The notes under the pieces were generated by a model, which saw only the letters and a program-made list of their open reading frames with translations, was not told the origin of the DNA and did not search any database. A stretch of DNA of 64,000 bases from assembly GCA_963820525.1 (NCBI GenBank), contig CAWGAA010000001.1, positions 480,001-544,000 of the forward strand. Direction: 5' to 3'. The stretch is from an uncultured Spirochaetota bacterium. GTDB taxonomy: Bacteria > Spirochaetota > Spirochaetia > SZUA-6 > Fen-1364. Both the position numbers and the translations under genes were made by a program. The first letter of the stretch is position 1. Every line of letters starts with the position of its first letter. Of the stretch, positions 1 through 64,000 are shown piece after piece.

Positions 1-281
1 CGGCCGGCGCCCGCGCATGAAGGGCGCCCCAGCCTCACCACGAGGTTTTTCGCCTCCGGATGGGGATTCGACTCGATCTACGATGTGCTGTTGGTGCGCC
101 CCTTCACCTGGATCGCCGGAATCAATCGGGCGGATGTGATCAACGGGCTCTCTGAGGGGGTGGGGGCCGTCAGCATGTTCTTCTCGCGCCTGTTCCGCGT
201 TTCACAGACCGGCAGGGTACGCTGGTACGCCGTGGGGCTTGCGGCCGGCGGCCTGCTCATCGTTGCTGCGGTGGTGATGCT

Positions 282-285
<4 letters not shown>
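1..285 (+). CDS. nuoL: NADH-quinone oxidoreductase subunit L, C-terminal part (5' end outside window)
   Basis: Frame open from base 1; GWGFDSIYDVLLVRPF...SQTGRVRWYA matches the NuoL C-terminus; stop overlaps nuoM start. Confidence 0.85.
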
Positions 286-1768
<1,483 letters not shown>

Positions 1769-1772
<4 letters not shown>

Positions 1773-3274
1773 GCCCTCAGGATTACCTCATTCTGCTGCC
1801 GCTCATGATCCTCGGCCTGACCTCGGTCCTCTCCTTGATGGTTTCCGCCTTCATCCGCAGGGCTGGCGCGGCGTTCGCAGTGGCAATAATCGGGATGGCG
1901 CTGTCTCTTGCTTCCCTGGCGTACGTCTGGCCGCTTGCCCCGCGAACAGTAAGCGGATTTCTCACCCTCGACAGGTTCTCGCTGTTCACCGTCGGGCTGA
2001 TCGTGGCCGCCTCGCTCGTCTCTGCCATCTCTGCGGTAGGAACGCTCGCCGGGCGCGAGGACGAGCGCGGAGAGTTCTTCTTCTTTCTGGTCCTGAGCGC
2101 CCTTGGCGGGGCCGTACTCGCTGCAAGCTCCAACTTCGCCGCGTTCTTTCTCGGCCTCGAGCTGTTGAGCGTCCCGCTCTTCACCCTTATTGCCTACCGG
2201 CGCGAGCATACCCCGGGAGCTGAAGCGGGCATCAAATACCTGATCCTTGCGGGAGTCTCCAGCGCGTTCCTCCTTTTCGGCATGGCGCTTTCCTATTCTG
2301 CGCTGGGCACCATGGATCTCTCCCAGGTGGCGCAGGGAGCCGCTTCCGGCTCCGGAGGTCTTCTCCTGCCGGCGGGCCTGGGTTTCATAGCCGTGGGCAT
2401 CGGGTTCAAGCTCGCCGTCGTTCCCTTCCACTTCTGGACTCCCGACGTCTATGACGGCGCTTCCTCACCCGTGGCGGGCTACATCGCGACCGCCTCCAAG
2501 GGAGCGATGGCAGTGCTGCTTGTGAGGCTCTTCGCTCCAACGGGAATAGTGGCTCTTGGAACATTCGGCTGGGTCTTTGCCGTGATCTCCGCAATCACGA
2601 TGTTTACCGGCAACTTCCTCGCCCTCAGGGAAGACAACGTGAAGCGAATCCTCGCCTATTCCTCCATCGCCCATCTCGGCTACCTTCTCATAGCGTTCGT
2701 GGCAAGCGGCTCGCGGGCCATTACTGCCACCGCCTTTTTCCTTGCAGCGTACTTCGCCTCCACCCTTGGAGCGTTCTCTTCCATCTCCGCCATCTCTTCC
2801 CGCCAGAGGGAAGCAGACCGCATCCAGGACTACAGGGGGCTGGCTTCCCGACGGCCGTGGCTTGCAGGATGCTTTACTGCCTCTCTTCTCTCCCTCGCGG
2901 GCCTTCCGCTCACGGCGGGTTTCATGGGCAAGTTCATCCTCTTTTCGGCCGGCGAGGCCTCCTACCTGTGGATCCTCGTAGTTCTCCTCGCCGTGAACAG
3001 CACGATTTCACTTTTTTACTACCTCAGGGTCGTTTCCATGATGTATCGCACAGCCGAGGAGCCCGAGGAGGCGCATGCGGAAGGCGCTCCGGCGGGAAGG
3101 GGGGTGGCGGGCCCCGGCGGGGCGGTCGTCGCTGCCGTGGGTTCGCGCGGCGGTGCTCTTTCCGTGCCGTTTTTTACGGGCCTTGCCCTGGCTCTCATGA
3201 CCCTGGCGATCGTTGTCCTGGGTGTCTACCCGACCCCGCTCCTTCAGCTCATCGAGCTTCTGACATCGGGCTGA
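1769..3274 (+). CDS. nuoN: NADH-quinone oxidoreductase subunit N
   Basis: ATG at 1769 overlaps nuoM stop (ATGA); EAGIKYLILAG, GFKLAVVPFHFWTPDVYDGA, KRILAYSSIAHLGY. Confidence 0.95.
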
Positions 3275-3279
3275 AGCGG

Positions 3280-5043
3280 CTACAGCGGCCGATCCACGAG
3301 CCTGTAGAGCTCATCCCGCGATACCACGTGCCAGATCGGCCTTCCGTGAGGGCAGCGGGGAACTTCAAGCTCAAGGGCCACGCGCAGAAGCTCGGCGGCC
3401 GCAAGCGGGTCCACCGGGTCTCCCTCTTTCACTGCAAGCCTGCACGCCGCGCGCGCAACAAGATCCCGCCTCCACTCTTCACCGGACGCGATGGAGCCCT
3501 TCACAATCTCGATGAGGCCCGCTTCGGGCAGCGTGGCGAAGTCTGCGCTGAGCGCATCGATCTGGTATGAGCGGATTCCGCTGCGGCGGAGAACCATGCC
3601 CAGGGCGCGAAGATCGTCGAGCCTTTTTGAAAGCTCTGCATCCTCGTCCGCGGATACGTCGAAGCACAACGGAATAAGAAGCTCCTGGATCTTCGCAGTC
3701 GCTGCGTTCAACCGTTGGAAAATGATCTTCTCATGAGCGGCATGCTGATCGAGGAGGATGAGCTTCTCTTCCACCTCGAAAGCCAAAAACACTCCGAACA
3801 CCTGACCGAGAAACCGAGCAGGCACGCCGGCGGGCCTCTCAGCCGCTCCCGCTTGCGGAGGAGAATCAGGGAGGAACCCATCGGGCAGCGCGCGGGAGCC
3901 CGGCCGCAGTGGAAGGTCGAGCGGCCTCTCGCCCCGGTAAATAGGCGCGGCGCCTGAAGCCGGCCGAGAAGGCGCCTGCCCGCCCCCGACTGCGCGCGAT
4001 CTGGTTCCCAGGAACTCGCGGGTGGCGCTTACCACCGCCGCGTGCACGTCAGGGAGATTCCTGAACCGCGCCTCCTTCTTTGCCGGATGAATGTTGAAAT
4101 CGACAAGCGAGGGATCGATCACGATGAAGACAAAGGCCATGGGGTGCCACCCTCCGGGAATAAAGCCGGCAAACCCATACTCCGCCGCCTGCATGAGCGA
4201 GTACTCCGGAATCCGACGGCGATTGACGAATACTTGAAGAAGCTTCCTGTCGCGCTTTCGAAGCGACGGGTCGGCAGCCACGACCTGAACGGAGAACCCA
4301 GTTCCTCTGGACTGCCCAATGCCCAGGAGCCTCTCATCGATCGATTCTCCGTACGCCGAGGATATCCTCTTGGGCGCCGGTGTGGCAGGAAGAAAAAGCT
4401 TCAAAGCGCCGTCCGTGAAAAGGCGAAAAGCGACTCCGGGATGGGCAATGGCCCTATCCACGAAGATGGATCTGCAGAGGCTCGACTCCGCCGAAGGGCT
4501 CTTGAGGAATTTCTTGCGCGCCGGAAAATCGAAAAAAAGCTCCGATACCTCGGCCGCGGTCCCCTCCCTCCCCTGGCAGCTCTCTATGCCCAGGAGCTTT
4601 CCTCCCCGGACCACCAGGCGATTCGCTGGGGACAGCCTTTCCGCGCCGGCACCAGAGGCGGGTTTTGCGTTCAAGCGCGCGGCGCTCACGATCTCCAGGC
4701 GACCGGCCACAGCCATGCTGGAGAGGGCTTCACCTCGGAATCCCAGGCTGGTCACGGTGAGAAGATCGTTTTCCGTCTCGATCTTGGAGGTGGCGTGTGG
4801 CTGCCAGCACAGCTCCAGATCTTCGCGGTCCATGCCGGCCCCATCGTCCACCACGCGAACCCGTGAGACGCCTCCCGCCTCGATGTACACATCTATGGAG
4901 GAAGCGCCCGCGTCGATGCTGTTGTCGAGCAGCTCACGCACAATGGAAAAGGGCCGATCGATCACCTCGCCGGCCGCGATCTTTCGGGAAACCTCGTCCC
5001 GGAGGATTGCGATCCTCCGGGACCGGGAAGCGTCGTCGGGCAT
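3280..5043 (-). CDS. mutL: DNA mismatch repair endonuclease MutL
   Basis: KIAAGEVIDRP, ELLDNSIDAG, LGFRGEALSS, DQHAAHEK, CPHGRP. Confidence 0.97.
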   Translation of the reverse strand: MPDDASRSRRIAILRDEVSRKIAAGEVIDRPFSIVRELLDNSIDAGASSIDVYIEAGGVSRVRVVDDGAGMDREDLELCWQPHATSKIETENDLLTVTSLGFRGEALSSMAVAGRLEIVSAARLNAKPASGAGAERLSPANRLVVRGGKLLGIESCQGREGTAAEVSELFFDFPARKKFLKSPSAESSLCRSIFVDRAIAHPGVAFRLFTDGALKLFLPATPAPKRISSAYGESIDERLLGIGQSRGTGFSVQVVAADPSLRKRDRKLLQVFVNRRRIPEYSLMQAAEYGFAGFIPGGWHPMAFVFIVIDPSLVDFNIHPAKKEARFRNLPDVHAAVVSATREFLGTRSRAVGGGQAPSRPASGAAPIYRGERPLDLPLRPGSRALPDGFLPDSPPQAGAAERPAGVPARFLGQVFGVFLAFEVEEKLILLDQHAAHEKIIFQRLNAATAKIQELLIPLCFDVSADEDAELSKRLDDLRALGMVLRRSGIRSYQIDALSADFATLPEAGLIEIVKGSIASGEEWRRDLVARAACRLAVKEGDPVDPLAAAELLRVALELEVPRCPHGRPIWHVVSRDELYRLVDRPL

Positions 5044-5054
5044 CTCGGCTCGAC

Positions 5055-7202
5055 CTAGAAGTGGATGCTCGTCTGGATAGCCAGGGACGTGTCCATCTCG
5101 GGCAGTATCGTTTTCGAACCCTCGTTATAGACGATATTTCCGTTTGCATCCCTATGCGCCGTTGCGGAGTAGAGAAGGATAATGTCGAGATTCGGCGTGG
5201 CCGAATAGGCGATCTGCGCGCTCACAACGGTGTTTGCATCGAAGAGGGAAAGCCCTTCGGCACCCTGGCTCTGAAGGATCGTGGAGACGAACCTGTTCCT
5301 TTCATAAGACACGGAGCCCGAGAGGTTGACGACGGGGATTACGCCCTTTTCCAGCGTGAACGTGGCTATGAGGTGGTCGTTTGGATCCGCCACGATCGCC
5401 CCCGTCGAGTCGTACGCCCACGGCCAGTAATAGCCGATCTTGAGCCTCAAGATCTTCTCCAGGGTGAATCCGCCTTCCCCGTAGATGCCCATCTCGACCC
5501 TGTCGAACGCGGGGTCTGAAGGGTTCTGGAGATAACTCATGACCTCTGCGGTGTACAAGAGGCGGTTGGTTCGCGTGTAGACGGTGTCGTAATAAGCAGG
5601 ATGGGAGATTCCCGTGAAATATCGGTATTCCAATCGATAGTCAACCATTACGATGTTGCCCAGGACTCCCGCCGCGACGCCGTAGTTCTTCAGCCCTGAA
5701 TCCCAAAGGGTGTTCCACTGATAGCCGGTCTGGATCGTCGAAAACCAAGGCGGCGCCTGAACAAACGGTACCATACCCGTCATGTCGGCGAAGGCAATGA
5801 GCGAGAGGGCGTCGGACTCGATGAACGGCACGTCGATGTCCAATCCCGGGTTGAAGATCATCATCTTTCCCATCACGTACTCGGCAGGCACGGGGAAACC
5901 CATGATGGGGAGGGTACTGTCCCCCGCGGGATTGAGGTCCGCGAGCAGGGACACGCCCAGCGCGGCGCGGAAGCCGGGGATGGGCCGCGCAAAGAGCCTT
6001 CCGCCGACGATCTGCGGTAGCGCGGCGTCGTCCATCATGGCCTCCATGCCGAAGCCGCCGAGGTCCAGGCCGAGATTGAGTCCGACGCGCCTGACGGCGG
6101 GGAAGTCGGCGTCATTTGCGTAGTCCCTCATGATCACGCCATGGCCGATTGTGATGTCATCAAGGTTGCCCGCTTTGAAGTAGAAGGGGTCCCTCTGCTT
6201 GCCGTATTCGATGTACTTGATCTTGAGAACGAGGTCGTTGAAGGCGTCCAGGGGATCCCAGGCGGAGGCGGAAACGCCGAAGTTCCACTCATCGTTGCCC
6301 GCCGGCCTGTAGTAGTCTCCGGGATCGAACATGTTGTCGGTGTAGATGATGGGGAGGTAGAGACCGAGCTTCAGGTCTCCGATGGAGAATTGCGGGGAAA
6401 TCACGACCTTTGCGTAGGTGTTGCCGCTGATCGTGATCGAACCGATCTCCATGCCGAGGATGTTGCGAAGCCATCCCATGACGCCGTCAAGCGGTCCTCC
6501 TTGGCCCGGTCCGGCCGCCTGCGAGCCGGGGCCGTGTCCCGGAACATCCTGGGGGCTCAGCTTCTCGAAATCCAGGTCCTTGTGGATCTCCTGAAGGAAA
6601 TCAGCAGGGATCTGGACGGGCTTGAACTCCGGAGCCATCGCATCCGCCATCATACCCTTGGAGATTTCCACGGTCTCTCCCGTGGCCGTCTTGGTGAATT
6701 CGATTTCACCATCAAGGACGAAGGCGGTCTCTTTGTCGGTTTCCACGTCGAAGCCGAAGTCAGTGCCGCGAACGCCGCACACGGCCGAGGGCCCCTGCAC
6801 ATTGTACTTTTCCTGGCCCGTGGCCTTTCCGGCAACGGCCCTGATCTTGCCTATGGCGACGGAGAACGTGTTTATTTCGCCCGCGGCGCTCTGGAGGCTG
6901 TCCACCTTGAAGTTCGTCACCTGGGAGACCTTGATGATGGTGCCGTTGGGGTCCAGCTTCAGCTCGACCACGTCGCCCTTGTCCGTGACAACGGTCCAGC
7001 CCGGAAGGAGGCGGGTGCCAATGTCGAACTGCACGGCGTTCTTTCCCTGGTCATAGATGGCGAGATTGCCGCTGGCATTATCGATGTATTCGATGACAAC
7101 GGAAGGAGCCGAACCCTGGGGCTTCTGGGCTTGCGCAAATGCCGCGCACGATATCAGGAGGAGAACCCCTGCTATGACGATGCCTGGTTTTCTCGTATTC
7201 AT
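5055..7202 (-). CDS. Secreted protein with N-terminal FecR-like domain and predicted C-terminal outer-membrane beta-barrel
   Basis: Signal peptide (AFA-Q); FecR-type SAVCGVRGTDF; alternating-pattern beta strands; C-terminal Phe (QTSIHF). Confidence 0.65.
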   Translation of the reverse strand: MNTRKPGIVIAGVLLLISCAAFAQAQKPQGSAPSVVIEYIDNASGNLAIYDQGKNAVQFDIGTRLLPGWTVVTDKGDVVELKLDPNGTIIKVSQVTNFKVDSLQSAAGEINTFSVAIGKIRAVAGKATGQEKYNVQGPSAVCGVRGTDFGFDVETDKETAFVLDGEIEFTKTATGETVEISKGMMADAMAPEFKPVQIPADFLQEIHKDLDFEKLSPQDVPGHGPGSQAAGPGQGGPLDGVMGWLRNILGMEIGSITISGNTYAKVVISPQFSIGDLKLGLYLPIIYTDNMFDPGDYYRPAGNDEWNFGVSASAWDPLDAFNDLVLKIKYIEYGKQRDPFYFKAGNLDDITIGHGVIMRDYANDADFPAVRRVGLNLGLDLGGFGMEAMMDDAALPQIVGGRLFARPIPGFRAALGVSLLADLNPAGDSTLPIMGFPVPAEYVMGKMMIFNPGLDIDVPFIESDALSLIAFADMTGMVPFVQAPPWFSTIQTGYQWNTLWDSGLKNYGVAAGVLGNIVMVDYRLEYRYFTGISHPAYYDTVYTRTNRLLYTAEVMSYLQNPSDPAFDRVEMGIYGEGGFTLEKILRLKIGYYWPWAYDSTGAIVADPNDHLIATFTLEKGVIPVVNLSGSVSYERNRFVSTILQSQGAEGLSLFDANTVVSAQIAYSATPNLDIILLYSATAHRDANGNIVYNEGSKTILPEMDTSLAIQTSIHF

Positions 7203-7220
7203 GTGCGCACCTCCCCTGGG

Positions 7221-8571
7221 CTAAAACAGCTTGATGGAGCTCTGGAGGCCGGAGGTTACTATCCAGTCCGGCGACTGCCCCGGAGCATAACGAATCATGT
7301 AGATGAACGATATGACGGCAGGCCCTGTCATGTAGTTGAGCTTGGCCTGGATGGAAGCATTCAGGGGGCTGATAAGCTCGGCCCAGCTCGTTATGCCCTC
7401 CTTGTCATAGCTGCAATCCACCGAGATGCCGGGGATGACGCCCTCCGCAACCGTGAGGATGCCGCGCAGGTGCGGGTAGTTCAGGACGTACTGGGGATCT
7501 CCAGGAGAGGCATCGGGATACGGCACCCCGAAGGGACCATCGAGGACTACGGTGAAGAGGAACTTGTCCTGCAGGAAGGAGGTGCCAAGGCTTGCCAGCC
7601 ATCCGTAGGAGACCGCGGTGGCGAGCCCGGCCTGCACGGTGTCGAAGCGGCTGGACCGGAAAAGGTCATAGGTCGCATCGAAGTAGGAAGGGATGAAGTT
7701 CGGGCCGAGGATCCTGAATTGAGCGCCGTAGGAGAGAAAGCCGATCAGCCGTCCGCCGAGCCCGATGGCACCGCCCATGCTCTTCCCCTGGATGGAAGCC
7801 AGATCCGCGAAGGTGGCGAGCGAGAACACGGGCATGGAGACGATTGGCAGGCGGAGGTCGCCGCCGAAGACCATGATGGGGGCGGCGGCATACGCCGTCG
7901 GGTTGTACAGGTCGGGCAGTGTATCGGCGACAATGGTCCCGCCGAACTCGAGGTCCTTGATGACGGGCGCATCCAATGCCGCCAGGGGCCTCACGTACAA
8001 CCTGCCGCCCACAACGTCGAAGAACGCGAGGTTTCCCACCACGGTCTCGATCCCCACGAAGGGAAAATCGAACAGGGCCCCGTCGAGGTCGAATGAAAGC
8101 CCGAATATCCTCTTGCCCGGCATGAAGAGGGTATTGTCGTAATCCGCCATGATGAAGCCATTGCCCAGGGTGCCGTCCCTGAGTGAGCCCGCCTTTATGA
8201 ATAGCGGATCACCCTTCAAGCCCCAGCGGATGTATGCGATCTTGGAGAGATAGATCGAAAGAAAGTCGCTGAAATCTGCGGGAATCCAGTCGTCTTGCCG
8301 AACGACGATCTGGCTTCCCGAGGTGAAGCGGTAGTTCAGCGTGATATCGAGCCCTATCCCGAATTGCCCGATGCCAATGTCCGGGAAAAGCGTCAGGGAC
8401 TGGTAGGTGACGGGCATCTCCCGGGTCATTGAAGGTGTTCACTCCGATGCCAAGCGCCAGGCCGAAAGCGAGGGGATTGCCCGCCTCCCCCTGTTCCTGC
8501 GAGAAGACCAGCGCCGCCGAGAGACCTGCCAGGAGAAGGATGAGGAAGAGTCGCCGCAGAACAGCCGCCAT
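7221..8571 (-). CDS. Predicted outer-membrane beta-barrel protein, paralog of the barrel in 5055..7202; apparent one-base insertion near 8420
   Basis: GGAGG plus ATG at 8571 gives a signal peptide (MAAVLRRLFLILLLAGLSAALVFS); removing one base near 8420-8425 joins it to ORF 7221..8429; ends SSIKLF. Confidence 0.7.
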
Positions 8572-8633
8572 TGCCGCCTCCTTGCAACCTCTTTGAATTA
8601 TAAACCCCATGAAGTGATAAAACAATTACGGGG

Positions 8634-11600
8634 TCAGAACTTCAGTTTTGCCGTCAACGAAAGTTCAAATGCAATCCGATATGCCGAAAGTCCCGCTGAA
8701 AGGACACTCCTGATCAAATCCGATTCCCGCTTTTCCATCGATAGACCCGTTTTTTGGGAAAACGAGGGAGGTGGTGTGCTCGAGGAGCACGGTGAAGGGA
8801 TGGAATGCCTCGGGGCTCGCGTATCGAAACGTGAGCTCGGCAGATTCCTTGTGGGAGAGAAAGCCCGAATGCCCGATATCAGGGGGGATCAAGGGGATGG
8901 CAAGCCCTCCGGCCGGATGCATGCTCCACTGAAACGCGAGCTCGGTTGCGTCGGTCAGGCTCACGGAGCCGGCGAGGATATCCAGCACTTCCCATTTGAA
9001 GGAATGGGTGAGCGTGAACTCCTCTTCAGCGAAACCCTCGATGCTGGCGTAGAGGTCCGCGGTCGTTTCTGTCCACCGGAAGGCCTGGCCCGGCATGGCG
9101 GTAAGTGAAGCCCCGAATGAGAGGCCGTACTCGTCCGTTCTCGCGAAAGGCATCAGGGGATTGGACCCGAGCTGGCCGAAAAGGTTGAGGGCGCGTGAGG
9201 AGATTTTCGGGAGGATGAAGATCTGGGTGGAAGAAAGCACCCCATCCTTCTTGAGGTCCTGGCCAAGGGTGAGGTCGACCGACGAGGGCAAAAGCAGGTC
9301 ATAGAGATGAGAGCCGAAGCTGCGCTGCACGCTGAAGGTGGCCCGCGGGCTGTAGGTTGCCAGCGACGCTTCCGCCCACAGGGGGAGGATGGCCGAGGAA
9401 TTGTCCTGAAACAGCTCCGCGAAAGGCACCGCGCCCAGCAGATAGCTTTGAAGCCCGATAAGGCTCCCGTAGGTTTGGGCTTCGGAGATGAACCTCTCCC
9501 CCGCCTCGGGGCTGGTGAGCAGGGTGACGAGCCTCTGGTAGCCGAGGCTGATGCTGAGGTCATTGGAAGGTGAGCTTCCGAAGTGAAGCAGGAGTGCAAG
9601 GGAGAGATCGAGGTCGTTTTCCTGGTTCCGAGCCGATGCGGTGAAATCCGCGCTTTTCACGAGCGCTTGCGTGGAGGCATGGATCCCGATGGGGCTAGGC
9701 TGGATGTCGAAGGAGATATCGAGCTTCTCCCGCCTGGCCACATCCTGGCCGCCGGTCCACGGAAGGACCAGCCCCATCTCCCTGACCCACCTCTGGCCAT
9801 ACCAGAGGGAAGGAAGCGGATACCCGGAGACGGCCTGAAATACCTCGATCTCGGAAGCCAGAGCGACGTTTGGGATGGGGGCGAGGGTGAGCTTGCCGTC
9901 CCACCGCTGGCTCAGGAGGCTCTCTGTCCCATCGGATTCGGTGTCGAGCAGAAGGCCCACGCCTCCCAGGGGCTTGATCTCCAGCAGGTTCTCCCTGGTA
10001 AACTCCCCCAGCCATGTGAGTGAGAAAGCGTCCGTGAGGGCGACGGGGAAGCTCACCGAAGGGACAGTGACCCGATGCCCGCCGGAAGCCGTGAAGGTGC
10101 CTGCGAACTCGCGCAGAAGCAGATCCACCGTGATGCTCGAGAACAGGGCGTCCACCCCGAGCTCGGTCTTCGAATAGATGTCTTCGTTCTGGGAGGGAAT
10201 CCCATACAGCGTGGAAAAGCCGGGCGAGATGAGGGAGAGCTTCTGATGCACGGCGAAGTTTCCCAGAAGGGGGACGCCGCCCGCCTGGATGATGACATCG
10301 GGATGCTTGTACGAGACCTCGGCGTCCAGGGCGGCCCCCACGGAGCCTTCCGGGTCCTGGCATTGGACCTCATCGATGTAGATGGCGCCGCTGGCGGTAC
10401 CCGAAACCGTCACTTGGAGCTGCGCGATGCTGCCATACCCGGCGTCGAACCGGGGAGGCGATGCGCCCGTGTCGTTGCCGTCAATTCGCACTTTCCCATC
10501 GCGCTTGGACGCTTTCATCTCGTGCCAGGGCCCGACGGAGATGGCGGAGGAATCCACGTCCCAGGAGATCCCGCGCCCGCTCGTATCTTTCAGGGAGAAG
10601 CTTATTGTGGGGGATCCGGCAAGAGCGGCAGGGATTCGAATGTACAGGGCAATGGTATCGTACTGGATTCCTCCCGTGCCCTGGGTCGCGCTCGCATAAG
10701 CCGTGATAACAAGGGGATTGGTAAGGGGAGTGTAAGACCCCCCCAGGACTGACCCCCACAGAGCTTCCAACACTTCCTGCGGTTCTCCGTTGGGGTGGAA
10801 CATTGTTTTCACTGTCGGGAAGACGTCCGCAAGCCTCTGGCCGGAACCGGGATCGTAAGCAGCCAGGGGCTCGGCGATCTCCTTCACGGAGACGCTTCCT
10901 GGCACAGTGCCAGGCGGGGTCTCCGCCCCATGCTCGGCCGCGCCTTCGAAGGAGATATTATCGATCAGGACCTGCCCCGTCACGCCGGTGGCGCCCGTCG
11001 CCACAATGAGCAGCCGCAGCTGCCGCGTATTGGTGAGCTTCGCTCGCATTGTCCCATCCAGGGGAATCGTCACCTTCTGCCATCCGGAATCGGCTCCCGA
11101 GGAAAAGCCGAGACTCGAGTTTGTGATGGTAAGCACGCGGGAGGCATCCTCCGAGTCGAGGATTCCATTGCCGTCGCGGTCTTCAGAATCGAGCCTGCCG
11201 TTGCCCTGGCCCTTGGGCCCGCCGCCCACCTTGAGGGTCACCCCATGGGCCTGGTCGTAGAAGGGGAAACCGGGGTCCGTGGGCGACGATTCGGCCTGGA
11301 GGATTCCATCGCCGTCGATGTCCTCGGTGATATTCCCCGCCTGCAGATACACCTGGAAATTGCCGCTGACGTCGAGCGTCCGGAGCTCGATTGTGATTGC
11401 CTGCGCCGTGGACAGATCGGCGCCGGTTCCCGCGGCCGGCAGGAGCTGGGCCCCGACCCAGCCGCCGCTGGGCACGTCGAAATCGAACACAAGGCTCGCC
11501 CCGGAGTTGGAGTCAGCCGCACTGCCCAGCACGTTGTAGGGCCCCATCCTGCCGCCGTCCGCATAGGGAACCGATATGGCGCTCGGCCACGTTATGGTAT

Positions 11601-13578
11601 TCAGGGAGGCCCCCCCGAAGGCATCGTACGCCCGGTAGTCCTTGTAAAAGAGGTATCCGCGGTTCCCCTGTGACAGCGCCGGTGCAGGCAATTCCCCCGT
11701 GACCGCGGGGGCAGCCGGGTAAGCGTTGTTCTCGGAGAGATCCACGAAAAGCGAGTTGCCCTCCATGCCGAAAAGCCGAAGGACGCCCGTTGTGTCGGGG
11801 TTTGTATAGGCGACGCCCCCCAGGACCGAGTACGACCAGTTCTCCCCCTCGCCCGAGATGCCGGCCTGGGCAAGTATCGTGCCGGATTTCGCATAGGGTT
11901 TCTGGGAGAAGGACCAGGGATCCGCGTTCCACCGGATGCCGGCCGCGAAGGAAAGCTTCATTGCGTCCGAAAAAGCGATGGTATCCCGCCACGCAAAGAG
12001 GATATCCCCGCCGGAGAGCCCCGCGGATGTCACGCGATAGCGGATCTCGATCCTGTCCGTGGAGCTGACATCGAAGAGGAAGGTCACCCGTCCCGCGGCC
12101 GGGTCTGCCTCGAAGCGGGTCTCCGTGATCCCGTTCACCGTCACCCTCACCGAACCGGGGACAATGTTCGGCTCCAGGTTGAACTCATTGGACGGCGTGA
12201 GGAGCTGGACATAGAGCTGGTAGCCTAAGTATCCCGACAGCGCGTCCCGGGGCTGCCCATAGATGAAACCGTCGTTATCGGGAAAGGGATACATGTTGCG
12301 GAAGTCGTCACGGAAGGCGGAGTTGGCGAAGACCACGAACCTCTGCTGGTCGGGAAGGGACTGGAATTTCAGCGCTTGAGCCGCGGGTGGGATACCATCC
12401 GCCCTCTTTGCCTGGAGCTGGATGAAGATGCGGGAAGGATCCGCCGGCGGCACATCGGTGAAGGCATAGGATGAATCGATCTCGAAGGGCGAGGTGTCGC
12501 CCGGCTCCCAGAGCAGCAGGCAGTTCGTCGCCCCTATGGAAACCCTCCTTGCGGTAAAAGGCTGCCCATTGAAATATGTCGTCAAACCCGAGAAATCAAA
12601 ATCAGCCCCTGCCGGCGGAGGCGGCGGAGCAGCTACAACCCGGCGGGTGTTCAAAGAATCGAGGGGGGGAAGCGCCCCCCTGCCCAGGGTAGCGTCCCCG
12701 ATGGCCACTCCCCCTTTTTTGTAATAGACGAGCACCCTCCCCTTCATCGCTGTTTTCAGCGACACCAGGCCGCCCGCCGCGTCCAGGGACGCATCGTCGA
12801 GGGTGGCGATCCTGTAGATCTTGTTGTCCCCCCCCTTGATGGAACCCCTCTGGGTGTCTTCGATATACACCACGAGGCTCTGGGGATCCACGCCCGCGTC
12901 GGGCAGGAAGAAGAAGCGTCCCCGCACGTAGCCGTCCAGGGGGATCGTCTCCTCCAGGAGCTCATTGGGGCCGAGGAAGGTTTTCGTCTTCTCCTCGGCC
13001 GAATCCCAGCGCAGGAGAAGCTCGTGCGTGGACATTCCGGAGGCGAAAAGGGCGGATGCGCCGAGGGAGCTTGCGGGCTGATCCGGAATCTCCATGAAGC
13101 CGGAAGACGGGATGGCGATGCCCCCGTTTCCCAGGAGGATGCTTCGAATCACCTCGGAACGGTCTCCACGGTAGCCGAGGGTGAGAGTGTTTCGCGTGGA
13201 TCCCGGGGCGGTCGGATCCTGGAAGTAAGCCAGGTCAAGGAAGTATTTCTGCATCAACACCACCGAGGCCGTGAGATTGGGAGACTGGGCGAAGTGGAAC
13301 CCCGTATCCATCGTGGGGAAAGCGTCGAGCAGCTGGAGGGGAAGCCCGGGCACGAAAAGAAACCCCGTGGAGAAGGACAGGCTCCCATCCCATGAGCCGC
13401 CGAGGTTGAAATCCACGCCGGCATCGCCTATCTTGGTGGAAAAGATGGTCGTGGGGGCTTCGGGCTCGGGAACGACGACTTGTTGTGACGGGAGGAGCTT
13501 GACGGTGAACAGCGAGAACACGAGTATGCAGGGAGCAAGCCGAGCCGCGCGTGTCACGTGGAGGACAGTATTCACCAA
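8634..13578 (-). CDS. Large (~1650 aa) exported protein with SprA-like motifs and predicted C-terminal beta-barrel; apparent one-base insertion near the 3' end
   Basis: ORF 8665..13578; hydrophobic N-terminus; NIVPGSVRVTVNG, GNITEDIDGDG, LDSEDRDGNGILD; shifted frame gives ...AYRIAFELSLTAKLKF with stop at 8634. Confidence 0.6.
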
Positions 13579-13631
13579 AACCCCCGTTCATGTAAATGAT
13601 TACCACAACCGAAAATGAAAAAAACAAAGCT

Positions 13632-13919
13632 ATGGTCGTATCGATGATTCAGTTCCGGCTCGAGCTCGTCGGCATCGAGTCGATCAAGGACAAGCGCCGC
13701 ATCGTCTCGTCGCTCAAGGAGAAGCTGTACCAGAAGTTCCGGCTCTCCGTGGCGGAGGTCGACCTCCTGGACTCCCTGGACCGCGCTCAGATCGGGGCGG
13801 CCGTGGTGTCGAACTCGCGGCGGCACGGCGAGGCCGTTCTCAACAAGGCCCTCGCGTTCGTCGAGTCCGAGGTGCCGGGGCGAATCCTCGATATGGAGAT
13901 ATTTTCGGAAGTGTACTGA
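13632..13919 (+). CDS. DUF503 (YlxP-like) family protein
   Basis: 95 aa; SIKDKRRIVSSLKEKLYQKFRLSVAEVD...AQIGAAVVSNS. Confidence 0.85.
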   Translation: MVVSMIQFRLELVGIESIKDKRRIVSSLKEKLYQKFRLSVAEVDLLDSLDRAQIGAAVVSNSRRHGEAVLNKALAFVESEVPGRILDMEIFSEVY

Positions 13920-13927
13920 GGGTTCGG

Positions 13928-13947
13928 CTCCCGGAGGCGTCCGGGAG
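13928..13947. terminator. GC-rich hairpin between convergent genes, possible bidirectional terminator
   Basis: CTCCCGGA-GGCG-TCCGGGAG perfect 8 bp stem; no U-tract. Confidence 0.35.
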
Positions 13948-13991
13948 GGCATGGGATGGGCGCCGGCTCTGCACGAGCCGCGCCGCAGTTT

Positions 13992-14690
13992 TCAGCGAGG
14001 GATCAGGAAGAGATCGGGAAGGGTGAGGATTCGGCTTGCCGACTCGTACTTCAAGTAGCCTTCCTGGGACACGAGCGAAACGGTGAAGTAATGCCGCAGA
14101 GGCTCGAAAGCCTCATCATCGACCGCCACCTCCAGCTCGAGTGACTTTGCCTGCCCGCTCGCTTTGGCCTTTTCCGGAACGGGCCAGAAGGAGAAGACGC
14201 CGGGGGTGCTCTCGGGGATCAGGCAGGGATTCGTCCAGCGGGAATCCGTCATGCGCATAACTTCGCCCTTCTCGGAAAGCAGGCGGACTTCTATTTTCCA
14301 CAGGGGCGCGAAGCTCGTGCTGTGGAAGAGCCTCCCGAGGATCTGCGGGAAATTGAAGAAGCATCCCTGCGGGGCCGCCTCCTCGATTTCCTCGGCTACC
14401 CTGTATCCATGGGGCCTGCGTGTTTCCGTGATCCGCTCGATCCCGCGATAGATGAGGGAGACGAGATCCGCTTCCCTCTGCAGCTTCTCCTGGTAGTCCA
14501 TTTCGCGGTGTGCAAGCCCCCGTCCGGAGGTCTGGTAGAGGGGCTGCACGCGATTGAGGGCGAAACAGGCGACATCCGTCCGGCAGTATTCGCAGGTACA
14601 GAACCGTTTCAGCTCCTTGGCCTGCTCCGCATCGAAGATTTCCTGGACCTTTGCCAGGACCTCTTCCTCGGCATAGTTGTGGACGGTCAT
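13992..14690 (-). CDS. ComFB family protein, long form with extra C-terminal domain
   Basis: VHNYAEEEV...CTCEYCRTDVACFALNRVQPLY matches the ComFB N-x-x-E / CxCxxC / ALN pattern. Confidence 0.85.
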   Translation of the reverse strand: MTVHNYAEEEVLAKVQEIFDAEQAKELKRFCTCEYCRTDVACFALNRVQPLYQTSGRGLAHREMDYQEKLQREADLVSLIYRGIERITETRRPHGYRVAEEIEEAAPQGCFFNFPQILGRLFHSTSFAPLWKIEVRLLSEKGEVMRMTDSRWTNPCLIPESTPGVFSFWPVPEKAKASGQAKSLELEVAVDDEAFEPLRHYFTVSLVSQEGYLKYESASRILTLPDLFLIPR

Positions 14691-15121
14691 TGGTCGGAGC
14701 TCTTGTTGATCTCAAGCAGGTCCATGAGAGACCAGATGCATTCGCGGAAATCCCTCATGGTGTCCCGCAGGGCGTAATAGTTGAGCCCCGAATAGTAGAG
14801 CTTGGCAAAGACCGAGAAGGTGATCTCGCTCGCCGACTGCTGGAGGCTGACGTAGCAGCCGAACTCGTAGGCGATCTTCAGCATCTCCTCGAGCTTTCCC
14901 CGCATGTACTGGGAGTAGCTGCTGGGGAAACTGAAGGCATGCGCCAGCTCCAGGAACTTGCTGCCGCGTTCTATTAGGATACCCGCCTGGAAGCCCTCGT
15001 CATCCTCGAAGGTGGCCGAGTAGGCGTTATGAGATCTCTCGTCCTCGATGACCCGGAAGCTGAGCTCCGAGAAAAGAACCGTGACGCGGCGTATCCGCTC
15101 TTCCATGAGCTGAGATTTCAT
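14687..15121 (-). CDS. Hypothetical protein (possibly YbjN/chaperone-like fold)
   Basis: GGAGG before ATG 15121; 144 aa; stop overlaps ComFB start; the fold is a guess. Confidence 0.6.
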   Translation of the reverse strand: MKSQLMEERIRRVTVLFSELSFRVIEDERSHNAYSATFEDDEGFQAGILIERGSKFLELAHAFSFPSSYSQYMRGKLEEMLKIAYEFGCYVSLQQSASEITFSVFAKLYYSGLNYYALRDTMRDFRECIWSLMDLLEINKSSDQ

Positions 15122-15137
15122 CCACTCTCCTCCACAG

Positions 15138-15887
15138 CTACCACCCCTCCTCAAGCCTGCGGGCGAGCTCCCTTGGCAGCCCCGCCTCAAGGATCTTGCG
15201 CTGGCTCTCGCGGATCGCGTAGGCCACCCGGATGGTTCGATAGATCCATCTCTCGGTGTCTAATATACCAAATGACGCCTGTGGATTACCATCTCTCGGC
15301 TGGCCTACTGAGCCGGGATTGATCAGGTACCTCGCCCCTTCTTCGAGCGAGACTTCTTCCTCCGGGGGCATCAGCACCACCTTCCCCCCGACGGAGTTCA
15401 TGCGCGCGATCAGCGGCGCATGGGTGTGCCCGTGAAAACAGACCCGGGCTCCGGGATGGTTTCGCTTGAGAAATCGAAAGCTTTCCCCGATTGAGGCGGA
15501 ATCCACCATGTAGCGATCCTCATCCATCGGAGTCCCGTGGCAGATGAGCACTCCCTCCACGGGCTCCTCGGGGCCTTCCGGAAGCTCGGCGATTCTCTCC
15601 AGGGTTTCCTCCGGGAGGCTTGCGCGCGTCCAGAGCAGGGCTTCCTTGGCGACGGAGTTGAACCATTCCAGGGAAAGCAGTCGAGATGCCGCCTTGTCAT
15701 GATTGCCCCGCACCGTAGCGGCTGCCCGTGAGAGAACCTCCTCGGCGCACGCGCCGGGATCCGCATTGTAGCCCACCAGGTCTCCGAGGCAGAGAATCTC
15801 GTCCACGGGAAGCTTCGCGACGGCATCCAGGACGGCGCTCAATGCTTCCAGATTGGCATGAATATCGCTGATGATGCAGAAAACCAT
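15138..15887 (-). CDS. Calcineurin-like metallophosphoesterase
   Basis: SDIHAN, LGDLVGY, GNHD, CHG, GHTH, NPGSVGQPRD. Confidence 0.92.
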   Translation of the reverse strand: MVFCIISDIHANLEALSAVLDAVAKLPVDEILCLGDLVGYNADPGACAEEVLSRAAATVRGNHDKAASRLLSLEWFNSVAKEALLWTRASLPEETLERIAELPEGPEEPVEGVLICHGTPMDEDRYMVDSASIGESFRFLKRNHPGARVCFHGHTHAPLIARMNSVGGKVVLMPPEEEVSLEEGARYLINPGSVGQPRDGNPQASFGILDTERWIYRTIRVAYAIRESQRKILEAGLPRELARRLEEGW

Positions 15888-15903
15888 TGCAGTGGAGCCG
15901 CAG

Positions 15904-16752
15904 CTACTCTACGACAGAACGGCCGTGTATGCAAGGTGGGGCCCCGAGCGCGGCCCCCCGGGGTTCCGTCGAGACCTCGGGGGCGCGCCGGGGCAGGTAA
16001 TCGGTGTTGATCCGCCACGCGGAGCCGTAGAGGTTCGGCACGGCGTGCCTGTCAACGCGCGAGGCCTGCTTGAGAAGCTCCGCCATGAGCTTCCTCTGGT
16101 TCTTCTCGGCGTTGGGACAGCGGCTGGGCACCGTCGGCAGGCCCACCCGCCGCGCGAGCTTTTCGATCTCCCCTTCCCTGACCTCGCACATGGGCCGGAT
16201 GATCGACATCCTGCCTCCGAAGAACTGCTGAACCGGCATCATCGTGGAAAACTCGCTTCGGAAGAGCAGATTGATCAGCATGGTCCTGGCGATGTCGTCC
16301 ATATGGTGTCCCAGAGCGATCTTCGAAGCGCCGATCTTCTCGGCCTCGTTGAAGAGGATTCTCTTCCTGTTGCGCGAGCAGTTGTAGCAGTTGAAGCCCT
16401 TGCGAAAGGAGGGCGGGTTGATGGAAGCCGGGATTCGCGCGAGGGGAATGCCGAGCGTTCGGTAGAATCCATCGATGACCCGCTTTTCCTCGTCGCTCAA
16501 GGGGTATTCCCGCCACTCGACCTGGACGGCGAAAAGCTCGTACTCGACGGGAACCCACTTCTTCCTCTCCACAAGCGCCAGGCTCAGCGCCAGGGAGTCC
16601 TTCCCCCCCGATACCCCGATGAGGATGCGATCAGCGGGCCTGATCATGTCGAACCGATTGATTCCCCTTCCTACCGAGCGGGCGAATCTGGTGAGGAGCC
16701 GGGCCGTTGTGAGGTCTGCGGCAAAGGGGCCGGGCTCGAAGCGCGCGCTCAT
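15904..16752 (-). CDS. ttcA: TtcA-family tRNA 2-thiocytidine biosynthesis protein
   Basis: PP-loop SGGKDS, CYNC, ALGHHMDD, IIRPM. Confidence 0.8.
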   Translation of the reverse strand: MSARFEPGPFAADLTTARLLTRFARSVGRGINRFDMIRPADRILIGVSGGKDSLALSLALVERKKWVPVEYELFAVQVEWREYPLSDEEKRVIDGFYRTLGIPLARIPASINPPSFRKGFNCYNCSRNRKRILFNEAEKIGASKIALGHHMDDIARTMLINLLFRSEFSTMMPVQQFFGGRMSIIRPMCEVREGEIEKLARRVGLPTVPSRCPNAEKNQRKLMAELLKQASRVDRHAVPNLYGSAWRINTDYLPRRAPEVSTEPRGAALGAPPCIHGRSVVE

Positions 16753-18068
16753 GAGGGGGCGAATCTCCGGGCAAGGTCAATTGTGGAGAGAGCGGCGAGA
16801 AGCCTTTCGCTTCTGCGGCAGCACACCGAGACCAAGCGCAGGGAGCCGGGAAGGCCTTCCATCCCTCGGTCTGAGAACAAATGGGCCGTGCCCGCGCTCG
16901 AGAGGGACACCCGAGACGAACCCTCTTCCAGCACGGGGATGTCGATCTCGAAGGAAAGGCGCTCGGGGACGTCGATGATGATGCAGTCCGGCGTCACGTC
17001 CTCCCCCAGGATGCCTTGAGCTTCCCTGGCTATTTCCCCCTCCAGAGCCAGACGCGCCTCGATGTCCTCGAGCTTCCTGTGGATTTCCCAGTCGTCGCGG
17101 AAGGGGACGCTCAAGACCTGCTTGTACAGCTCGCGCCTTCGGACCTCCGCGATCAAACGGAAGCCGGGGAAGCGCTTCTCGGTGAACCCGGCGAAGAACT
17201 CCTCATCGTCGAGGCCGTAGAGGTCCTCCCGCCGGATCGCTCCGGCGGCCAGCCCCAGGGCAATGCCCTTCTTGATCATCGCCGTAGCGATCCTCACCGT
17301 CTTGTGCCAATAGACCGTCTTGTACATCAGGTACTTGGAGAACAGCACGTCTTCCAGGGCCGTGATGCCCTTGCGGCTGAGCGCGACGCCGGTCTGCGCG
17401 CTGGGGTACGCCTCCTCGAGGATGAAATCCACGTCCTGAATGCCGTAGGGAACGCCGCAGAAATATGCATCCCGGTTGAGATAGTCCAGCTTGTCCGGAT
17501 CCAGGACGCCGGAGAGGATTTTCCAATAGTAGGAGACGTTTTCGGCTCCCCGATACCCGCTTCGGGAGTTGACGATCGCGGCCACGGCCTCGGGCTCGAT
17601 GCGCAGGGCCGTGCGGATGACGCGGTCAAACCTATCCAGAATCACGTCGGCGGTGAGCGCCTCGTGCGCCTCGACGTGAAGGTCCTTCAGGGAGTGGGCG
17701 AAGGGATAGTGGCCCACGTCGTGCAGGAGGGCCGCGCAGAGAAAGGCCTTCACCCCCTCGAGGGTGATCTCCACTCCCTGCCCCGCCGCGGACCCGGCCG
17801 GCCATGAGTTTCTCCGCGACAGGGAGGCGATCATCCTTCGCGCCAGGTGGAAGACCCCCAGGCTGTGGCTGAGGCGCGTGTGGGTCGCTCCCGGGTATAC
17901 GAGATATGCCGGACCGAGCTGCTTGATCCGGCCGAGCTTCTGGAACGGCTCGAGCTCGATGATCTTCACGAGCTCCCGGGAGATGTAGATGTGCTTCCAC
18001 ACCGGGTCCCGGATCGGCTCTGAATAGTCGTTTTCGAGGTGGTCGAGGATGCGCTCCCTCTCTCCCAT
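16749..18068 (-). CDS. HD-domain phosphohydrolase (dNTP triphosphohydrolase-like)
   Basis: RIKQLG, HTRLSHSLGV, LLHDVGH, DPDKLDYLNRD, VYWHKTVR; start placed at ATG 18068. Confidence 0.85.
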   Translation of the reverse strand: MGERERILDHLENDYSEPIRDPVWKHIYISRELVKIIELEPFQKLGRIKQLGPAYLVYPGATHTRLSHSLGVFHLARRMIASLSRRNSWPAGSAAGQGVEITLEGVKAFLCAALLHDVGHYPFAHSLKDLHVEAHEALTADVILDRFDRVIRTALRIEPEAVAAIVNSRSGYRGAENVSYYWKILSGVLDPDKLDYLNRDAYFCGVPYGIQDVDFILEEAYPSAQTGVALSRKGITALEDVLFSKYLMYKTVYWHKTVRIATAMIKKGIALGLAAGAIRREDLYGLDDEEFFAGFTEKRFPGFRLIAEVRRRELYKQVLSVPFRDDWEIHRKLEDIEARLALEGEIAREAQGILGEDVTPDCIIIDVPERLSFEIDIPVLEEGSSRVSLSSAGTAHLFSDRGMEGLPGSLRLVSVCCRRSERLLAALSTIDLARRFAPS

Positions 18069-18078
18069 TCCAGGCCAG

Positions 18079-18108
18079 AGTGTATTCCCCGCGTCCAGGG
18101 AGTGTAAA
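18079..18108 (-). promoter_or_regulatory. Sigma70-like promoter for HD gene
   Basis: TTTACA-18 nt-TACACT, 10 nt before ATG. Confidence 0.45.
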
Positions 18109-18178
18109 GCCGTCACCGCGGTCACGGGCCGCCCGAAGAGGAGCCTTGCGCGGCGAAGATCCCCTCCCGTGAAAGCAT

Positions 18179-18208
18179 TTGACCATCCGGCTCGATTTCT
18201 GATACACC
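18179..18208 (+). promoter_or_regulatory. Sigma70-like promoter for lipoprotein-PilZ genes
   Basis: TTGACC-18 nt-TACACC, 6 nt before GTG 18215. Confidence 0.35.
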
Positions 18209-18214
18209 GGAAGA

Positions 18215-18961
18215 GTGAGAATGGCCCGGGCTTCGGTTCTCATAGCGCTCACGGCGGTTGCGCTTCTGGCATGCACGCGCTCCCCCAAGAGCGCGCCGAG
18301 CACCTCTACAGCGCAAACACCCGCTCCCGCGGTCGGCACGACCTCGCAGCCCGCCCCAGGCGGCGCCCCCCCGGCGCCGCAGATCGTCCCCGCCCGCCCG
18401 CCGAACCCCGCCGGGACGCAGCCGTCGGCACCTGCGGCGCCGTCTGCCGCGCCCGCCTCGGGTCAGGCTCTGCCGGTCAGGACGGATACGTCGATCCAGT
18501 CCCTCCTCACCCTCAATCGAGAGAGGGTCGTCCTTGCAGAAGACTTCTCCATCGGCCTGCTCGCCGGGCCGAAGGATCTCGAGGGGGAGGAGAGGGCCGC
18601 AATGACGACCGCGGTCTCCTTCCTCGGCTCACTTTCGCAGGGGAAGATCGCCAAGGATCTGATCGCCTCGCAGTCCGTCTCCGGCCTTCGCGATTCGCTT
18701 TCCTACTCCATCGAAAAGGGGGACGTGCCCACCTCGTTTCGTATAGGAAAGCCCAAGGAGCACGAGGGGGTGGAGATCGCCTTCAATGTCCGCCTGTTCC
18801 GCCAGGAGGGCTCGGCGGAGGGCGAAATCTATCTCGCCTCCCAGAAAGGGTCATGGCTCGTTTCCGATTTCCAGATCAGCCTCGCCCAGCTGGAGGAGAA
18901 GCGGGTGAAGCCTGAGGAGAAGTTCTTCCCCAACTCATACCGGTGGCTGTTGGGAGAATAG
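18215..18961 (+). CDS. Putative lipoprotein with Pro/Ala-rich linker
   Basis: Lipobox ALLA-C, then a P/A/T-rich tether and a globular C-terminal domain. Confidence 0.7.
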   Translation: MRMARASVLIALTAVALLACTRSPKSAPSTSTAQTPAPAVGTTSQPAPGGAPPAPQIVPARPPNPAGTQPSAPAAPSAAPASGQALPVRTDTSIQSLLTLNRERVVLAEDFSIGLLAGPKDLEGEERAAMTTAVSFLGSLSQGKIAKDLIASQSVSGLRDSLSYSIEKGDVPTSFRIGKPKEHEGVEIAFNVRLFRQEGSAEGEIYLASQKGSWLVSDFQISLAQLEEKRVKPEEKFFPNSYRWLLGE

Positions 18962-18964
18962 AGA

Positions 18965-20221
18965 ATGGGAACCCAAGTCGGCAGAATCGAGAAAGAGTTC
19001 GTTTTCAAGGCCCTGGCGGACGAGGGGATCGCCTGCGAGGTGCACGGCCACGGAAAGGAGATCCGCTGCCGTTTCGACTCGGCGGACGATAGCGAGATCC
19101 GCTTCATTGCCCTGGAGGGCGGGCTGCAGGACCTCGAGCCCGGCGACGAGATCCGCGTCTTTTTCTACCTCAAGAACAACTACCATACCTTCAGCAGCAA
19201 GGTATCCTCGGTCGAAGGGGATACGCTGGTAGCCGGGCAGCCGAAGGGCGTCTACAAGAACCTCCAGCGCAAGTACGAAAGGATCAAGGTCCCTCAGGAC
19301 ATCGAGGTCTCGTTCAGCCTGAAGGGAAGGAAGATCGAGCTGAACTTCCCCAAGTCGGAGCGCTATGCCAGCGTGGAGCCGCCGGAGTTGTCCGAGACCT
19401 TCGACCCGCGGCGCATCCACGAGCTGATAAAGGACTTTCGCGCCAAGGTGGGCCCGTCGGTCTCCACGAACTCGATCACGATGCTTCGCGACCGTCTCCC
19501 GCGCTCCTGGGAGGAGAAGCTCGTCGCCCGGATGGGGAAGTGCCTCTGGATCCCTTCCACCGAGGATGACTTCCCCTCCAAGGAGCTGTATCCCGAGGAG
19601 CGGGTTATCACCAAACCCGAGCTCGCCAGTCTGGAGGAGGAAGCCGGCGTACAGCCCCACGTTGTGGCGAGCAAGCTCGGCAACATCCTTTATGAAAAGG
19701 CGAAAAAGGGAATCTTCTCCGAGCTGTACTGCCCCATTCTCTACAACGAGTACGTGGTGGGATACATCTACCTCGCAAACACCACGGAGAAGAGGGATCG
19801 GATCACCCGTGAGCTCTTCGAGTACGTCTGGGAGTACTCCAAGGTGCTCTGCTACTCTCTGGTGGAGAACGGGTATTTCAAGGCGGAAAGCGCCGGAGAG
19901 AAGAGGTACGAAGCGCCCATCGTGGACATGAGCGCCTCGGGGCTTCTCTTCGCCCACCCCTCCGGCGATCTGGCCCGGGAGCTGCACATCCACGCGGACC
20001 TGGAGCTCACCATCCGCATCGAGAGGAGGGTGATCTCGGTGGTGGCCCGCATAATGCGAAAGTTCAAGGACGCGGAGAATGCCTATTTCGGGGTGCTCTT
20101 CATGAAGATGGAGCCGGAGGACTTCCGCTTCCTCTTCGAGTTCCTCTACGGAAAGCCCTTCCAGTCCAAGTATGAGATGAGCTGGGAGGGCGGTGCGCCT
20201 CCGCCTCCGGTGGAGCTGTAG
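18965..20221 (+). CDS. PilZ-domain c-di-GMP receptor, long spirochaete type
   Basis: RxxxR (QRKYER) and DxSxxG (DMSASG) motifs; 418 aa. Confidence 0.8.
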   Translation: MGTQVGRIEKEFVFKALADEGIACEVHGHGKEIRCRFDSADDSEIRFIALEGGLQDLEPGDEIRVFFYLKNNYHTFSSKVSSVEGDTLVAGQPKGVYKNLQRKYERIKVPQDIEVSFSLKGRKIELNFPKSERYASVEPPELSETFDPRRIHELIKDFRAKVGPSVSTNSITMLRDRLPRSWEEKLVARMGKCLWIPSTEDDFPSKELYPEERVITKPELASLEEEAGVQPHVVASKLGNILYEKAKKGIFSELYCPILYNEYVVGYIYLANTTEKRDRITRELFEYVWEYSKVLCYSLVENGYFKAESAGEKRYEAPIVDMSASGLLFAHPSGDLARELHIHADLELTIRIERRVISVVARIMRKFKDAENAYFGVLFMKMEPEDFRFLFEFLYGKPFQSKYEMSWEGGAPPPPVEL

Positions 20222-20239
20222 GGCGCGAGATCCCCTCCT

Positions 20240-20989
20240 CTATTTGGTTGCCAGGAGGATCAAGCGGTGCGCATCGGCGTCATATGGCCTGCCCGACAGG
20301 TCTCCGTAGGCCGCAGCCTGCGAGAACCCGTTGGCCTTGAGAAGCTCGGTCAGCTCCGAAGCCGAGTACAGCCGGTGGGAGAGGGTGATTTCGTTTCGCT
20401 TCTCGCCGCTTATCACGATCCATCGGTTTCGAATCCAGGACCAGTCTTTCTCTATGTTTCTCTCTTCCAGCACGATGTATCCGTTTCCTTCGTGCCAGTC
20501 CCTCTTCTGGTACGCCCGGGCGATGGCCTCCTTGCCCACGGTATCCAGCAGAAAGCGGCCGCCCGGGCGTAGAGACTCACTCACGTTGGCGACCACGGTG
20601 ATGTCGTCCGCCTTCTCCTCGAAATAGCCGAATGATGAGAAGCAGTTGATGACGAGGTCGAATGAATCCGGCCTTCGAAACGCGCGCATATCCTCGCAGA
20701 GAAACTCGATGGCGAGGCCCTGCTCTTTTGCCAGACGGTTCGCCATGTCGATGTATTTCTGCGTGATGTCCACCGCGGTGACCGCGAACCCCAGCCGGGC
20801 AAGCTCGAGGCAATGCCTGCCGATGCCGCAGCACAGGTCGAGGATTCTGGAGCCCGGGGCCGGCTTGGTGAGCTCGAGGATCATCCGCGTCTCTGCAACC
20901 GCGTCGACGAGTCTGCTTCTCTGAAAGAGGATGGGCTGCGCCGTTTCCCACAGCGAGGCGTCTTCGAACCATTCTTTCTTCTGCGACAT
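20240..20989 (-). CDS. Class I SAM-dependent methyltransferase
   Basis: ILDLCCGIGRH, FDLVIN, LRPGGRFLLD. Confidence 0.9.
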   Translation of the reverse strand: MSQKKEWFEDASLWETAQPILFQRSRLVDAVAETRMILELTKPAPGSRILDLCCGIGRHCLELARLGFAVTAVDITQKYIDMANRLAKEQGLAIEFLCEDMRAFRRPDSFDLVINCFSSFGYFEEKADDITVVANVSESLRPGGRFLLDTVGKEAIARAYQKRDWHEGNGYIVLEERNIEKDWSWIRNRWIVISGEKRNEITLSHRLYSASELTELLKANGFSQAAAYGDLSGRPYDADAHRLILLATK

Positions 20990-21135
20990 ACTTTCTCTCC
21001 ATCCCCTTTATACACCCCTGCACCGATCCCCGCAAGGCCATTCTAGTCACAGAACAGCCGTTAGGCGGTGGAGAGGAGAACGCGATGACGGAGATGGGCG
21101 GCTTCCCTCGCGGAAGCCGAAGGGAGCATACTCTG

Positions 21136-21209
21136 TCGGGCTGGGCGGATTTGAACCGCCGGCCTTTCGGTCCCGAACCGAACGCGCTGAGCCACTGCGC
21201 TACAGCCCG
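21136..21209 (-). tRNA. tRNA-Pro (anticodon CGG)
   Basis: CGGGCTG acceptor stem, anticodon arm TTCGG-TTCGGGA-CCGAA, GTTCAAATC T-loop. Confidence 0.95.
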
Positions 21210-21224
21210 AATTGAAAAAAAAGA

Positions 21225-21298
21225 CGGGAGCGACGGGACTTGAACCCGCGGCCTCCGGCTTGACAGGCCAGCGCGATAACCAGCTTCGCCACGCCCCC
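21225..21298 (-). tRNA. tRNA-Asp (anticodon GTC)
   Basis: GGGGGCG acceptor stem, anticodon arm CTGGC-CTGTCAA-GCCGG, GTTCAAGTC T-loop. Confidence 0.95.
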
Positions 21299-21312
21299 GT
21301 GTTGACATGCAA

Positions 21313-21341
21313 AATGTAGCAGTCGGCCATCAAAGTGTCAA
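21313..21341 (-). promoter_or_regulatory. Sigma70 promoter of tRNA-Asp/tRNA-Pro
   Basis: TTGACA-17 nt-TACATT with TGn extension. Confidence 0.7.
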
Positions 21342-21363
21342 GTGACGGCCGCATCCCGCTTGA

Positions 21364-21392
21364 TTGACATTTCGAGGGTTGAATGGTAATTT
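21364..21392 (+). promoter_or_regulatory. Sigma70 promoter of SurA/PpiD-like gene
   Basis: TTGACA-17 nt-TAATTT with TGn extension. Confidence 0.6.
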
Positions 21393-21430
21393 CACCCTCG
21401 CACGCAACCCATCGGAAATAGGAAGAGATA

Positions 21431-22981
21431 ATGCTTTCACGAGAGGCTAGAAGGCTGAGGGCGAGAAAGGGCGATTCCGTCGCCGAGAGCATCGAGAAGA
21501 GGAGGGAAATGCATCCCCTTCTCTACGGATTCAGCGTCGTCGTTCTCGTCGTCGTGGTCGTCACGTTCGTCGCCTTGCCCATGGCGGGGAGGATGGGCAG
21601 CGGTGTCGGCTCCATCGTGTTCGGCAGCTATGATGGACACGATATTGTCTACCAACCCGGCAACTACTTCGCCCAGCAACAGAACCGTCTTTCCGAGCAG
21701 GTCCGCCAGCAGGGCCAGAATCAGGACGTGGCCAGCCAGGTCGAATATATATGGTACCAGGCGTACCAGCAGACCATCGTCCATACCGCAATGCTCATCG
21801 AAGCCCAAAAGGCGGGCTTGCAGGTCTCCGAGGACAAGGTGGACAAGGCGCTGCTCAACTATCCCGGCTATCAGGACAACGGGCAGTTCAGCGAAGAGCT
21901 CTACAGGAAAACGCCCACGCCCGAGCGCGTGCAGACGAGGAAGATGACGCGCGAGCAGCTCATCACGGACCAGTTCCTCTCTGATGAGTTTTCCGGGCTG
22001 AAGACGGCAGATCAGGAGAAGGCTTTCATCGCCTCCATGGCCAAGGACGAGCGCAGCTTCGATTTCGTCTCCTTCCCCTTCGACGGCTTTCCGGCGGATC
22101 AGGTGAAGAAGTATGCCGAGGCGAACAAGGCCCAGTTCAAGAAGATCAAGGTGAGCCGGATCCTCATCAAGTCGGGTGAGGGCGAGGCCAAGGAGATCAG
22201 AAAGAAGCTCCAGGACAAGTCATCGAGCTTCGAGGATCTTGCCAAGACCTACTCCAAGGACTCCTACGCCGTGGGCGGAGGAGACATGGGCTGGCGCTAC
22301 GCCTACGACCTTCAGTCAGACTTCGACAACAAGGATCAGGTGCAGTCCGTTTTCACCCTCAAGCAGGGAGAGGTGAGCGACGTCCTCAAGGGAACCTACG
22401 GTTGGATGATCTACCGCGCGGAGTCAGACTCCGTGGACCCCGACCTCGCGGATCAGGCCACGCTCGACACGGTGAAGGGCTATGTCATGAGGTACGAGCG
22501 CGGCAAGGTTGAAGACTATTTCATGGAGCTGGCGGGCAAGATGGCTCGCCGCGCCTCAGAGAGCGGCTTCACCGCCGCGGCGAAAGAGGCGGGGCGCGCG
22601 GTGAAGAAGACGGCCTCCTTCCCCATCAACCTCCAGAACGTGTTCAGCCTGGCTCCGGTCAAAGCGGTGCCGGACTCCGACACGCCCGCCTCCGCTGCGT
22701 ACAATCAGGACTTCTTCATCCGGGGCTTCTCCCTCGGTATGGACCAGGTCTCTCCGCCGATCGTCCTCGACGATCAGATCGTCGTGCTCAAGCTCACGGG
22801 CCAGCGGCAGGAGCCGGATGCGTCCCAGAAGCTGATGGCGAACTTCGCGGATTACATGGCCAGTCAATCGCTGCAGGCAGACCTGCAGGCCGAGCTGGAC
22901 AACCCGAAGAAGCTCAAGGACAACTTCCTGACCGTTTTCAACCAGTACGTCTACAGGCCCCAGAGGTCTCAGTCGCAATAG
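21431..22981 (+). CDS. Membrane-anchored SurA/PpiD-like chaperone with parvulin-type PPIase domain
   Basis: N-terminal transmembrane helix; SurA-N-like region; FEDLAKTYSKD...GGDMGW. Confidence 0.85.
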   Translation: MLSREARRLRARKGDSVAESIEKRREMHPLLYGFSVVVLVVVVVTFVALPMAGRMGSGVGSIVFGSYDGHDIVYQPGNYFAQQQNRLSEQVRQQGQNQDVASQVEYIWYQAYQQTIVHTAMLIEAQKAGLQVSEDKVDKALLNYPGYQDNGQFSEELYRKTPTPERVQTRKMTREQLITDQFLSDEFSGLKTADQEKAFIASMAKDERSFDFVSFPFDGFPADQVKKYAEANKAQFKKIKVSRILIKSGEGEAKEIRKKLQDKSSSFEDLAKTYSKDSYAVGGGDMGWRYAYDLQSDFDNKDQVQSVFTLKQGEVSDVLKGTYGWMIYRAESDSVDPDLADQATLDTVKGYVMRYERGKVEDYFMELAGKMARRASESGFTAAAKEAGRAVKKTASFPINLQNVFSLAPVKAVPDSDTPASAAYNQDFFIRGFSLGMDQVSPPIVLDDQIVVLKLTGQRQEPDASQKLMANFADYMASQSLQADLQAELDNPKKLKDNFLTVFNQYVYRPQRSQSQ

Positions 22982-24604
22982 ATGGAACTCGAGGACCCTC
23001 TCCTCATCCCGACGGAAAAGGGCCTCACGGCGCGCTGCGAGGACATCTACCTCTACCCTCCCGATGACCCGCTTGGCTACGCTGTCAAGCGCGCCCGGGC
23101 GGCGGAGATCCCTCCGCGGACTCTCGTCTTCGTTCCTTCCGTCGGGCTCGGCCACGGGCTGGGGGAGCTGCTCGCCCGGTTGCCGGAAGGCTGCGCAATC
23201 CTCTGCGTGGAAGCGCATCAAAAAATCATGGCCCTCGCCTCCGCTGTCGGGCTGCCCAGCGATCCCCGGCTCACGATCATAAGGACCGAAAGCGAGGATG
23301 CGGCAGCTGCAGTGCTCTCACGGATGGGCACGGGCCGGTTCCGCAGGGTGACTCAAATCTCCCTCTGCGCTGGATACAGGCTCAACCCGACGCTTTACGC
23401 GAGGCTTTCCGAGGTTCTTGCCTCTGAGATCAGGACCTACTGGCAGAACAGGATGACCCTCATCGCGATGGGAAGCCTCTGGATGAGGAACATCTTCGAG
23501 AACATGACGCTCTTGCCGCTTTCCCGGGATTTTGGAGGCCTCTCGACACACAAACCGGTCGTCGTCGCCGGAGCCGGGCCTTCCCTCGAAGGAAGCATCC
23601 CCGCGCTGCGCGCGCTGCGCCGCAAGTACCTCCTTGCCGCGGTAGACACTGCCCTCCCCGCTCTCGCCGCCTGCGGCCTCCGGCCGGATATCGTCGTCGT
23701 TCTGGAGGCCCAGGCTCTCAACCTGGCAGATTTCCTTCCCTACCGCGATCCCTCGATGCCGATCGCCTGCGAGCTCTCATCCCTCCCTCAAGCTCTCCGC
23801 CTGTTCCCTTCGAACCTGCATTTCTTCTCCTCGGCATTCGCTCCGCTCTCCCTCTTCAGCAGGCTCGACGCATCCGCGCTTCTTCCACGCGCCTTCCCGG
23901 CCCTCGGCTCCGTGGGAGTGGCTGCGGTGTACGCGGCGCTTTCCATGACGGAATGCGACGTGGTGCTCACGGGCCTGGACTTCGCCTACCCCGACGGCAG
24001 GACTCACGCGCGCGGGACCCCGGCGCACCTGGCCGCGCTCGGTTCTTGTGGGAGGTTTCACGGCGTCGGGCAGGAGGCGTACGCTTCGCTTCTGGCGCGG
24101 CCGCGCATGAGGGAGCGCGACAGGAACGGGAGGCTGGTGACGACTGACCTCGTGCTTGCCTCCTATGCCCGGCAGCTTCGCAGGAGCATTCGCGAGGATG
24201 CGGGACGCACATGGGAGATTGGAGAGATCGGATTGCCGCTCGGCGCCCGTCAGGCGAGCATGGAGGAGATCGCGGACAGGCTTTCCTCGGTCCCCGAGCT
24301 CGACGAGAGGCTCATCGAGCCCGGGGGACACGCTTTCGACCGCGCGCGGCTGCGCACCTTCTTGGAGGGCGAAAGGGAAATGCTTGCACGCGCCGAACAG
24401 GCGATCGAGGACGGCCTTTCGACAGGAGGCCCGCTGCCGCTTCCTACTGCAAGCAGGGAAGCCATGCGCGCGGTGGACTACGCTTTCGTGCATTTCCCCG
24501 ACGAGATGGATTGCGAGGCTCCCGCCAGGAGCTATCTCTCCCGGGCGCACGTGGCCGTGGGATACTACTTCGAGAGGCTCCCGAGGGTCATCGCCCGCCT
24601 GTAG
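22982..24604 (+). CDS. DUF115 / MptE-like (MAF_flag10) family protein
   Basis: VVAGAGPSL, AVDTALPAL, PDIVVVLE, GSV, LTGLDFAY...THARG. Confidence 0.75.
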   Translation: MELEDPLLIPTEKGLTARCEDIYLYPPDDPLGYAVKRARAAEIPPRTLVFVPSVGLGHGLGELLARLPEGCAILCVEAHQKIMALASAVGLPSDPRLTIIRTESEDAAAAVLSRMGTGRFRRVTQISLCAGYRLNPTLYARLSEVLASEIRTYWQNRMTLIAMGSLWMRNIFENMTLLPLSRDFGGLSTHKPVVVAGAGPSLEGSIPALRALRRKYLLAAVDTALPALAACGLRPDIVVVLEAQALNLADFLPYRDPSMPIACELSSLPQALRLFPSNLHFFSSAFAPLSLFSRLDASALLPRAFPALGSVGVAAVYAALSMTECDVVLTGLDFAYPDGRTHARGTPAHLAALGSCGRFHGVGQEAYASLLARPRMRERDRNGRLVTTDLVLASYARQLRRSIREDAGRTWEIGEIGLPLGARQASMEEIADRLSSVPELDERLIEPGGHAFDRARLRTFLEGEREMLARAEQAIEDGLSTGGPLPLPTASREAMRAVDYAFVHFPDEMDCEAPARSYLSRAHVAVGYYFERLPRVIARL

Positions 24605-24612
24605 GCGGACCG

Positions 24613-26415
24613 TTATTCCTCGGATGTCTTCAGGACGGCGAGGAAGGCGGATTGGGGAAGCTCGACCTCTCCCACCATTTTCATCCTCTTCTTGCCTTCC
24701 TTCTGCTTTTCCAGGAGCTTGCGCTTTCGGGTGATATCCCCGCCGTAACACTTGGCCGTCACGTCTTTTCTGAATGCGGAGATGGTCTCGCGCGCGATGA
24801 TCTGGCCGCCGATGGCCCCCTGGATAGGGATCTTGAACTGATGGCGAGGGATCTCGTCGCGCAGCCGCTCGCAGATCTTTCGCGCCCTCTGATAGGCATT
24901 GCCCCGGAACACGAGCTGGGCTAGGGCGTCGACCACCTTCCCATTGATGAGGATGTCCAGCTTGGCAAGCTCGGTCTGGCGGAAGCCCAGGATCTCGTAA
25001 TCGAATGAAGCGTATCCCCTGCTCACCGATTTCAGCCTGTCGTAGAAGTCGAAGACCACCTCCGCCAGGGGCATCTCGAAGACGAGCTCCACCCGCTTCT
25101 CGTCGAGGTAGGTCATGCTCTTCTGGACGCCGCGTTTCTCCAGGCAGAGGGTGATGATGTTCCCCAGGTATTGCGTCGGGGTGATCATGGAAGCGCGGAT
25201 ATAGGGCTCTTCCGTCTTTTCGATATTCGTCGGGTCGGGAAAATTGGCGGGGTTGTCGATGAGGATCTCCCTGCCGTCCCGCATGGTGATCCTGTATTGC
25301 ACCGACGGAGCGGTGAACACGATGGCGAGGTAAAACTCCCTCTCGATCCTCTCCTGCACGATCTCCAGGTGCAGGAGGCCCAGGAAACCGCAGCGAAAAC
25401 CGTAGCCCAACGCCACGGAGGAATCCTTCTCGTAGACAAGAGAGGCGTCGTTGAGCTTCAGCTTGGCCATGGCGTCGATGAGCTGCTCGTAATCGTTTGC
25501 GTCCACGGGGTAGATCGAGGAGAAGACGACCGGCTTGACCTCGCGGAACCCCGCCAGACGCTCGGTGCACGGGCTGTCGCGATCCGTGACGGTGTCTCCC
25601 ACCCGCGTGTCGGAAACCGTCTTGATCCCCGCGATCAGGTAGCCGACCTCTCCGGGGCCCAGCGACTCTTTCTTTACCAGCCCGAGGCGGAAGATCCCCG
25701 TCTCCTCCACCTGGTATGCCGCCTTGTTCCAGAAGAACTGGATGAACTGTCCGGGACGGATTGTCCCCGTGAAAACGCGGATGTGGATAATGACCCCGCG
25801 ATACGCGTCGTAGTTGGAGTCGAAGATCAGGGCCTTCAGTGCTTCTTCCCCGGATCCCTTCGGCGACGGCACCCGGGCGACGATGGCCTCGCACAGCTCG
25901 TCGACGCCGGTCCCCAGCTTGGCCGACACAAGCAGGGCGGAATCGGGATCCAGCCCCAGGTCGTGCCCGATCTGGCGCTTCACCCCCTCGATGTCCGCGC
26001 TGGGCAGGTCGATCTTGTTGATCACCGGAATTATCTCAAGGTCATGGTCGAGGGCCATGTACATGTTGGCCAGAGTCTGCGCTTCAACCCCCTGCGTCGC
26101 GTCTATCAGGAGCACCGCGCCTTCGCACGCCGAGATCGAGCGGGATACCTCGTAGGAGAAGTCGACGTGCCCGGGGGTGTCCACCAGGTTCAGGATATAC
26201 TCCTGCCCATCACGGGAGCTGTAGGGAATCGCCACGGCCTGGCTCTTGATCGTGATCCCGCGCTCCCGCTCGATGTCCATGTTGTCCAGGATCTGGTCGT
26301 GAAACTCCCTGTCGGAGACGAGCCGGGCCCGCTGGATGAAGCGGTCCGCGAGAGTGGACTTGCCATGATCGATATGCGCGATGATGCAGAAATTGCGGAT
26401 TCTTTGAGTTTCCAA
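24613..26415 (-). CDS. lepA: Translation elongation factor 4
   Basis: [46 protein letters not shown] start. Confidence 0.98.
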
Positions 26416-26424
26416 CGGACGGGC

Positions 26425-26453
26425 AGTATAGCGAATGGCGGCGCTTTCTTCAA
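26425..26453 (-). promoter_or_regulatory. Sigma70 promoter of lepA
   Basis: TTGAAG-17 nt-TATACT, 9 nt before TTG start. Confidence 0.6.
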
Positions 26454-26467
26454 TCCAATTGCGCGCC

Positions 26468-26496
26468 TTGACAAACCCTTTTCCGGCACTTACCCT
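26468..26496 (+). promoter_or_regulatory. Sigma70 promoter of response regulator
   Basis: TTGACA-17 nt-TACCCT, 7 nt before GTG 26504. Confidence 0.6.
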
Positions 26497-26503
26497 GGCG
26501 GCG

Positions 26504-27430
26504 GTGATTAACGGCGGAAGAGCGAAGATCCTCGTCGCTGAGGATCAGGATGCCTTGCGAACCTTCCTCTGCCGGACGCTCTCCCGTGAAGGCTTCGAGG
26601 CCATCGAAGCCAAGGACGGAGAGAGCGCTATAGAGCTCTACAAGTCCCTGAAGCCCCCCCTGGTCGTTTCCGACATCATGATGCCCAGGATGGACGGCCT
26701 CACTCTGCTGCAGGAGATCAAGAGGATCGATCCCGAAGCCGCAGTCATCCTGATGACCGGCCATGGCAATGAGGATATTCTGTTGAAGGCTCTCCAGGGC
26801 GGGGCCACCAACTTCTTCAAGAAGCCCTTCAATATCCGTTCGCTGATCGCCGAGATCCGCAAGATCTTCCAGTACAAGATCGAGACGGTGAGGAGCATCC
26901 TCTTCTCGCCCTATCTCGTCGAGGAATCCAAGAGCTTCCTCATCACCACCGGAGAGGCTCAGTATCACCCCATCATCAACCAGATCACTCTCCAGCTTCC
27001 CTGCCTGCTTGCCGAATCGGAGATCCTCAACCTCAAGATCGGGATCGAGGAGATGATCACCAACGCCATAGAACACGGCAACCTTGCCATCAGCCTCGCG
27101 GAGAAAAACGCGGCGATCACCGAGGGCAATCTCGGCAAGCTCCTGCGGGATCGCATTGCCCAGGGGGGCAATTCCTCCAAGAAGGTCTCCATCTCATCCC
27201 GTCTCAGCCGGGAGTCCTTCACCATCACCATCCGCGACGAGGGGGACGGCTTCGACTGGCGCAACCTTCCCGCGCTGGCTCCTGAAAACCTCTTCTCTTT
27301 TGGCGGCAGGGGGATCTTCCTCACGAAGATCTATTACGATGAGGTCTCCTACAACGACCCGGGAAACGAGGTGACACTGATAAAGAGGAGAAGAAGCGAG
27401 AGGCACTGGCCGACGCCGCGCGGCCCCTAG
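26504..27430 (+). CDS. Response regulator receiver fused to RsbW-like (HATPase_c) domain
   Basis: [44 protein letters not shown]; start inferred at GTG 26504. Confidence 0.85.
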
Positions 27431-27434
27431 ACCT

Positions 27435-29222
27435 TTAGAGGAAATTGTTGGTATCCAGGTACGTGGCGATCTGGATCACGCTCTCCATGAACCCCTGTTT
27501 GCGCTTCTTCACGTAGAGTTGCAGGACGACGTAGCCCTTGTCCCGGTCCACCTGCCAGTCCTGGATGGTCAAAGGATCGTTTTCTGAGAAACCCGACTCG
27601 TCCGCCACGGAACCCTTGGAGACGCGTCGCACGACGTAGTCGTTCTTCCACAGAAAGCTGCCCACCCTTTCCAGCTGCATCCCGAAAAGAGGGTAGATCA
27701 CGGTGTCCATCGAGTCCCGTTTCAAGGCGACCTCGACCGGGCTCTCGGGCCTCGAGGAGAGGCAGAGAACCCTCTCCAGCTTCACGCCGTCCCGGATCGA
27801 AGAGAGGCGGACGAGGCTCAACGGCGCGTGGTTCAACAGGGCATCCTGCGCGTCCCGGATGGTCGTATACTTGGCGCCGTTGATGCCCTCGATGATATCT
27901 CCCACCAGGATCCCTGCCTTGTCGGCGGGCTCGCCCGGCACGACGTATGTCACCTCCAGCCCCTTGTCCGTCTCGTTCAGGGACATGCCGAGCCAGGGGT
28001 GATCGACCTGCCCCCCCGCGTACAGCTGCGGCAGAACACGTTCGATCCACGTGTAGGGCACCGCGAAATTGATCCCCTCGAACTGCGGGATGCCGGCGAA
28101 AACAATCCCGATCACGTCCCCCTTGTCGTTGAGCAGCGGACCGCCGCTGTTGCCGGGATTGAGGGGAACATCCACCTGGAGCGTGTCCCCCATCTGGAGG
28201 AATCGACGTCCCGTGGCGGAGACGATCCCCGACGTGATGGTCTTCTCGAGCCCTCCGGGCGAACCGATGGCGTAGATCCGGTCTCCCGGAACGACAGGCT
28301 CCGTGGAAAGCCCCGAGAAGACGTATTCGGGGGCGAGCTCCACCTTGAGCAGGGCAAGGTCGAACGTCGAATCGTATCCGATCACCTTGGCCGGGATCTT
28401 GTCCCCCGTGTCTTCCGACAGGCGGATGAACAGCCGCGAGTATCCCTCGTACTTCGGGTCCACCTCGCTTTTGATCACGTGGTAGTTGGTGAGCAGATAG
28501 CCGCGGGAGTCGATGAAAAAGGCGCTTCCGATCACGCGATCGGGGTAGCCGACCCCCTTCTCCATGCGGATGCCCCTGTCCACCCAGACCGTCACGGTGC
28601 CCTTTATCATGCGCTTGAAATCGGCCTTGTCGTCGGGCTTCGGCACCGCGATTCCCGCGGGGATGGAGAATCCTCGCTTGACCATCAGATCTGCGATCAT
28701 CCGCACCGCGGCGGCATCTCCCAGGCCGGAGGCATAGGAGAGGGCGTCGGAGAGCTCAGCCTGGGTGGGCTCGCCGAGTGAGATGGCGCGAAGACGCGCA
28801 AGGAGGGAAAGGAGCCGTTCTCCCGAGGAGTCAAGCGAAGAGGCCAGCCCTTCGGTGAGGGCCTTTTCCGTCCACCCCGTGACGAGCTCAGGCTTGCCGT
28901 AGGCATTGGCCGATTGATAGAGGCGGATCGCATCCGCGTATTTCTTGTCCGCCGCCGCCTGCTTGAAAGCGCTCGCCAACGCCTCAAGCGCTCGGCCTTC
29001 CAGCGCATCGATCTTGGCCGCCTGATCGCTTGTCGGCGTGACCGATCTGAGGAAAGAGATGCCCTCCAGGCTCTGCAGGAAAGAGCCGGAATCAATGAGG
29101 CTTTCAACCTCGTGGATGCGAGCCTCCGGCAGGGTCGGAACGCGCTCCCGTGACGGCTGTGTCGTCGCGCACCCGAAGAGGAGAAACGCCAGCGAAACTG
29201 CAATGGGAAGGAGCCTTCTCAT
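27435..29222 (-). CDS. HtrA-like serine protease lipoprotein with PDZ domains
   Basis: Lipobox LLFG-C; LTNYHV, DLALLK, GNSGGP triad; PDZ-type PADKAGILVGDII. Confidence 0.88.
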   Translation of the reverse strand: MRRLLPIAVSLAFLLFGCATTQPSRERVPTLPEARIHEVESLIDSGSFLQSLEGISFLRSVTPTSDQAAKIDALEGRALEALASAFKQAAADKKYADAIRLYQSANAYGKPELVTGWTEKALTEGLASSLDSSGERLLSLLARLRAISLGEPTQAELSDALSYASGLGDAAAVRMIADLMVKRGFSIPAGIAVPKPDDKADFKRMIKGTVTVWVDRGIRMEKGVGYPDRVIGSAFFIDSRGYLLTNYHVIKSEVDPKYEGYSRLFIRLSEDTGDKIPAKVIGYDSTFDLALLKVELAPEYVFSGLSTEPVVPGDRIYAIGSPGGLEKTITSGIVSATGRRFLQMGDTLQVDVPLNPGNSGGPLLNDKGDVIGIVFAGIPQFEGINFAVPYTWIERVLPQLYAGGQVDHPWLGMSLNETDKGLEVTYVVPGEPADKAGILVGDIIEGINGAKYTTIRDAQDALLNHAPLSLVRLSSIRDGVKLERVLCLSSRPESPVEVALKRDSMDTVIYPLFGMQLERVGSFLWKNDYVVRRVSKGSVADESGFSENDPLTIQDWQVDRDKGYVVLQLYVKKRKQGFMESVIQIATYLDTNNFL

Positions 29223-31096
29223 TCAATCACCTCGACATAAACGATGTTCTCGAACCGGAAGACGAGAAAGCTCTTCCCGCCGGAGGAGAAGACGCCGTCT
29301 CTGGTGCTCCCGCTCACCGGAGCGCTCGGGCTTGGCGGCCCGATCCACACGATCCCCTTTGCCTTATCGGGGGCAACCGGGAGCGTCTTCCCGTTCTTCT
29401 GAACTCCCACGATCCGGCCGTTCTGGAAGACCGTGCGAAGGTTGAAAGCTCCGTTCAGGGCGGTGGAGAACTCCCGGACTATCGTGCCCTTCGCACCGGG
29501 AAACTCTCGCGCGTCCCAAACCCCGTCCTCATTGTAATCCCACAGCCTGACGGTGGCTGCGCTGTATCGCTCCGCATAATCGACCTTCCCGTCTCCGTCC
29601 GTGTCTGCCCGGATTCCGGAAAGCTTTCCATCGCGATAGGTCTCCGAGACCTCGCCGCCGCTGCCCGGAAGATCGCGAAGACCTCTCACCGGATGTCCCG
29701 CGGTGTACCAGACCTTGTGATCCATGACGCCGTCACGGTTCAGGTCCTCTTCCATGTACTGCCTCTGGCCGGCGGCAAGGTCGATTCTTCGAAGCAGGAG
29801 GGAGGATCCGGCCGGGTAGTCCTCTTCACGAAAGGCCGCGGTGAGGATCTCCCCGCGGGTGGGGACGATGAACTGCGGGCGGATCTCCGGTTCGGGGAGG
29901 CCGCTTGTCGCGGAATCGAGCAGCGGGCAGCCGAGCGAGTGAGGCGCGAGCGAGTATGTCCGCGTCTCCGCCGCGTCCGCTTCCGCCGCCGTGTCGATAA
30001 AGGGATACGTTTCGTAGTGAAACGTAAGCTTCGCGCCGCCCGAAGGGACGGTGAGTGACGCCACGGCGCCGCTGGAAAAGGCGGCGCTGTGCTCGGGAAT
30101 TCCATCCTCGTTCGCGTCGCGGATCCACAGCACGGGCGTGCCATTCTGATATTCCCAGCGCTCCTCGTAGAATCCGTCGCCATCGATATCCAGATCCCTC
30201 CGGCCGGTGAACCGGGCGAGCTCGGCCTGGAAGCTGGATGCCAGGGCGCTCGCGCCTGCGGTCGCCAGAGCGACGCGACGGGTGAGATCCAGCCGGGACA
30301 GCCCTCCGTTGGCTATGAAGGCGGAGAGGTACTTTTCGGGATCCTTCGGCCCCGCCTCCATTCCCAGGACCGGGGCGAGCGGTTCCTTTCCCCCCCGGGA
30401 CATGTAGTCGTCCACGGCGCGGACCCTTCTTTCGGGATCGGGCTCCAGGACTGCCAAGCGCAGGAGAAGCGGCATGCTGTCGGGCAGCTCGCGCAAGCCC
30501 GCGGCAGCGAAGGATCGAGCGGCGTCCAGGTTCCCACGGGCTTCGGCAAGCCTCGAAGAGAGCAAGGAGAGGCCTTCGGTCTTGGGAAATTGTTTCAGGC
30601 CGGCCGCAGCCGTCTTCTCGGCAAGGTCCCCTCTCCCGTTTTTCGAAAAAGCCTCGGCCAGGAGGAGGATATTTTCAGGATCCTCGGGCTCGTGCGCGAC
30701 GAGACGCTGGAGGGTTAAGACCGCTTCTGCAAGGGAGCCGATTCTTACGAGCACGCCGGCAAGCTCCTGGGAGGCCGTGTCGGTGTTCGTGGTTGACCAG
30801 GTATCGGCGGCGATGGCTTTCCTCAGGGATTCGATGCCTTTCCGGGTGTTTTCCTGGCTGCGCAGGGAGATACGGGCGCTCAGGTACAGGGCCTCCGAGG
30901 AATCGGGGAAGAACTGGAGGGAGGATTCGGCCATGCGCTGGGCTGCGGCGAAATCCCCGGACGCGTAGAGGGCTCTGGCTTGATCGAGGTACACGGCCGA
31001 AGTGGCCGGATCGCGATCCGCCGCGAAGGCCGTTAAAGGGAGGAGCAAGAAAAAGATCGAGACGAAAAGGGACTGTGTCGACCGGCCCGTGTTCAC
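29219..31096 (-). CDS. Secreted TPR protein with C-terminal Dx[DN]xDG repeats
   Basis: Signal peptide; Ala/Leu helical repeats; DIDGDG, DANEDG, DLNRDG, DTDGDG, DYNEDG. Confidence 0.7.
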   Translation of the reverse strand: MNTGRSTQSLFVSIFFLLLPLTAFAADRDPATSAVYLDQARALYASGDFAAAQRMAESSLQFFPDSSEALYLSARISLRSQENTRKGIESLRKAIAADTWSTTNTDTASQELAGVLVRIGSLAEAVLTLQRLVAHEPEDPENILLLAEAFSKNGRGDLAEKTAAAGLKQFPKTEGLSLLSSRLAEARGNLDAARSFAAAGLRELPDSMPLLLRLAVLEPDPERRVRAVDDYMSRGGKEPLAPVLGMEAGPKDPEKYLSAFIANGGLSRLDLTRRVALATAGASALASSFQAELARFTGRRDLDIDGDGFYEERWEYQNGTPVLWIRDANEDGIPEHSAAFSSGAVASLTVPSGGAKLTFHYETYPFIDTAAEADAAETRTYSLAPHSLGCPLLDSATSGLPEPEIRPQFIVPTRGEILTAAFREEDYPAGSSLLLRRIDLAAGQRQYMEEDLNRDGVMDHKVWYTAGHPVRGLRDLPGSGGEVSETYRDGKLSGIRADTDGDGKVDYAERYSAATVRLWDYNEDGVWDAREFPGAKGTIVREFSTALNGAFNLRTVFQNGRIVGVQKNGKTLPVAPDKAKGIVWIGPPSPSAPVSGSTRDGVFSSGGKSFLVFRFENIVYVEVIE

Positions 31097-32997
31097 GCTC
31101 TCTCGACGCCTACGGCCTCTACCAGGCTCTCATCCTTCTTGCGGGGGGGCATACCGAGGAGACTTCTGATCTCGTCGTCGTCCATCGTCTCTTTCGTGAT
31201 CAGGGTCTCCGCCAGGAGCCTGAGTTTGCCCTCCTCCTCGGTAAGGATCCGTTGAGCGTCCGTGAGGGCCTCCTCCACGATCCGCTTGATCTCGGCATCG
31301 ATCTTGCGCGCCGTCTCCTCGGAGTAGTCCTTGTGGCGCGCTATCTCCTTGCCCAGGAAGATCGGCTCGTCCTTCTGACCATAGGTGATGGGCCCCAGCT
31401 CCTCGCTCATGCCCCACTCGCATACCATCTTCCGCGCTATCTCGGTGGCCTGCTCCAGGTCGTTCTGGGCGCCCGTGCTTGTCTCGTTGTAGATGATCCT
31501 CTCCGCGGCATAGCCGCCCATCGCGATCGCGATCCGGTCCAGCAGCCATCCCTTGTTCCGGGAATACGTGTCGCTCTCCGGCAGGGAGAATGCCACCCCG
31601 AGATACTTTCCGTGGGGGATGATCGTGATCTTGTGGAGGGGATCCGCGTTCTTCAGGAAATAGTGCAGAAGCCCGTGTCCCGCCTCATGGTAGGCAGTCA
31701 TCTGCTTCTCCTTGGGCGGGATCACCTTGCTCTTTCGCGCGATGCCCATGAGCGTCTTGTCCCGGGCCTCCTCGAAGTCCGCCATGTCGACTCTGTCCTT
31801 GTTCCCGCGGCCCGCGAAAAGCGCCGCCTCGTTCACCATGTTGGCGAGGTCGGCCCCCGAGGAGCCGGGGGTGGCGCGCGCCAGTCGGGCAAGGTCCACG
31901 TCAGGGGCCAGGGGGAGCTTGCGCGCGTGCAGGCGCAGGATCATCTCCCTCTCCTTGATATCGGGCATGTCGACAACGACCTGGCGGTCGAACCTGCCCG
32001 GCCGCATGAGCGCGGGGTCCAGGACGTCGGGCCTGTTGGTGGCTGCAAGGATGATGACCCCGTCCTTGGTGTCGAAGCCGTCCATCTCCACCAGCATCTG
32101 GTTCAGGGTCTGCTCACGCTCGTCATGGCCGCCGCCGTAGCCCGCTCCGCGGGTTCTGCCCACGGCGTCCAGCTCGTCGATGAAGAGGATGCAGGGGGCG
32201 TGCCGGCGGCCCTGCTCGAAGAGGTCCCGAACGCGGCTTGCGCCGACTCCGACGAACATCTCGACGAAATCCGAGCCCGACATATGGAAGAAGGCCACGT
32301 TGGCCTCTCCGGCGATGGCCTTGGCGAGCAGGGTCTTTCCGGTTCCCGGCATTCCCACGAGGAGCACGCCCTTGGGGATCTTCGCGCCGAGGCGGGAGAA
32401 CTTCTGCGGATTCTTGAGGAACTCCACCACCTCCTGCAGCTCGTACTTCGCCTCTTCCTGGCCCGCCACGTCCGTGAAGGTGAAGCGCTTTCCCGAGTCG
32501 AGATAGCGCTTTGCCCTGCTCTTGCCGAAGGAAAAGGCGCGGTTGCCATTGCCCTGCACCTGCCGGAAGAGGAACCAGATGAAGAAGCCGCCGATGACCC
32601 AGGGAAGCAGGTTGATGATCACCTGCAGGGGGGAAATGGTCTTCACGCCGCCGGACACGCCGACGCCCTTGTCCCGCAGGGTCTTCATGAGGTCGGGATC
32701 GTTGTACGGGATGGTCGTCTTGAAGTAGCCGGGCTCTCCATTGGCGCTCTTGATCGTGCCCTGTATTTCATACTGGTCTATGATCTTGACCGTGCTGACC
32801 CGGCCGCCGTTCACGTAGCTCAGGAAATCTGTGTACGAGATCTCCTGCGAGAGAGCGCGGTCGTTGTACACGAAGAAGAAGACGAAGAAGGAGACGAGAA
32901 TGAGCAGCGAGATGAGGGCAATGCGATTGTTGAAATTGAACCGAGGGGCCCGGGGATCCGGACCCTTGTCGTCACGATTGTCAGAGTTGTTGTTCAC
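31093..32997 (-). CDS. ftsH: ATP-dependent zinc metalloprotease FtsH
   Basis: Two transmembrane helices, [19 protein letters not shown]. Confidence 0.97.
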
Positions 32998-34427
32998 GCG
33001 TTCCTTCCATCATCCCGCGGCTCGCGCACGCGCCGTACTCGAATGCACACGCTGTCATCCCCTTCGCCTCCCTGAGCGCCGTTCCGCACTCGCGTCCCGT
33101 GCCCCAGGGCGCTTCCCAGAACCGCCAAAACCCCGCTCCTGTCGGCAAGGAGGGGAATCTCCTCGCGCGCATCGTCGCTCACCTTCCATTCCTGGAATAG
33201 CTCTTTTATCGATTTTCGGCCATACGTCAAGAGCAGCTCGTCGCCCTTCCTTTTTGACCTGATAACGAGCGGCGGGACGATCGCGCTCGCGCGTATCCGA
33301 ACTTCACCCGCTTCGGCCTCCCCACGAGAACCCCTCGTGAAGTCGACGCGTACAACGCGTGAGATGAGATAGCTCCCGTCGGGTTCGGCAGCTATAAAAT
33401 AGCTCTTTTCGCCTTCTCTGACAATATCTTGTTCCCATGACAGCCACGGCCCCTCCTGGCGAAGCCGAACGCCATGCCCTCGGAGGATCGTTCTGTCCCC
33501 CGCTGGCAGCGGCCCGAGGGCCGGCGCAAGGAAGCGGAACGGAAGCCTGCGCCGGGAGCCCTGCCTTGGCAGCCGGTCGAAGAGCGCCAGAAGCGATTGC
33601 GCCCTGAGCGCGGCAGGTGCCGTGAAGAATTCCTCGCTTTTGATGCGAAACCCGTTCTTCGATTCACTCCAGGGAAGCCGCGCGGCCGCCTCGCGCATGA
33701 GATAACCATTGAAGAGAGAGAGCTTCCTCGAGAGGGAGAGCAGGCCGGAGCGGAACCCGGGATAGGTGTTCTGGAGAGCGGGGATCAGCTCTGCGCGGAT
33801 TCGATTTCGAAGAAAACCCATTTCGCTGTTGGTTGAATCGATCCGGTAGCCCAGCTTCCTCGACTCGAGGTACTCGAGTATCTCCGAGCGCATGACGGAA
33901 AGCAGCGGCCTCACGAAAACCCCTCGCCTGACGGATATTCCCGAAAGCCCGGCGGGGCCCGAGCCCTGGATGATCCTCATAAGGATGGTCTCAACCTCGT
34001 CGTCGCGCGTGTGACCGAGGATGACCGCCTGGGCCCCGAGCTTGGACGCCGCCTCCTGCAAAAGGCCGAGACGGACCTCCCTGGCCGCCTCCTCGAGGCT
34101 TCTCCCCTCTCGACGCGCGCGCCCGGCGCACTCCCCTTCGCCCGCCTTCAACAGCAGGAACTCCGCCCCGAGGGAGCGGGAGAGCTCCCTGACGAACTCG
34201 ATATCCCCGTCTATCTCCCGCCGGTCTCGAATCCCATGGTCAACGATGCACGCGTGAAGAAGGAAATGCAGCTGGCGTGACAGCGAAGAGAGGATGGAGA
34301 GAAGCGCCGTGGAATCGGGCCCCCCCGAGACGCCGACGACAAGCCGCGCCCGATCTTCGATTCCGGCCGCGGCGAGAGCGCCGGCGGCGCGCTGCTCAAG
34401 AGGGAGGTTCTTTCTTGTTGATCTCAT
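32994..34427 (-). CDS. tilS: tRNA(Ile)-lysidine synthetase
   Basis: SGGPDS, VDHGIR, GHTRDD, VRPLL, RNRIR; start uncertain. Confidence 0.92.
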   Translation of the reverse strand: MRSTRKNLPLEQRAAGALAAAGIEDRARLVVGVSGGPDSTALLSILSSLSRQLHFLLHACIVDHGIRDRREIDGDIEFVRELSRSLGAEFLLLKAGEGECAGRARREGRSLEEAAREVRLGLLQEAASKLGAQAVILGHTRDDEVETILMRIIQGSGPAGLSGISVRRGVFVRPLLSVMRSEILEYLESRKLGYRIDSTNSEMGFLRNRIRAELIPALQNTYPGFRSGLLSLSRKLSLFNGYLMREAAARLPWSESKNGFRIKSEEFFTAPAALRAQSLLALFDRLPRQGSRRRLPFRFLAPALGPLPAGDRTILRGHGVRLRQEGPWLSWEQDIVREGEKSYFIAAEPDGSYLISRVVRVDFTRGSRGEAEAGEVRIRASAIVPPLVIRSKRKGDELLLTYGRKSIKELFQEWKVSDDAREEIPLLADRSGVLAVLGSALGHGTRVRNGAQGGEGDDSVCIRVRRVREPRDDGRNA

Positions 34428-34977
34428 TCATGACCCTGGCAGGCCCTTCGGCGAAGAGCAGGAGAACGGAATCTGCCGCCTTCTCTATCCCCTGCTCGAT
34501 CAATGTCGCCTCCCCTCCTCGGGGCCTCTGAAGCACATAGGCGATCACTTCGCCTTTGTGGGCCGGCCTTCCGATGCCGACCAGGAGGCGCATGAAATCC
34601 TCCGTGCCGATGTTCCTGATTATCGACTCCAGTCCCTTGTGGCCTCCCGCGGAGCCCTTGAGGCGGAAGCGGCAGCTGCCCGGCGAAAGGTCCAGGCTGT
34701 CGCACACCACGAGGATCTCTGAAGGGGAAAGCCCTGTTTCCCTCATGACTTCCCGGAACACCCGTCCCGAGGCGTTCATGAAGGTAAGGGGCTTCACGAG
34801 GTAGATGGAGTCGCCGTCGCGAATCGCTTTGCCGATCCAGTAGGAGTGGAAGAGCTTCTTCTTCCAGGAAACCCCCAGCCGCGAGGCGACCACGTTCGCC
34901 ACGGCGAAGCCCACGTTGTGGCGCGTGCCATCGTAGCGCTGGCCGGGGTTGCCCAGACCGAATACAGCGAGGCCCAG
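34396..34977 (-). CDS. pth: Peptidyl-tRNA hydrolase (probable CTG start)
   Basis: GLGNPGQRYDGTRHNVGF, KPLTFMNASG, GGHKG; conserved N-terminus extends upstream of the listed ORF to CTG 34977. Confidence 0.93.
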   Translation of the reverse strand: MGLAVFGLGNPGQRYDGTRHNVGFAVANVVASRLGVSWKKKLFHSYWIGKAIRDGDSIYLVKPLTFMNASGRVFREVMRETGLSPSEILVVCDSLDLSPGSCRFRLKGSAGGHKGLESIIRNIGTEDFMRLLVGIGRPAHKGEVIAYVLQRPRGGEATLIEQGIEKAADSVLLLFAEGPARVMNEINKKEPPS

Positions 34978-35637
34978 CTATTTCTCCTCGGCCTGCTCGG
35001 TTTCTTCCTTCTTTTCCTCTGAAGCAGCCTCCTCGCCCTCCGCGACTGCCTCTCCCTCCACTGCCGCGGCTGGCGCGACCTCTTCCTCCGCCATCCTGTG
35101 AGCCACGAGACAGATGACCTGCTCGGGGTTGTTCAGGACCCGCACGCCCTCCGGAAGGCTCACCTGGCTGACGTGCAGCGAATGCCCGAGGGCGAGCTCC
35201 AGAACGTCCAGGGTGAGCTCCTCGGGGAGGAACTTCGGAAGACATTCCACGTCGAGGAAATGGAGGAGAGTCTCGAGGATCCCGCCTTCCTTGACGCCCG
35301 CCGGATTTCCCGTGAGACGGAGGGGAACCCGGGTGCGCAGCGCGACGCCCCTCTTGAACTCGTAGAAATCGATGTGGAGGATCTCCCCCGTCATGTTGTC
35401 CCTCTGATAGTCCTTGACCAGGACCTCGTGGGACCCCTGGGGCAGCTTCAGCTCGATGATCGTGTTCTCCGTGATCCTCTTGAAGTTGGACCGGAACTCG
35501 CGGGAATCCACCGCTATCTTGAGGGGCTCCACGTGGCCGTACACGATGGCGGGGATCTTTCCCGCGCGCCGCAAACGGCCGGCGGCCGCCTTCTTGGTTT
35601 CCGTCCGCTGCTCGACGTTCAGCTTCTTCGCTTCCAT
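34978..35637 (-). CDS. rplY: 50S ribosomal protein L25 (Ctc form)
   Basis: RLRRAGKIPAIVYG, HIDFY, GVKEGG; acidic tail. Confidence 0.95.
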   Translation of the reverse strand: MEAKKLNVEQRTETKKAAAGRLRRAGKIPAIVYGHVEPLKIAVDSREFRSNFKRITENTIIELKLPQGSHEVLVKDYQRDNMTGEILHIDFYEFKRGVALRTRVPLRLTGNPAGVKEGGILETLLHFLDVECLPKFLPEELTLDVLELALGHSLHVSQVSLPEGVRVLNNPEQVICLVAHRMAEEEVAPAAAVEGEAVAEGEEAASEEKKEETEQAEEK

Positions 35638-35681
35638 TCAATGACTCCTTAGAGGTAGTTTCCGTTCTCCGGAAGAGCGAG

Positions 35682-35754
35682 CTGGGACGGCAGGATTCGA
35701 ACCTGCGAATGCCGGATCCAAATTCCGGAGGCTTAACCGCTTGCCTACGTCCCA
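35682..35754 (-). tRNA. tRNA-Gln (anticodon TTG)
   Basis: TGGGACG acceptor stem, anticodon arm CCGGA-ATTTGGA-TCCGG, GTTCGAATC T-loop. Confidence 0.93.
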
Positions 35755-35840
35755 ATGGTGGCTGCGGGCTCGTGGAGCCCCAGGGCTGCCCTCGGGATGA
35801 ATCGTCCCTCTCCGATGGCGTTGCCATCGCCCCGAAAGCC

Positions 35841-36143
35841 TTAGTCCTGGGGGGGGATGCTCTCCTCCTGCTCGGAAATATGCAGATCCACGCCCGTCTT
35901 GTCAAACTCCTCCAGAATCCGGGTCTGGATTCTCTTTCTGAAATCCGAGTTTATGGGGTGAGCGATGTCTTTGAACTCCCCAGTGCGCGTTTTCCTGCTC
36001 GGCATGGCCACGAACCTCCCGAACTGGCCCAGGATGATCTTGAGGTTGTGAACCACGAAGCAGTTGTCGAAGGTTACAGTGACGTAAGCCTTGAGCTTGT
36101 TGTCAGATTCGACCTTCTTGATGCGAATATCGGTGATGTCCAT
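35841..36143 (-). CDS. spoVG: SpoVG nucleic-acid-binding protein
   Basis: MDITDIRI, FVAMPSRK, DIAHPINS; GGAGG before ATG 36143. Confidence 0.95.
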   Translation of the reverse strand: MDITDIRIKKVESDNKLKAYVTVTFDNCFVVHNLKIILGQFGRFVAMPSRKTRTGEFKDIAHPINSDFRKRIQTRILEEFDKTGVDLHISEQEESIPPQD

Positions 36144-36180
36144 GGGCAGCCTCCTGCCGTCGACTCCGCATCCGCGTATA

Positions 36181-37059
36181 CTATCCCAGGGGAGGCAACA
36201 TTGCAAGGGGGCGAAGGATTCGGACGCCGGCGGGAATCGCCATGCGGCGCGCGCACGCCTCCGCCGACCGTTCGTCGGGCGCCAGGGCGATCACTGTCGA
36301 GCCGCTTCCCGTCAGCCGGGGATTCAGGCCGCCTGCGGATCGAAGCTCATCCCGCGCCCGCCTGCTCCCCTCGCTCTTCGGAAAGACTGCCGGATCGAAG
36401 TCATTGAAGAAATCCCAATTCTCCACCGGCCGACGGTACATTTCGGCAAGCCTGTCTGCCGGCAGATGCCGGGTGCGCCGGGTCCGTCCGCCCCTCTGCT
36501 CGTCCAGCCACCGATACGCCTCCGCGGTGCTCACCCCAGATGGGGGTGTCACGGCGATGATGGCGAAGTCGTCCCTGGGCGCCAGATCCTGCACTCTTTC
36601 GCCACGCCCCTCCACGACGGCAGCGACGGAAGAAAGAAAGAAGGGAACATCGCTTCCCAGCGCTCCGCCGAGGGCCGAGAGTCTCTCAGGCGGGAGAGAG
36701 AGCCCGAACACCGCCTCCAGGCCGCGCAGTGCGGCCGCGGCGTCGCTTGAGCCTCCTCCCAGTCCCCCTCCCATGGGGATCCTCTTTTCCACCTCTACTT
36801 TAAGGCCCTCCCGCGCCCCGGTTTCCGCCCGGAAGAGCTCGATAGCCCTGCAAATCGTGTTCAGCTCTGCTGGAAAGCCGAACTCTCCCTCTATCAGGAG
36901 GGAACCCTGCGGGCCGGCCGGCCGTATGCGAAGCTCATCGAACAGGGAGACAGCCTGGAAGATCGAGCGGATCTCGTGATACCCGTCGTCACGGATGCCC
37001 AGCACCTCGAGATGCAGATTCACCTTCGCCGGGGCCAGGACGGTCACAATGTGAGCCAT
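36181..37059 (-). CDS. ispE: 4-diphosphocytidyl-2-C-methyl-D-erythritol kinase
   Basis: APAKVNLHL, IPMGGGLGGGSSDAA, GSDVPFF, LTGSGS. Confidence 0.95.
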   Translation of the reverse strand: MAHIVTVLAPAKVNLHLEVLGIRDDGYHEIRSIFQAVSLFDELRIRPAGPQGSLLIEGEFGFPAELNTICRAIELFRAETGAREGLKVEVEKRIPMGGGLGGGSSDAAAALRGLEAVFGLSLPPERLSALGGALGSDVPFFLSSVAAVVEGRGERVQDLAPRDDFAIIAVTPPSGVSTAEAYRWLDEQRGGRTRRTRHLPADRLAEMYRRPVENWDFFNDFDPAVFPKSEGSRRARDELRSAGGLNPRLTGSGSTVIALAPDERSAEACARRMAIPAGVRILRPLAMLPPLG

Positions 37060-37068
37060 CTTCGGGCC

Positions 37069-37097
37069 AGGGTAGCGAAAGGGCATGGGTGCGTCCA
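37069..37097 (-). promoter_or_regulatory. Sigma70-like promoter of ispE operon
   Basis: TGGACG-17 nt-TACCCT, 9 nt before ATG. Confidence 0.4.
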
Positions 37098-37189
37098 GGG
37101 GATCTGCCGGCCGAGCGGCGCCAGGATGGGACATGCCCAGGCATTAGGCCTGCGCCGCGCGCGCCGAAAGGCACGCCGGGGCGGAAGAT

Positions 37190-37218
37190 TTGACAGGCCG
37201 TTCGCGCACCCCTATACT
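37190..37218 (+). promoter_or_regulatory. Sigma70 promoter of cheX-like gene
   Basis: TTGACA-17 nt-TATACT, 9 nt before GTG 37228. Confidence 0.75.
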
Positions 37219-37227
37219 GAAACAAGC

Positions 37228-37707
37228 GTGGCAAGTGAAGTATTCGAAGTCTTTCTCCAGGCCCTCACGCAGATCTTTTCGGAAACCGGGATCGAAATCG
37301 ATGCCGTCGAGGATGGGACGCGCGGCGGGGCCGTGGACCAGGTGGCGGCCAGCGTGGGCATCGCTGGGGGCGTGAAGGGCTGCTTCATGCTCTGCGCCGA
37401 CTACTCCAGCGCCAGGAACATCGTGCACGGCATGACGGCAGGCATCCAGCTCAGCTTTCCGCCCACGGGGCTGGGCGAGATCCAGAGAACGGCCCTGGGG
37501 GAGATGACCAATCAGATCTCGGGCCGGGCCGTCACGCTCCTTTCCCACGGCGGAGTGGAATGCGAGATTTCCCCCCCCATCATCATCACGGCGGAGAGGC
37601 TCAAGAGCCACCTCCCCGGCATGCTGGAATCCTTCTCCCGCACCGTCAGGGGGCCCTTCGGGAGCCTGAGGCTGCTCCTTGCCGTCAGTCCGCCGTCCCA
37701 TCCGTGA
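37228..37707 (+). CDS. cheX: CheX-like chemotaxis phosphatase
   Basis: VGIAGGVKG, ALGEMTNQISG (ExxN motif), ISPPIII; 159 aa from GTG. Confidence 0.8.
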   Translation: MASEVFEVFLQALTQIFSETGIEIDAVEDGTRGGAVDQVAASVGIAGGVKGCFMLCADYSSARNIVHGMTAGIQLSFPPTGLGEIQRTALGEMTNQISGRAVTLLSHGGVECEISPPIIITAERLKSHLPGMLESFSRTVRGPFGSLRLLLAVSPPSHP

Positions 37708-37722
37708 AAAACAAAAAACTAG

Positions 37723-37752
37723 TTGACAATCGGAGAATTCTGGTCGTAGATT
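37723..37752 (+). promoter_or_regulatory. Sigma70 promoter of acidic protein gene
   Basis: A-tract upstream, then TTGACA-18 nt-TAGATT. Confidence 0.55.
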
Positions 37753-37792
37753 GAGCCGTGATCTAACTTCGCGATACCAATGGGGTGGGACC

Positions 37793-38149
37793 ATGTTGGG
37801 AAATCTTGAAGGCAATACCTTTGACAAAGAAAACGGAACCTTCTACCTCTTCGGCAAGGAGAAGGGCAAGAACGACTCCGACGAGGAAGAGGACGTCGAA
37901 GGCGACGAGGAAGAGGACCTGGACGAAGATTTCGACGACTATGACGACGACCTCGAGGACGAGGAGTACGAGGAAGAGGAAGAGGAAGAGGACGAGGACT
38001 ACGACGAGGACCTCGACGACGAGGAAGAGTTCGACGACGAGGAAGAGGAAGACTTAGAGGAAGACGAGGACCTCGACGAGGAAGACTATCTCGACGAAGA
38101 CGAGTACGATGTAGACGAAGACCTGGACTACGAGGATTTCGACGAGTAG
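37793..38149 (+). CDS. Hyper-acidic (Asp/Glu-rich) hypothetical protein
   Basis: 118 aa; 27 aa head, then 91 aa of which 71 are D/E; G-rich SD-like sequence and own promoter. Confidence 0.75.
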   Translation: MLGNLEGNTFDKENGTFYLFGKEKGKNDSDEEEDVEGDEEEDLDEDFDDYDDDLEDEEYEEEEEEEDEDYDEDLDDEEEFDDEEEEDLEEDEDLDEEDYLDEDEYDVDEDLDYEDFDE

Positions 38150-38493
38150 GCGACTCGCTCGGCCTTGAACCAAAGCCTCTCCAGCTCATAGAAATCGCGG
38201 CATTCTTTTTCCATGAGATGAATCACGAAGTCTCCGCAATCGACGAGGAGCCACCCTTTGTCCGTGACGTGCTTGTGCCTGTTCAGGGGGTGGATGTCGG
38301 CGTCCGAGAAGAACCGCGAAAGCTCCTTCAGGAGCCCCGAGAGATGCGCGGAGCTTCTCGCCGTGGTTATCACGAAATAGTCGGTGAGCGTGGATACCTC
38401 GGTGAGGTCCAGGAGCACGGTATCCTCGCCCCTGTGCTCTTCCAGGAAACGCGCTGTCGCAACGGCCTTCTCCCTACTTGACATACCGTCCAT
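38128..38493 (-). CDS. rsfS: Ribosome silencing factor
   Basis: LTDYFVITT, WLLVDCGDFVIHLM, FYELERLW. Confidence 0.93.
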   Translation of the reverse strand: MDGMSSREKAVATARFLEEHRGEDTVLLDLTEVSTLTDYFVITTARSSAHLSGLLKELSRFFSDADIHPLNRHKHVTDKGWLLVDCGDFVIHLMEKECRDFYELERLWFKAERVAYSSKSS

Positions 38494-39658
38494 CGAAATC
38501 CTTTCCCAGGATGACCGTCACGTCCACGGCCTGGTCCATCTGTGGATCCGGCCGTGAAAAGACCCGTGCGCAGCGAATGATGTCCGCGACCTTCTTCGCG
38601 TCGTCCAGCTTCCCCTTCCTCTCCAGCACCACCGTGTTCTCGTAGGCGTCGTTGTCGGCATTGCCGGGAGTGAGCACCTCCAGGTCGTAGCTCTGGAACA
38701 GTTCCCGGGCCCGGCTGGCCAGGCCGGGGGTCTTGGTTCCATTGAGCACCTCCACCGTGATCGTCAGCTCCTCTGCGGGGATATACTCGCTGGACGCGTT
38801 GGCTTCGAGGGTCTGCTTGACGGCCGCGCGAAGGAGATCGCCGTCCTGGTGCGGAAAGAGAAGCTCCCGCCCGTCCACCGTCCGGCTGTTTCCCAGGGCC
38901 CGCTGCAACACCATCCGCTCGGGGTCGAATCTGCCCATCTCCGTGACAAAGGAGCTCAGGGCCCGGGGGGCCAGGGTCGTTCGCACAAGGGAGCGCAGCA
39001 CGCGAAAGGTCTGCCGGCTCTGGAGATAGCTCGCGTTCTCCCCCAGCCCCTTGAGCAGCGCCTGGAGGAACTTTTGTTTCCTCCCCACCTTGTCCGCTTC
39101 GGACTCCAGGGTGTCCTCGTACGAGATGAAGTCGCGCACCTTGTCCCCGTCCAGAGTGACGCTGCCCGAAGGCAGGAGGATCCTCTTGCCCTGCCACGTC
39201 GTGTCCACGGGGTTGGGGATGAAGAGTGCAAGCCCGCCGACGAGATCCACCAGCTTGACAAGATCGTCCTTTGAGATGTCGATCACGCACTGGAGGCTCA
39301 CGCCGAGAAGCTCCTCCACCCTCCTCTTCAAGGGGCCCGGGTTGGCCCGCTTGTACAGCGCGTCGATCCCATCCACTCTCTTGAGAGATTCGATCACTCC
39401 CCCAAGGTTCGTCGGCACATGGAAGAGGGCGCCTTTGCGGGTATCGGGATTGTAGAGAAAAACCTCCAGGAAGACCGGCTTCACGTCGTCGGAGACGATG
39501 AAGAGGATGTTCACGGGCTGCTTTTTTTTCAGCAAGTCCGAGATCTGGTCCACCCGCAGCTGCAAGAATGCGTAGACGGCCGTGGCCGCCACCACCAGGG
39601 AAATGAGGGCCAGGAGGATGACGCTCCTCTCGGCCTTGCGGTTTCTCCTATCCAGCAT
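38474..39658 (-). CDS. LCP family protein with LytR C-terminal domain
   Basis: N-terminal transmembrane helix; KLVDLVGG, VTLDGD; VEVLNGT...GNAD...VTVILGKD. Confidence 0.85.
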   Translation of the reverse strand: MLDRRNRKAERSVILLALISLVVAATAVYAFLQLRVDQISDLLKKKQPVNILFIVSDDVKPVFLEVFLYNPDTRKGALFHVPTNLGGVIESLKRVDGIDALYKRANPGPLKRRVEELLGVSLQCVIDISKDDLVKLVDLVGGLALFIPNPVDTTWQGKRILLPSGSVTLDGDKVRDFISYEDTLESEADKVGRKQKFLQALLKGLGENASYLQSRQTFRVLRSLVRTTLAPRALSSFVTEMGRFDPERMVLQRALGNSRTVDGRELLFPHQDGDLLRAAVKQTLEANASSEYIPAEELTITVEVLNGTKTPGLASRARELFQSYDLEVLTPGNADNDAYENTVVLERKGKLDDAKKVADIIRCARVFSRPDPQMDQAVDVTVILGKDFDGRYVK

Positions 39659-40218
39659 CTTTGCTCAATTCCTCCAGCAGCGCGTGCGAGGCCTCCGTTA
39701 CTTCCAGGGACTGGGCGCGCACATACTGAATCTTTCTCTCGAGAACTGCAAGCACCATGGCGTCGAGGCCGAGCGACAGAGTCCGGTCGCGAAATGCCGG
39801 GGGAAGGAAATCGCGCGAAGGCTCCAGGAAGTCCGAGACGAACAGGATCCGTGAGACCCCTCCCATCGACGGCCTTCCCGTCACGTGATCGCAAATGGCG
39901 TCGAGGACCTCGGGATCCGCGTACCCCGCGCGCTTTTTCAATAGCACGGCGGCCGCGCGGCCGTGGAGAAGGATCGGCGCGGCTTCCTCCGCGGTGGACA
40001 CCGGCAGGCCGTCGCCGGAGGCGAGCCTCAGGAGCTCCTCCGAGGGCAGCTCTCGCGCCATATCGTGAGCGAGGCCGGCGATGCGGCCCTTGCCGCTGTC
40101 TACGGAGAAACGCCGGCACAGTTCCGCGGCGAGGAGCGCCGTGGCGCGACAGTGCGCGTAGCGCGCCGGGCTGACGAGTGAGCGCACAAGGGAATCAATG
40201 CGCTGGATCAAGGAGTCT

Positions 40219-40226
<8 letters not shown>
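39648..40226 (-). CDS. yqeK: YqeK-like HD hydrolase (Ap4A hydrolase family)
   Basis: RYAH, GLAHDMARE, LLHGRAAA, DFLEPSR; follows nadD. Confidence 0.85.
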
Positions 40227-41780
<1,554 letters not shown>

Positions 41781-42035
41781 TCAAGCACTGGCGGACTGCA
41801 CCGCCACGAAGCTCCTTCCCCTGTGGGTGTGAAAAACGACCTGGCCGTCCGCAAGGGCGAAAAGGGTATCGTCCCTGCCGCGCCCGACGTTCTCTCCGGG
41901 GTGGAACTTGGTCCCACGCTGGCGGACAATGATCGTCCCGGCGCTCACGGTCTGGCCGCCAAACCTCTTGATTCCCAGCCGCTTGGCGTTTGAGTCACGG
42001 CCGTTCTTCGCCGCTCCGCCTTTTTTCCGTCCCAT
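41781..42035 (-). CDS. rpmA: 50S ribosomal protein L27
   Basis: [26 protein letters not shown] before ATG 42035. Confidence 0.97.
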
Positions 42036-42099
42036 CTCGAAACCTCCCCTCTCACCGCCGTCAGGGCGACTCCTGGCGTGCATGCGGCAAAGGCGCGAA

Positions 42100-42426
42100 T
42101 CACGTGATCCGAACGGCGATCTCCCGCGGAAACTCCGCTTCCAGATCGCGCAAGCCCTGCAGGAGAAAATCGGTGACTCCCCGAAGCCATTCGGGGCTCG
42201 CTTTCCCCCGCGAGGATATTTTCAACCTCATCTCACCGGGGGCATCGGCCCCCCCCTCGACCTCGAGGCCATCCACGGTGCTCAACAGGCGGGCGGCTGT
42301 TCTCAGGAGCTCGGTTGCCGCGGCGCACGGGATGTTTGCCCCCATCGGGGCGCCAAGAGCGTGGCCGAATGCCCGAAAGGAGGCGAGGCACCGATCCGCC
42401 GACAGCTCCATGACAACCGTGATCAC
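42100..42426 (-). CDS. prp: Prp-family ribosomal-processing cysteine protease
   Basis: Between rplU and rpmA; GHA...NIPCAAA keeps His/Cys. Confidence 0.8.
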
Positions 42427-42435
42427 GGCACGTGA

Positions 42436-42753
42436 TCAGCCGAGGCCCTGGATACCTTCCACCTTGATCAGGGAATACTGCTCACGGTGGCCCGCATGAC
42501 GCCGGTAGTTCTTCTTCTTCTTGAACTTGCCGATCGCCACCTTCCTGCCTTTACCGTGGTCCTCGATCACCGCCTTGACGGTGACTCCCGCGAGATAGGG
42601 ATTTCCGATCCGCGTCTTTTCTCCATCCGAGATCATGAGGACGGAGGGAAACTCGACGGGGCTGCCCTTGTCCTTCTGGACATGATCCACCTTGAGGACG
42701 CTTCCCTGCTCGACTTTGTACTGCTTGCCGAGAATCTCAACGAGGGCGTACAT
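42436..42753 (-). CDS. rplU: 50S ribosomal protein L21
   Basis: MYALVEILGKQYKV, GNPY, GHR. Confidence 0.97.
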   Translation of the reverse strand: MYALVEILGKQYKVEQGSVLKVDHVQKDKGSPVEFPSVLMISDGEKTRIGNPYLAGVTVKAVIEDHGKGRKVAIGKFKKKKNYRRHAGHREQYSLIKVEGIQGLG

Positions 42754-42852
42754 ACGTGATTACCTCATCATCAGGAATCTATCGATCGGCGCGCCGGCCG
42801 CAGGGATGCCTCCCCAGACAAAAAGGGCGGCGCATCGCCGTCATCACGCGCT

Positions 42853-42882
42853 ACTCTACGTATTTTCGCCCAAGAAAGTCAA
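42853..42882 (-). promoter_or_regulatory. Sigma70 promoter of rplU operon
   Basis: TTGACT-18 nt-TAGAGT, followed by a ~100 nt leader. Confidence 0.5.
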
Positions 42883-43334
42883 GTGGTGGTATCGTCGGGG
42901 GGAGAGAGGAGGATCTTGTACTCGTCTTCCGAGATGATGTGCTCCTGCTCCATTCCCTTGGACTGCGACAGCGAGGATCTGATGTCCCCGATGTCACGGT
43001 CATGGACATCCCTCATCTGCCGAAGGTTTTCGAGGGAGCCGGAAAGGTACTCCGCGAAGGCCACCCGCTTGTCCAGGATGGCGTCCAAAAGCTCGACGAA
43101 GGCGCGCTTCAGCCTCTGCATCCCCTTGAGGTACTCGTGCCTCTTCACGAAGAAAGGGCCGCCGGCCAGCGATTCATAGATGCGCCGGATCGCCCCGTCG
43201 ATGAAGCGGATGTCCCCCTCGATCCTGTCGCGGAAGAACTCCGGGTCGATCTCGAGCTTCACGATATCGGAGAGCCCCCGGATGAGCAGCGAGAGGCTGA
43301 AGATATCGTCCTCGTAATTGATCTTCTTGGTCAT
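42879..43334 (-). CDS. Hypothetical helical protein
   Basis: 151 aa, plausible composition, AGAGG before ATG. Confidence 0.75.
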   Translation of the reverse strand: MTKKINYEDDIFSLSLLIRGLSDIVKLEIDPEFFRDRIEGDIRFIDGAIRRIYESLAGGPFFVKRHEYLKGMQRLKRAFVELLDAILDKRVAFAEYLSGSLENLRQMRDVHDRDIGDIRSSLSQSKGMEQEHIISEDEYKILLSPPDDTTT

Positions 43335-43370
43335 AGCCCTCTTCTATGTTCGGTCGATCCGGCGGCTCTC

Positions 43371-43400
43371 TTGACAGGGAGCCTCTCCCGGTGGTAGCTT
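43371..43400 (+). promoter_or_regulatory. Sigma70 promoter of rpsF operon
   Basis: TTGACA-18 nt-TAGCTT with TGn extension. Confidence 0.55.
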
Positions 43401-43480
43401 GCCTCTTACCTCTTTATCTCGCGGGCCCGGATGGCACGTCCGCCATGGCGCCGCGAGATCATATGTCCAGAAGGAGGACA
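43401..43480 (+). promoter_or_regulatory. Structured rpsF leader, candidate S6:S18 autoregulatory element
   Basis: ATCTCGCGG (43416-24) pairs with CCGCGAGAT (43451-59), inner ATGGC/GCCAT stem, then AAGGAGG. Confidence 0.45.
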
Positions 43481-43488
43481 CAACGCGA

Positions 43489-43770
43489 ATGAAGACCTAT
43501 GAAGCCGTCGTGATTTTCACGAGCGACGAGAACCAGCTTCGCGAAGGACGAGAGTTCATCAAGAAGGAGTTCGAGGCCTCGGGAATCACGATCACCAAGG
43601 AAGAAGACATGGGCGACCGGCTCCTCTCCTACCCCGTGCGCAAGAACGACAGGGGCCATTACATGCTCTACGTCATCGAAAGCCCCGCCGAGCCCTTGAA
43701 GGGCCTGGCAAAGACGTTGAAGCTCCGGTCCGAGATATTGAAGTTTCTCCTTGTCCGCCAGAACGCCTGA
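43489..43770 (+). CDS. rpsF: 30S ribosomal protein S6
   Basis: MKTYE, GDRLLSYPVRK, GHY, ILKFLLVR. Confidence 0.95.
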   Translation: MKTYEAVVIFTSDENQLREGREFIKKEFEASGITITKEEDMGDRLLSYPVRKNDRGHYMLYVIESPAEPLKGLAKTLKLRSEILKFLLVRQNA

Positions 43771-43790
43771 CCGAATCGGGAGGTGTCGCC

Positions 43791-44219
43791 ATGGCAGATG
43801 TCAATCACGTCGTGCTTGTGGGAAGACTCACCAGGAACGCCGAGTTGAAATACACCAACAACGGATCCCCCGTGAGCAAGTTCAGCATCGCGATCAACCA
43901 GCGGCGCAAGAAGGACGACCAGTGGACCGATGAGGCCCATTTCTTCGACATTGTGCTCTGGGGAAAGAGCGCGGAATCCCTCAACCCCTACCTGGTGAAG
44001 GGAAAGCAGGTGGGAATCGAGGGGCAGCTGAGGCAGAACCGCTGGGAGCAGGAAGGGCAGTCGAGGAGCAAGGTGGAGATCTTCGCCACCAATGTGATGC
44101 TCCTGGGCGGCAAGGGAGCCGCGGCGCCCGCCGAGGCCCCCCAGGGCCAGGAGCCCAAGGAGTTCCCGGAGGGCTCGCCCCCCCCTGCCGACAATTTCGA
44201 AGACGATATTCCCTTTTAA
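43791..44219 (+). CDS. ssb: Single-stranded DNA-binding protein
   Basis: [12 protein letters not shown]-terminal DDIPF. Confidence 0.97.
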
Positions 44220-44248
44220 GAACTGAAAGAGAGAGAGGAAACACGGAC

Positions 44249-44656
44249 ATGTCGGATACTACCAATCAGAATCCCCCCGAAAGCCGCGAAGCGCCGGCCG
44301 TCCCCGTATCGGCCCCCGCCGCGGGCGAGAGGCCGGAGAGACCGCCGGAGCGCCCAGACAGGCAGGATCGTGGAGATCGCGGAGACCGGGGCGATCGCGG
44401 AGAGCGCTCGGACCACGGCGGCTACCAGGGCAGGGGAAGGCACAAGACCTTCTTCAAGAGGAAGGTATGCAAGTTCTGCATCAAGAAGGCCACCATTGAC
44501 TTCAAGGACGCCGCGGGGCTGAAGCGCTTCACCACGGAGAGAGGCAAGATCATGCCGCGGCGGATCACGGGCACCTGCTCAAAGCACCAGAGAGAGCTGG
44601 CCCGGGCGATCAAGCGGGCCCGAACCCTGGCGCTCCTCCCCTACACTTCTCGGTAG
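44249..44656 (+). CDS. rpsR: 30S ribosomal protein S18 with N-terminal extension
   Basis: [27 protein letters not shown]. Confidence 0.95.
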
Positions 44657-44719
44657 AGTGAAAGCTGGAGGCCCGGCCGGAGGGAAGAGGCGGACCGCCT
44701 TCTCCGAGGCCGGTTCTGG

Positions 44720-45733
44720 ATGTATACGACGCCTTCGCGCGGCAGATTGCTTGAGACCTTTCTCTTCGCCGTCGCCTCGGTTCTGCTCTTCAACCTGGGC
44801 CTGGGGGAGCTCCTTTTCCTGATCCCTCTTCAGATAGTCGTGGTACGACGCGGGCAGCGCGGGCTTTTCTGGAGCGTGGCCTTTGCCCTCGCCCTTTTTG
44901 CGGGATACTTCTCGTTCCGCTTCTTTTTCGTTTCCGGGCGGGACCCGGCGGCCGGGATGCGTTCGCTCATTGAGATTACACCTGCGGTTCTGCTGATGCT
45001 CGGCCTCGCCGTTGCCAATCTGGAGCGCGCCAGGCGGCAGCGTACCCTTGCGAGGCTCCTCGCGGCCACGGCCCTGGCGGGGCTGCTGGCAATCCCGATC
45101 ATGCTGCTTCTTCCGCTCCTGCCCGATTTCTCCACGGCGATGAGCGGGATCTTCGCCGATCTTGCCGACCTGCTCCAGAAGCTGACCGCCCCGGCGAGCC
45201 CCGCTGCGGGCTCTCCCTTTGCCCAGCTTCTCCAGCCTGCCTCCCTCATGCAGATCGTGAAGGAAACACTCCTGCCCACCTTCCTCCTCTACTACTTCCT
45301 CATCCTCGCATTTGCGTGGTGGATCGGGTCGCTGATCGGGCTTCGCACCCTTCGCCTCTCGGCAGAGCGGGCGACGGTGCCCCGGCTCTCGGGGTTCCGC
45401 CTGGAGAGCTTCTACCTCTGGCCTCTCATCGCCTCGGGCGCGCTGGTGCTCCTCGACCTCGTCGCCGACATTCCCATTGCCAGGTACGTCGGTTGGAATG
45501 TCGGCCTCGTGGTCCTTCTCCTCTTCGGCCTGCAGGGCATGGCCATCGTACGGTTCATATTCGAGAAATACCGCCTGCCGCGAGGCCTGTGGGTTCTTTT
45601 CGTCATCATGATCGTGATATTGCTGGGCTCCCCGCAGATCGGCTTCGTCACGATGATCGTGATCCCCGCTTTTGGAGTTTCTGAGAACTGGATACGCTAT
45701 CGGATACCGGCTGATTCGCCGGCGGATGAATAG
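44720..45733 (+). CDS. DUF2232/YybS-like integral membrane protein
   Basis: Multiple transmembrane helices, LQGMAI; sits between rpsR and rplI. Confidence 0.75.
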   Translation: MYTTPSRGRLLETFLFAVASVLLFNLGLGELLFLIPLQIVVVRRGQRGLFWSVAFALALFAGYFSFRFFFVSGRDPAAGMRSLIEITPAVLLMLGLAVANLERARRQRTLARLLAATALAGLLAIPIMLLLPLLPDFSTAMSGIFADLADLLQKLTAPASPAAGSPFAQLLQPASLMQIVKETLLPTFLLYYFLILAFAWWIGSLIGLRTLRLSAERATVPRLSGFRLESFYLWPLIASGALVLLDLVADIPIARYVGWNVGLVVLLLFGLQGMAIVRFIFEKYRLPRGLWVLFVIMIVILLGSPQIGFVTMIVIPAFGVSENWIRYRIPADSPADE

Positions 45734-45801
45734 GGCTGGGCGAAGCGGCCGAGACGCGATTGACGGGCCGCCGCCGAAATGAAGGAAGGAGTGCACGCAC
45801 G

Positions 45802-46263
45802 ATGAAGATCATTCTCTATCAGGACATTGTCGGGCTCGGAGAGGAGGGGGACATCAAGGACGTTGCCAACGGCTATGCCCGCAACTTCCTCCTGCCCAAG
45901 AAGCTGGCCGTCCGCCACACCAAGGAAAACCTTGCCGTCCTCGCGCACAGGATGGCGGCCATCGAGAAGCGCAAGGAAGACAAGCGCAAGGAGGCCCTCG
46001 GGTTGAAGGAGCGCCTGGAAACGGAGGAGATCACGTTCTCCATGCCGGCCGGAGAGAACGGCAAGCTTTTCGGCTCGGTGAGCAACACAATGGTAGCCCA
46101 GGAGTTGGAGAAGAGGGGATACCAGATCGAGAAGAAGCGCATCGAGATCCCCGACCACACCATCAGGGCCGTGGGGAACTACAAGGTGCACATAAAGCTC
46201 TACGACAAGGAAGAGGCGACAGTGAAGCTGATTGTGGAGGGATCAGCCCAGAGCCAGGGCTGA
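45802..46263 (+). CDS. rplI: 50S ribosomal protein L9
   Basis: GYARNFLLPKKLA, GKLFGSV; ATG 45802 after AAGGAG. Confidence 0.96.
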   Translation: MKIILYQDIVGLGEEGDIKDVANGYARNFLLPKKLAVRHTKENLAVLAHRMAAIEKRKEDKRKEALGLKERLETEEITFSMPAGENGKLFGSVSNTMVAQELEKRGYQIEKKRIEIPDHTIRAVGNYKVHIKLYDKEEATVKLIVEGSAQSQG

Positions 46264-46269
46264 GACCCC

Positions 46270-47592
46270 ATGCCCTCCCCCGAGAACCTCAAGGATGGCG
46301 TTCCCGTCCACAATGACGATGCCGAAATGGCCACCCTGGGGGCGATCCTCATCGATCCCGAGGCGCTCCCCACCGTCAGCCACCTCCTGAGGGTAGAGGA
46401 CTTCTACAGAAGCGCCCACCAGAAGACCTACGAGGCGCTCCTGGCGCTCTTCGACCGGGGCCAGTCGGTGGACCTCATCACGCTTGCTGACGAGCTTCGC
46501 TCGCGCGGCACCCTGGAGCAGTGCGGCGGCGTCGCATCCATCTCGCGGCTCACCTCCGCCGTTCCAACCTCGGCGAACATCGAGTACTACGCCCGCATCG
46601 TCCAGGCCGCTGCAATCAGGAGGAGCCTCAACCGCATCTCCCAGGAGATCATCGCCCAGTCCCACGACGACTCCAAGGAGATCCGCGTCATCCTGGAGGA
46701 GGCTGAGCGGAAGATCTTCGAGATCTCCGACAGGCACCAGACCGGCACCTACTACGCGGCCAAGGAGATCGTCACCCGGACCTTCGACGCCATCGAGAAG
46801 CTCTACCACTCCAAGTCGGAGTACACGGGAATCCCTTCAGGCTTCAAGGAGCTGGACAACCTCACCTACGGGTTCCAGAACTCCGAGTTCATCGTCATCG
46901 GCGCCCGTCCGTCGGTGGGAAAAACGGCCCTCGCCCTCACGATGGCCGCGAACATCTCCATCAGACAGAAAGTTCCCGTCGGGTTCTTCAGCCTGGAAAT
47001 GTCGAGCATGGCCATCATGCAGCGCCTTCTCGCCATGGAGGCGAGGCTGGACTCCACCCGGCTTCGAACCGGCATGCTCAAGGCGCCGGATTTCAGCCGC
47101 ATCACGGAAGCGTGCGGAAGGATCTACGAGGCTCCCCTGTTCATCAGCGACTCCTCAGACCTGAAGCTCCTGGACCTGCGGGCCCAGGCCCGAAGAATGA
47201 AGAGCCAGCAGGACGTGAAGATCGTCTTCGTCGACTACCTCACCCTGATCTCATCCGACAACCAGGACCTGCCCCGCCACGAGCAGATCGCGGAGGTCTC
47301 CCGGTCCCTGAAGTCCCTCGCCCGCGAGCTCGCCATCCCCGTGATCGCCCTCTCCCAGGTCAGGCGCGAGACCGAGGGAAAGAGGCCTGCTCTGGCGGAC
47401 TTGCGGGAATCCGGCTCCATCGAACAGGACGCCGACGTCGTGATCTTCATCCACAGCGATGACCTGAAGTCCGCCGAGCGCGAGATCATCGTGGCCAAGC
47501 AGAGGAACGGCCCCGTGGGCGAATTAAAGCTCGCTTTCCTCAAGGAGTTCACCAAGTTCGAGCAGCTGGAGCGCGGACCCGGGATGGCGTAA
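46270..47592 (+). CDS. dnaB: Replicative DNA helicase
   Basis: GARPSVGKT, FFSLEM, VDYL, LRESGSIEQDAD, KQRNGP. Confidence 0.97.
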   Translation: MPSPENLKDGVPVHNDDAEMATLGAILIDPEALPTVSHLLRVEDFYRSAHQKTYEALLALFDRGQSVDLITLADELRSRGTLEQCGGVASISRLTSAVPTSANIEYYARIVQAAAIRRSLNRISQEIIAQSHDDSKEIRVILEEAERKIFEISDRHQTGTYYAAKEIVTRTFDAIEKLYHSKSEYTGIPSGFKELDNLTYGFQNSEFIVIGARPSVGKTALALTMAANISIRQKVPVGFFSLEMSSMAIMQRLLAMEARLDSTRLRTGMLKAPDFSRITEACGRIYEAPLFISDSSDLKLLDLRAQARRMKSQQDVKIVFVDYLTLISSDNQDLPRHEQIAEVSRSLKSLARELAIPVIALSQVRRETEGKRPALADLRESGSIEQDADVVIFIHSDDLKSAEREIIVAKQRNGPVGELKLAFLKEFTKFEQLERGPGMA

Positions 47593-47703
47593 GTCTCCCG
47601 CAGATGTTATACTCACCGTCGGAATTGCCCGGCGCGTCGGAGGCACGCGGTATCCTGCCCGCGCAGATGAGACAGGAAGGCCGCCTCCAGGAGGGGGATC
47701 GCA

Positions 47704-47997
47704 ATGGCTCTGAGAGATGAATACGATTTCGAGAACCTCATCAACGAGGCGGAAACCCTCGTTTTGAAAGAGCTCGAGGCGCAGCTGGCGGAAGCTTCCG
47801 GCATCTGCACGTGCCAGGATTGCGTTCTCGACATGGCGGCCTTCGCATTGAACAACGTGAAGCCCTACTACCGCGTTTCTCTCATGGGAACGCTGTATGC
47901 CCGCGCCACGACCGATGAGACGGCCTACGGCCGCGAGATAAAGAAGGCGGTGGGAGAAGCGATCAAGAAGATAAGCTCAAACCCCTCTCACGACTAA
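47704..47997 (+). CDS. ComFB family protein, short form
   Basis: NEAETLV, CTCQDCVLDMAAFALNNVKPYY; TGnTATACT at 47605-47613 upstream. Confidence 0.85.
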   Translation: MALRDEYDFENLINEAETLVLKELEAQLAEASGICTCQDCVLDMAAFALNNVKPYYRVSLMGTLYARATTDETAYGREIKKAVGEAIKKISSNPSHD

Positions 47998-48053
47998 AGC
48001 GGGCGCGGCGGAAGGCAGCCGCAATTCCCGCCGGCCTGCGGCATCGGGGCCCC

Positions 48054-50165
48054 TCAACGCGGCGCACTGCCGCCGCTGGACAGGCTCACCCGATAGAGCG
48101 TGGTATTCTCCACGGCAACCCCGTTTTCCAGCACGCTCACCAGCGCGGCAGCTCCATCTGAAGCCGCGAACTTCCCGCCCGGCATGATCAGACACCATTC
48201 CTTGCTCGCGAACAGGTAAATCTCGCCGAGGAGCTTCTGGGAAGTGGGATCCCAGAGACCGACCGTGGAGTCGTCGTTCAGCGCGTAAAGGAGGCCGCCC
48301 TGCGTGACGAGCCTTCTGGGCACGGCGTCCACCGGGGGGAATTTCCCGAGGGAGCTTCCATCCCAGGTAACGATGCGATCGTATCCCAGGGAAGAGTAGA
48401 GCACGCCCCGGCCGGAGTCCACGGCTATCGTCGCCGAGAGGTCATCCTCGGGGTAGCTCGAGAGGATTGTCTGCTTCTCGAAATCCTTTCCCGAATTGGC
48501 GAAGAGGTCCGTCCTGCCGTCCTTGTCCACTCCGATTGAGTAGAGGATCCGTCGCGCGGGATCGAAGGAAAGCTCGTAGGTGAAGATGCTCGCGCTCGGG
48601 ATGACCACCGTCTCTCCCGTGTCCGTGTCAATGGAAAGCAGAGAGCCCTCCTCCCCTCCCGCGGAGCTTCTGGCGCCCACCAGGCGCGACGGGGAAACCA
48701 TGACGATCCGGTTCGTCCCGGGGGCCCAGACTGAAAAGCGCAGGGTCGCGGAAGAAAGATCGATCAATCGGACCATGCCGCCTTTCTCGAGAGTGGCCAG
48801 GCGGTTCCCCTTGGGCAGTGCCTGCGTCAGGGGACTGGCGAACCCCGAGAAGCCGGGCGTAAACGATCCGGTTCGCGGATCCAGGAGCCCGTAGGCCCCC
48901 GCGTCGCCCGTCTTGCTCCATACCAGGAGCCTGCCGTCATCGAGGAAAGCGAGCCCGGAGGCAGATCGCAGGGGGTTTGCGAGCACGTTCGGCTTGAGGG
49001 CTTCAAGAGAGCCTTGGCCGTCCGAGCTGAAGAGCCAGATCCATTGGTCGCTCGACACGGCCAGCATGCTTCCTCCGACGGCGATTCCCGCCGCGTCGGC
49101 AAGCTCGTCCTTCGCGACAAGGCTCGGTCCGCCTGCCGGCGGAATGAGCTTGAGCTCTCCCTTGGCTCCGGCGGCGAACAGCTCGTCTCCCGCATAGCGC
49201 ACGAGAGAGAGCGATGCAGGGGCGCCGGGGACGGCGCCCGCGGCGCCCTGCGGCTCTGCCGCCGGCCCAGGGGCGGCGCGATCTCCGGGCACGAGCCGAT
49301 CCGAAGCGATGCGCCAGAAGGTGAGGGAAGCCGGGGCATCACCTCCCGTCAGGCAGGCGATCTCGTCGCCCTTGGCGGAGATATCCTCCGAGATCACCCC
49401 CGAAAGCTCGGTTCGGGATTTCACGGCGCCCGACAAAAGATCTATCAAGAGCACCTCTTTGCCGGTAGTGCCCAGGAGGTAGCGCCTGTCACGAGAAGTC
49501 CGCATGTGGGAGAGAAGCGCAACGCTTCGCGCTTCCTTTATCAGGCTGCCCGAGGCGAGGTCCCAGTACGCGATACGCCCGTTGGGCTGATAGGTCATGA
49601 CGGTCTTTTCGGTCTTGGAGATCTCCGCGAAGCTCACGATTCCAAAGCCTTCCGGATGGAAGGGAACCGGCGTTCCGGCTGCCGCATCGATGATCCGCAA
49701 GCCTTGCCAGTAGGGGACGCCGAAGACGAGGTAGCTGCCCGCCCCGGAATAGCGGAGGAAGAGAGGCTGCTCATCGAGGGGAACGCGGAAGAGCATCTCA
49801 CCGGTATTCCAGTTCCATGCGCTGATGTCGAAGAGACTGATGCCGTCGGTTTCCAAAACGGCGAACTCGGCGGCGGTGGGGCTTATCGCGATCATCGAAG
49901 CGCCATGGTGGCCGACGCGTACGATGCGGGTGAGCCGCCGGTTGGCGAGGTCCCAGATCCGCACGGTCCCGTCTTCTCCCGTGGTGAACAACCGGCCTCC
50001 CGCCTCGTCGTACTCCATGGAGAGCACGGAGCCCTTGTGGCCCGTGTCGACGATGGCGTTCGCGCCCCCTTCGGCGATGCCCGAGGAGAAAACGGCAGCG
50101 GGACCGAGAGCGGCCGACAGCCCCCAGAGAAGAAGGCTCATTGCGACACGGCGGCCGGCCTGCAC
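48054..50165 (-). CDS. Secreted WD40/beta-propeller protein
   Basis: Signal peptide; GHKGSV...TTGEDGTVRIWD; repeated blades. Confidence 0.75.
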   Translation of the reverse strand: MQAGRRVAMSLLLWGLSAALGPAAVFSSGIAEGGANAIVDTGHKGSVLSMEYDEAGGRLFTTGEDGTVRIWDLANRRLTRIVRVGHHGASMIAISPTAAEFAVLETDGISLFDISAWNWNTGEMLFRVPLDEQPLFLRYSGAGSYLVFGVPYWQGLRIIDAAAGTPVPFHPEGFGIVSFAEISKTEKTVMTYQPNGRIAYWDLASGSLIKEARSVALLSHMRTSRDRRYLLGTTGKEVLLIDLLSGAVKSRTELSGVISEDISAKGDEIACLTGGDAPASLTFWRIASDRLVPGDRAAPGPAAEPQGAAGAVPGAPASLSLVRYAGDELFAAGAKGELKLIPPAGGPSLVAKDELADAAGIAVGGSMLAVSSDQWIWLFSSDGQGSLEALKPNVLANPLRSASGLAFLDDGRLLVWSKTGDAGAYGLLDPRTGSFTPGFSGFASPLTQALPKGNRLATLEKGGMVRLIDLSSATLRFSVWAPGTNRIVMVSPSRLVGARSSAGGEEGSLLSIDTDTGETVVIPSASIFTYELSFDPARRILYSIGVDKDGRTDLFANSGKDFEKQTILSSYPEDDLSATIAVDSGRGVLYSSLGYDRIVTWDGSSLGKFPPVDAVPRRLVTQGGLLYALNDDSTVGLWDPTSQKLLGEIYLFASKEWCLIMPGGKFAASDGAAALVSVLENGVAVENTTLYRVSLSSGGSAPR

Positions 50166-50175
50166 CTCTTCCCTC

Positions 50176-50817
50176 CTATTCGACCCGCCTGAGAGAGACG
50201 TAGGGAGGAACGCAGAAGTCCGTGAACGGCTCCTCCCCGATCCTGTTATTCAGGTCCGCAGAAATCTTGCTATAGATGTCCCGTCCCAGCCTGGCCACGG
50301 CGACCTCCCCCTTGCGCAATCCGCTCATGTGGAAGACGAGCTTGCCGTTTTCCTCCCCGCTGTACAGGATGGTCACCTCCCTATCGCGCTCGCCCGGCTC
50401 CGCCTCCGCATCCGCCGAGCCTGCCGAGGATCGCGTGAGGAGATAGTACTTCATGATCTCGATGACACGGTCGTCGAGGGCTTCGCTCACGATGCGAAGC
50501 TTCTCCGCCAGCTCGGCAAAACCGATGACGACGCGCCACGGCTTTCCGATGTCGTAGGAGAGCTTCCCTCTGAGGTAGGACACGCGGTCCAGCTCGGGAA
50601 CGAAATAGATATCCCGGTCGGCCTCCGCTCCCGAAAAGAGGCAGGGAAACTCGAGTGTCAGCCGCTTGCCGCACAGGGGACAGGCGACGCTCATGAAGTC
50701 ACCGGAAAGCACCTGGGCAACGACGCCGGGTTCGGCGGCGAGGTCCACCGAGTCTGGGATCTCGGCCTCGAATGTGTTTTCGCAGAAACAGGAAATCGTG
50801 CGTTTCGTCGTATTCAT
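50176..50817 (-). CDS. CpXC-domain (putative zinc-binding) protein
   Basis: ISCFCE...CPLCG. Confidence 0.7.
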   Translation of the reverse strand: MNTTKRTISCFCENTFEAEIPDSVDLAAEPGVVAQVLSGDFMSVACPLCGKRLTLEFPCLFSGAEADRDIYFVPELDRVSYLRGKLSYDIGKPWRVVIGFAELAEKLRIVSEALDDRVIEIMKYYLLTRSSAGSADAEAEPGERDREVTILYSGEENGKLVFHMSGLRKGEVAVARLGRDIYSKISADLNNRIGEEPFTDFCVPPYVSLRRVE

Positions 50818-50819
50818 CC

Positions 50820-52190
50820 CTACCGCCCCAGGAAGTAGAGTATATCACTAAAGGTGATGAAGAGCGCCAGAGTGACCAGAAGCGAAAGCCCGATGAACTG
50901 GACCCTTCCGATAGTCCGAGGACGCACCGCCCTTCCCCGCGCGATCTCCACGAGGAAGAGCAGGATCTGGCCGCCGTCGAGGGCGGGCAGCGGGAGGAGG
51001 TTCATCAGGAAGAGCACGACGCTGAGAAACGAGAGGAAGCGGAAGAAATCGACGATCCCCTGGCCGAAACCGAGCTGGAAACCGCTCGTGGCCGCGCTTC
51101 CGATGTAGTAGGTGATGCGAAGAGGTCCGGCCACCGCGTTCTTGATGTTGATGCCCTGGAAGAGAAGCCCGATCCCCTTGACGGTGAGGGAGACGGTCAT
51201 CACGCATTCATCGACGCTTCTGAGCAATGCCCCGCCCAGACCGAGGCGGGGAGAGCGGTAGACGGGCAGGGCCCATTCGATGCCCAGATTGGCAGCCTTG
51301 TCCTGCCGATAGTCGGGGATGATCTGGATGCTTCGCTCGGCCGCCTGTTCCGGGCCTTCCACGCTGAAGGTCACCGAATGGGGCATAGCGGAGAGAAGCT
51401 GGTACAGGTCCGTGGTGTTCCTGATCTGCTTGCCGTCCACCGCGGTGATCCGATCCCCCTTTGCCAGGCCGGCGAACGCCGCGGGGCCGCCGCGGGTCAC
51501 ATCGGCAACCACGGGATCCAACCAGGAATAGACCCCGATTTTCCCCGCCCCGTCGTTCTTGTCCAGGATCGGGGTGACGGGTATCCGCAGGGTTTCAGAT
51601 CCTCTCTGGACCGTGAAGAGGAGCCTCTTGCCCGCGGACAGGGAAACGACACCGACGAGGTCCTGGAACTTTTCAACGGGCTTGCCGTCGATATCCACGA
51701 CGCGGTCGCCCGTTTTCATGCCCGCCGTGGTGGCGGGAGGAGTGGAGGCGAAGCTGTCCAGCGTGTAATCCGAGGCCAGCACGATCCTGTTGTCCGCGGA
51801 GAAAATGCGGAAGCCGGCCCACCAGATCAGCGTGAAGATCAGGAGCGCCGAGGCGACATTGAACAGCGGACCGGCGGCGGCGATGACGATCCTGCGCCAG
51901 GGAGGCGCCGCGAAGAAGGAGCCTTCCTCCTTGGGTATCTCGGAGAGATTCTCCAGCTGGGCGCGCCGCAAAAGGTCGTCGCCCTTCATCTTGCAGTAGC
52001 CGCCGATGGGAAGCCAGGAGATCTGGTACCGGGTGCCCCCGCGGGTGAATCCCACGAGCTTCGAGCCCCAGCCCAGGGAGAACACCTCCACCTCGACCCC
52101 GTTCGCCTTGGCCGCGATGAAATGCCCGAGCTCATGAATGAAGATCATGAGCCCCAGCCCGAAGATGCCTATGAGAATCGTGAATATCAT
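50820..52190 (-). CDS. rseP: RIP metalloprotease RseP
   Basis: HELGH, AAGP, two PDZ regions, NLLPLPALDGG. Confidence 0.95.
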   Translation of the reverse strand: MIFTILIGIFGLGLMIFIHELGHFIAAKANGVEVEVFSLGWGSKLVGFTRGGTRYQISWLPIGGYCKMKGDDLLRRAQLENLSEIPKEEGSFFAAPPWRRIVIAAAGPLFNVASALLIFTLIWWAGFRIFSADNRIVLASDYTLDSFASTPPATTAGMKTGDRVVDIDGKPVEKFQDLVGVVSLSAGKRLLFTVQRGSETLRIPVTPILDKNDGAGKIGVYSWLDPVVADVTRGGPAAFAGLAKGDRITAVDGKQIRNTTDLYQLLSAMPHSVTFSVEGPEQAAERSIQIIPDYRQDKAANLGIEWALPVYRSPRLGLGGALLRSVDECVMTVSLTVKGIGLLFQGINIKNAVAGPLRITYYIGSAATSGFQLGFGQGIVDFFRFLSFLSVVLFLMNLLPLPALDGGQILLFLVEIARGRAVRPRTIGRVQFIGLSLLVTLALFITFSDILYFLGR

Positions 52191-53323
52191 CCCATGAACT
52201 CCCTGGTTTTCGCCCGCGCCGCCGCGTCGACTTCAAGCACTTCCTCTACGGTGGATGGTCCCGGTCCCCACTCCATGGAAAGCGTCCGCTCCACCAGGTC
52301 CGGAATTCCCATGAACGGGATGGCGCCGGCCATGAAGGCGGCCACCGCCACTTCATTTGCCGCATTGTACGCGATCGGATGGGCGAGAGACAGCTCTGCG
52401 GCGCGATACGCGAGGCCCAGCATCCTGTACCTCTCCCTGTCGACGGCGAAAAAGCTCAAGGATTTTCCGCCCAGGTCGAGCCATTCGACCCGGTTGGCCG
52501 ACACGGCGGGAAAGGTGAGGGCGTTCTGGATGGGGATCCGCATGTCGGCCGTGCTCGCCTGTGCGTGGAGAGTGCCGTCGATCGTTCGAACGAGGGAGTG
52601 GACGAGGCTCTGGGGGTGGATCAGAACGCGGATCCTTTCCAGGGGAACGGCGAAGAGTCTGTGGGCCTCGATGACTTCCAGACCCTTGTTCGCCATGGTA
52701 GCGGAGTCCACCGTGATCTTCGGTCCCATCTTCCATGTCGGATGCCGCAGGGCATCCTGGAATGTGACTCGTGAAAGGCTTTCAGCGGGCAGGTCTCGAA
52801 ACGCTCCTCCGGAAGCGGTTATGACGAGCTCCGCCACGTGGCCGGGATCCAGGCTTCGGAGAATGCTGAACAGGGCGGCGTGCTCGGAGTCGACGGGCAG
52901 GATCGACCGTCCGCCCCGTTTCGCCTCCGCGAGCAGGAGAGGCCCCGCCATGACCAGGGATTCCTTGTTTGCGAGCGCCAGATCCTTCCCCGACCGCACG
53001 GCGGCGAAGGATGGCAGGAGCCCGGGCGCGCCTGAGATGCCGTTCACGGCGATATCGGCCCCCGTTTCCTCGATCATCCTCACGATACCTTCCGTCCCTC
53101 GATAGATTTTGACGCCCCGTTTCGCCAGGCCGCCTGCCGCAGCCGATTCTTCGGCGATGCCGACGGCCTCCGGGGCGAACTCCCGCGCCTGGAGGGCGAG
53201 CCTCTCCACATTTCGTGCGCAACAGAGAGCCGTAACCCGCAGCGTCTCCGGCATCGCGCGAACAACGGCAAGGGTGCTCTCCCCGATCGAGCCGGTGCTT
53301 CCCAGGACAAGAAGCCTCGTCAC
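52187..53323 (-). CDS. dxr: 1-deoxy-D-xylulose-5-phosphate reductoisomerase
   Basis: GSTGSIG, LANKESLV, LPVDSEH, HPTWKMG, NKGLEVIEAH. Confidence 0.97.
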   Translation of the reverse strand: MTRLLVLGSTGSIGESTLAVVRAMPETLRVTALCCARNVERLALQAREFAPEAVGIAEESAAAGGLAKRGVKIYRGTEGIVRMIEETGADIAVNGISGAPGLLPSFAAVRSGKDLALANKESLVMAGPLLLAEAKRGGRSILPVDSEHAALFSILRSLDPGHVAELVITASGGAFRDLPAESLSRVTFQDALRHPTWKMGPKITVDSATMANKGLEVIEAHRLFAVPLERIRVLIHPQSLVHSLVRTIDGTLHAQASTADMRIPIQNALTFPAVSANRVEWLDLGGKSLSFFAVDRERYRMLGLAYRAAELSLAHPIAYNAANEVAVAAFMAGAIPFMGIPDLVERTLSMEWGPGPSTVEEVLEVDAAARAKTREFMG

Positions 53324-53333
53324 CGCGCTCGCC

Positions 53334-54185
53334 TCAGTGGGAAACCATGGTGAGAAGGTAGTAAAAAAAGGGGGCGCTGAGCAGCATCGAGTCCACGGAA
53401 TCCAGAAGCCCCCCCCTGCCGGGGATGATGATCCCGGAATCCTTCACGCCCGCGGACCTCTTCAGGCCGCTCTCTACCAGATCCCCCACAATCGTGAGGA
53501 TCCCGAGGGCCACGCCGATCGCTAGGTTCGCCGCCAGCCCGAAGGGAGGATAGCCGGGCACGACGAAATGGAAGAGCAGGACGACGATCAGAGAGCCGAC
53601 GATCCCCGCGGCGAATCCGACCGCGCTCTTCTGGGGGCTCACGGGGAGGTTCAGCCGCGTCGAGCTGCCCCAGAGGCTTCCCGCGAAATACGCCGACATG
53701 TCGTTCGCGAACACGACGCCGAGAAAGAACAGGATGTCGAGCGAGGCGGAGGGAAGCGAGCTCAGGCGCACGACGTAGGTGAGGAAGAACCCGGGATAGA
53801 AGAGCGTGAAGAACGAGGAGGACACGAAGGCGAGGATGGCCGGGATGGTGGCGGCGCGCTGGAACACGATTGCCCGCACCAGCACGATGGCGAAGACCAC
53901 GGCGGTCCAGAGCAGGAGGTAGCCCTGGGGGAGGATCCCGGCCGCCTCCAGGTACGCGAAAAGGGGCAGGGTTCCCGAGAACAGGGGCGCGAAGAGGCGG
54001 GAGGTCGGGATGCCCCGCGTTCGAAGGAGAGACTCGGTCTCGAATGCCCCGATCACGGTGGCCACGATGACGACGATGTTGAAGGCGAGATGGTGATACC
54101 CGGGCAGGACCAGGATGAGGACGCCGAGAACGGGAAATGCCACGACGATGAGGAGGATCCGCCAGAGGAAGCCTTTCCAGTTCAC
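53334..54185 (-). CDS. cdsA: Phosphatidate cytidylyltransferase
   Basis: SPQKS, GDLVESGLKR, KDSG, GGLLDSVDS. Confidence 0.95.
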   Translation of the reverse strand: MNWKGFLWRILLIVVAFPVLGVLILVLPGYHHLAFNIVVIVATVIGAFETESLLRTRGIPTSRLFAPLFSGTLPLFAYLEAAGILPQGYLLLWTAVVFAIVLVRAIVFQRAATIPAILAFVSSSFFTLFYPGFFLTYVVRLSSLPSASLDILFFLGVVFANDMSAYFAGSLWGSSTRLNLPVSPQKSAVGFAAGIVGSLIVVLLFHFVVPGYPPFGLAANLAIGVALGILTIVGDLVESGLKRSAGVKDSGIIIPGRGGLLDSVDSMLLSAPFFYYLLTMVSH

Positions 54186-54890
54186 CTATGCCCTTCCGAA
54201 TCTCCGCGCCCTGCGCCCGTAGTCCGACAGGGCGTCGAGAAGGTCCTGCCGGTCCCAGTCGGGCCAGAGCTTCGGGCTGAAATACAGCTCCGCATACGCG
54301 GACTCCCAGAGAAGGTAGTTGGACACCCTCTGCTCTCCCCCGCTCCTGATGAGCAGGTCGGGATCCGGGATCTCCGGATGGTCGAGATACGCGCGGAAGG
54401 ATTCCTCGGTGAGCTCGCCGCCGGTCTCCCGTTCCCTCATGCGCTTCACGGCGCGGATGATCTCGTCCCTGCCGCCGTAGTTGATGGAGAGGTTCACCGT
54501 GAGGCCGTCGAACCCGGCGGTATCCGCTGTGACGGAGACGAGCTCCTCCCGGATATCGGCGGGCAGCCGCTCGATGTCCCCGCTGTGCACGATGCGGATT
54601 CGGTTCTGGCGGTAGAAGTCGTACTCCTTTTTGAGATACGCGCGTATGAGGAACATGAGATACGACACTTCCTCTTCCGCCCGCGCCCAGTTCTCCGTCG
54701 AGAAGGTGTAGAGGCTGAGAAACTCCAGTCCCGCCTCGGAGGCCGCCTTCACGATCCTCTTGGCGGCTTTCACCCCCTCGAGATGGCCCTCGGTCCTGGG
54801 TTTGTTTCTTTCCCGCGCCCACCGGCCGTTTCCATCCATGATGATTCCCACGTGCCGGGGAAGCTTCGAGCCTGAATCTGGGAGGCTCAC
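54186..54890 (-). CDS. uppS: Undecaprenyl diphosphate synthase
   Basis: HVGIIMDGNGRWA, FSTENW, NYGGR, RSGGEQRVSN. Confidence 0.96.
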   Translation of the reverse strand: MSLPDSGSKLPRHVGIIMDGNGRWARERNKPRTEGHLEGVKAAKRIVKAASEAGLEFLSLYTFSTENWARAEEEVSYLMFLIRAYLKKEYDFYRQNRIRIVHSGDIERLPADIREELVSVTADTAGFDGLTVNLSINYGGRDEIIRAVKRMRERETGGELTEESFRAYLDHPEIPDPDLLIRSGGEQRVSNYLLWESAYAELYFSPKLWPDWDRQDLLDALSDYGRRARRFGRA

Positions 54891-55448
54891 ACCTCGAGGA
54901 TTTCCTTTTCCTTGGCGTCGAGAAGCGTGTTGATCTCTTCGATATGCTTGTCCGTCAGCTTCTGGATTTCGTCCGTCGCCTTCTTCGCCTCGTCCTCGGA
55001 GAGCTCGGAAGCCGTCTTGGCCTTTTTGATTTCCTCGTTGGCGTCGCGTCTGTGGTTTCGAACCGCCACCCGGGACTGCTCGGCGATGTTCTTGGTGAAC
55101 TTCACCAGCTCCTTCCTGCGCTCCTCGGTGAGCGGGGGGATGTTGATCCTGATGACCTTGCCGTCATTGTTCGGGATTCACCGAAAGCTCGGACTTCTGG
55201 ATCGCCTTCTCGATCTCCGGCAGCACGCTCCTGTCCCAGGGCTGGATGATGACCATCCGCGCCTCCGGGATCGAGATGGTGGCCACCTGGTTGAGGGGGA
55301 CTTTCTGGCCGTAATAATCGACCCTGATCTTCTCGAACAGGGCCTGGGAAGCGCGGCTGCCGCGGAGCGTCTTGAACTCGTCTTGGAGGGACTGGATGCT
55401 CTTTTTCATCCCGTCCTCGGCCTGGCTCTTGATCTTCTCCCTGGTCAT
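54887..55448 (-). CDS. frr: Ribosome recycling factor, interrupted by one extra base near 55172-55175
   Basis: MTREKIK...IQPWD...ELSVNP in one frame; [22 protein letters not shown]...KEKEILEV in the next; removing 1 nt gives 186 aa. Confidence 0.93.
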
Positions 55449-55462
55449 GCCGGAAATCCTCC

Positions 55463-56302
55463 TTAGCGTTCTTCTCCCAGCTTCATGTACACGTACTCCA
55501 CAACCTCGATCTTTCCCCCGACCTCCTTGCCGAGGTCTTCGAGGACCTTGGAGACCTTGCGCTTTTCGTCCTTCACGAAGGGCTGCTCGAGGAAGCAAAC
55601 CTCGGAGAGGAGCTTGTTCACCTTGCCCTTCACTATCCCGGCCAGCACATTGGCGGGCTTGTCCATCGCCTCGACCTGCTTGGTGAAGATCTCTTCCTGC
55701 TCCTTGAGGTACGAAGGATTCACCCTGTCGCGGGAGAGGAACATCGGAGAGAAGGCGGCGACATGGAGGGCGAGGTCGAAGAGGACTTCCTTCACGCGTG
55801 GGTTCTCCTTCAGGTGGGCGGAGGAGAGCGTGGCGCGGATCATGACCCCGATCCTGTTGTCGTGCACGTATTCGACGAGGGCCTCGTCCGCCGCGACGGG
55901 CACGGTCGTGATGCGCCGCAGCTCCATGTTCTCCTTGATCTTTCCGATGGTCTCCTTGACCATCAGCTCCAGCTCGTCGGTCTTCTGCGTGAGGTTCTTC
56001 TTGGCCACGGTCTCCACGAGGGCGCCGCCCAGCTCATTGAAGAGGTTGTTTCTGGCCACGAAATCGGTCTCGCAGGTGAGCTCCAGGAGGATTCCTTTGG
56101 TGGGCAGGATCTTGGTGAAGATCTTGCCGCTGTTGGTGGCTCTTCCCACCTTCTTCTGCGCAACTGCCAGGCCCTGCTCCTTGAGAAGGCGCTCGGCCTT
56201 GGCGAAATCTCCCTCCGCCTTGACGAGGGCGTTCTTGCAGTCCAGCATCCCCGCGCCGGTCTTCTCGCGAAGCAATTTCACGTCGGTTGCCTTGATTTCC
56301 AC
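55463..56302 (-). CDS. tsf: Translation elongation factor Ts
   Basis: LREKTGAGMLDCK, CETDFVA; start GTG 56302 (ATG 56317 possible). Confidence 0.96.
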   Translation of the reverse strand: MEIKATDVKLLREKTGAGMLDCKNALVKAEGDFAKAERLLKEQGLAVAQKKVGRATNSGKIFTKILPTKGILLELTCETDFVARNNLFNELGGALVETVAKKNLTQKTDELELMVKETIGKIKENMELRRITTVPVAADEALVEYVHDNRIGVMIRATLSSAHLKENPRVKEVLFDLALHVAAFSPMFLSRDRVNPSYLKEQEEIFTKQVEAMDKPANVLAGIVKGKVNKLLSEVCFLEQPFVKDEKRKVSKVLEDLGKEVGGKIEVVEYVYMKLGEER

Positions 56303-56313
56303 GTCTCTTGCCC

Positions 56314-57279
<966 letters not shown>

Positions 57280-57366
57280 TTCCTTCCTCCTTCCCCTCTC
57301 TCATCGGCTTTTCCACCCTGACCATACGGCCGGGTGAGATTTTAGGGTCGGCCATCCCATGGCCGG
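57280..57366 (-). promoter_or_regulatory. Structured rpsB leader, candidate S2 autoregulatory element
   Basis: Hairpins at 57349-57365 and 57314-57336 before a purine-rich SD region. Confidence 0.35.
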
Positions 57367-57386
57367 CAATCAAGCCATTCCTACGG

Positions 57387-57968
57387 TCAAAATTTGAAAG
57401 AATTCCTCTTTAACATGCCATAAAAAGCCTCGAGAGGCAAGCCTACGACGTTGCTGAAGGAGCCTTTGATCCACTCCACAAAGAAAGACCCCCGTTCCTG
57501 GATGCGATACGCCCCGGCGGCGCCCGTCCATTCCCCGGATTCGATGTAGAAGTGGATCTCCTCCGCCGACATCTCCCGGAACTTCACCTCGGTGCGCACC
57601 GTCTCTTCCTCCATGGGCTTTCCCCGTTCCACGGAGAGGGCGATCCCGGTATAGACGCGATGGACGGCCCCGGAAAGGGCGCGAAGCATCGATTCGGCCT
57701 CCTCCGGCCCCTCCGGCTTTCCCAGGATCTTTCCCCCCACTTCCACCACCGTGTCCGCCCCAAGCACCCAACGCGGGGACTCGCTCTTGAACATGTCGAG
57801 AATCATCTCGACCTTCCGGCGGGCGATTCCCGCCACCATCTCTTCAACGGGGAGGTCGGAGTCGAAATCCTCGACGAGGCTCGGCGAAATGACCTTGAAG
57901 GGGACCTTCACACGCGTGAGCAGATCCCGGCGGCGCGGCGAACCCGATGCGAGAATGATTGTATCCAT
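57387..57968 (-). CDS. maf: Maf family nucleotide pyrophosphatase
   Basis: ILASGSPRR, GADT, ILGKP, AGAY, VVGLP. Confidence 0.93.
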   Translation of the reverse strand: MDTIILASGSPRRRDLLTRVKVPFKVISPSLVEDFDSDLPVEEMVAGIARRKVEMILDMFKSESPRWVLGADTVVEVGGKILGKPEGPEEAESMLRALSGAVHRVYTGIALSVERGKPMEEETVRTEVKFREMSAEEIHFYIESGEWTGAAGAYRIQERGSFFVEWIKGSFSNVVGLPLEAFYGMLKRNSFKF

Positions 57969-57979
57969 TCTTTAAAACC

Positions 57980-58216
57980 TCACAGGAAATAGAACAGGAT
58001 CACTCCCCCCAGAAGCCCGAGGAATGTACCGGGATTCACGAGGAAATGCAATGAGATCACCGCGAGGTCGAAGCCGATGGGACCCACGCTCATGGCCAGC
58101 GTCACCCCGAAGCGGAGCAAGACCCTTTCCACCACTTCCCAGGCCAGGCCCCCCACGACCGCTCCAATCAAGCCCAAAATGAGCAGGGTGGAGACGTTTT
58201 TCCGATTGAGCTTCAT
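57980..58216 (-). CDS. Small membrane protein
   Basis: 78 aa with two or three hydrophobic segments; directly downstream of a consensus-like promoter. Confidence 0.65.
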   Translation of the reverse strand: MKLNRKNVSTLLILGLIGAVVGGLAWEVVERVLLRFGVTLAMSVGPIGFDLAVISLHFLVNPGTFLGLLGGVILFYFL

Positions 58217-58226
58217 TCGCCGGGGT

Positions 58227-58254
58227 ATTGTAGGGGCCACGGCAACTCTGTCAA
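58227..58254 (-). promoter_or_regulatory. Sigma70 promoter
   Basis: TTGACA-16 nt-TACAAT, 10 nt before ATG 58216. Confidence 0.65.
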
Positions 58255-58283
58255 GGCCGGGGAATCAAAGGCACGCGGGGAGC

Positions 58284-59870
58284 TTATCGGGCGCCCAGCA
58301 GCTCCATGATGAAACGTTTCATCCCCTGGTTTTCGTCAGGCACCCCGGAGAGGTCCCGAACACCGGGCCGGCGGCTCCAGAGACCGACAACGGCGTCAAT
58401 CCAGGGGCTTGGGCACAGGGGTGAGAGGTGGTGGCCGCCCTTTCTCCGTTTGTTGACGACAAGACCTACCCGTTTCGGCGCTTGCCCGGTGAAGTACATG
58501 TCTCCCAAAGGATAAAGGAACAGCAGGTATGGTGAGGTCGGCCCGCCCTCTACCGCGGCAATGCGCACCCCATGGAGGCTCTCGGCTCTCTGGAGAGCCC
58601 TCCGGACCATTGCGAGCAGCTCCTGCCTGCCAAGTCCTCTCTTGGCGGCCACGGCGGCGTTCGAAAGGAGCAGGCCGCAATCCGATGGGTGGTAGTAGAT
58701 GATGGATTGCCGTAAAAGATAGCCATGAGGGCCTCGTTTGACGAGGCCGGCATCCGCCAGGACCTCATTGAAGTGGAGTGTCCCGCGATGCGCCACAGCG
58801 CCATGGTCCGAGGAAATGACGATCAGTAAGTCCTCGTCCGCCGAAGACATAAGCCGTCCCAGGAGCCCATCCACCAGGGCCATGCAGCGTCTCAGAGCTG
58901 AAGCGGCCCTGCCGGTCGGCCACTGCTCTTCCAGAAGATCGATGTAGGCATGGTTGAAGCCGTCGATCAGGGAGAAATAGGCGAGGAGAAGCCCGGAAGG
59001 CAGGCTCTCGGCCGATCGCGCGATGAGCCGGGATTCGCGCTGGAAGGCGCCGGCCGCCGTGGACATCTCGCGGTCGAGAGTGATTTCATCCCCGTCTCCC
59101 CTGCGGTCATTCTCTCTCCTCACCGTGCCGAAGAAGCTGACATCGGCAAATCGCCCGAACCCGTCGCCGCGGAGCTCCTGAAGGAGGCCTGCATCGCTTG
59201 ACCGCAGAATCGCCTCAGTCTCGGGTTGAAGGATCAGGATGCCGGGATCGAGAAGCTGTGCGTCAGCACGGGTTTTACTTGTGAAAGAAACCGGTTTCGT
59301 CTCGCCGTTTGAGAGAACCGCGATTGTTCTGTTGCCCTTCAGAAGGGTTACTCCCCGCCTCCCCGAAAGCGTCGAGATCTCGATTCCCTGGAAGCGTATG
59401 CTCCCGCGTCCCGTGGCGAGATGGATCACGTACGGCGGCCGCCACAACCTGTAGCTGTCAAAGGCCAGTTTCACATGGGAAAGCCTTCCCGTCCATGCGG
59501 GATCGTTTCGAAAGGCTGTATTGATCAGAACGCTTTCCACTCCCCGTGCGTCGAGCTCTTCCCAGATCGAGGTCGATTCCCGTCGAGTGACCGCGAAGCC
59601 GCTCTTCGAGCGAGTGGGATCCCGCGTAAAATCGGGCTGGTAATATCCCCAGACCCCGCTTTTCTCGGGCTCGACTCCACAGAACAGGGAGAGGAGCGCC
59701 GGCGGGGTCTGGCAGCAGGGCAGGGAGGGTTTCGCGGCCTGAAGGCAGCCTTCAGAGGCAAACCGCGAGAGCGAAGGGAGGTTTCCCTCAGAAATGCACC
59801 GCTTCACCTCTTCATGGGCCAGCCCGTCGAAGACGAGCCAGATGACGCGCCGAAACGGTTTGGTTGACAA
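58284..59870 (-). CDS. Alkaline phosphatase superfamily protein (nucleotide pyrophosphatase/phosphodiesterase-like)
   Basis: VFDGL, QTPPAL (putative Thr nucleophile), DGFNH, SSDHG, GGHH; TTG 59870 after GGAGAGG. Confidence 0.75.
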   Translation of the reverse strand: MSTKPFRRVIWLVFDGLAHEEVKRCISEGNLPSLSRFASEGCLQAAKPSLPCCQTPPALLSLFCGVEPEKSGVWGYYQPDFTRDPTRSKSGFAVTRRESTSIWEELDARGVESVLINTAFRNDPAWTGRLSHVKLAFDSYRLWRPPYVIHLATGRGSIRFQGIEISTLSGRRGVTLLKGNRTIAVLSNGETKPVSFTSKTRADAQLLDPGILILQPETEAILRSSDAGLLQELRGDGFGRFADVSFFGTVRRENDRRGDGDEITLDREMSTAAGAFQRESRLIARSAESLPSGLLLAYFSLIDGFNHAYIDLLEEQWPTGRAASALRRCMALVDGLLGRLMSSADEDLLIVISSDHGAVAHRGTLHFNEVLADAGLVKRGPHGYLLRQSIIYYHPSDCGLLLSNAAVAAKRGLGRQELLAMVRRALQRAESLHGVRIAAVEGGPTSPYLLFLYPLGDMYFTGQAPKRVGLVVNKRRKGGHHLSPLCPSPWIDAVVGLWSRRPGVRDLSGVPDENQGMKRFIMELLGAR

Positions 59871-59892
59871 ATCCCTCTCCAGTAGATAACGT
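59864..59892 (+). promoter_or_regulatory. Sigma70 promoter of tRNA-Arg
   Basis: TTGACA-17 nt-TAACGT. Confidence 0.5.
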
Positions 59893-59936
59893 ATCAATAG
59901 CCGCGCGGCGATGAGAATCGCACATCGGGCGCGATT

Positions 59937-60010
59937 GGGCAATTAGCTCAGTTGGATAGAGCGATGGCCTCCGGAGCCATAGGCCGCGCGTTCGAATCGC
60001 GCATTGCCCA
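59937..60010 (+). tRNA. tRNA-Arg (anticodon CCG)
   Basis: GGGCAAT/ATTGCCC acceptor stem, TAGCTCAGTTGGATAGAGC D-arm, ATGGC-CTCCGGA-GCCAT, GTTCGAATC. Confidence 0.95.
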
Positions 60011-60027
60011 GAAAAGTGGCGAGGTAG

Positions 60028-63234
<3,207 letters not shown>

Positions 63235-63247
63235 GCTCAGGGGCCCC

Positions 63248-64000
63248 CTACTTCACTGAGCCCAGCAGGCCTGCAACGAACTGCCTCTGCATGGCCAGGA
63301 ACAGCACCAGGATCGGGAAGACCGATATGCAGACGATGATCATCAGGGCGCCGTACTCGATCATATAGGCGTTCATCATGGACGACATCGCGATGGGAAG
63401 CGTTTTCTTCGAGTCGGTCAAAATGGTCATGAGAGGCCAGAGGTAGGCGTTCCACTGGTTGAGGAAGATATAGATGCAGGCGGAAGCGAAGCTCGCTTTC
63501 ATGGTGGGAAAGACGATGCCGAGGAATATCCGCAGCTCGCTTGCACCGTCCACCCGCGCCGCCTCCATGATCTCGTTCGGGAACAATTTGAAGTTCTGCC
63601 TCATGAAAAAGATGATGAACACAGACATGACGGAAGGAAGGACGATGGCGGCATGGGTGTTGTTCAGCTTGAAGAATGAGATCAGCCGGAACAGGGGAAT
63701 GACGATGGCGATCTGGGGGATGATCAGCGTGAGAAGCAGGAGGGCGAATACCCGCTCCCGGGCCCGCGAGCGGTACTTCTCGAAACCGAAGGCGGCCAGT
63801 GAGTCCACCACCACGCCGAAGACGACAGTCAGGAGCGCCACCTTCGCCGAATTGAAGAAGAACAACAGGAGGTTGTAGTTCTTCGTGGCTTTAGCCCAAT
63901 TGAGCCCGAACTCCTTGCCGGGGATGATGATCCCCCGAACGACGTCATTAGGATTCAGCGTGGTGCCGATGAGCATCCAGAAGAAGGGGAAGATGCACAT
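63248..64000 (-). CDS. Carbohydrate ABC transporter permease (5' end outside window)
   Basis: EAA loop IMEAARVDGAS, WNAYLWP, multiple transmembrane helices. Confidence 0.92.
   Translation of the reverse strand: MCIFPFFWMLIGTTLNPNDVVRGIIIPGKEFGLNWAKATKNYNLLLFFFNSAKVALLTVVFGVVVDSLAAFGFEKYRSRARERVFALLLLTLIIPQIAIVIPLFRLISFFKLNNTHAAIVLPSVMSVFIIFFMRQNFKLFPNEIMEAARVDGASELRIFLGIVFPTMKASFASACIYIFLNQWNAYLWPLMTILTDSKKTLPIAMSSMMNAYMIEYGALMIIVCISVFPILVLFLAMQRQFVAGLLGSVK

Follow-up and report, generated by a model that had tools for sequence, protein, structure and literature searches.

The analysed window, a stretch of 64,000 nucleotides, came from an uncultured Spirochaetota bacterium, and the spirochaete host named in the first-pass annotation was borne out. 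It contained three co-oriented minus-strand genes in the order giant, B1 (middle) and B2 (third), flanked by syntenic neighbours. The features were as follows.

8634 to 13578, minus strand: SprA-like giant outer-membrane barrel gene (predicted), about 1646 aa, with a likely one-base assembly insertion near 8705/8706
7221 to 8571, minus strand: predicted barrel gene B1, about 450 aa, with a frame break near 8415-8420, ending in SSIKLF
5055 to 7202, minus strand: predicted barrel gene B2, 715 aa, ending in QTSIHF
3280 to 5043, minus strand: mutL, the downstream neighbour, syntenic in close relatives, with no functional link implied
13596 to 13919, plus strand: DUF503 gene, syntenic upstream neighbour, likewise with no functional link implied

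The intergenic gaps were 62 bp between the giant and B1 and 18 bp between B1 and B2, and mutL lay 11 bp beyond B2. All three proteins showed a hydrophobic, signal-peptide-like N-terminus as judged by eye, which confirmed the earlier description of closely spaced genes for exported proteins. Promoter and terminator scans of the locus gave chance-level results. As called, the giant ORF runs to 8665 (1637 aa); the homologous C-terminus, AKLKF, is encoded in the next frame. An intact homologue (P0001), which is 96% identical and 1646 aa long, ends in AKLKF. The base at 8415 was absent from public-run contigs in all three runs covering the position, and the base at 8705/8706 was likewise absent in three of three runs, one of the runs behind this comparison possibly being the source sample itself. 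Therefore, both frame breaks are likely one-base assembly errors, and a pseudogene reading of the broken ORFs was rejected on the same contigs. After correction all three proteins end in Phe, as had been noted (AKLKF, SSIKLF, QTSIHF). The terminal Phe was found in 45 of 50 aligned giant homologues, and in most close relatives B2 has a terminal Leu.

The resemblance of the giant to SprA, proposed earlier from motifs, was supported through its relatives and its predicted structure. The window protein itself had no match in Pfam, NCBIfam or PDB sequences in direct and close-relative profile searches. Among 26 relatives, 14 matched TIGR04189 (SprA/Sov), 13 of them at E<1e-6 and the best at 7e-43. 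Thus the profile resemblance held for relatives and not for the window protein, and it stayed below the curated cut-off of 200 bits throughout: the best relative reached 146 bits, none of 301 sampled Spirochaetota genomes exceeded 200 bits, and direct sub-cut-off matches occurred in 101 of the 301. The motifs quoted for the giant ORF were all located, with EFNLEPNIVPGSV...ADPAAGRVTF at about 12186-12082. This module probably lies inside the region for which relatives align to about positions 575-790 of TIGR04189, judging by its position and not by a residue-level alignment. A core profile of the giant family recovered 3149 representatives. PF14349 matched none of the 26 relatives. One atlas cluster carries PF14349 on 12% of its members, which is a lead only.

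An AlphaFold model of giant residues 32-1231 (pLDDT 89.7, pTM 0.82) was compared with known structures. Foldseek placed four SprA chains at ranks 1-4 (E 1e-37 to 6e-25; next 5e-9), and VIA gave Z 22.4 against SprA over 889 aligned residues at rmsd 5.4, with the next family at Z 16.3. The large barrel expected for this protein was also predicted: about 36 strands in SprA topology were mapped onto P0001, a count that we read from DSSP lists and that is uncertain by one or two. The parts of the giant were placed as follows.

12976 to 13419, minus strand: predicted barrel strands 1-7, residues about 54-201, from DSSP of the model and alignment
12082 to 12186, minus strand: conserved EFNLEPNIVPGSV...GRVTF module in the giant ORF, named by the first-pass annotation
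10399 to 11796, minus strand: large insertion of about 470 aa that separates predicted strands 11 and 12 and contains jelly-roll domains
8637 to 10389, minus strand: predicted barrel strands 12-36, the last being the C-terminal Phe strand

The jelly-roll insertion falls within the range aligned to SprA, carries EDxDGDG and SEDxxxNG motifs and is predicted to form a cap, presumably on the extracellular side. This insertion is absent from a 1137-aa homologue, which aligned at full length, end to end, with SprA 132-2401. As a whole, this homologue gave a weak model (pTM 0.51; rmsd against SprA 6-13), for which VIA scored the Mtr-complex barrel 6r2q_B level with SprA (Z 17.0 vs 16.4).

Profiles and models together identify the giant as a divergent homologue of SprA, for which the Flavobacterium johnsoniae protein (PDB 6H3I, 6H3J, 8GL6, 8GL8) and Sov served as references. 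The giant shares fold and domain order with SprA across the 889 aligned residues, together with the approximate strand number, a capping insertion and the C-terminal Phe, and it likewise occurs alongside type-A-like tagged proteins and a PorV-family barrel. It differs in its length of about 1646 aa, where the SprA chain is numbered to 2401, in an identity of 11-13% and in a family score below the TIGR04189 cut-off. Strand 1 starts near residue 54, roughly 22 residues past the predicted signal end, and alignments begin at SprA 132-134. Because only these 22 or so residues precede strand 1, the SkpA-binding N-terminal segment of SprA has no counterpart. The host phylum also differs from that of known systems, since type 9 secretion systems (T9SS) were reported only in Bacteroidetes in PMC4793230.

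The first-pass annotation had suggested the two neighbours as partner barrels. B1 and B2 were paralogous, as it stated (27% identity, E 3e-18). B1 comprises a signal peptide and a predicted porin-like barrel, and B2 comprises a signal peptide, a FecR domain (residues 70-168), a linker and a barrel paralogous to B1. Both have at least 15 amphipathic strand-like stretches and a terminal Phe strand. By sequence they are distant relatives of Leptospira ImpL63 only. The match to ImpL63 (NF047543) was weak, with E 1.3e-5 and 24 bits across 60 residues against a cut-off of 1000 bits; the B1 profile found one or two relatives in 45 of 45 genomes of family f17, presumably Leptospiraceae. In PMC2698987, ImpL63 served as an inner-membrane-associated, non-surface control, whereas B1 and B2 are strand-rich with no clear transmembrane helix after the signal. 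Profiles of B1, B2 and the fusion barrel gave nothing usable against PDB sequences. Neither protein matched a PorV/FadL profile in Pfam, NCBIfam and PorV-family searches, so both were rejected as PorV. Language-model look-alikes of B1 and B2 were OprD, Porin_4, alginate-export and Msp clusters at about 0.90, as leads only.

Among loci of close relatives, 20 of the 21 informative ones had the giant next to B1/B2, as did 7 of 40 distant loci and 16 of 70 genomes with both positions given, the last figure being depressed by fragmented assemblies. This adjacency fell in two deep clades with different flanking genes, as placed by a quick version of the tree. Together with the short gaps, it favours B1 and/or B2 acting as a dedicated carrier or plug of the pore, at least where the three genes adjoin. 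However, over 301 genomes the giant and B families were uncorrelated (77 with both, 64 with the giant only, 85 with B only, 75 with neither; phi 0.015). Family f2 has the giant in 21 of 28 genomes and B in none, whereas f17 has B in all 45 and the giant was found in none. In one relative (L058) the giant directly adjoins mutL. With the missing PorV/FadL profile match, these patterns make a partnership quite unlikely. B1 and B2 are more likely a separate, ancient porin-like pair that in some lineages sits with the translocon gene in a probable envelope operon.

A stand-alone translocon, the other earlier suggestion, is also improbable, because the likely partners lie outside the window in the same genome.

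G000:C1:1876412-1889251, own genome, outside the window: tagged giant protein, 4279 aa, with a signal peptide
G000:C1:104079-105347, own genome, outside the window: UPF0164/PorV-family barrel, 422 aa

The search for shared C-terminal sorting domains yielded TIGR04183 (type A CTD) in the last 83 residues of the 4279-aa protein, above the cut-off (26.5 bits vs 23). TIGR04183 was matched by 27 of 30 tagged loci, and in all 30 loci examined the tag domain ends no more than 2 residues from the stop. With a mean column identity of 59%, the tag is strongly conserved, and it keeps the near-invariant C-terminal Lys that PMC10994853 describes for type A CTDs. Flagellar FlgD Ig models scored higher on the tag than TIGR04183. 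Long and variable, the candidate cargo is a repeat protein ranging from 1100 to 7462 aa. As in T9SS type A cargo and the gliding adhesin SprB, it combines a signal peptide with a very long repeat passenger, and its Ig-like C-terminal tag has the G.Y and terminal Lys motifs of type A cargo; SprB carries a type B tag according to PMC10994853 and PMC12635249. Unlike type A cargo, the tag is close to FlgD Ig, besides its strong conservation, and usually only one tagged protein occurs per own-class genome (28 of 29). Some families have at least 14 tagged proteins of many sizes.

SprA-like genes were found in 141 of the 301 genomes. The pore and a CTD-tagged giant occurred together in 124, the pore alone in 17, the tag alone in 7 and neither in 153, giving a phi of 0.84, which overstates the association because related genomes are not independent. 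Two of the seven tag-only genomes later yielded SprA-like fragments. In the own-class sample the agreement was complete (45 of 45): the same 29 genomes had pore and tag and the same 16 had neither, including a split of seven with both and five with neither within one genus. The 16 negatives remained without a SprA-like gene after a family-profile search, and in three of the five negatives of the split genus the genes on either side meet directly at the empty site. This joint loss within one genus argues for a specific link of the pore to the tagged protein. Since the two are mostly kept or lost together across the sampled phylum, the SprA-like pore likely exports the tagged giant.

The candidate carrier, the 422-aa barrel, exceeded the cut-off for UPF0164 (PF03687) and matched NF033709 (PorV/PorQ) at full length (positions 2-324 of 326, E 6e-15), but at 56 bits it was below the cut-off of 90, and PF19572 (PorV) gave no match in the profile search. 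It was present in 29 of 29 pore-positive and 3 of 16 pore-negative own-class genomes. Retention in the three pore-less genomes, one of which has five copies, indicates that the UPF0164 barrel has other uses. The NF033709 and UPF0164 matches make PorV/PorQ and the UPF0164 FadL-like barrels its closest known families, and treponemal proteins are termed 'PorV/FadL-like' in PMC13749626. It differs from PorV/PorQ in its sub-threshold score, a C-terminal TPR and its presence in some genomes without the pore. Two more PorV/FadL-like candidates were present. A 1365-aa barrel-Ig-OmpA protein (G000:C1:82089-86186) was set aside as carrier, as it tracked the pore more poorly (29/29 vs 7/16).

The first-pass annotation had seen no porK/L/M/N-like genes, and this agreed with the genome-wide search for PorL/M/N. 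GldL/M/N gave no match above the cut-off in the own genome or in 50 others, in searches in which no positive-control genome matched either. GldN matched in 0 of 50 genomes, GldM in 1 of 51 at 24 bits, and GldL in 7 of 50, only over short stretches of 613-753-aa ORFs, which we regard as probable coiled-coil matches in chemoreceptor-sized ORFs. The GldK model, used on the own genome only, matched formylglycine-enzyme-type proteins below the cut-off (best 106 vs 350 bits), which we set aside as generic domains of that type. The PorU sortase (NF033707) gave short Ig-region matches only, and type B carriers PorP/SprF (TIGR03519) gave no match, the control also being silent. The apparent lack of GldL/M/N and PorU would separate this system from the Bacteroidota T9SS, with the control limit on GldL/M/N noted above.

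Motor orthologues could escape these profiles, because TIGR04189 misses even the SprA homologue of this genome. With the GldK matches and the silent controls, this leaves some room for a fuller type 9 system with diverged GldK/L/M/N, or for a barrel that changed role into a large solute or lipoprotein channel and co-occurs with the tag through shared lifestyle. Such accounts are unlikely: the genomes screened for Gld proteins include some with a SprA-like protein that TIGR04189 does detect, the GldL/M/N counts were near zero or confined to short stretches, and the joint loss within one genus points to a specific link.

The locus likely belongs to a reduced type-9-like export system, as suggested by sequence and models. 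It is rather probable that the SprA-like pore of about 36 strands exports one tagged giant via a PorV-family carrier and without a Gld/Por motor, none having been found. Each of the three proteins has a signal peptide and would traverse the inner membrane through Sec. The 4279-aa protein, whose tag and co-occurrence were observed, would then pass from the periplasm into the pore with its tag leading, by analogy with SprA. At a hypothetical lateral opening, the tag may bind to the wall of the cavity and to loops of the co-occurring 422-aa barrel. Carrier and cargo would exit sideways, and the cargo would remain on the carrier because no PorU sortase was found. In the weakest step, release would be driven by a ratchet, with the repeat passenger folding on the cell exterior, instead of by a proton motor. 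Given the preceding steps, such a ratchet has somewhat less than an even chance, with an unrecognised motor about equally likely. The trapping of cargo without a motor in Flavobacterium, described in PMC10994853, argues against passive release, and the 17 genomes with a pore and no detected tag also count against this explanation.

The trapped state may instead be the end state, with the pore docking the tagged giant without translocating it, as a periplasmic fibre tethered to the outer membrane. The same source describes cargo loading on SprA-PorV as energy-free and release as requiring energy, which suits docking, as do the missing motor, the single tagged protein of most own-class genomes and the FlgD Ig-like tag. 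However, the cargo is long, variable and repetitive, as surface adhesins would be, and families with at least 14 tagged proteins of many sizes fit a general export route; docking alone is therefore fairly unlikely.

Export by the pore may be put more widely, at somewhat below even likelihood, as a minimal spirochaete system in which a SprA-type 36-strand pore works with one PorV-family carrier and with giant surface proteins tagged by a CTD, without a Gld/Por motor, in nearly half of the sampled phylum. We found no description of a spirochaete SprA-like system in the Creative Commons literature of PubMed Central and bioRxiv. If true, the translocon-carrier-tag core would predate the Bacteroidota gliding motor and be separable from it, an export route would be named for giant spirochaete surface proteins, and UPF0164 barrels would gain a candidate function. 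One lineage would keep the full barrel with most of the cap shed, and this natural 1137-aa short form offers a way to test what the pore minimally requires.

The window spans G000:C1:480001-544000, and three genes were placed close together in it. Its source genome, G000, is 5.05 Mb and 96.7% complete; the named relatives of the sequence are Spirochaetia MAGs.

13578-8634, minus strand: giant SprA-like (pore) gene, from ORF reading and an intact relative
8571-7221, minus strand: B1, from ORF reading and intact relatives
7202-5055, minus strand: B2, from ORF reading

The gaps were 62 bp between the giant gene and B1 and 18 bp between B1 and B2, with mutL 11 bp beyond B2. This confirmed the same-strand, closely spaced trio of the first-pass annotation, and the motifs and terminal residues quoted there were present as given. 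Two frame breaks were found, one in the giant gene and one in B1. The uninterrupted 1646-aa relative P0001 (96% identity to the giant protein) placed the first switch near 8705-8711 with the C-terminus AKLKF, and alignment with uninterrupted relatives placed that of B1 near 8411-8422. Four public runs were compared over 8200-9000. Both breaks are likely assembly errors, since all three covering runs had one base fewer at site 8415, as did all three at 8705/8706. Frame breaks at differing positions were also frequent in L034, L038, L040, L041, L043-L045, L047 and L051, related loci in which a pseudogene reading of split ORFs therefore needs reads.

Searched alone, the giant protein had no match in Pfam, NCBIfam or PDB sequences. 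Its family is large, with 56 matches in the homologue search, members in 121 of the 301 sampled Spirochaetota genomes and 3149 representatives of the core profile at E<=0.001. Members are 1137 to ~2100 aa long, with a C-terminal Phe in 45 of the 50 that were aligned. The SprA/Sov profile TIGR04189 matched 14 of the 26 relatives scanned, mostly at profile positions 70-260 and 525-810 (best E 7e-43; 146 bits, where the cut-off is 200). Among the 301 genomes it matched 101, none above the cut-off and none in the 45 genomes of the same class as the source genome. The profile check thus supported the relatives, always below the cut-off, but not the window protein itself. The union of family and TIGR04189 searches detected a SprA-like gene in 141 of 301 genomes.

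An AlphaFold2 model of residues 32-1231 (pLDDT 89.7, pTM 0.82) was compared with known structures. Four SprA chains took ranks 1-4 in Foldseek (E 1e-37 to 6e-25; TM by query at most 0.56), and rank 5 had E 5e-9. VIA aligned 889 residues with SprA at Z 22.4 and rmsd 5.4 (model 72-1200 to SprA 178-1767), with pilus ushers as the runner-up family at Z 16.3. The full-length model of a 1137-aa homologue was weaker (pLDDT 81.8, pTM 0.51); SprA was its top Foldseek match (E 4e-14), and its alignment to SprA covered 132-2401, at high rmsd and with the Mtr-complex barrel 6r2q_B level with SprA in VIA. We counted 7 + 4 + 25 = 36 barrel strands from two DSSP lists (+/-1-2), all with P0001 counterparts; 36 strands are given for the SprA barrel in PMC10994853. 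Strands 11 and 12 were separated by an insertion of ~470 aa with jelly-roll domains and EDxDGDG motifs, which was missing from the 1137-aa homologue. Natural short forms of 1137-1138 aa (L071:10741-14157, minus; L085:5842-9255, plus) had ~36 predicted strands without this cap insertion. Unlike SprA, the giant protein has no counterpart of the SkpA-binding N-terminus. Judged by profile matches in relatives and by predicted fold, it is a SprA homologue, as the first-pass annotation had suggested. By analogy, its barrel would work like the SprA translocon; it does not reach the cut-off of the SprA family, and we do not class it as canonical T9SS. A search of open-access main texts found no account of a spirochaete SprA homologue; related work includes PMC4793230, PMC12635249 and PMC13749626. 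Matches in 10.1101/2023.01.06.522999, 10.64898/2026.03.07.710327 and 10.1101/2020.06.09.142547 were irrelevant.

B1 (~450 aa) proved paralogous to the C-terminal part of B2, as previously noted (27% identity, E 3e-18). B1 and the barrel part of B2 each showed at least 15 amphipathic strand-like stretches plus a terminal strand. Neither protein had a clear transmembrane helix after the signal, and B2 carried an additional FecR domain. Language-model look-alikes were porin families at ~0.90, which are leads only. The sole named match, a weak one, was Leptospira ImpL63; its use as an inner-membrane-associated, non-surface control in PMC2698987 argues against an outer-membrane location of B1 and B2.

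Of 28 close loci, 7 were incomplete; in 20 of the 21 informative ones the B1-B2 pair came after the giant gene. The same order was seen in 7 of 40 distant loci, and the B family adjoined the pore gene in 16 of the 70 genomes with both positions listed. The linkage is likely old, since the adjacent cases fell in two deep clades with unlike flanking genes. The B family was present in 162 of 301 genomes, mostly in two copies, with 0/28 in family f2 and 45/45 in f17, which we take to be treponemes and leptospires. Its presence was unrelated to that of the pore gene (phi 0.015), so the neighbourhood held among close relatives without a genome-level association, and the proposed role of B1 and B2 as partner barrels was not upheld. 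The best reading of the pair is a separate envelope module that shares a probable operon with the pore gene; it may combine a pore with a FecR-type sensor or adaptor in the periplasm.

A 4279-aa repeat protein with a signal peptide is encoded in the source genome G000 (G000:C1:1876412-1889251), and its final 83 residues matched the type A C-terminal domain (CTD) profile TIGR04183 above the cut-off. A local search of G000 detected no second ORF that ends in this domain. The last 100 residues had matches in 131 of 301 genomes. In the 30 best loci this tag always ended within two residues of the stop, and 27 matched TIGR04183. A Lys close to the tag end was almost invariant, the same feature as the Lys near the C-terminus of type A CTDs described in PMC10994853. 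However, FlgD Ig models outscored TIGR04183 on the tag, which counts against the type A reading.

Pore and tag occurred together in 124 of the 301 genomes, pore only in 17, tag only in 7 and neither in 153 (phi 0.84, with kin not independent). Within the class, 29 genomes had both and the other 16 had neither; the giant-family profile found no match in these 16 and detected both positive controls. It also revealed SprA-like fragments in two of the seven tag-only genomes. Genus g8 comprised seven genomes with both and five without, and in three of these five dinB directly adjoined the gene that comes after the pore gene in a pore-positive relative. These three look like clean losses of the pore gene. 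From this sequence evidence, the 4279-aa protein is likely cargo of the SprA-like pore. Separately, G004, G020, G034, G046, G058 and G079 (families f13, f27 and f34) had 14-16 or more tag matches in proteins of many sizes, which suggests that their cargo set has expanded; G034 also had a B-family gene less than 10 kb from the pore gene.

In the search for a carrier, the profile PF19572 gave no match. The PorV/PorQ-family profile NF033709 spanned a whole 422-aa UPF0164-TPR protein (E 6e-15, 56 bits against a cut-off of 90). This barrel was present in 29/29 pore-positive versus 3/16 pore-negative genomes of the class, was absent from the three clean-loss genomes, and is a likely candidate for the carrier of the pore. 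Another candidate is the barrel at the N-terminus of a 1365-aa protein, which occurred in 29/29 positives versus 7/16 negatives. A PorV/PorQ-family barrel is described for Brachyspira in 10.1101/2025.01.03.631275.

G000:C1:82089-86186, plus strand: 1365-aa PorV/FadL-like barrel with eight FlgD/CHU_C-like Ig repeats and an OmpA domain (L110)
G000:C1:1726921-1729389, minus strand: 822-aa Ig-OmpA relative of the 1365-aa protein (L112)
G000:C3:742210-743493, plus strand: 427-aa protein, third candidate for a FadL/PorV-like barrel, weak N-terminal NF033709 match, no Pfam match (L188)

In several f2 genera the PorV/FadL-like barrel of the 1365-aa protein was a separate gene of 345-416 aa.

GldL, GldM and GldN profiles had no match in G000. 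In 50 other genomes, all chosen as pore carriers, GldN matched none, GldM weakly one and GldL weakly seven, in long ORFs. GldK gave partial matches below threshold only, PorU short Ig matches only, and the PorP profile search no match. The search for PorK-N and PorV partners thus yielded a PorV-family candidate below the cut-off but no motor set. The lack of motor matches does not equal absence of a motor, since the panel included no T9SS-bearing control and the SprA homologue of G000 itself escapes TIGR04189. A folding ratchet is our preferred energy source, at somewhat less than an even chance, and an unrecognised motor is about as likely. This analysis established the genes, homology, predicted fold, terminal tag and co-occurrence. 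On the SprA-PorV model, proteins would be exported by Sec, the tag would enter the pore cavity and be captured by carrier loops, and the cargo would exit laterally and be kept on the carrier.

The pore gene also occurred in other contexts. DNA polymerase IV (DinB) and the SprA-like gene shared one open frame in six f2 genomes:

L072:9397-15651, minus strand: DinB-SprA-like single frame
L078:9460-15336, minus strand: DinB-SprA-like single frame
L086, L087, L088 and L089: DinB-SprA-like single frame

The junction resembled an internal signal peptide, several without Met, and after cleavage there Pol IV might stay anchored to the inner membrane. At L071 and L085, dinB was a separate ORF abutting the pore gene. 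Immediately upstream of the giant gene, in divergent orientation, were an ion-transport-domain gene and an unannotated ~310-aa gene at L033:7869-9959, and also at L053, L058, L060 and L091; this pair was not at the corresponding place in the window. In other lineages the pore gene followed an M23 peptidase gene (L075, L077, L079, L082, L093-L096), a 928-aa Omp85-domain gene (L065, L067) or a third type (L061-L063, L090), presumably a flagellar rod gene.
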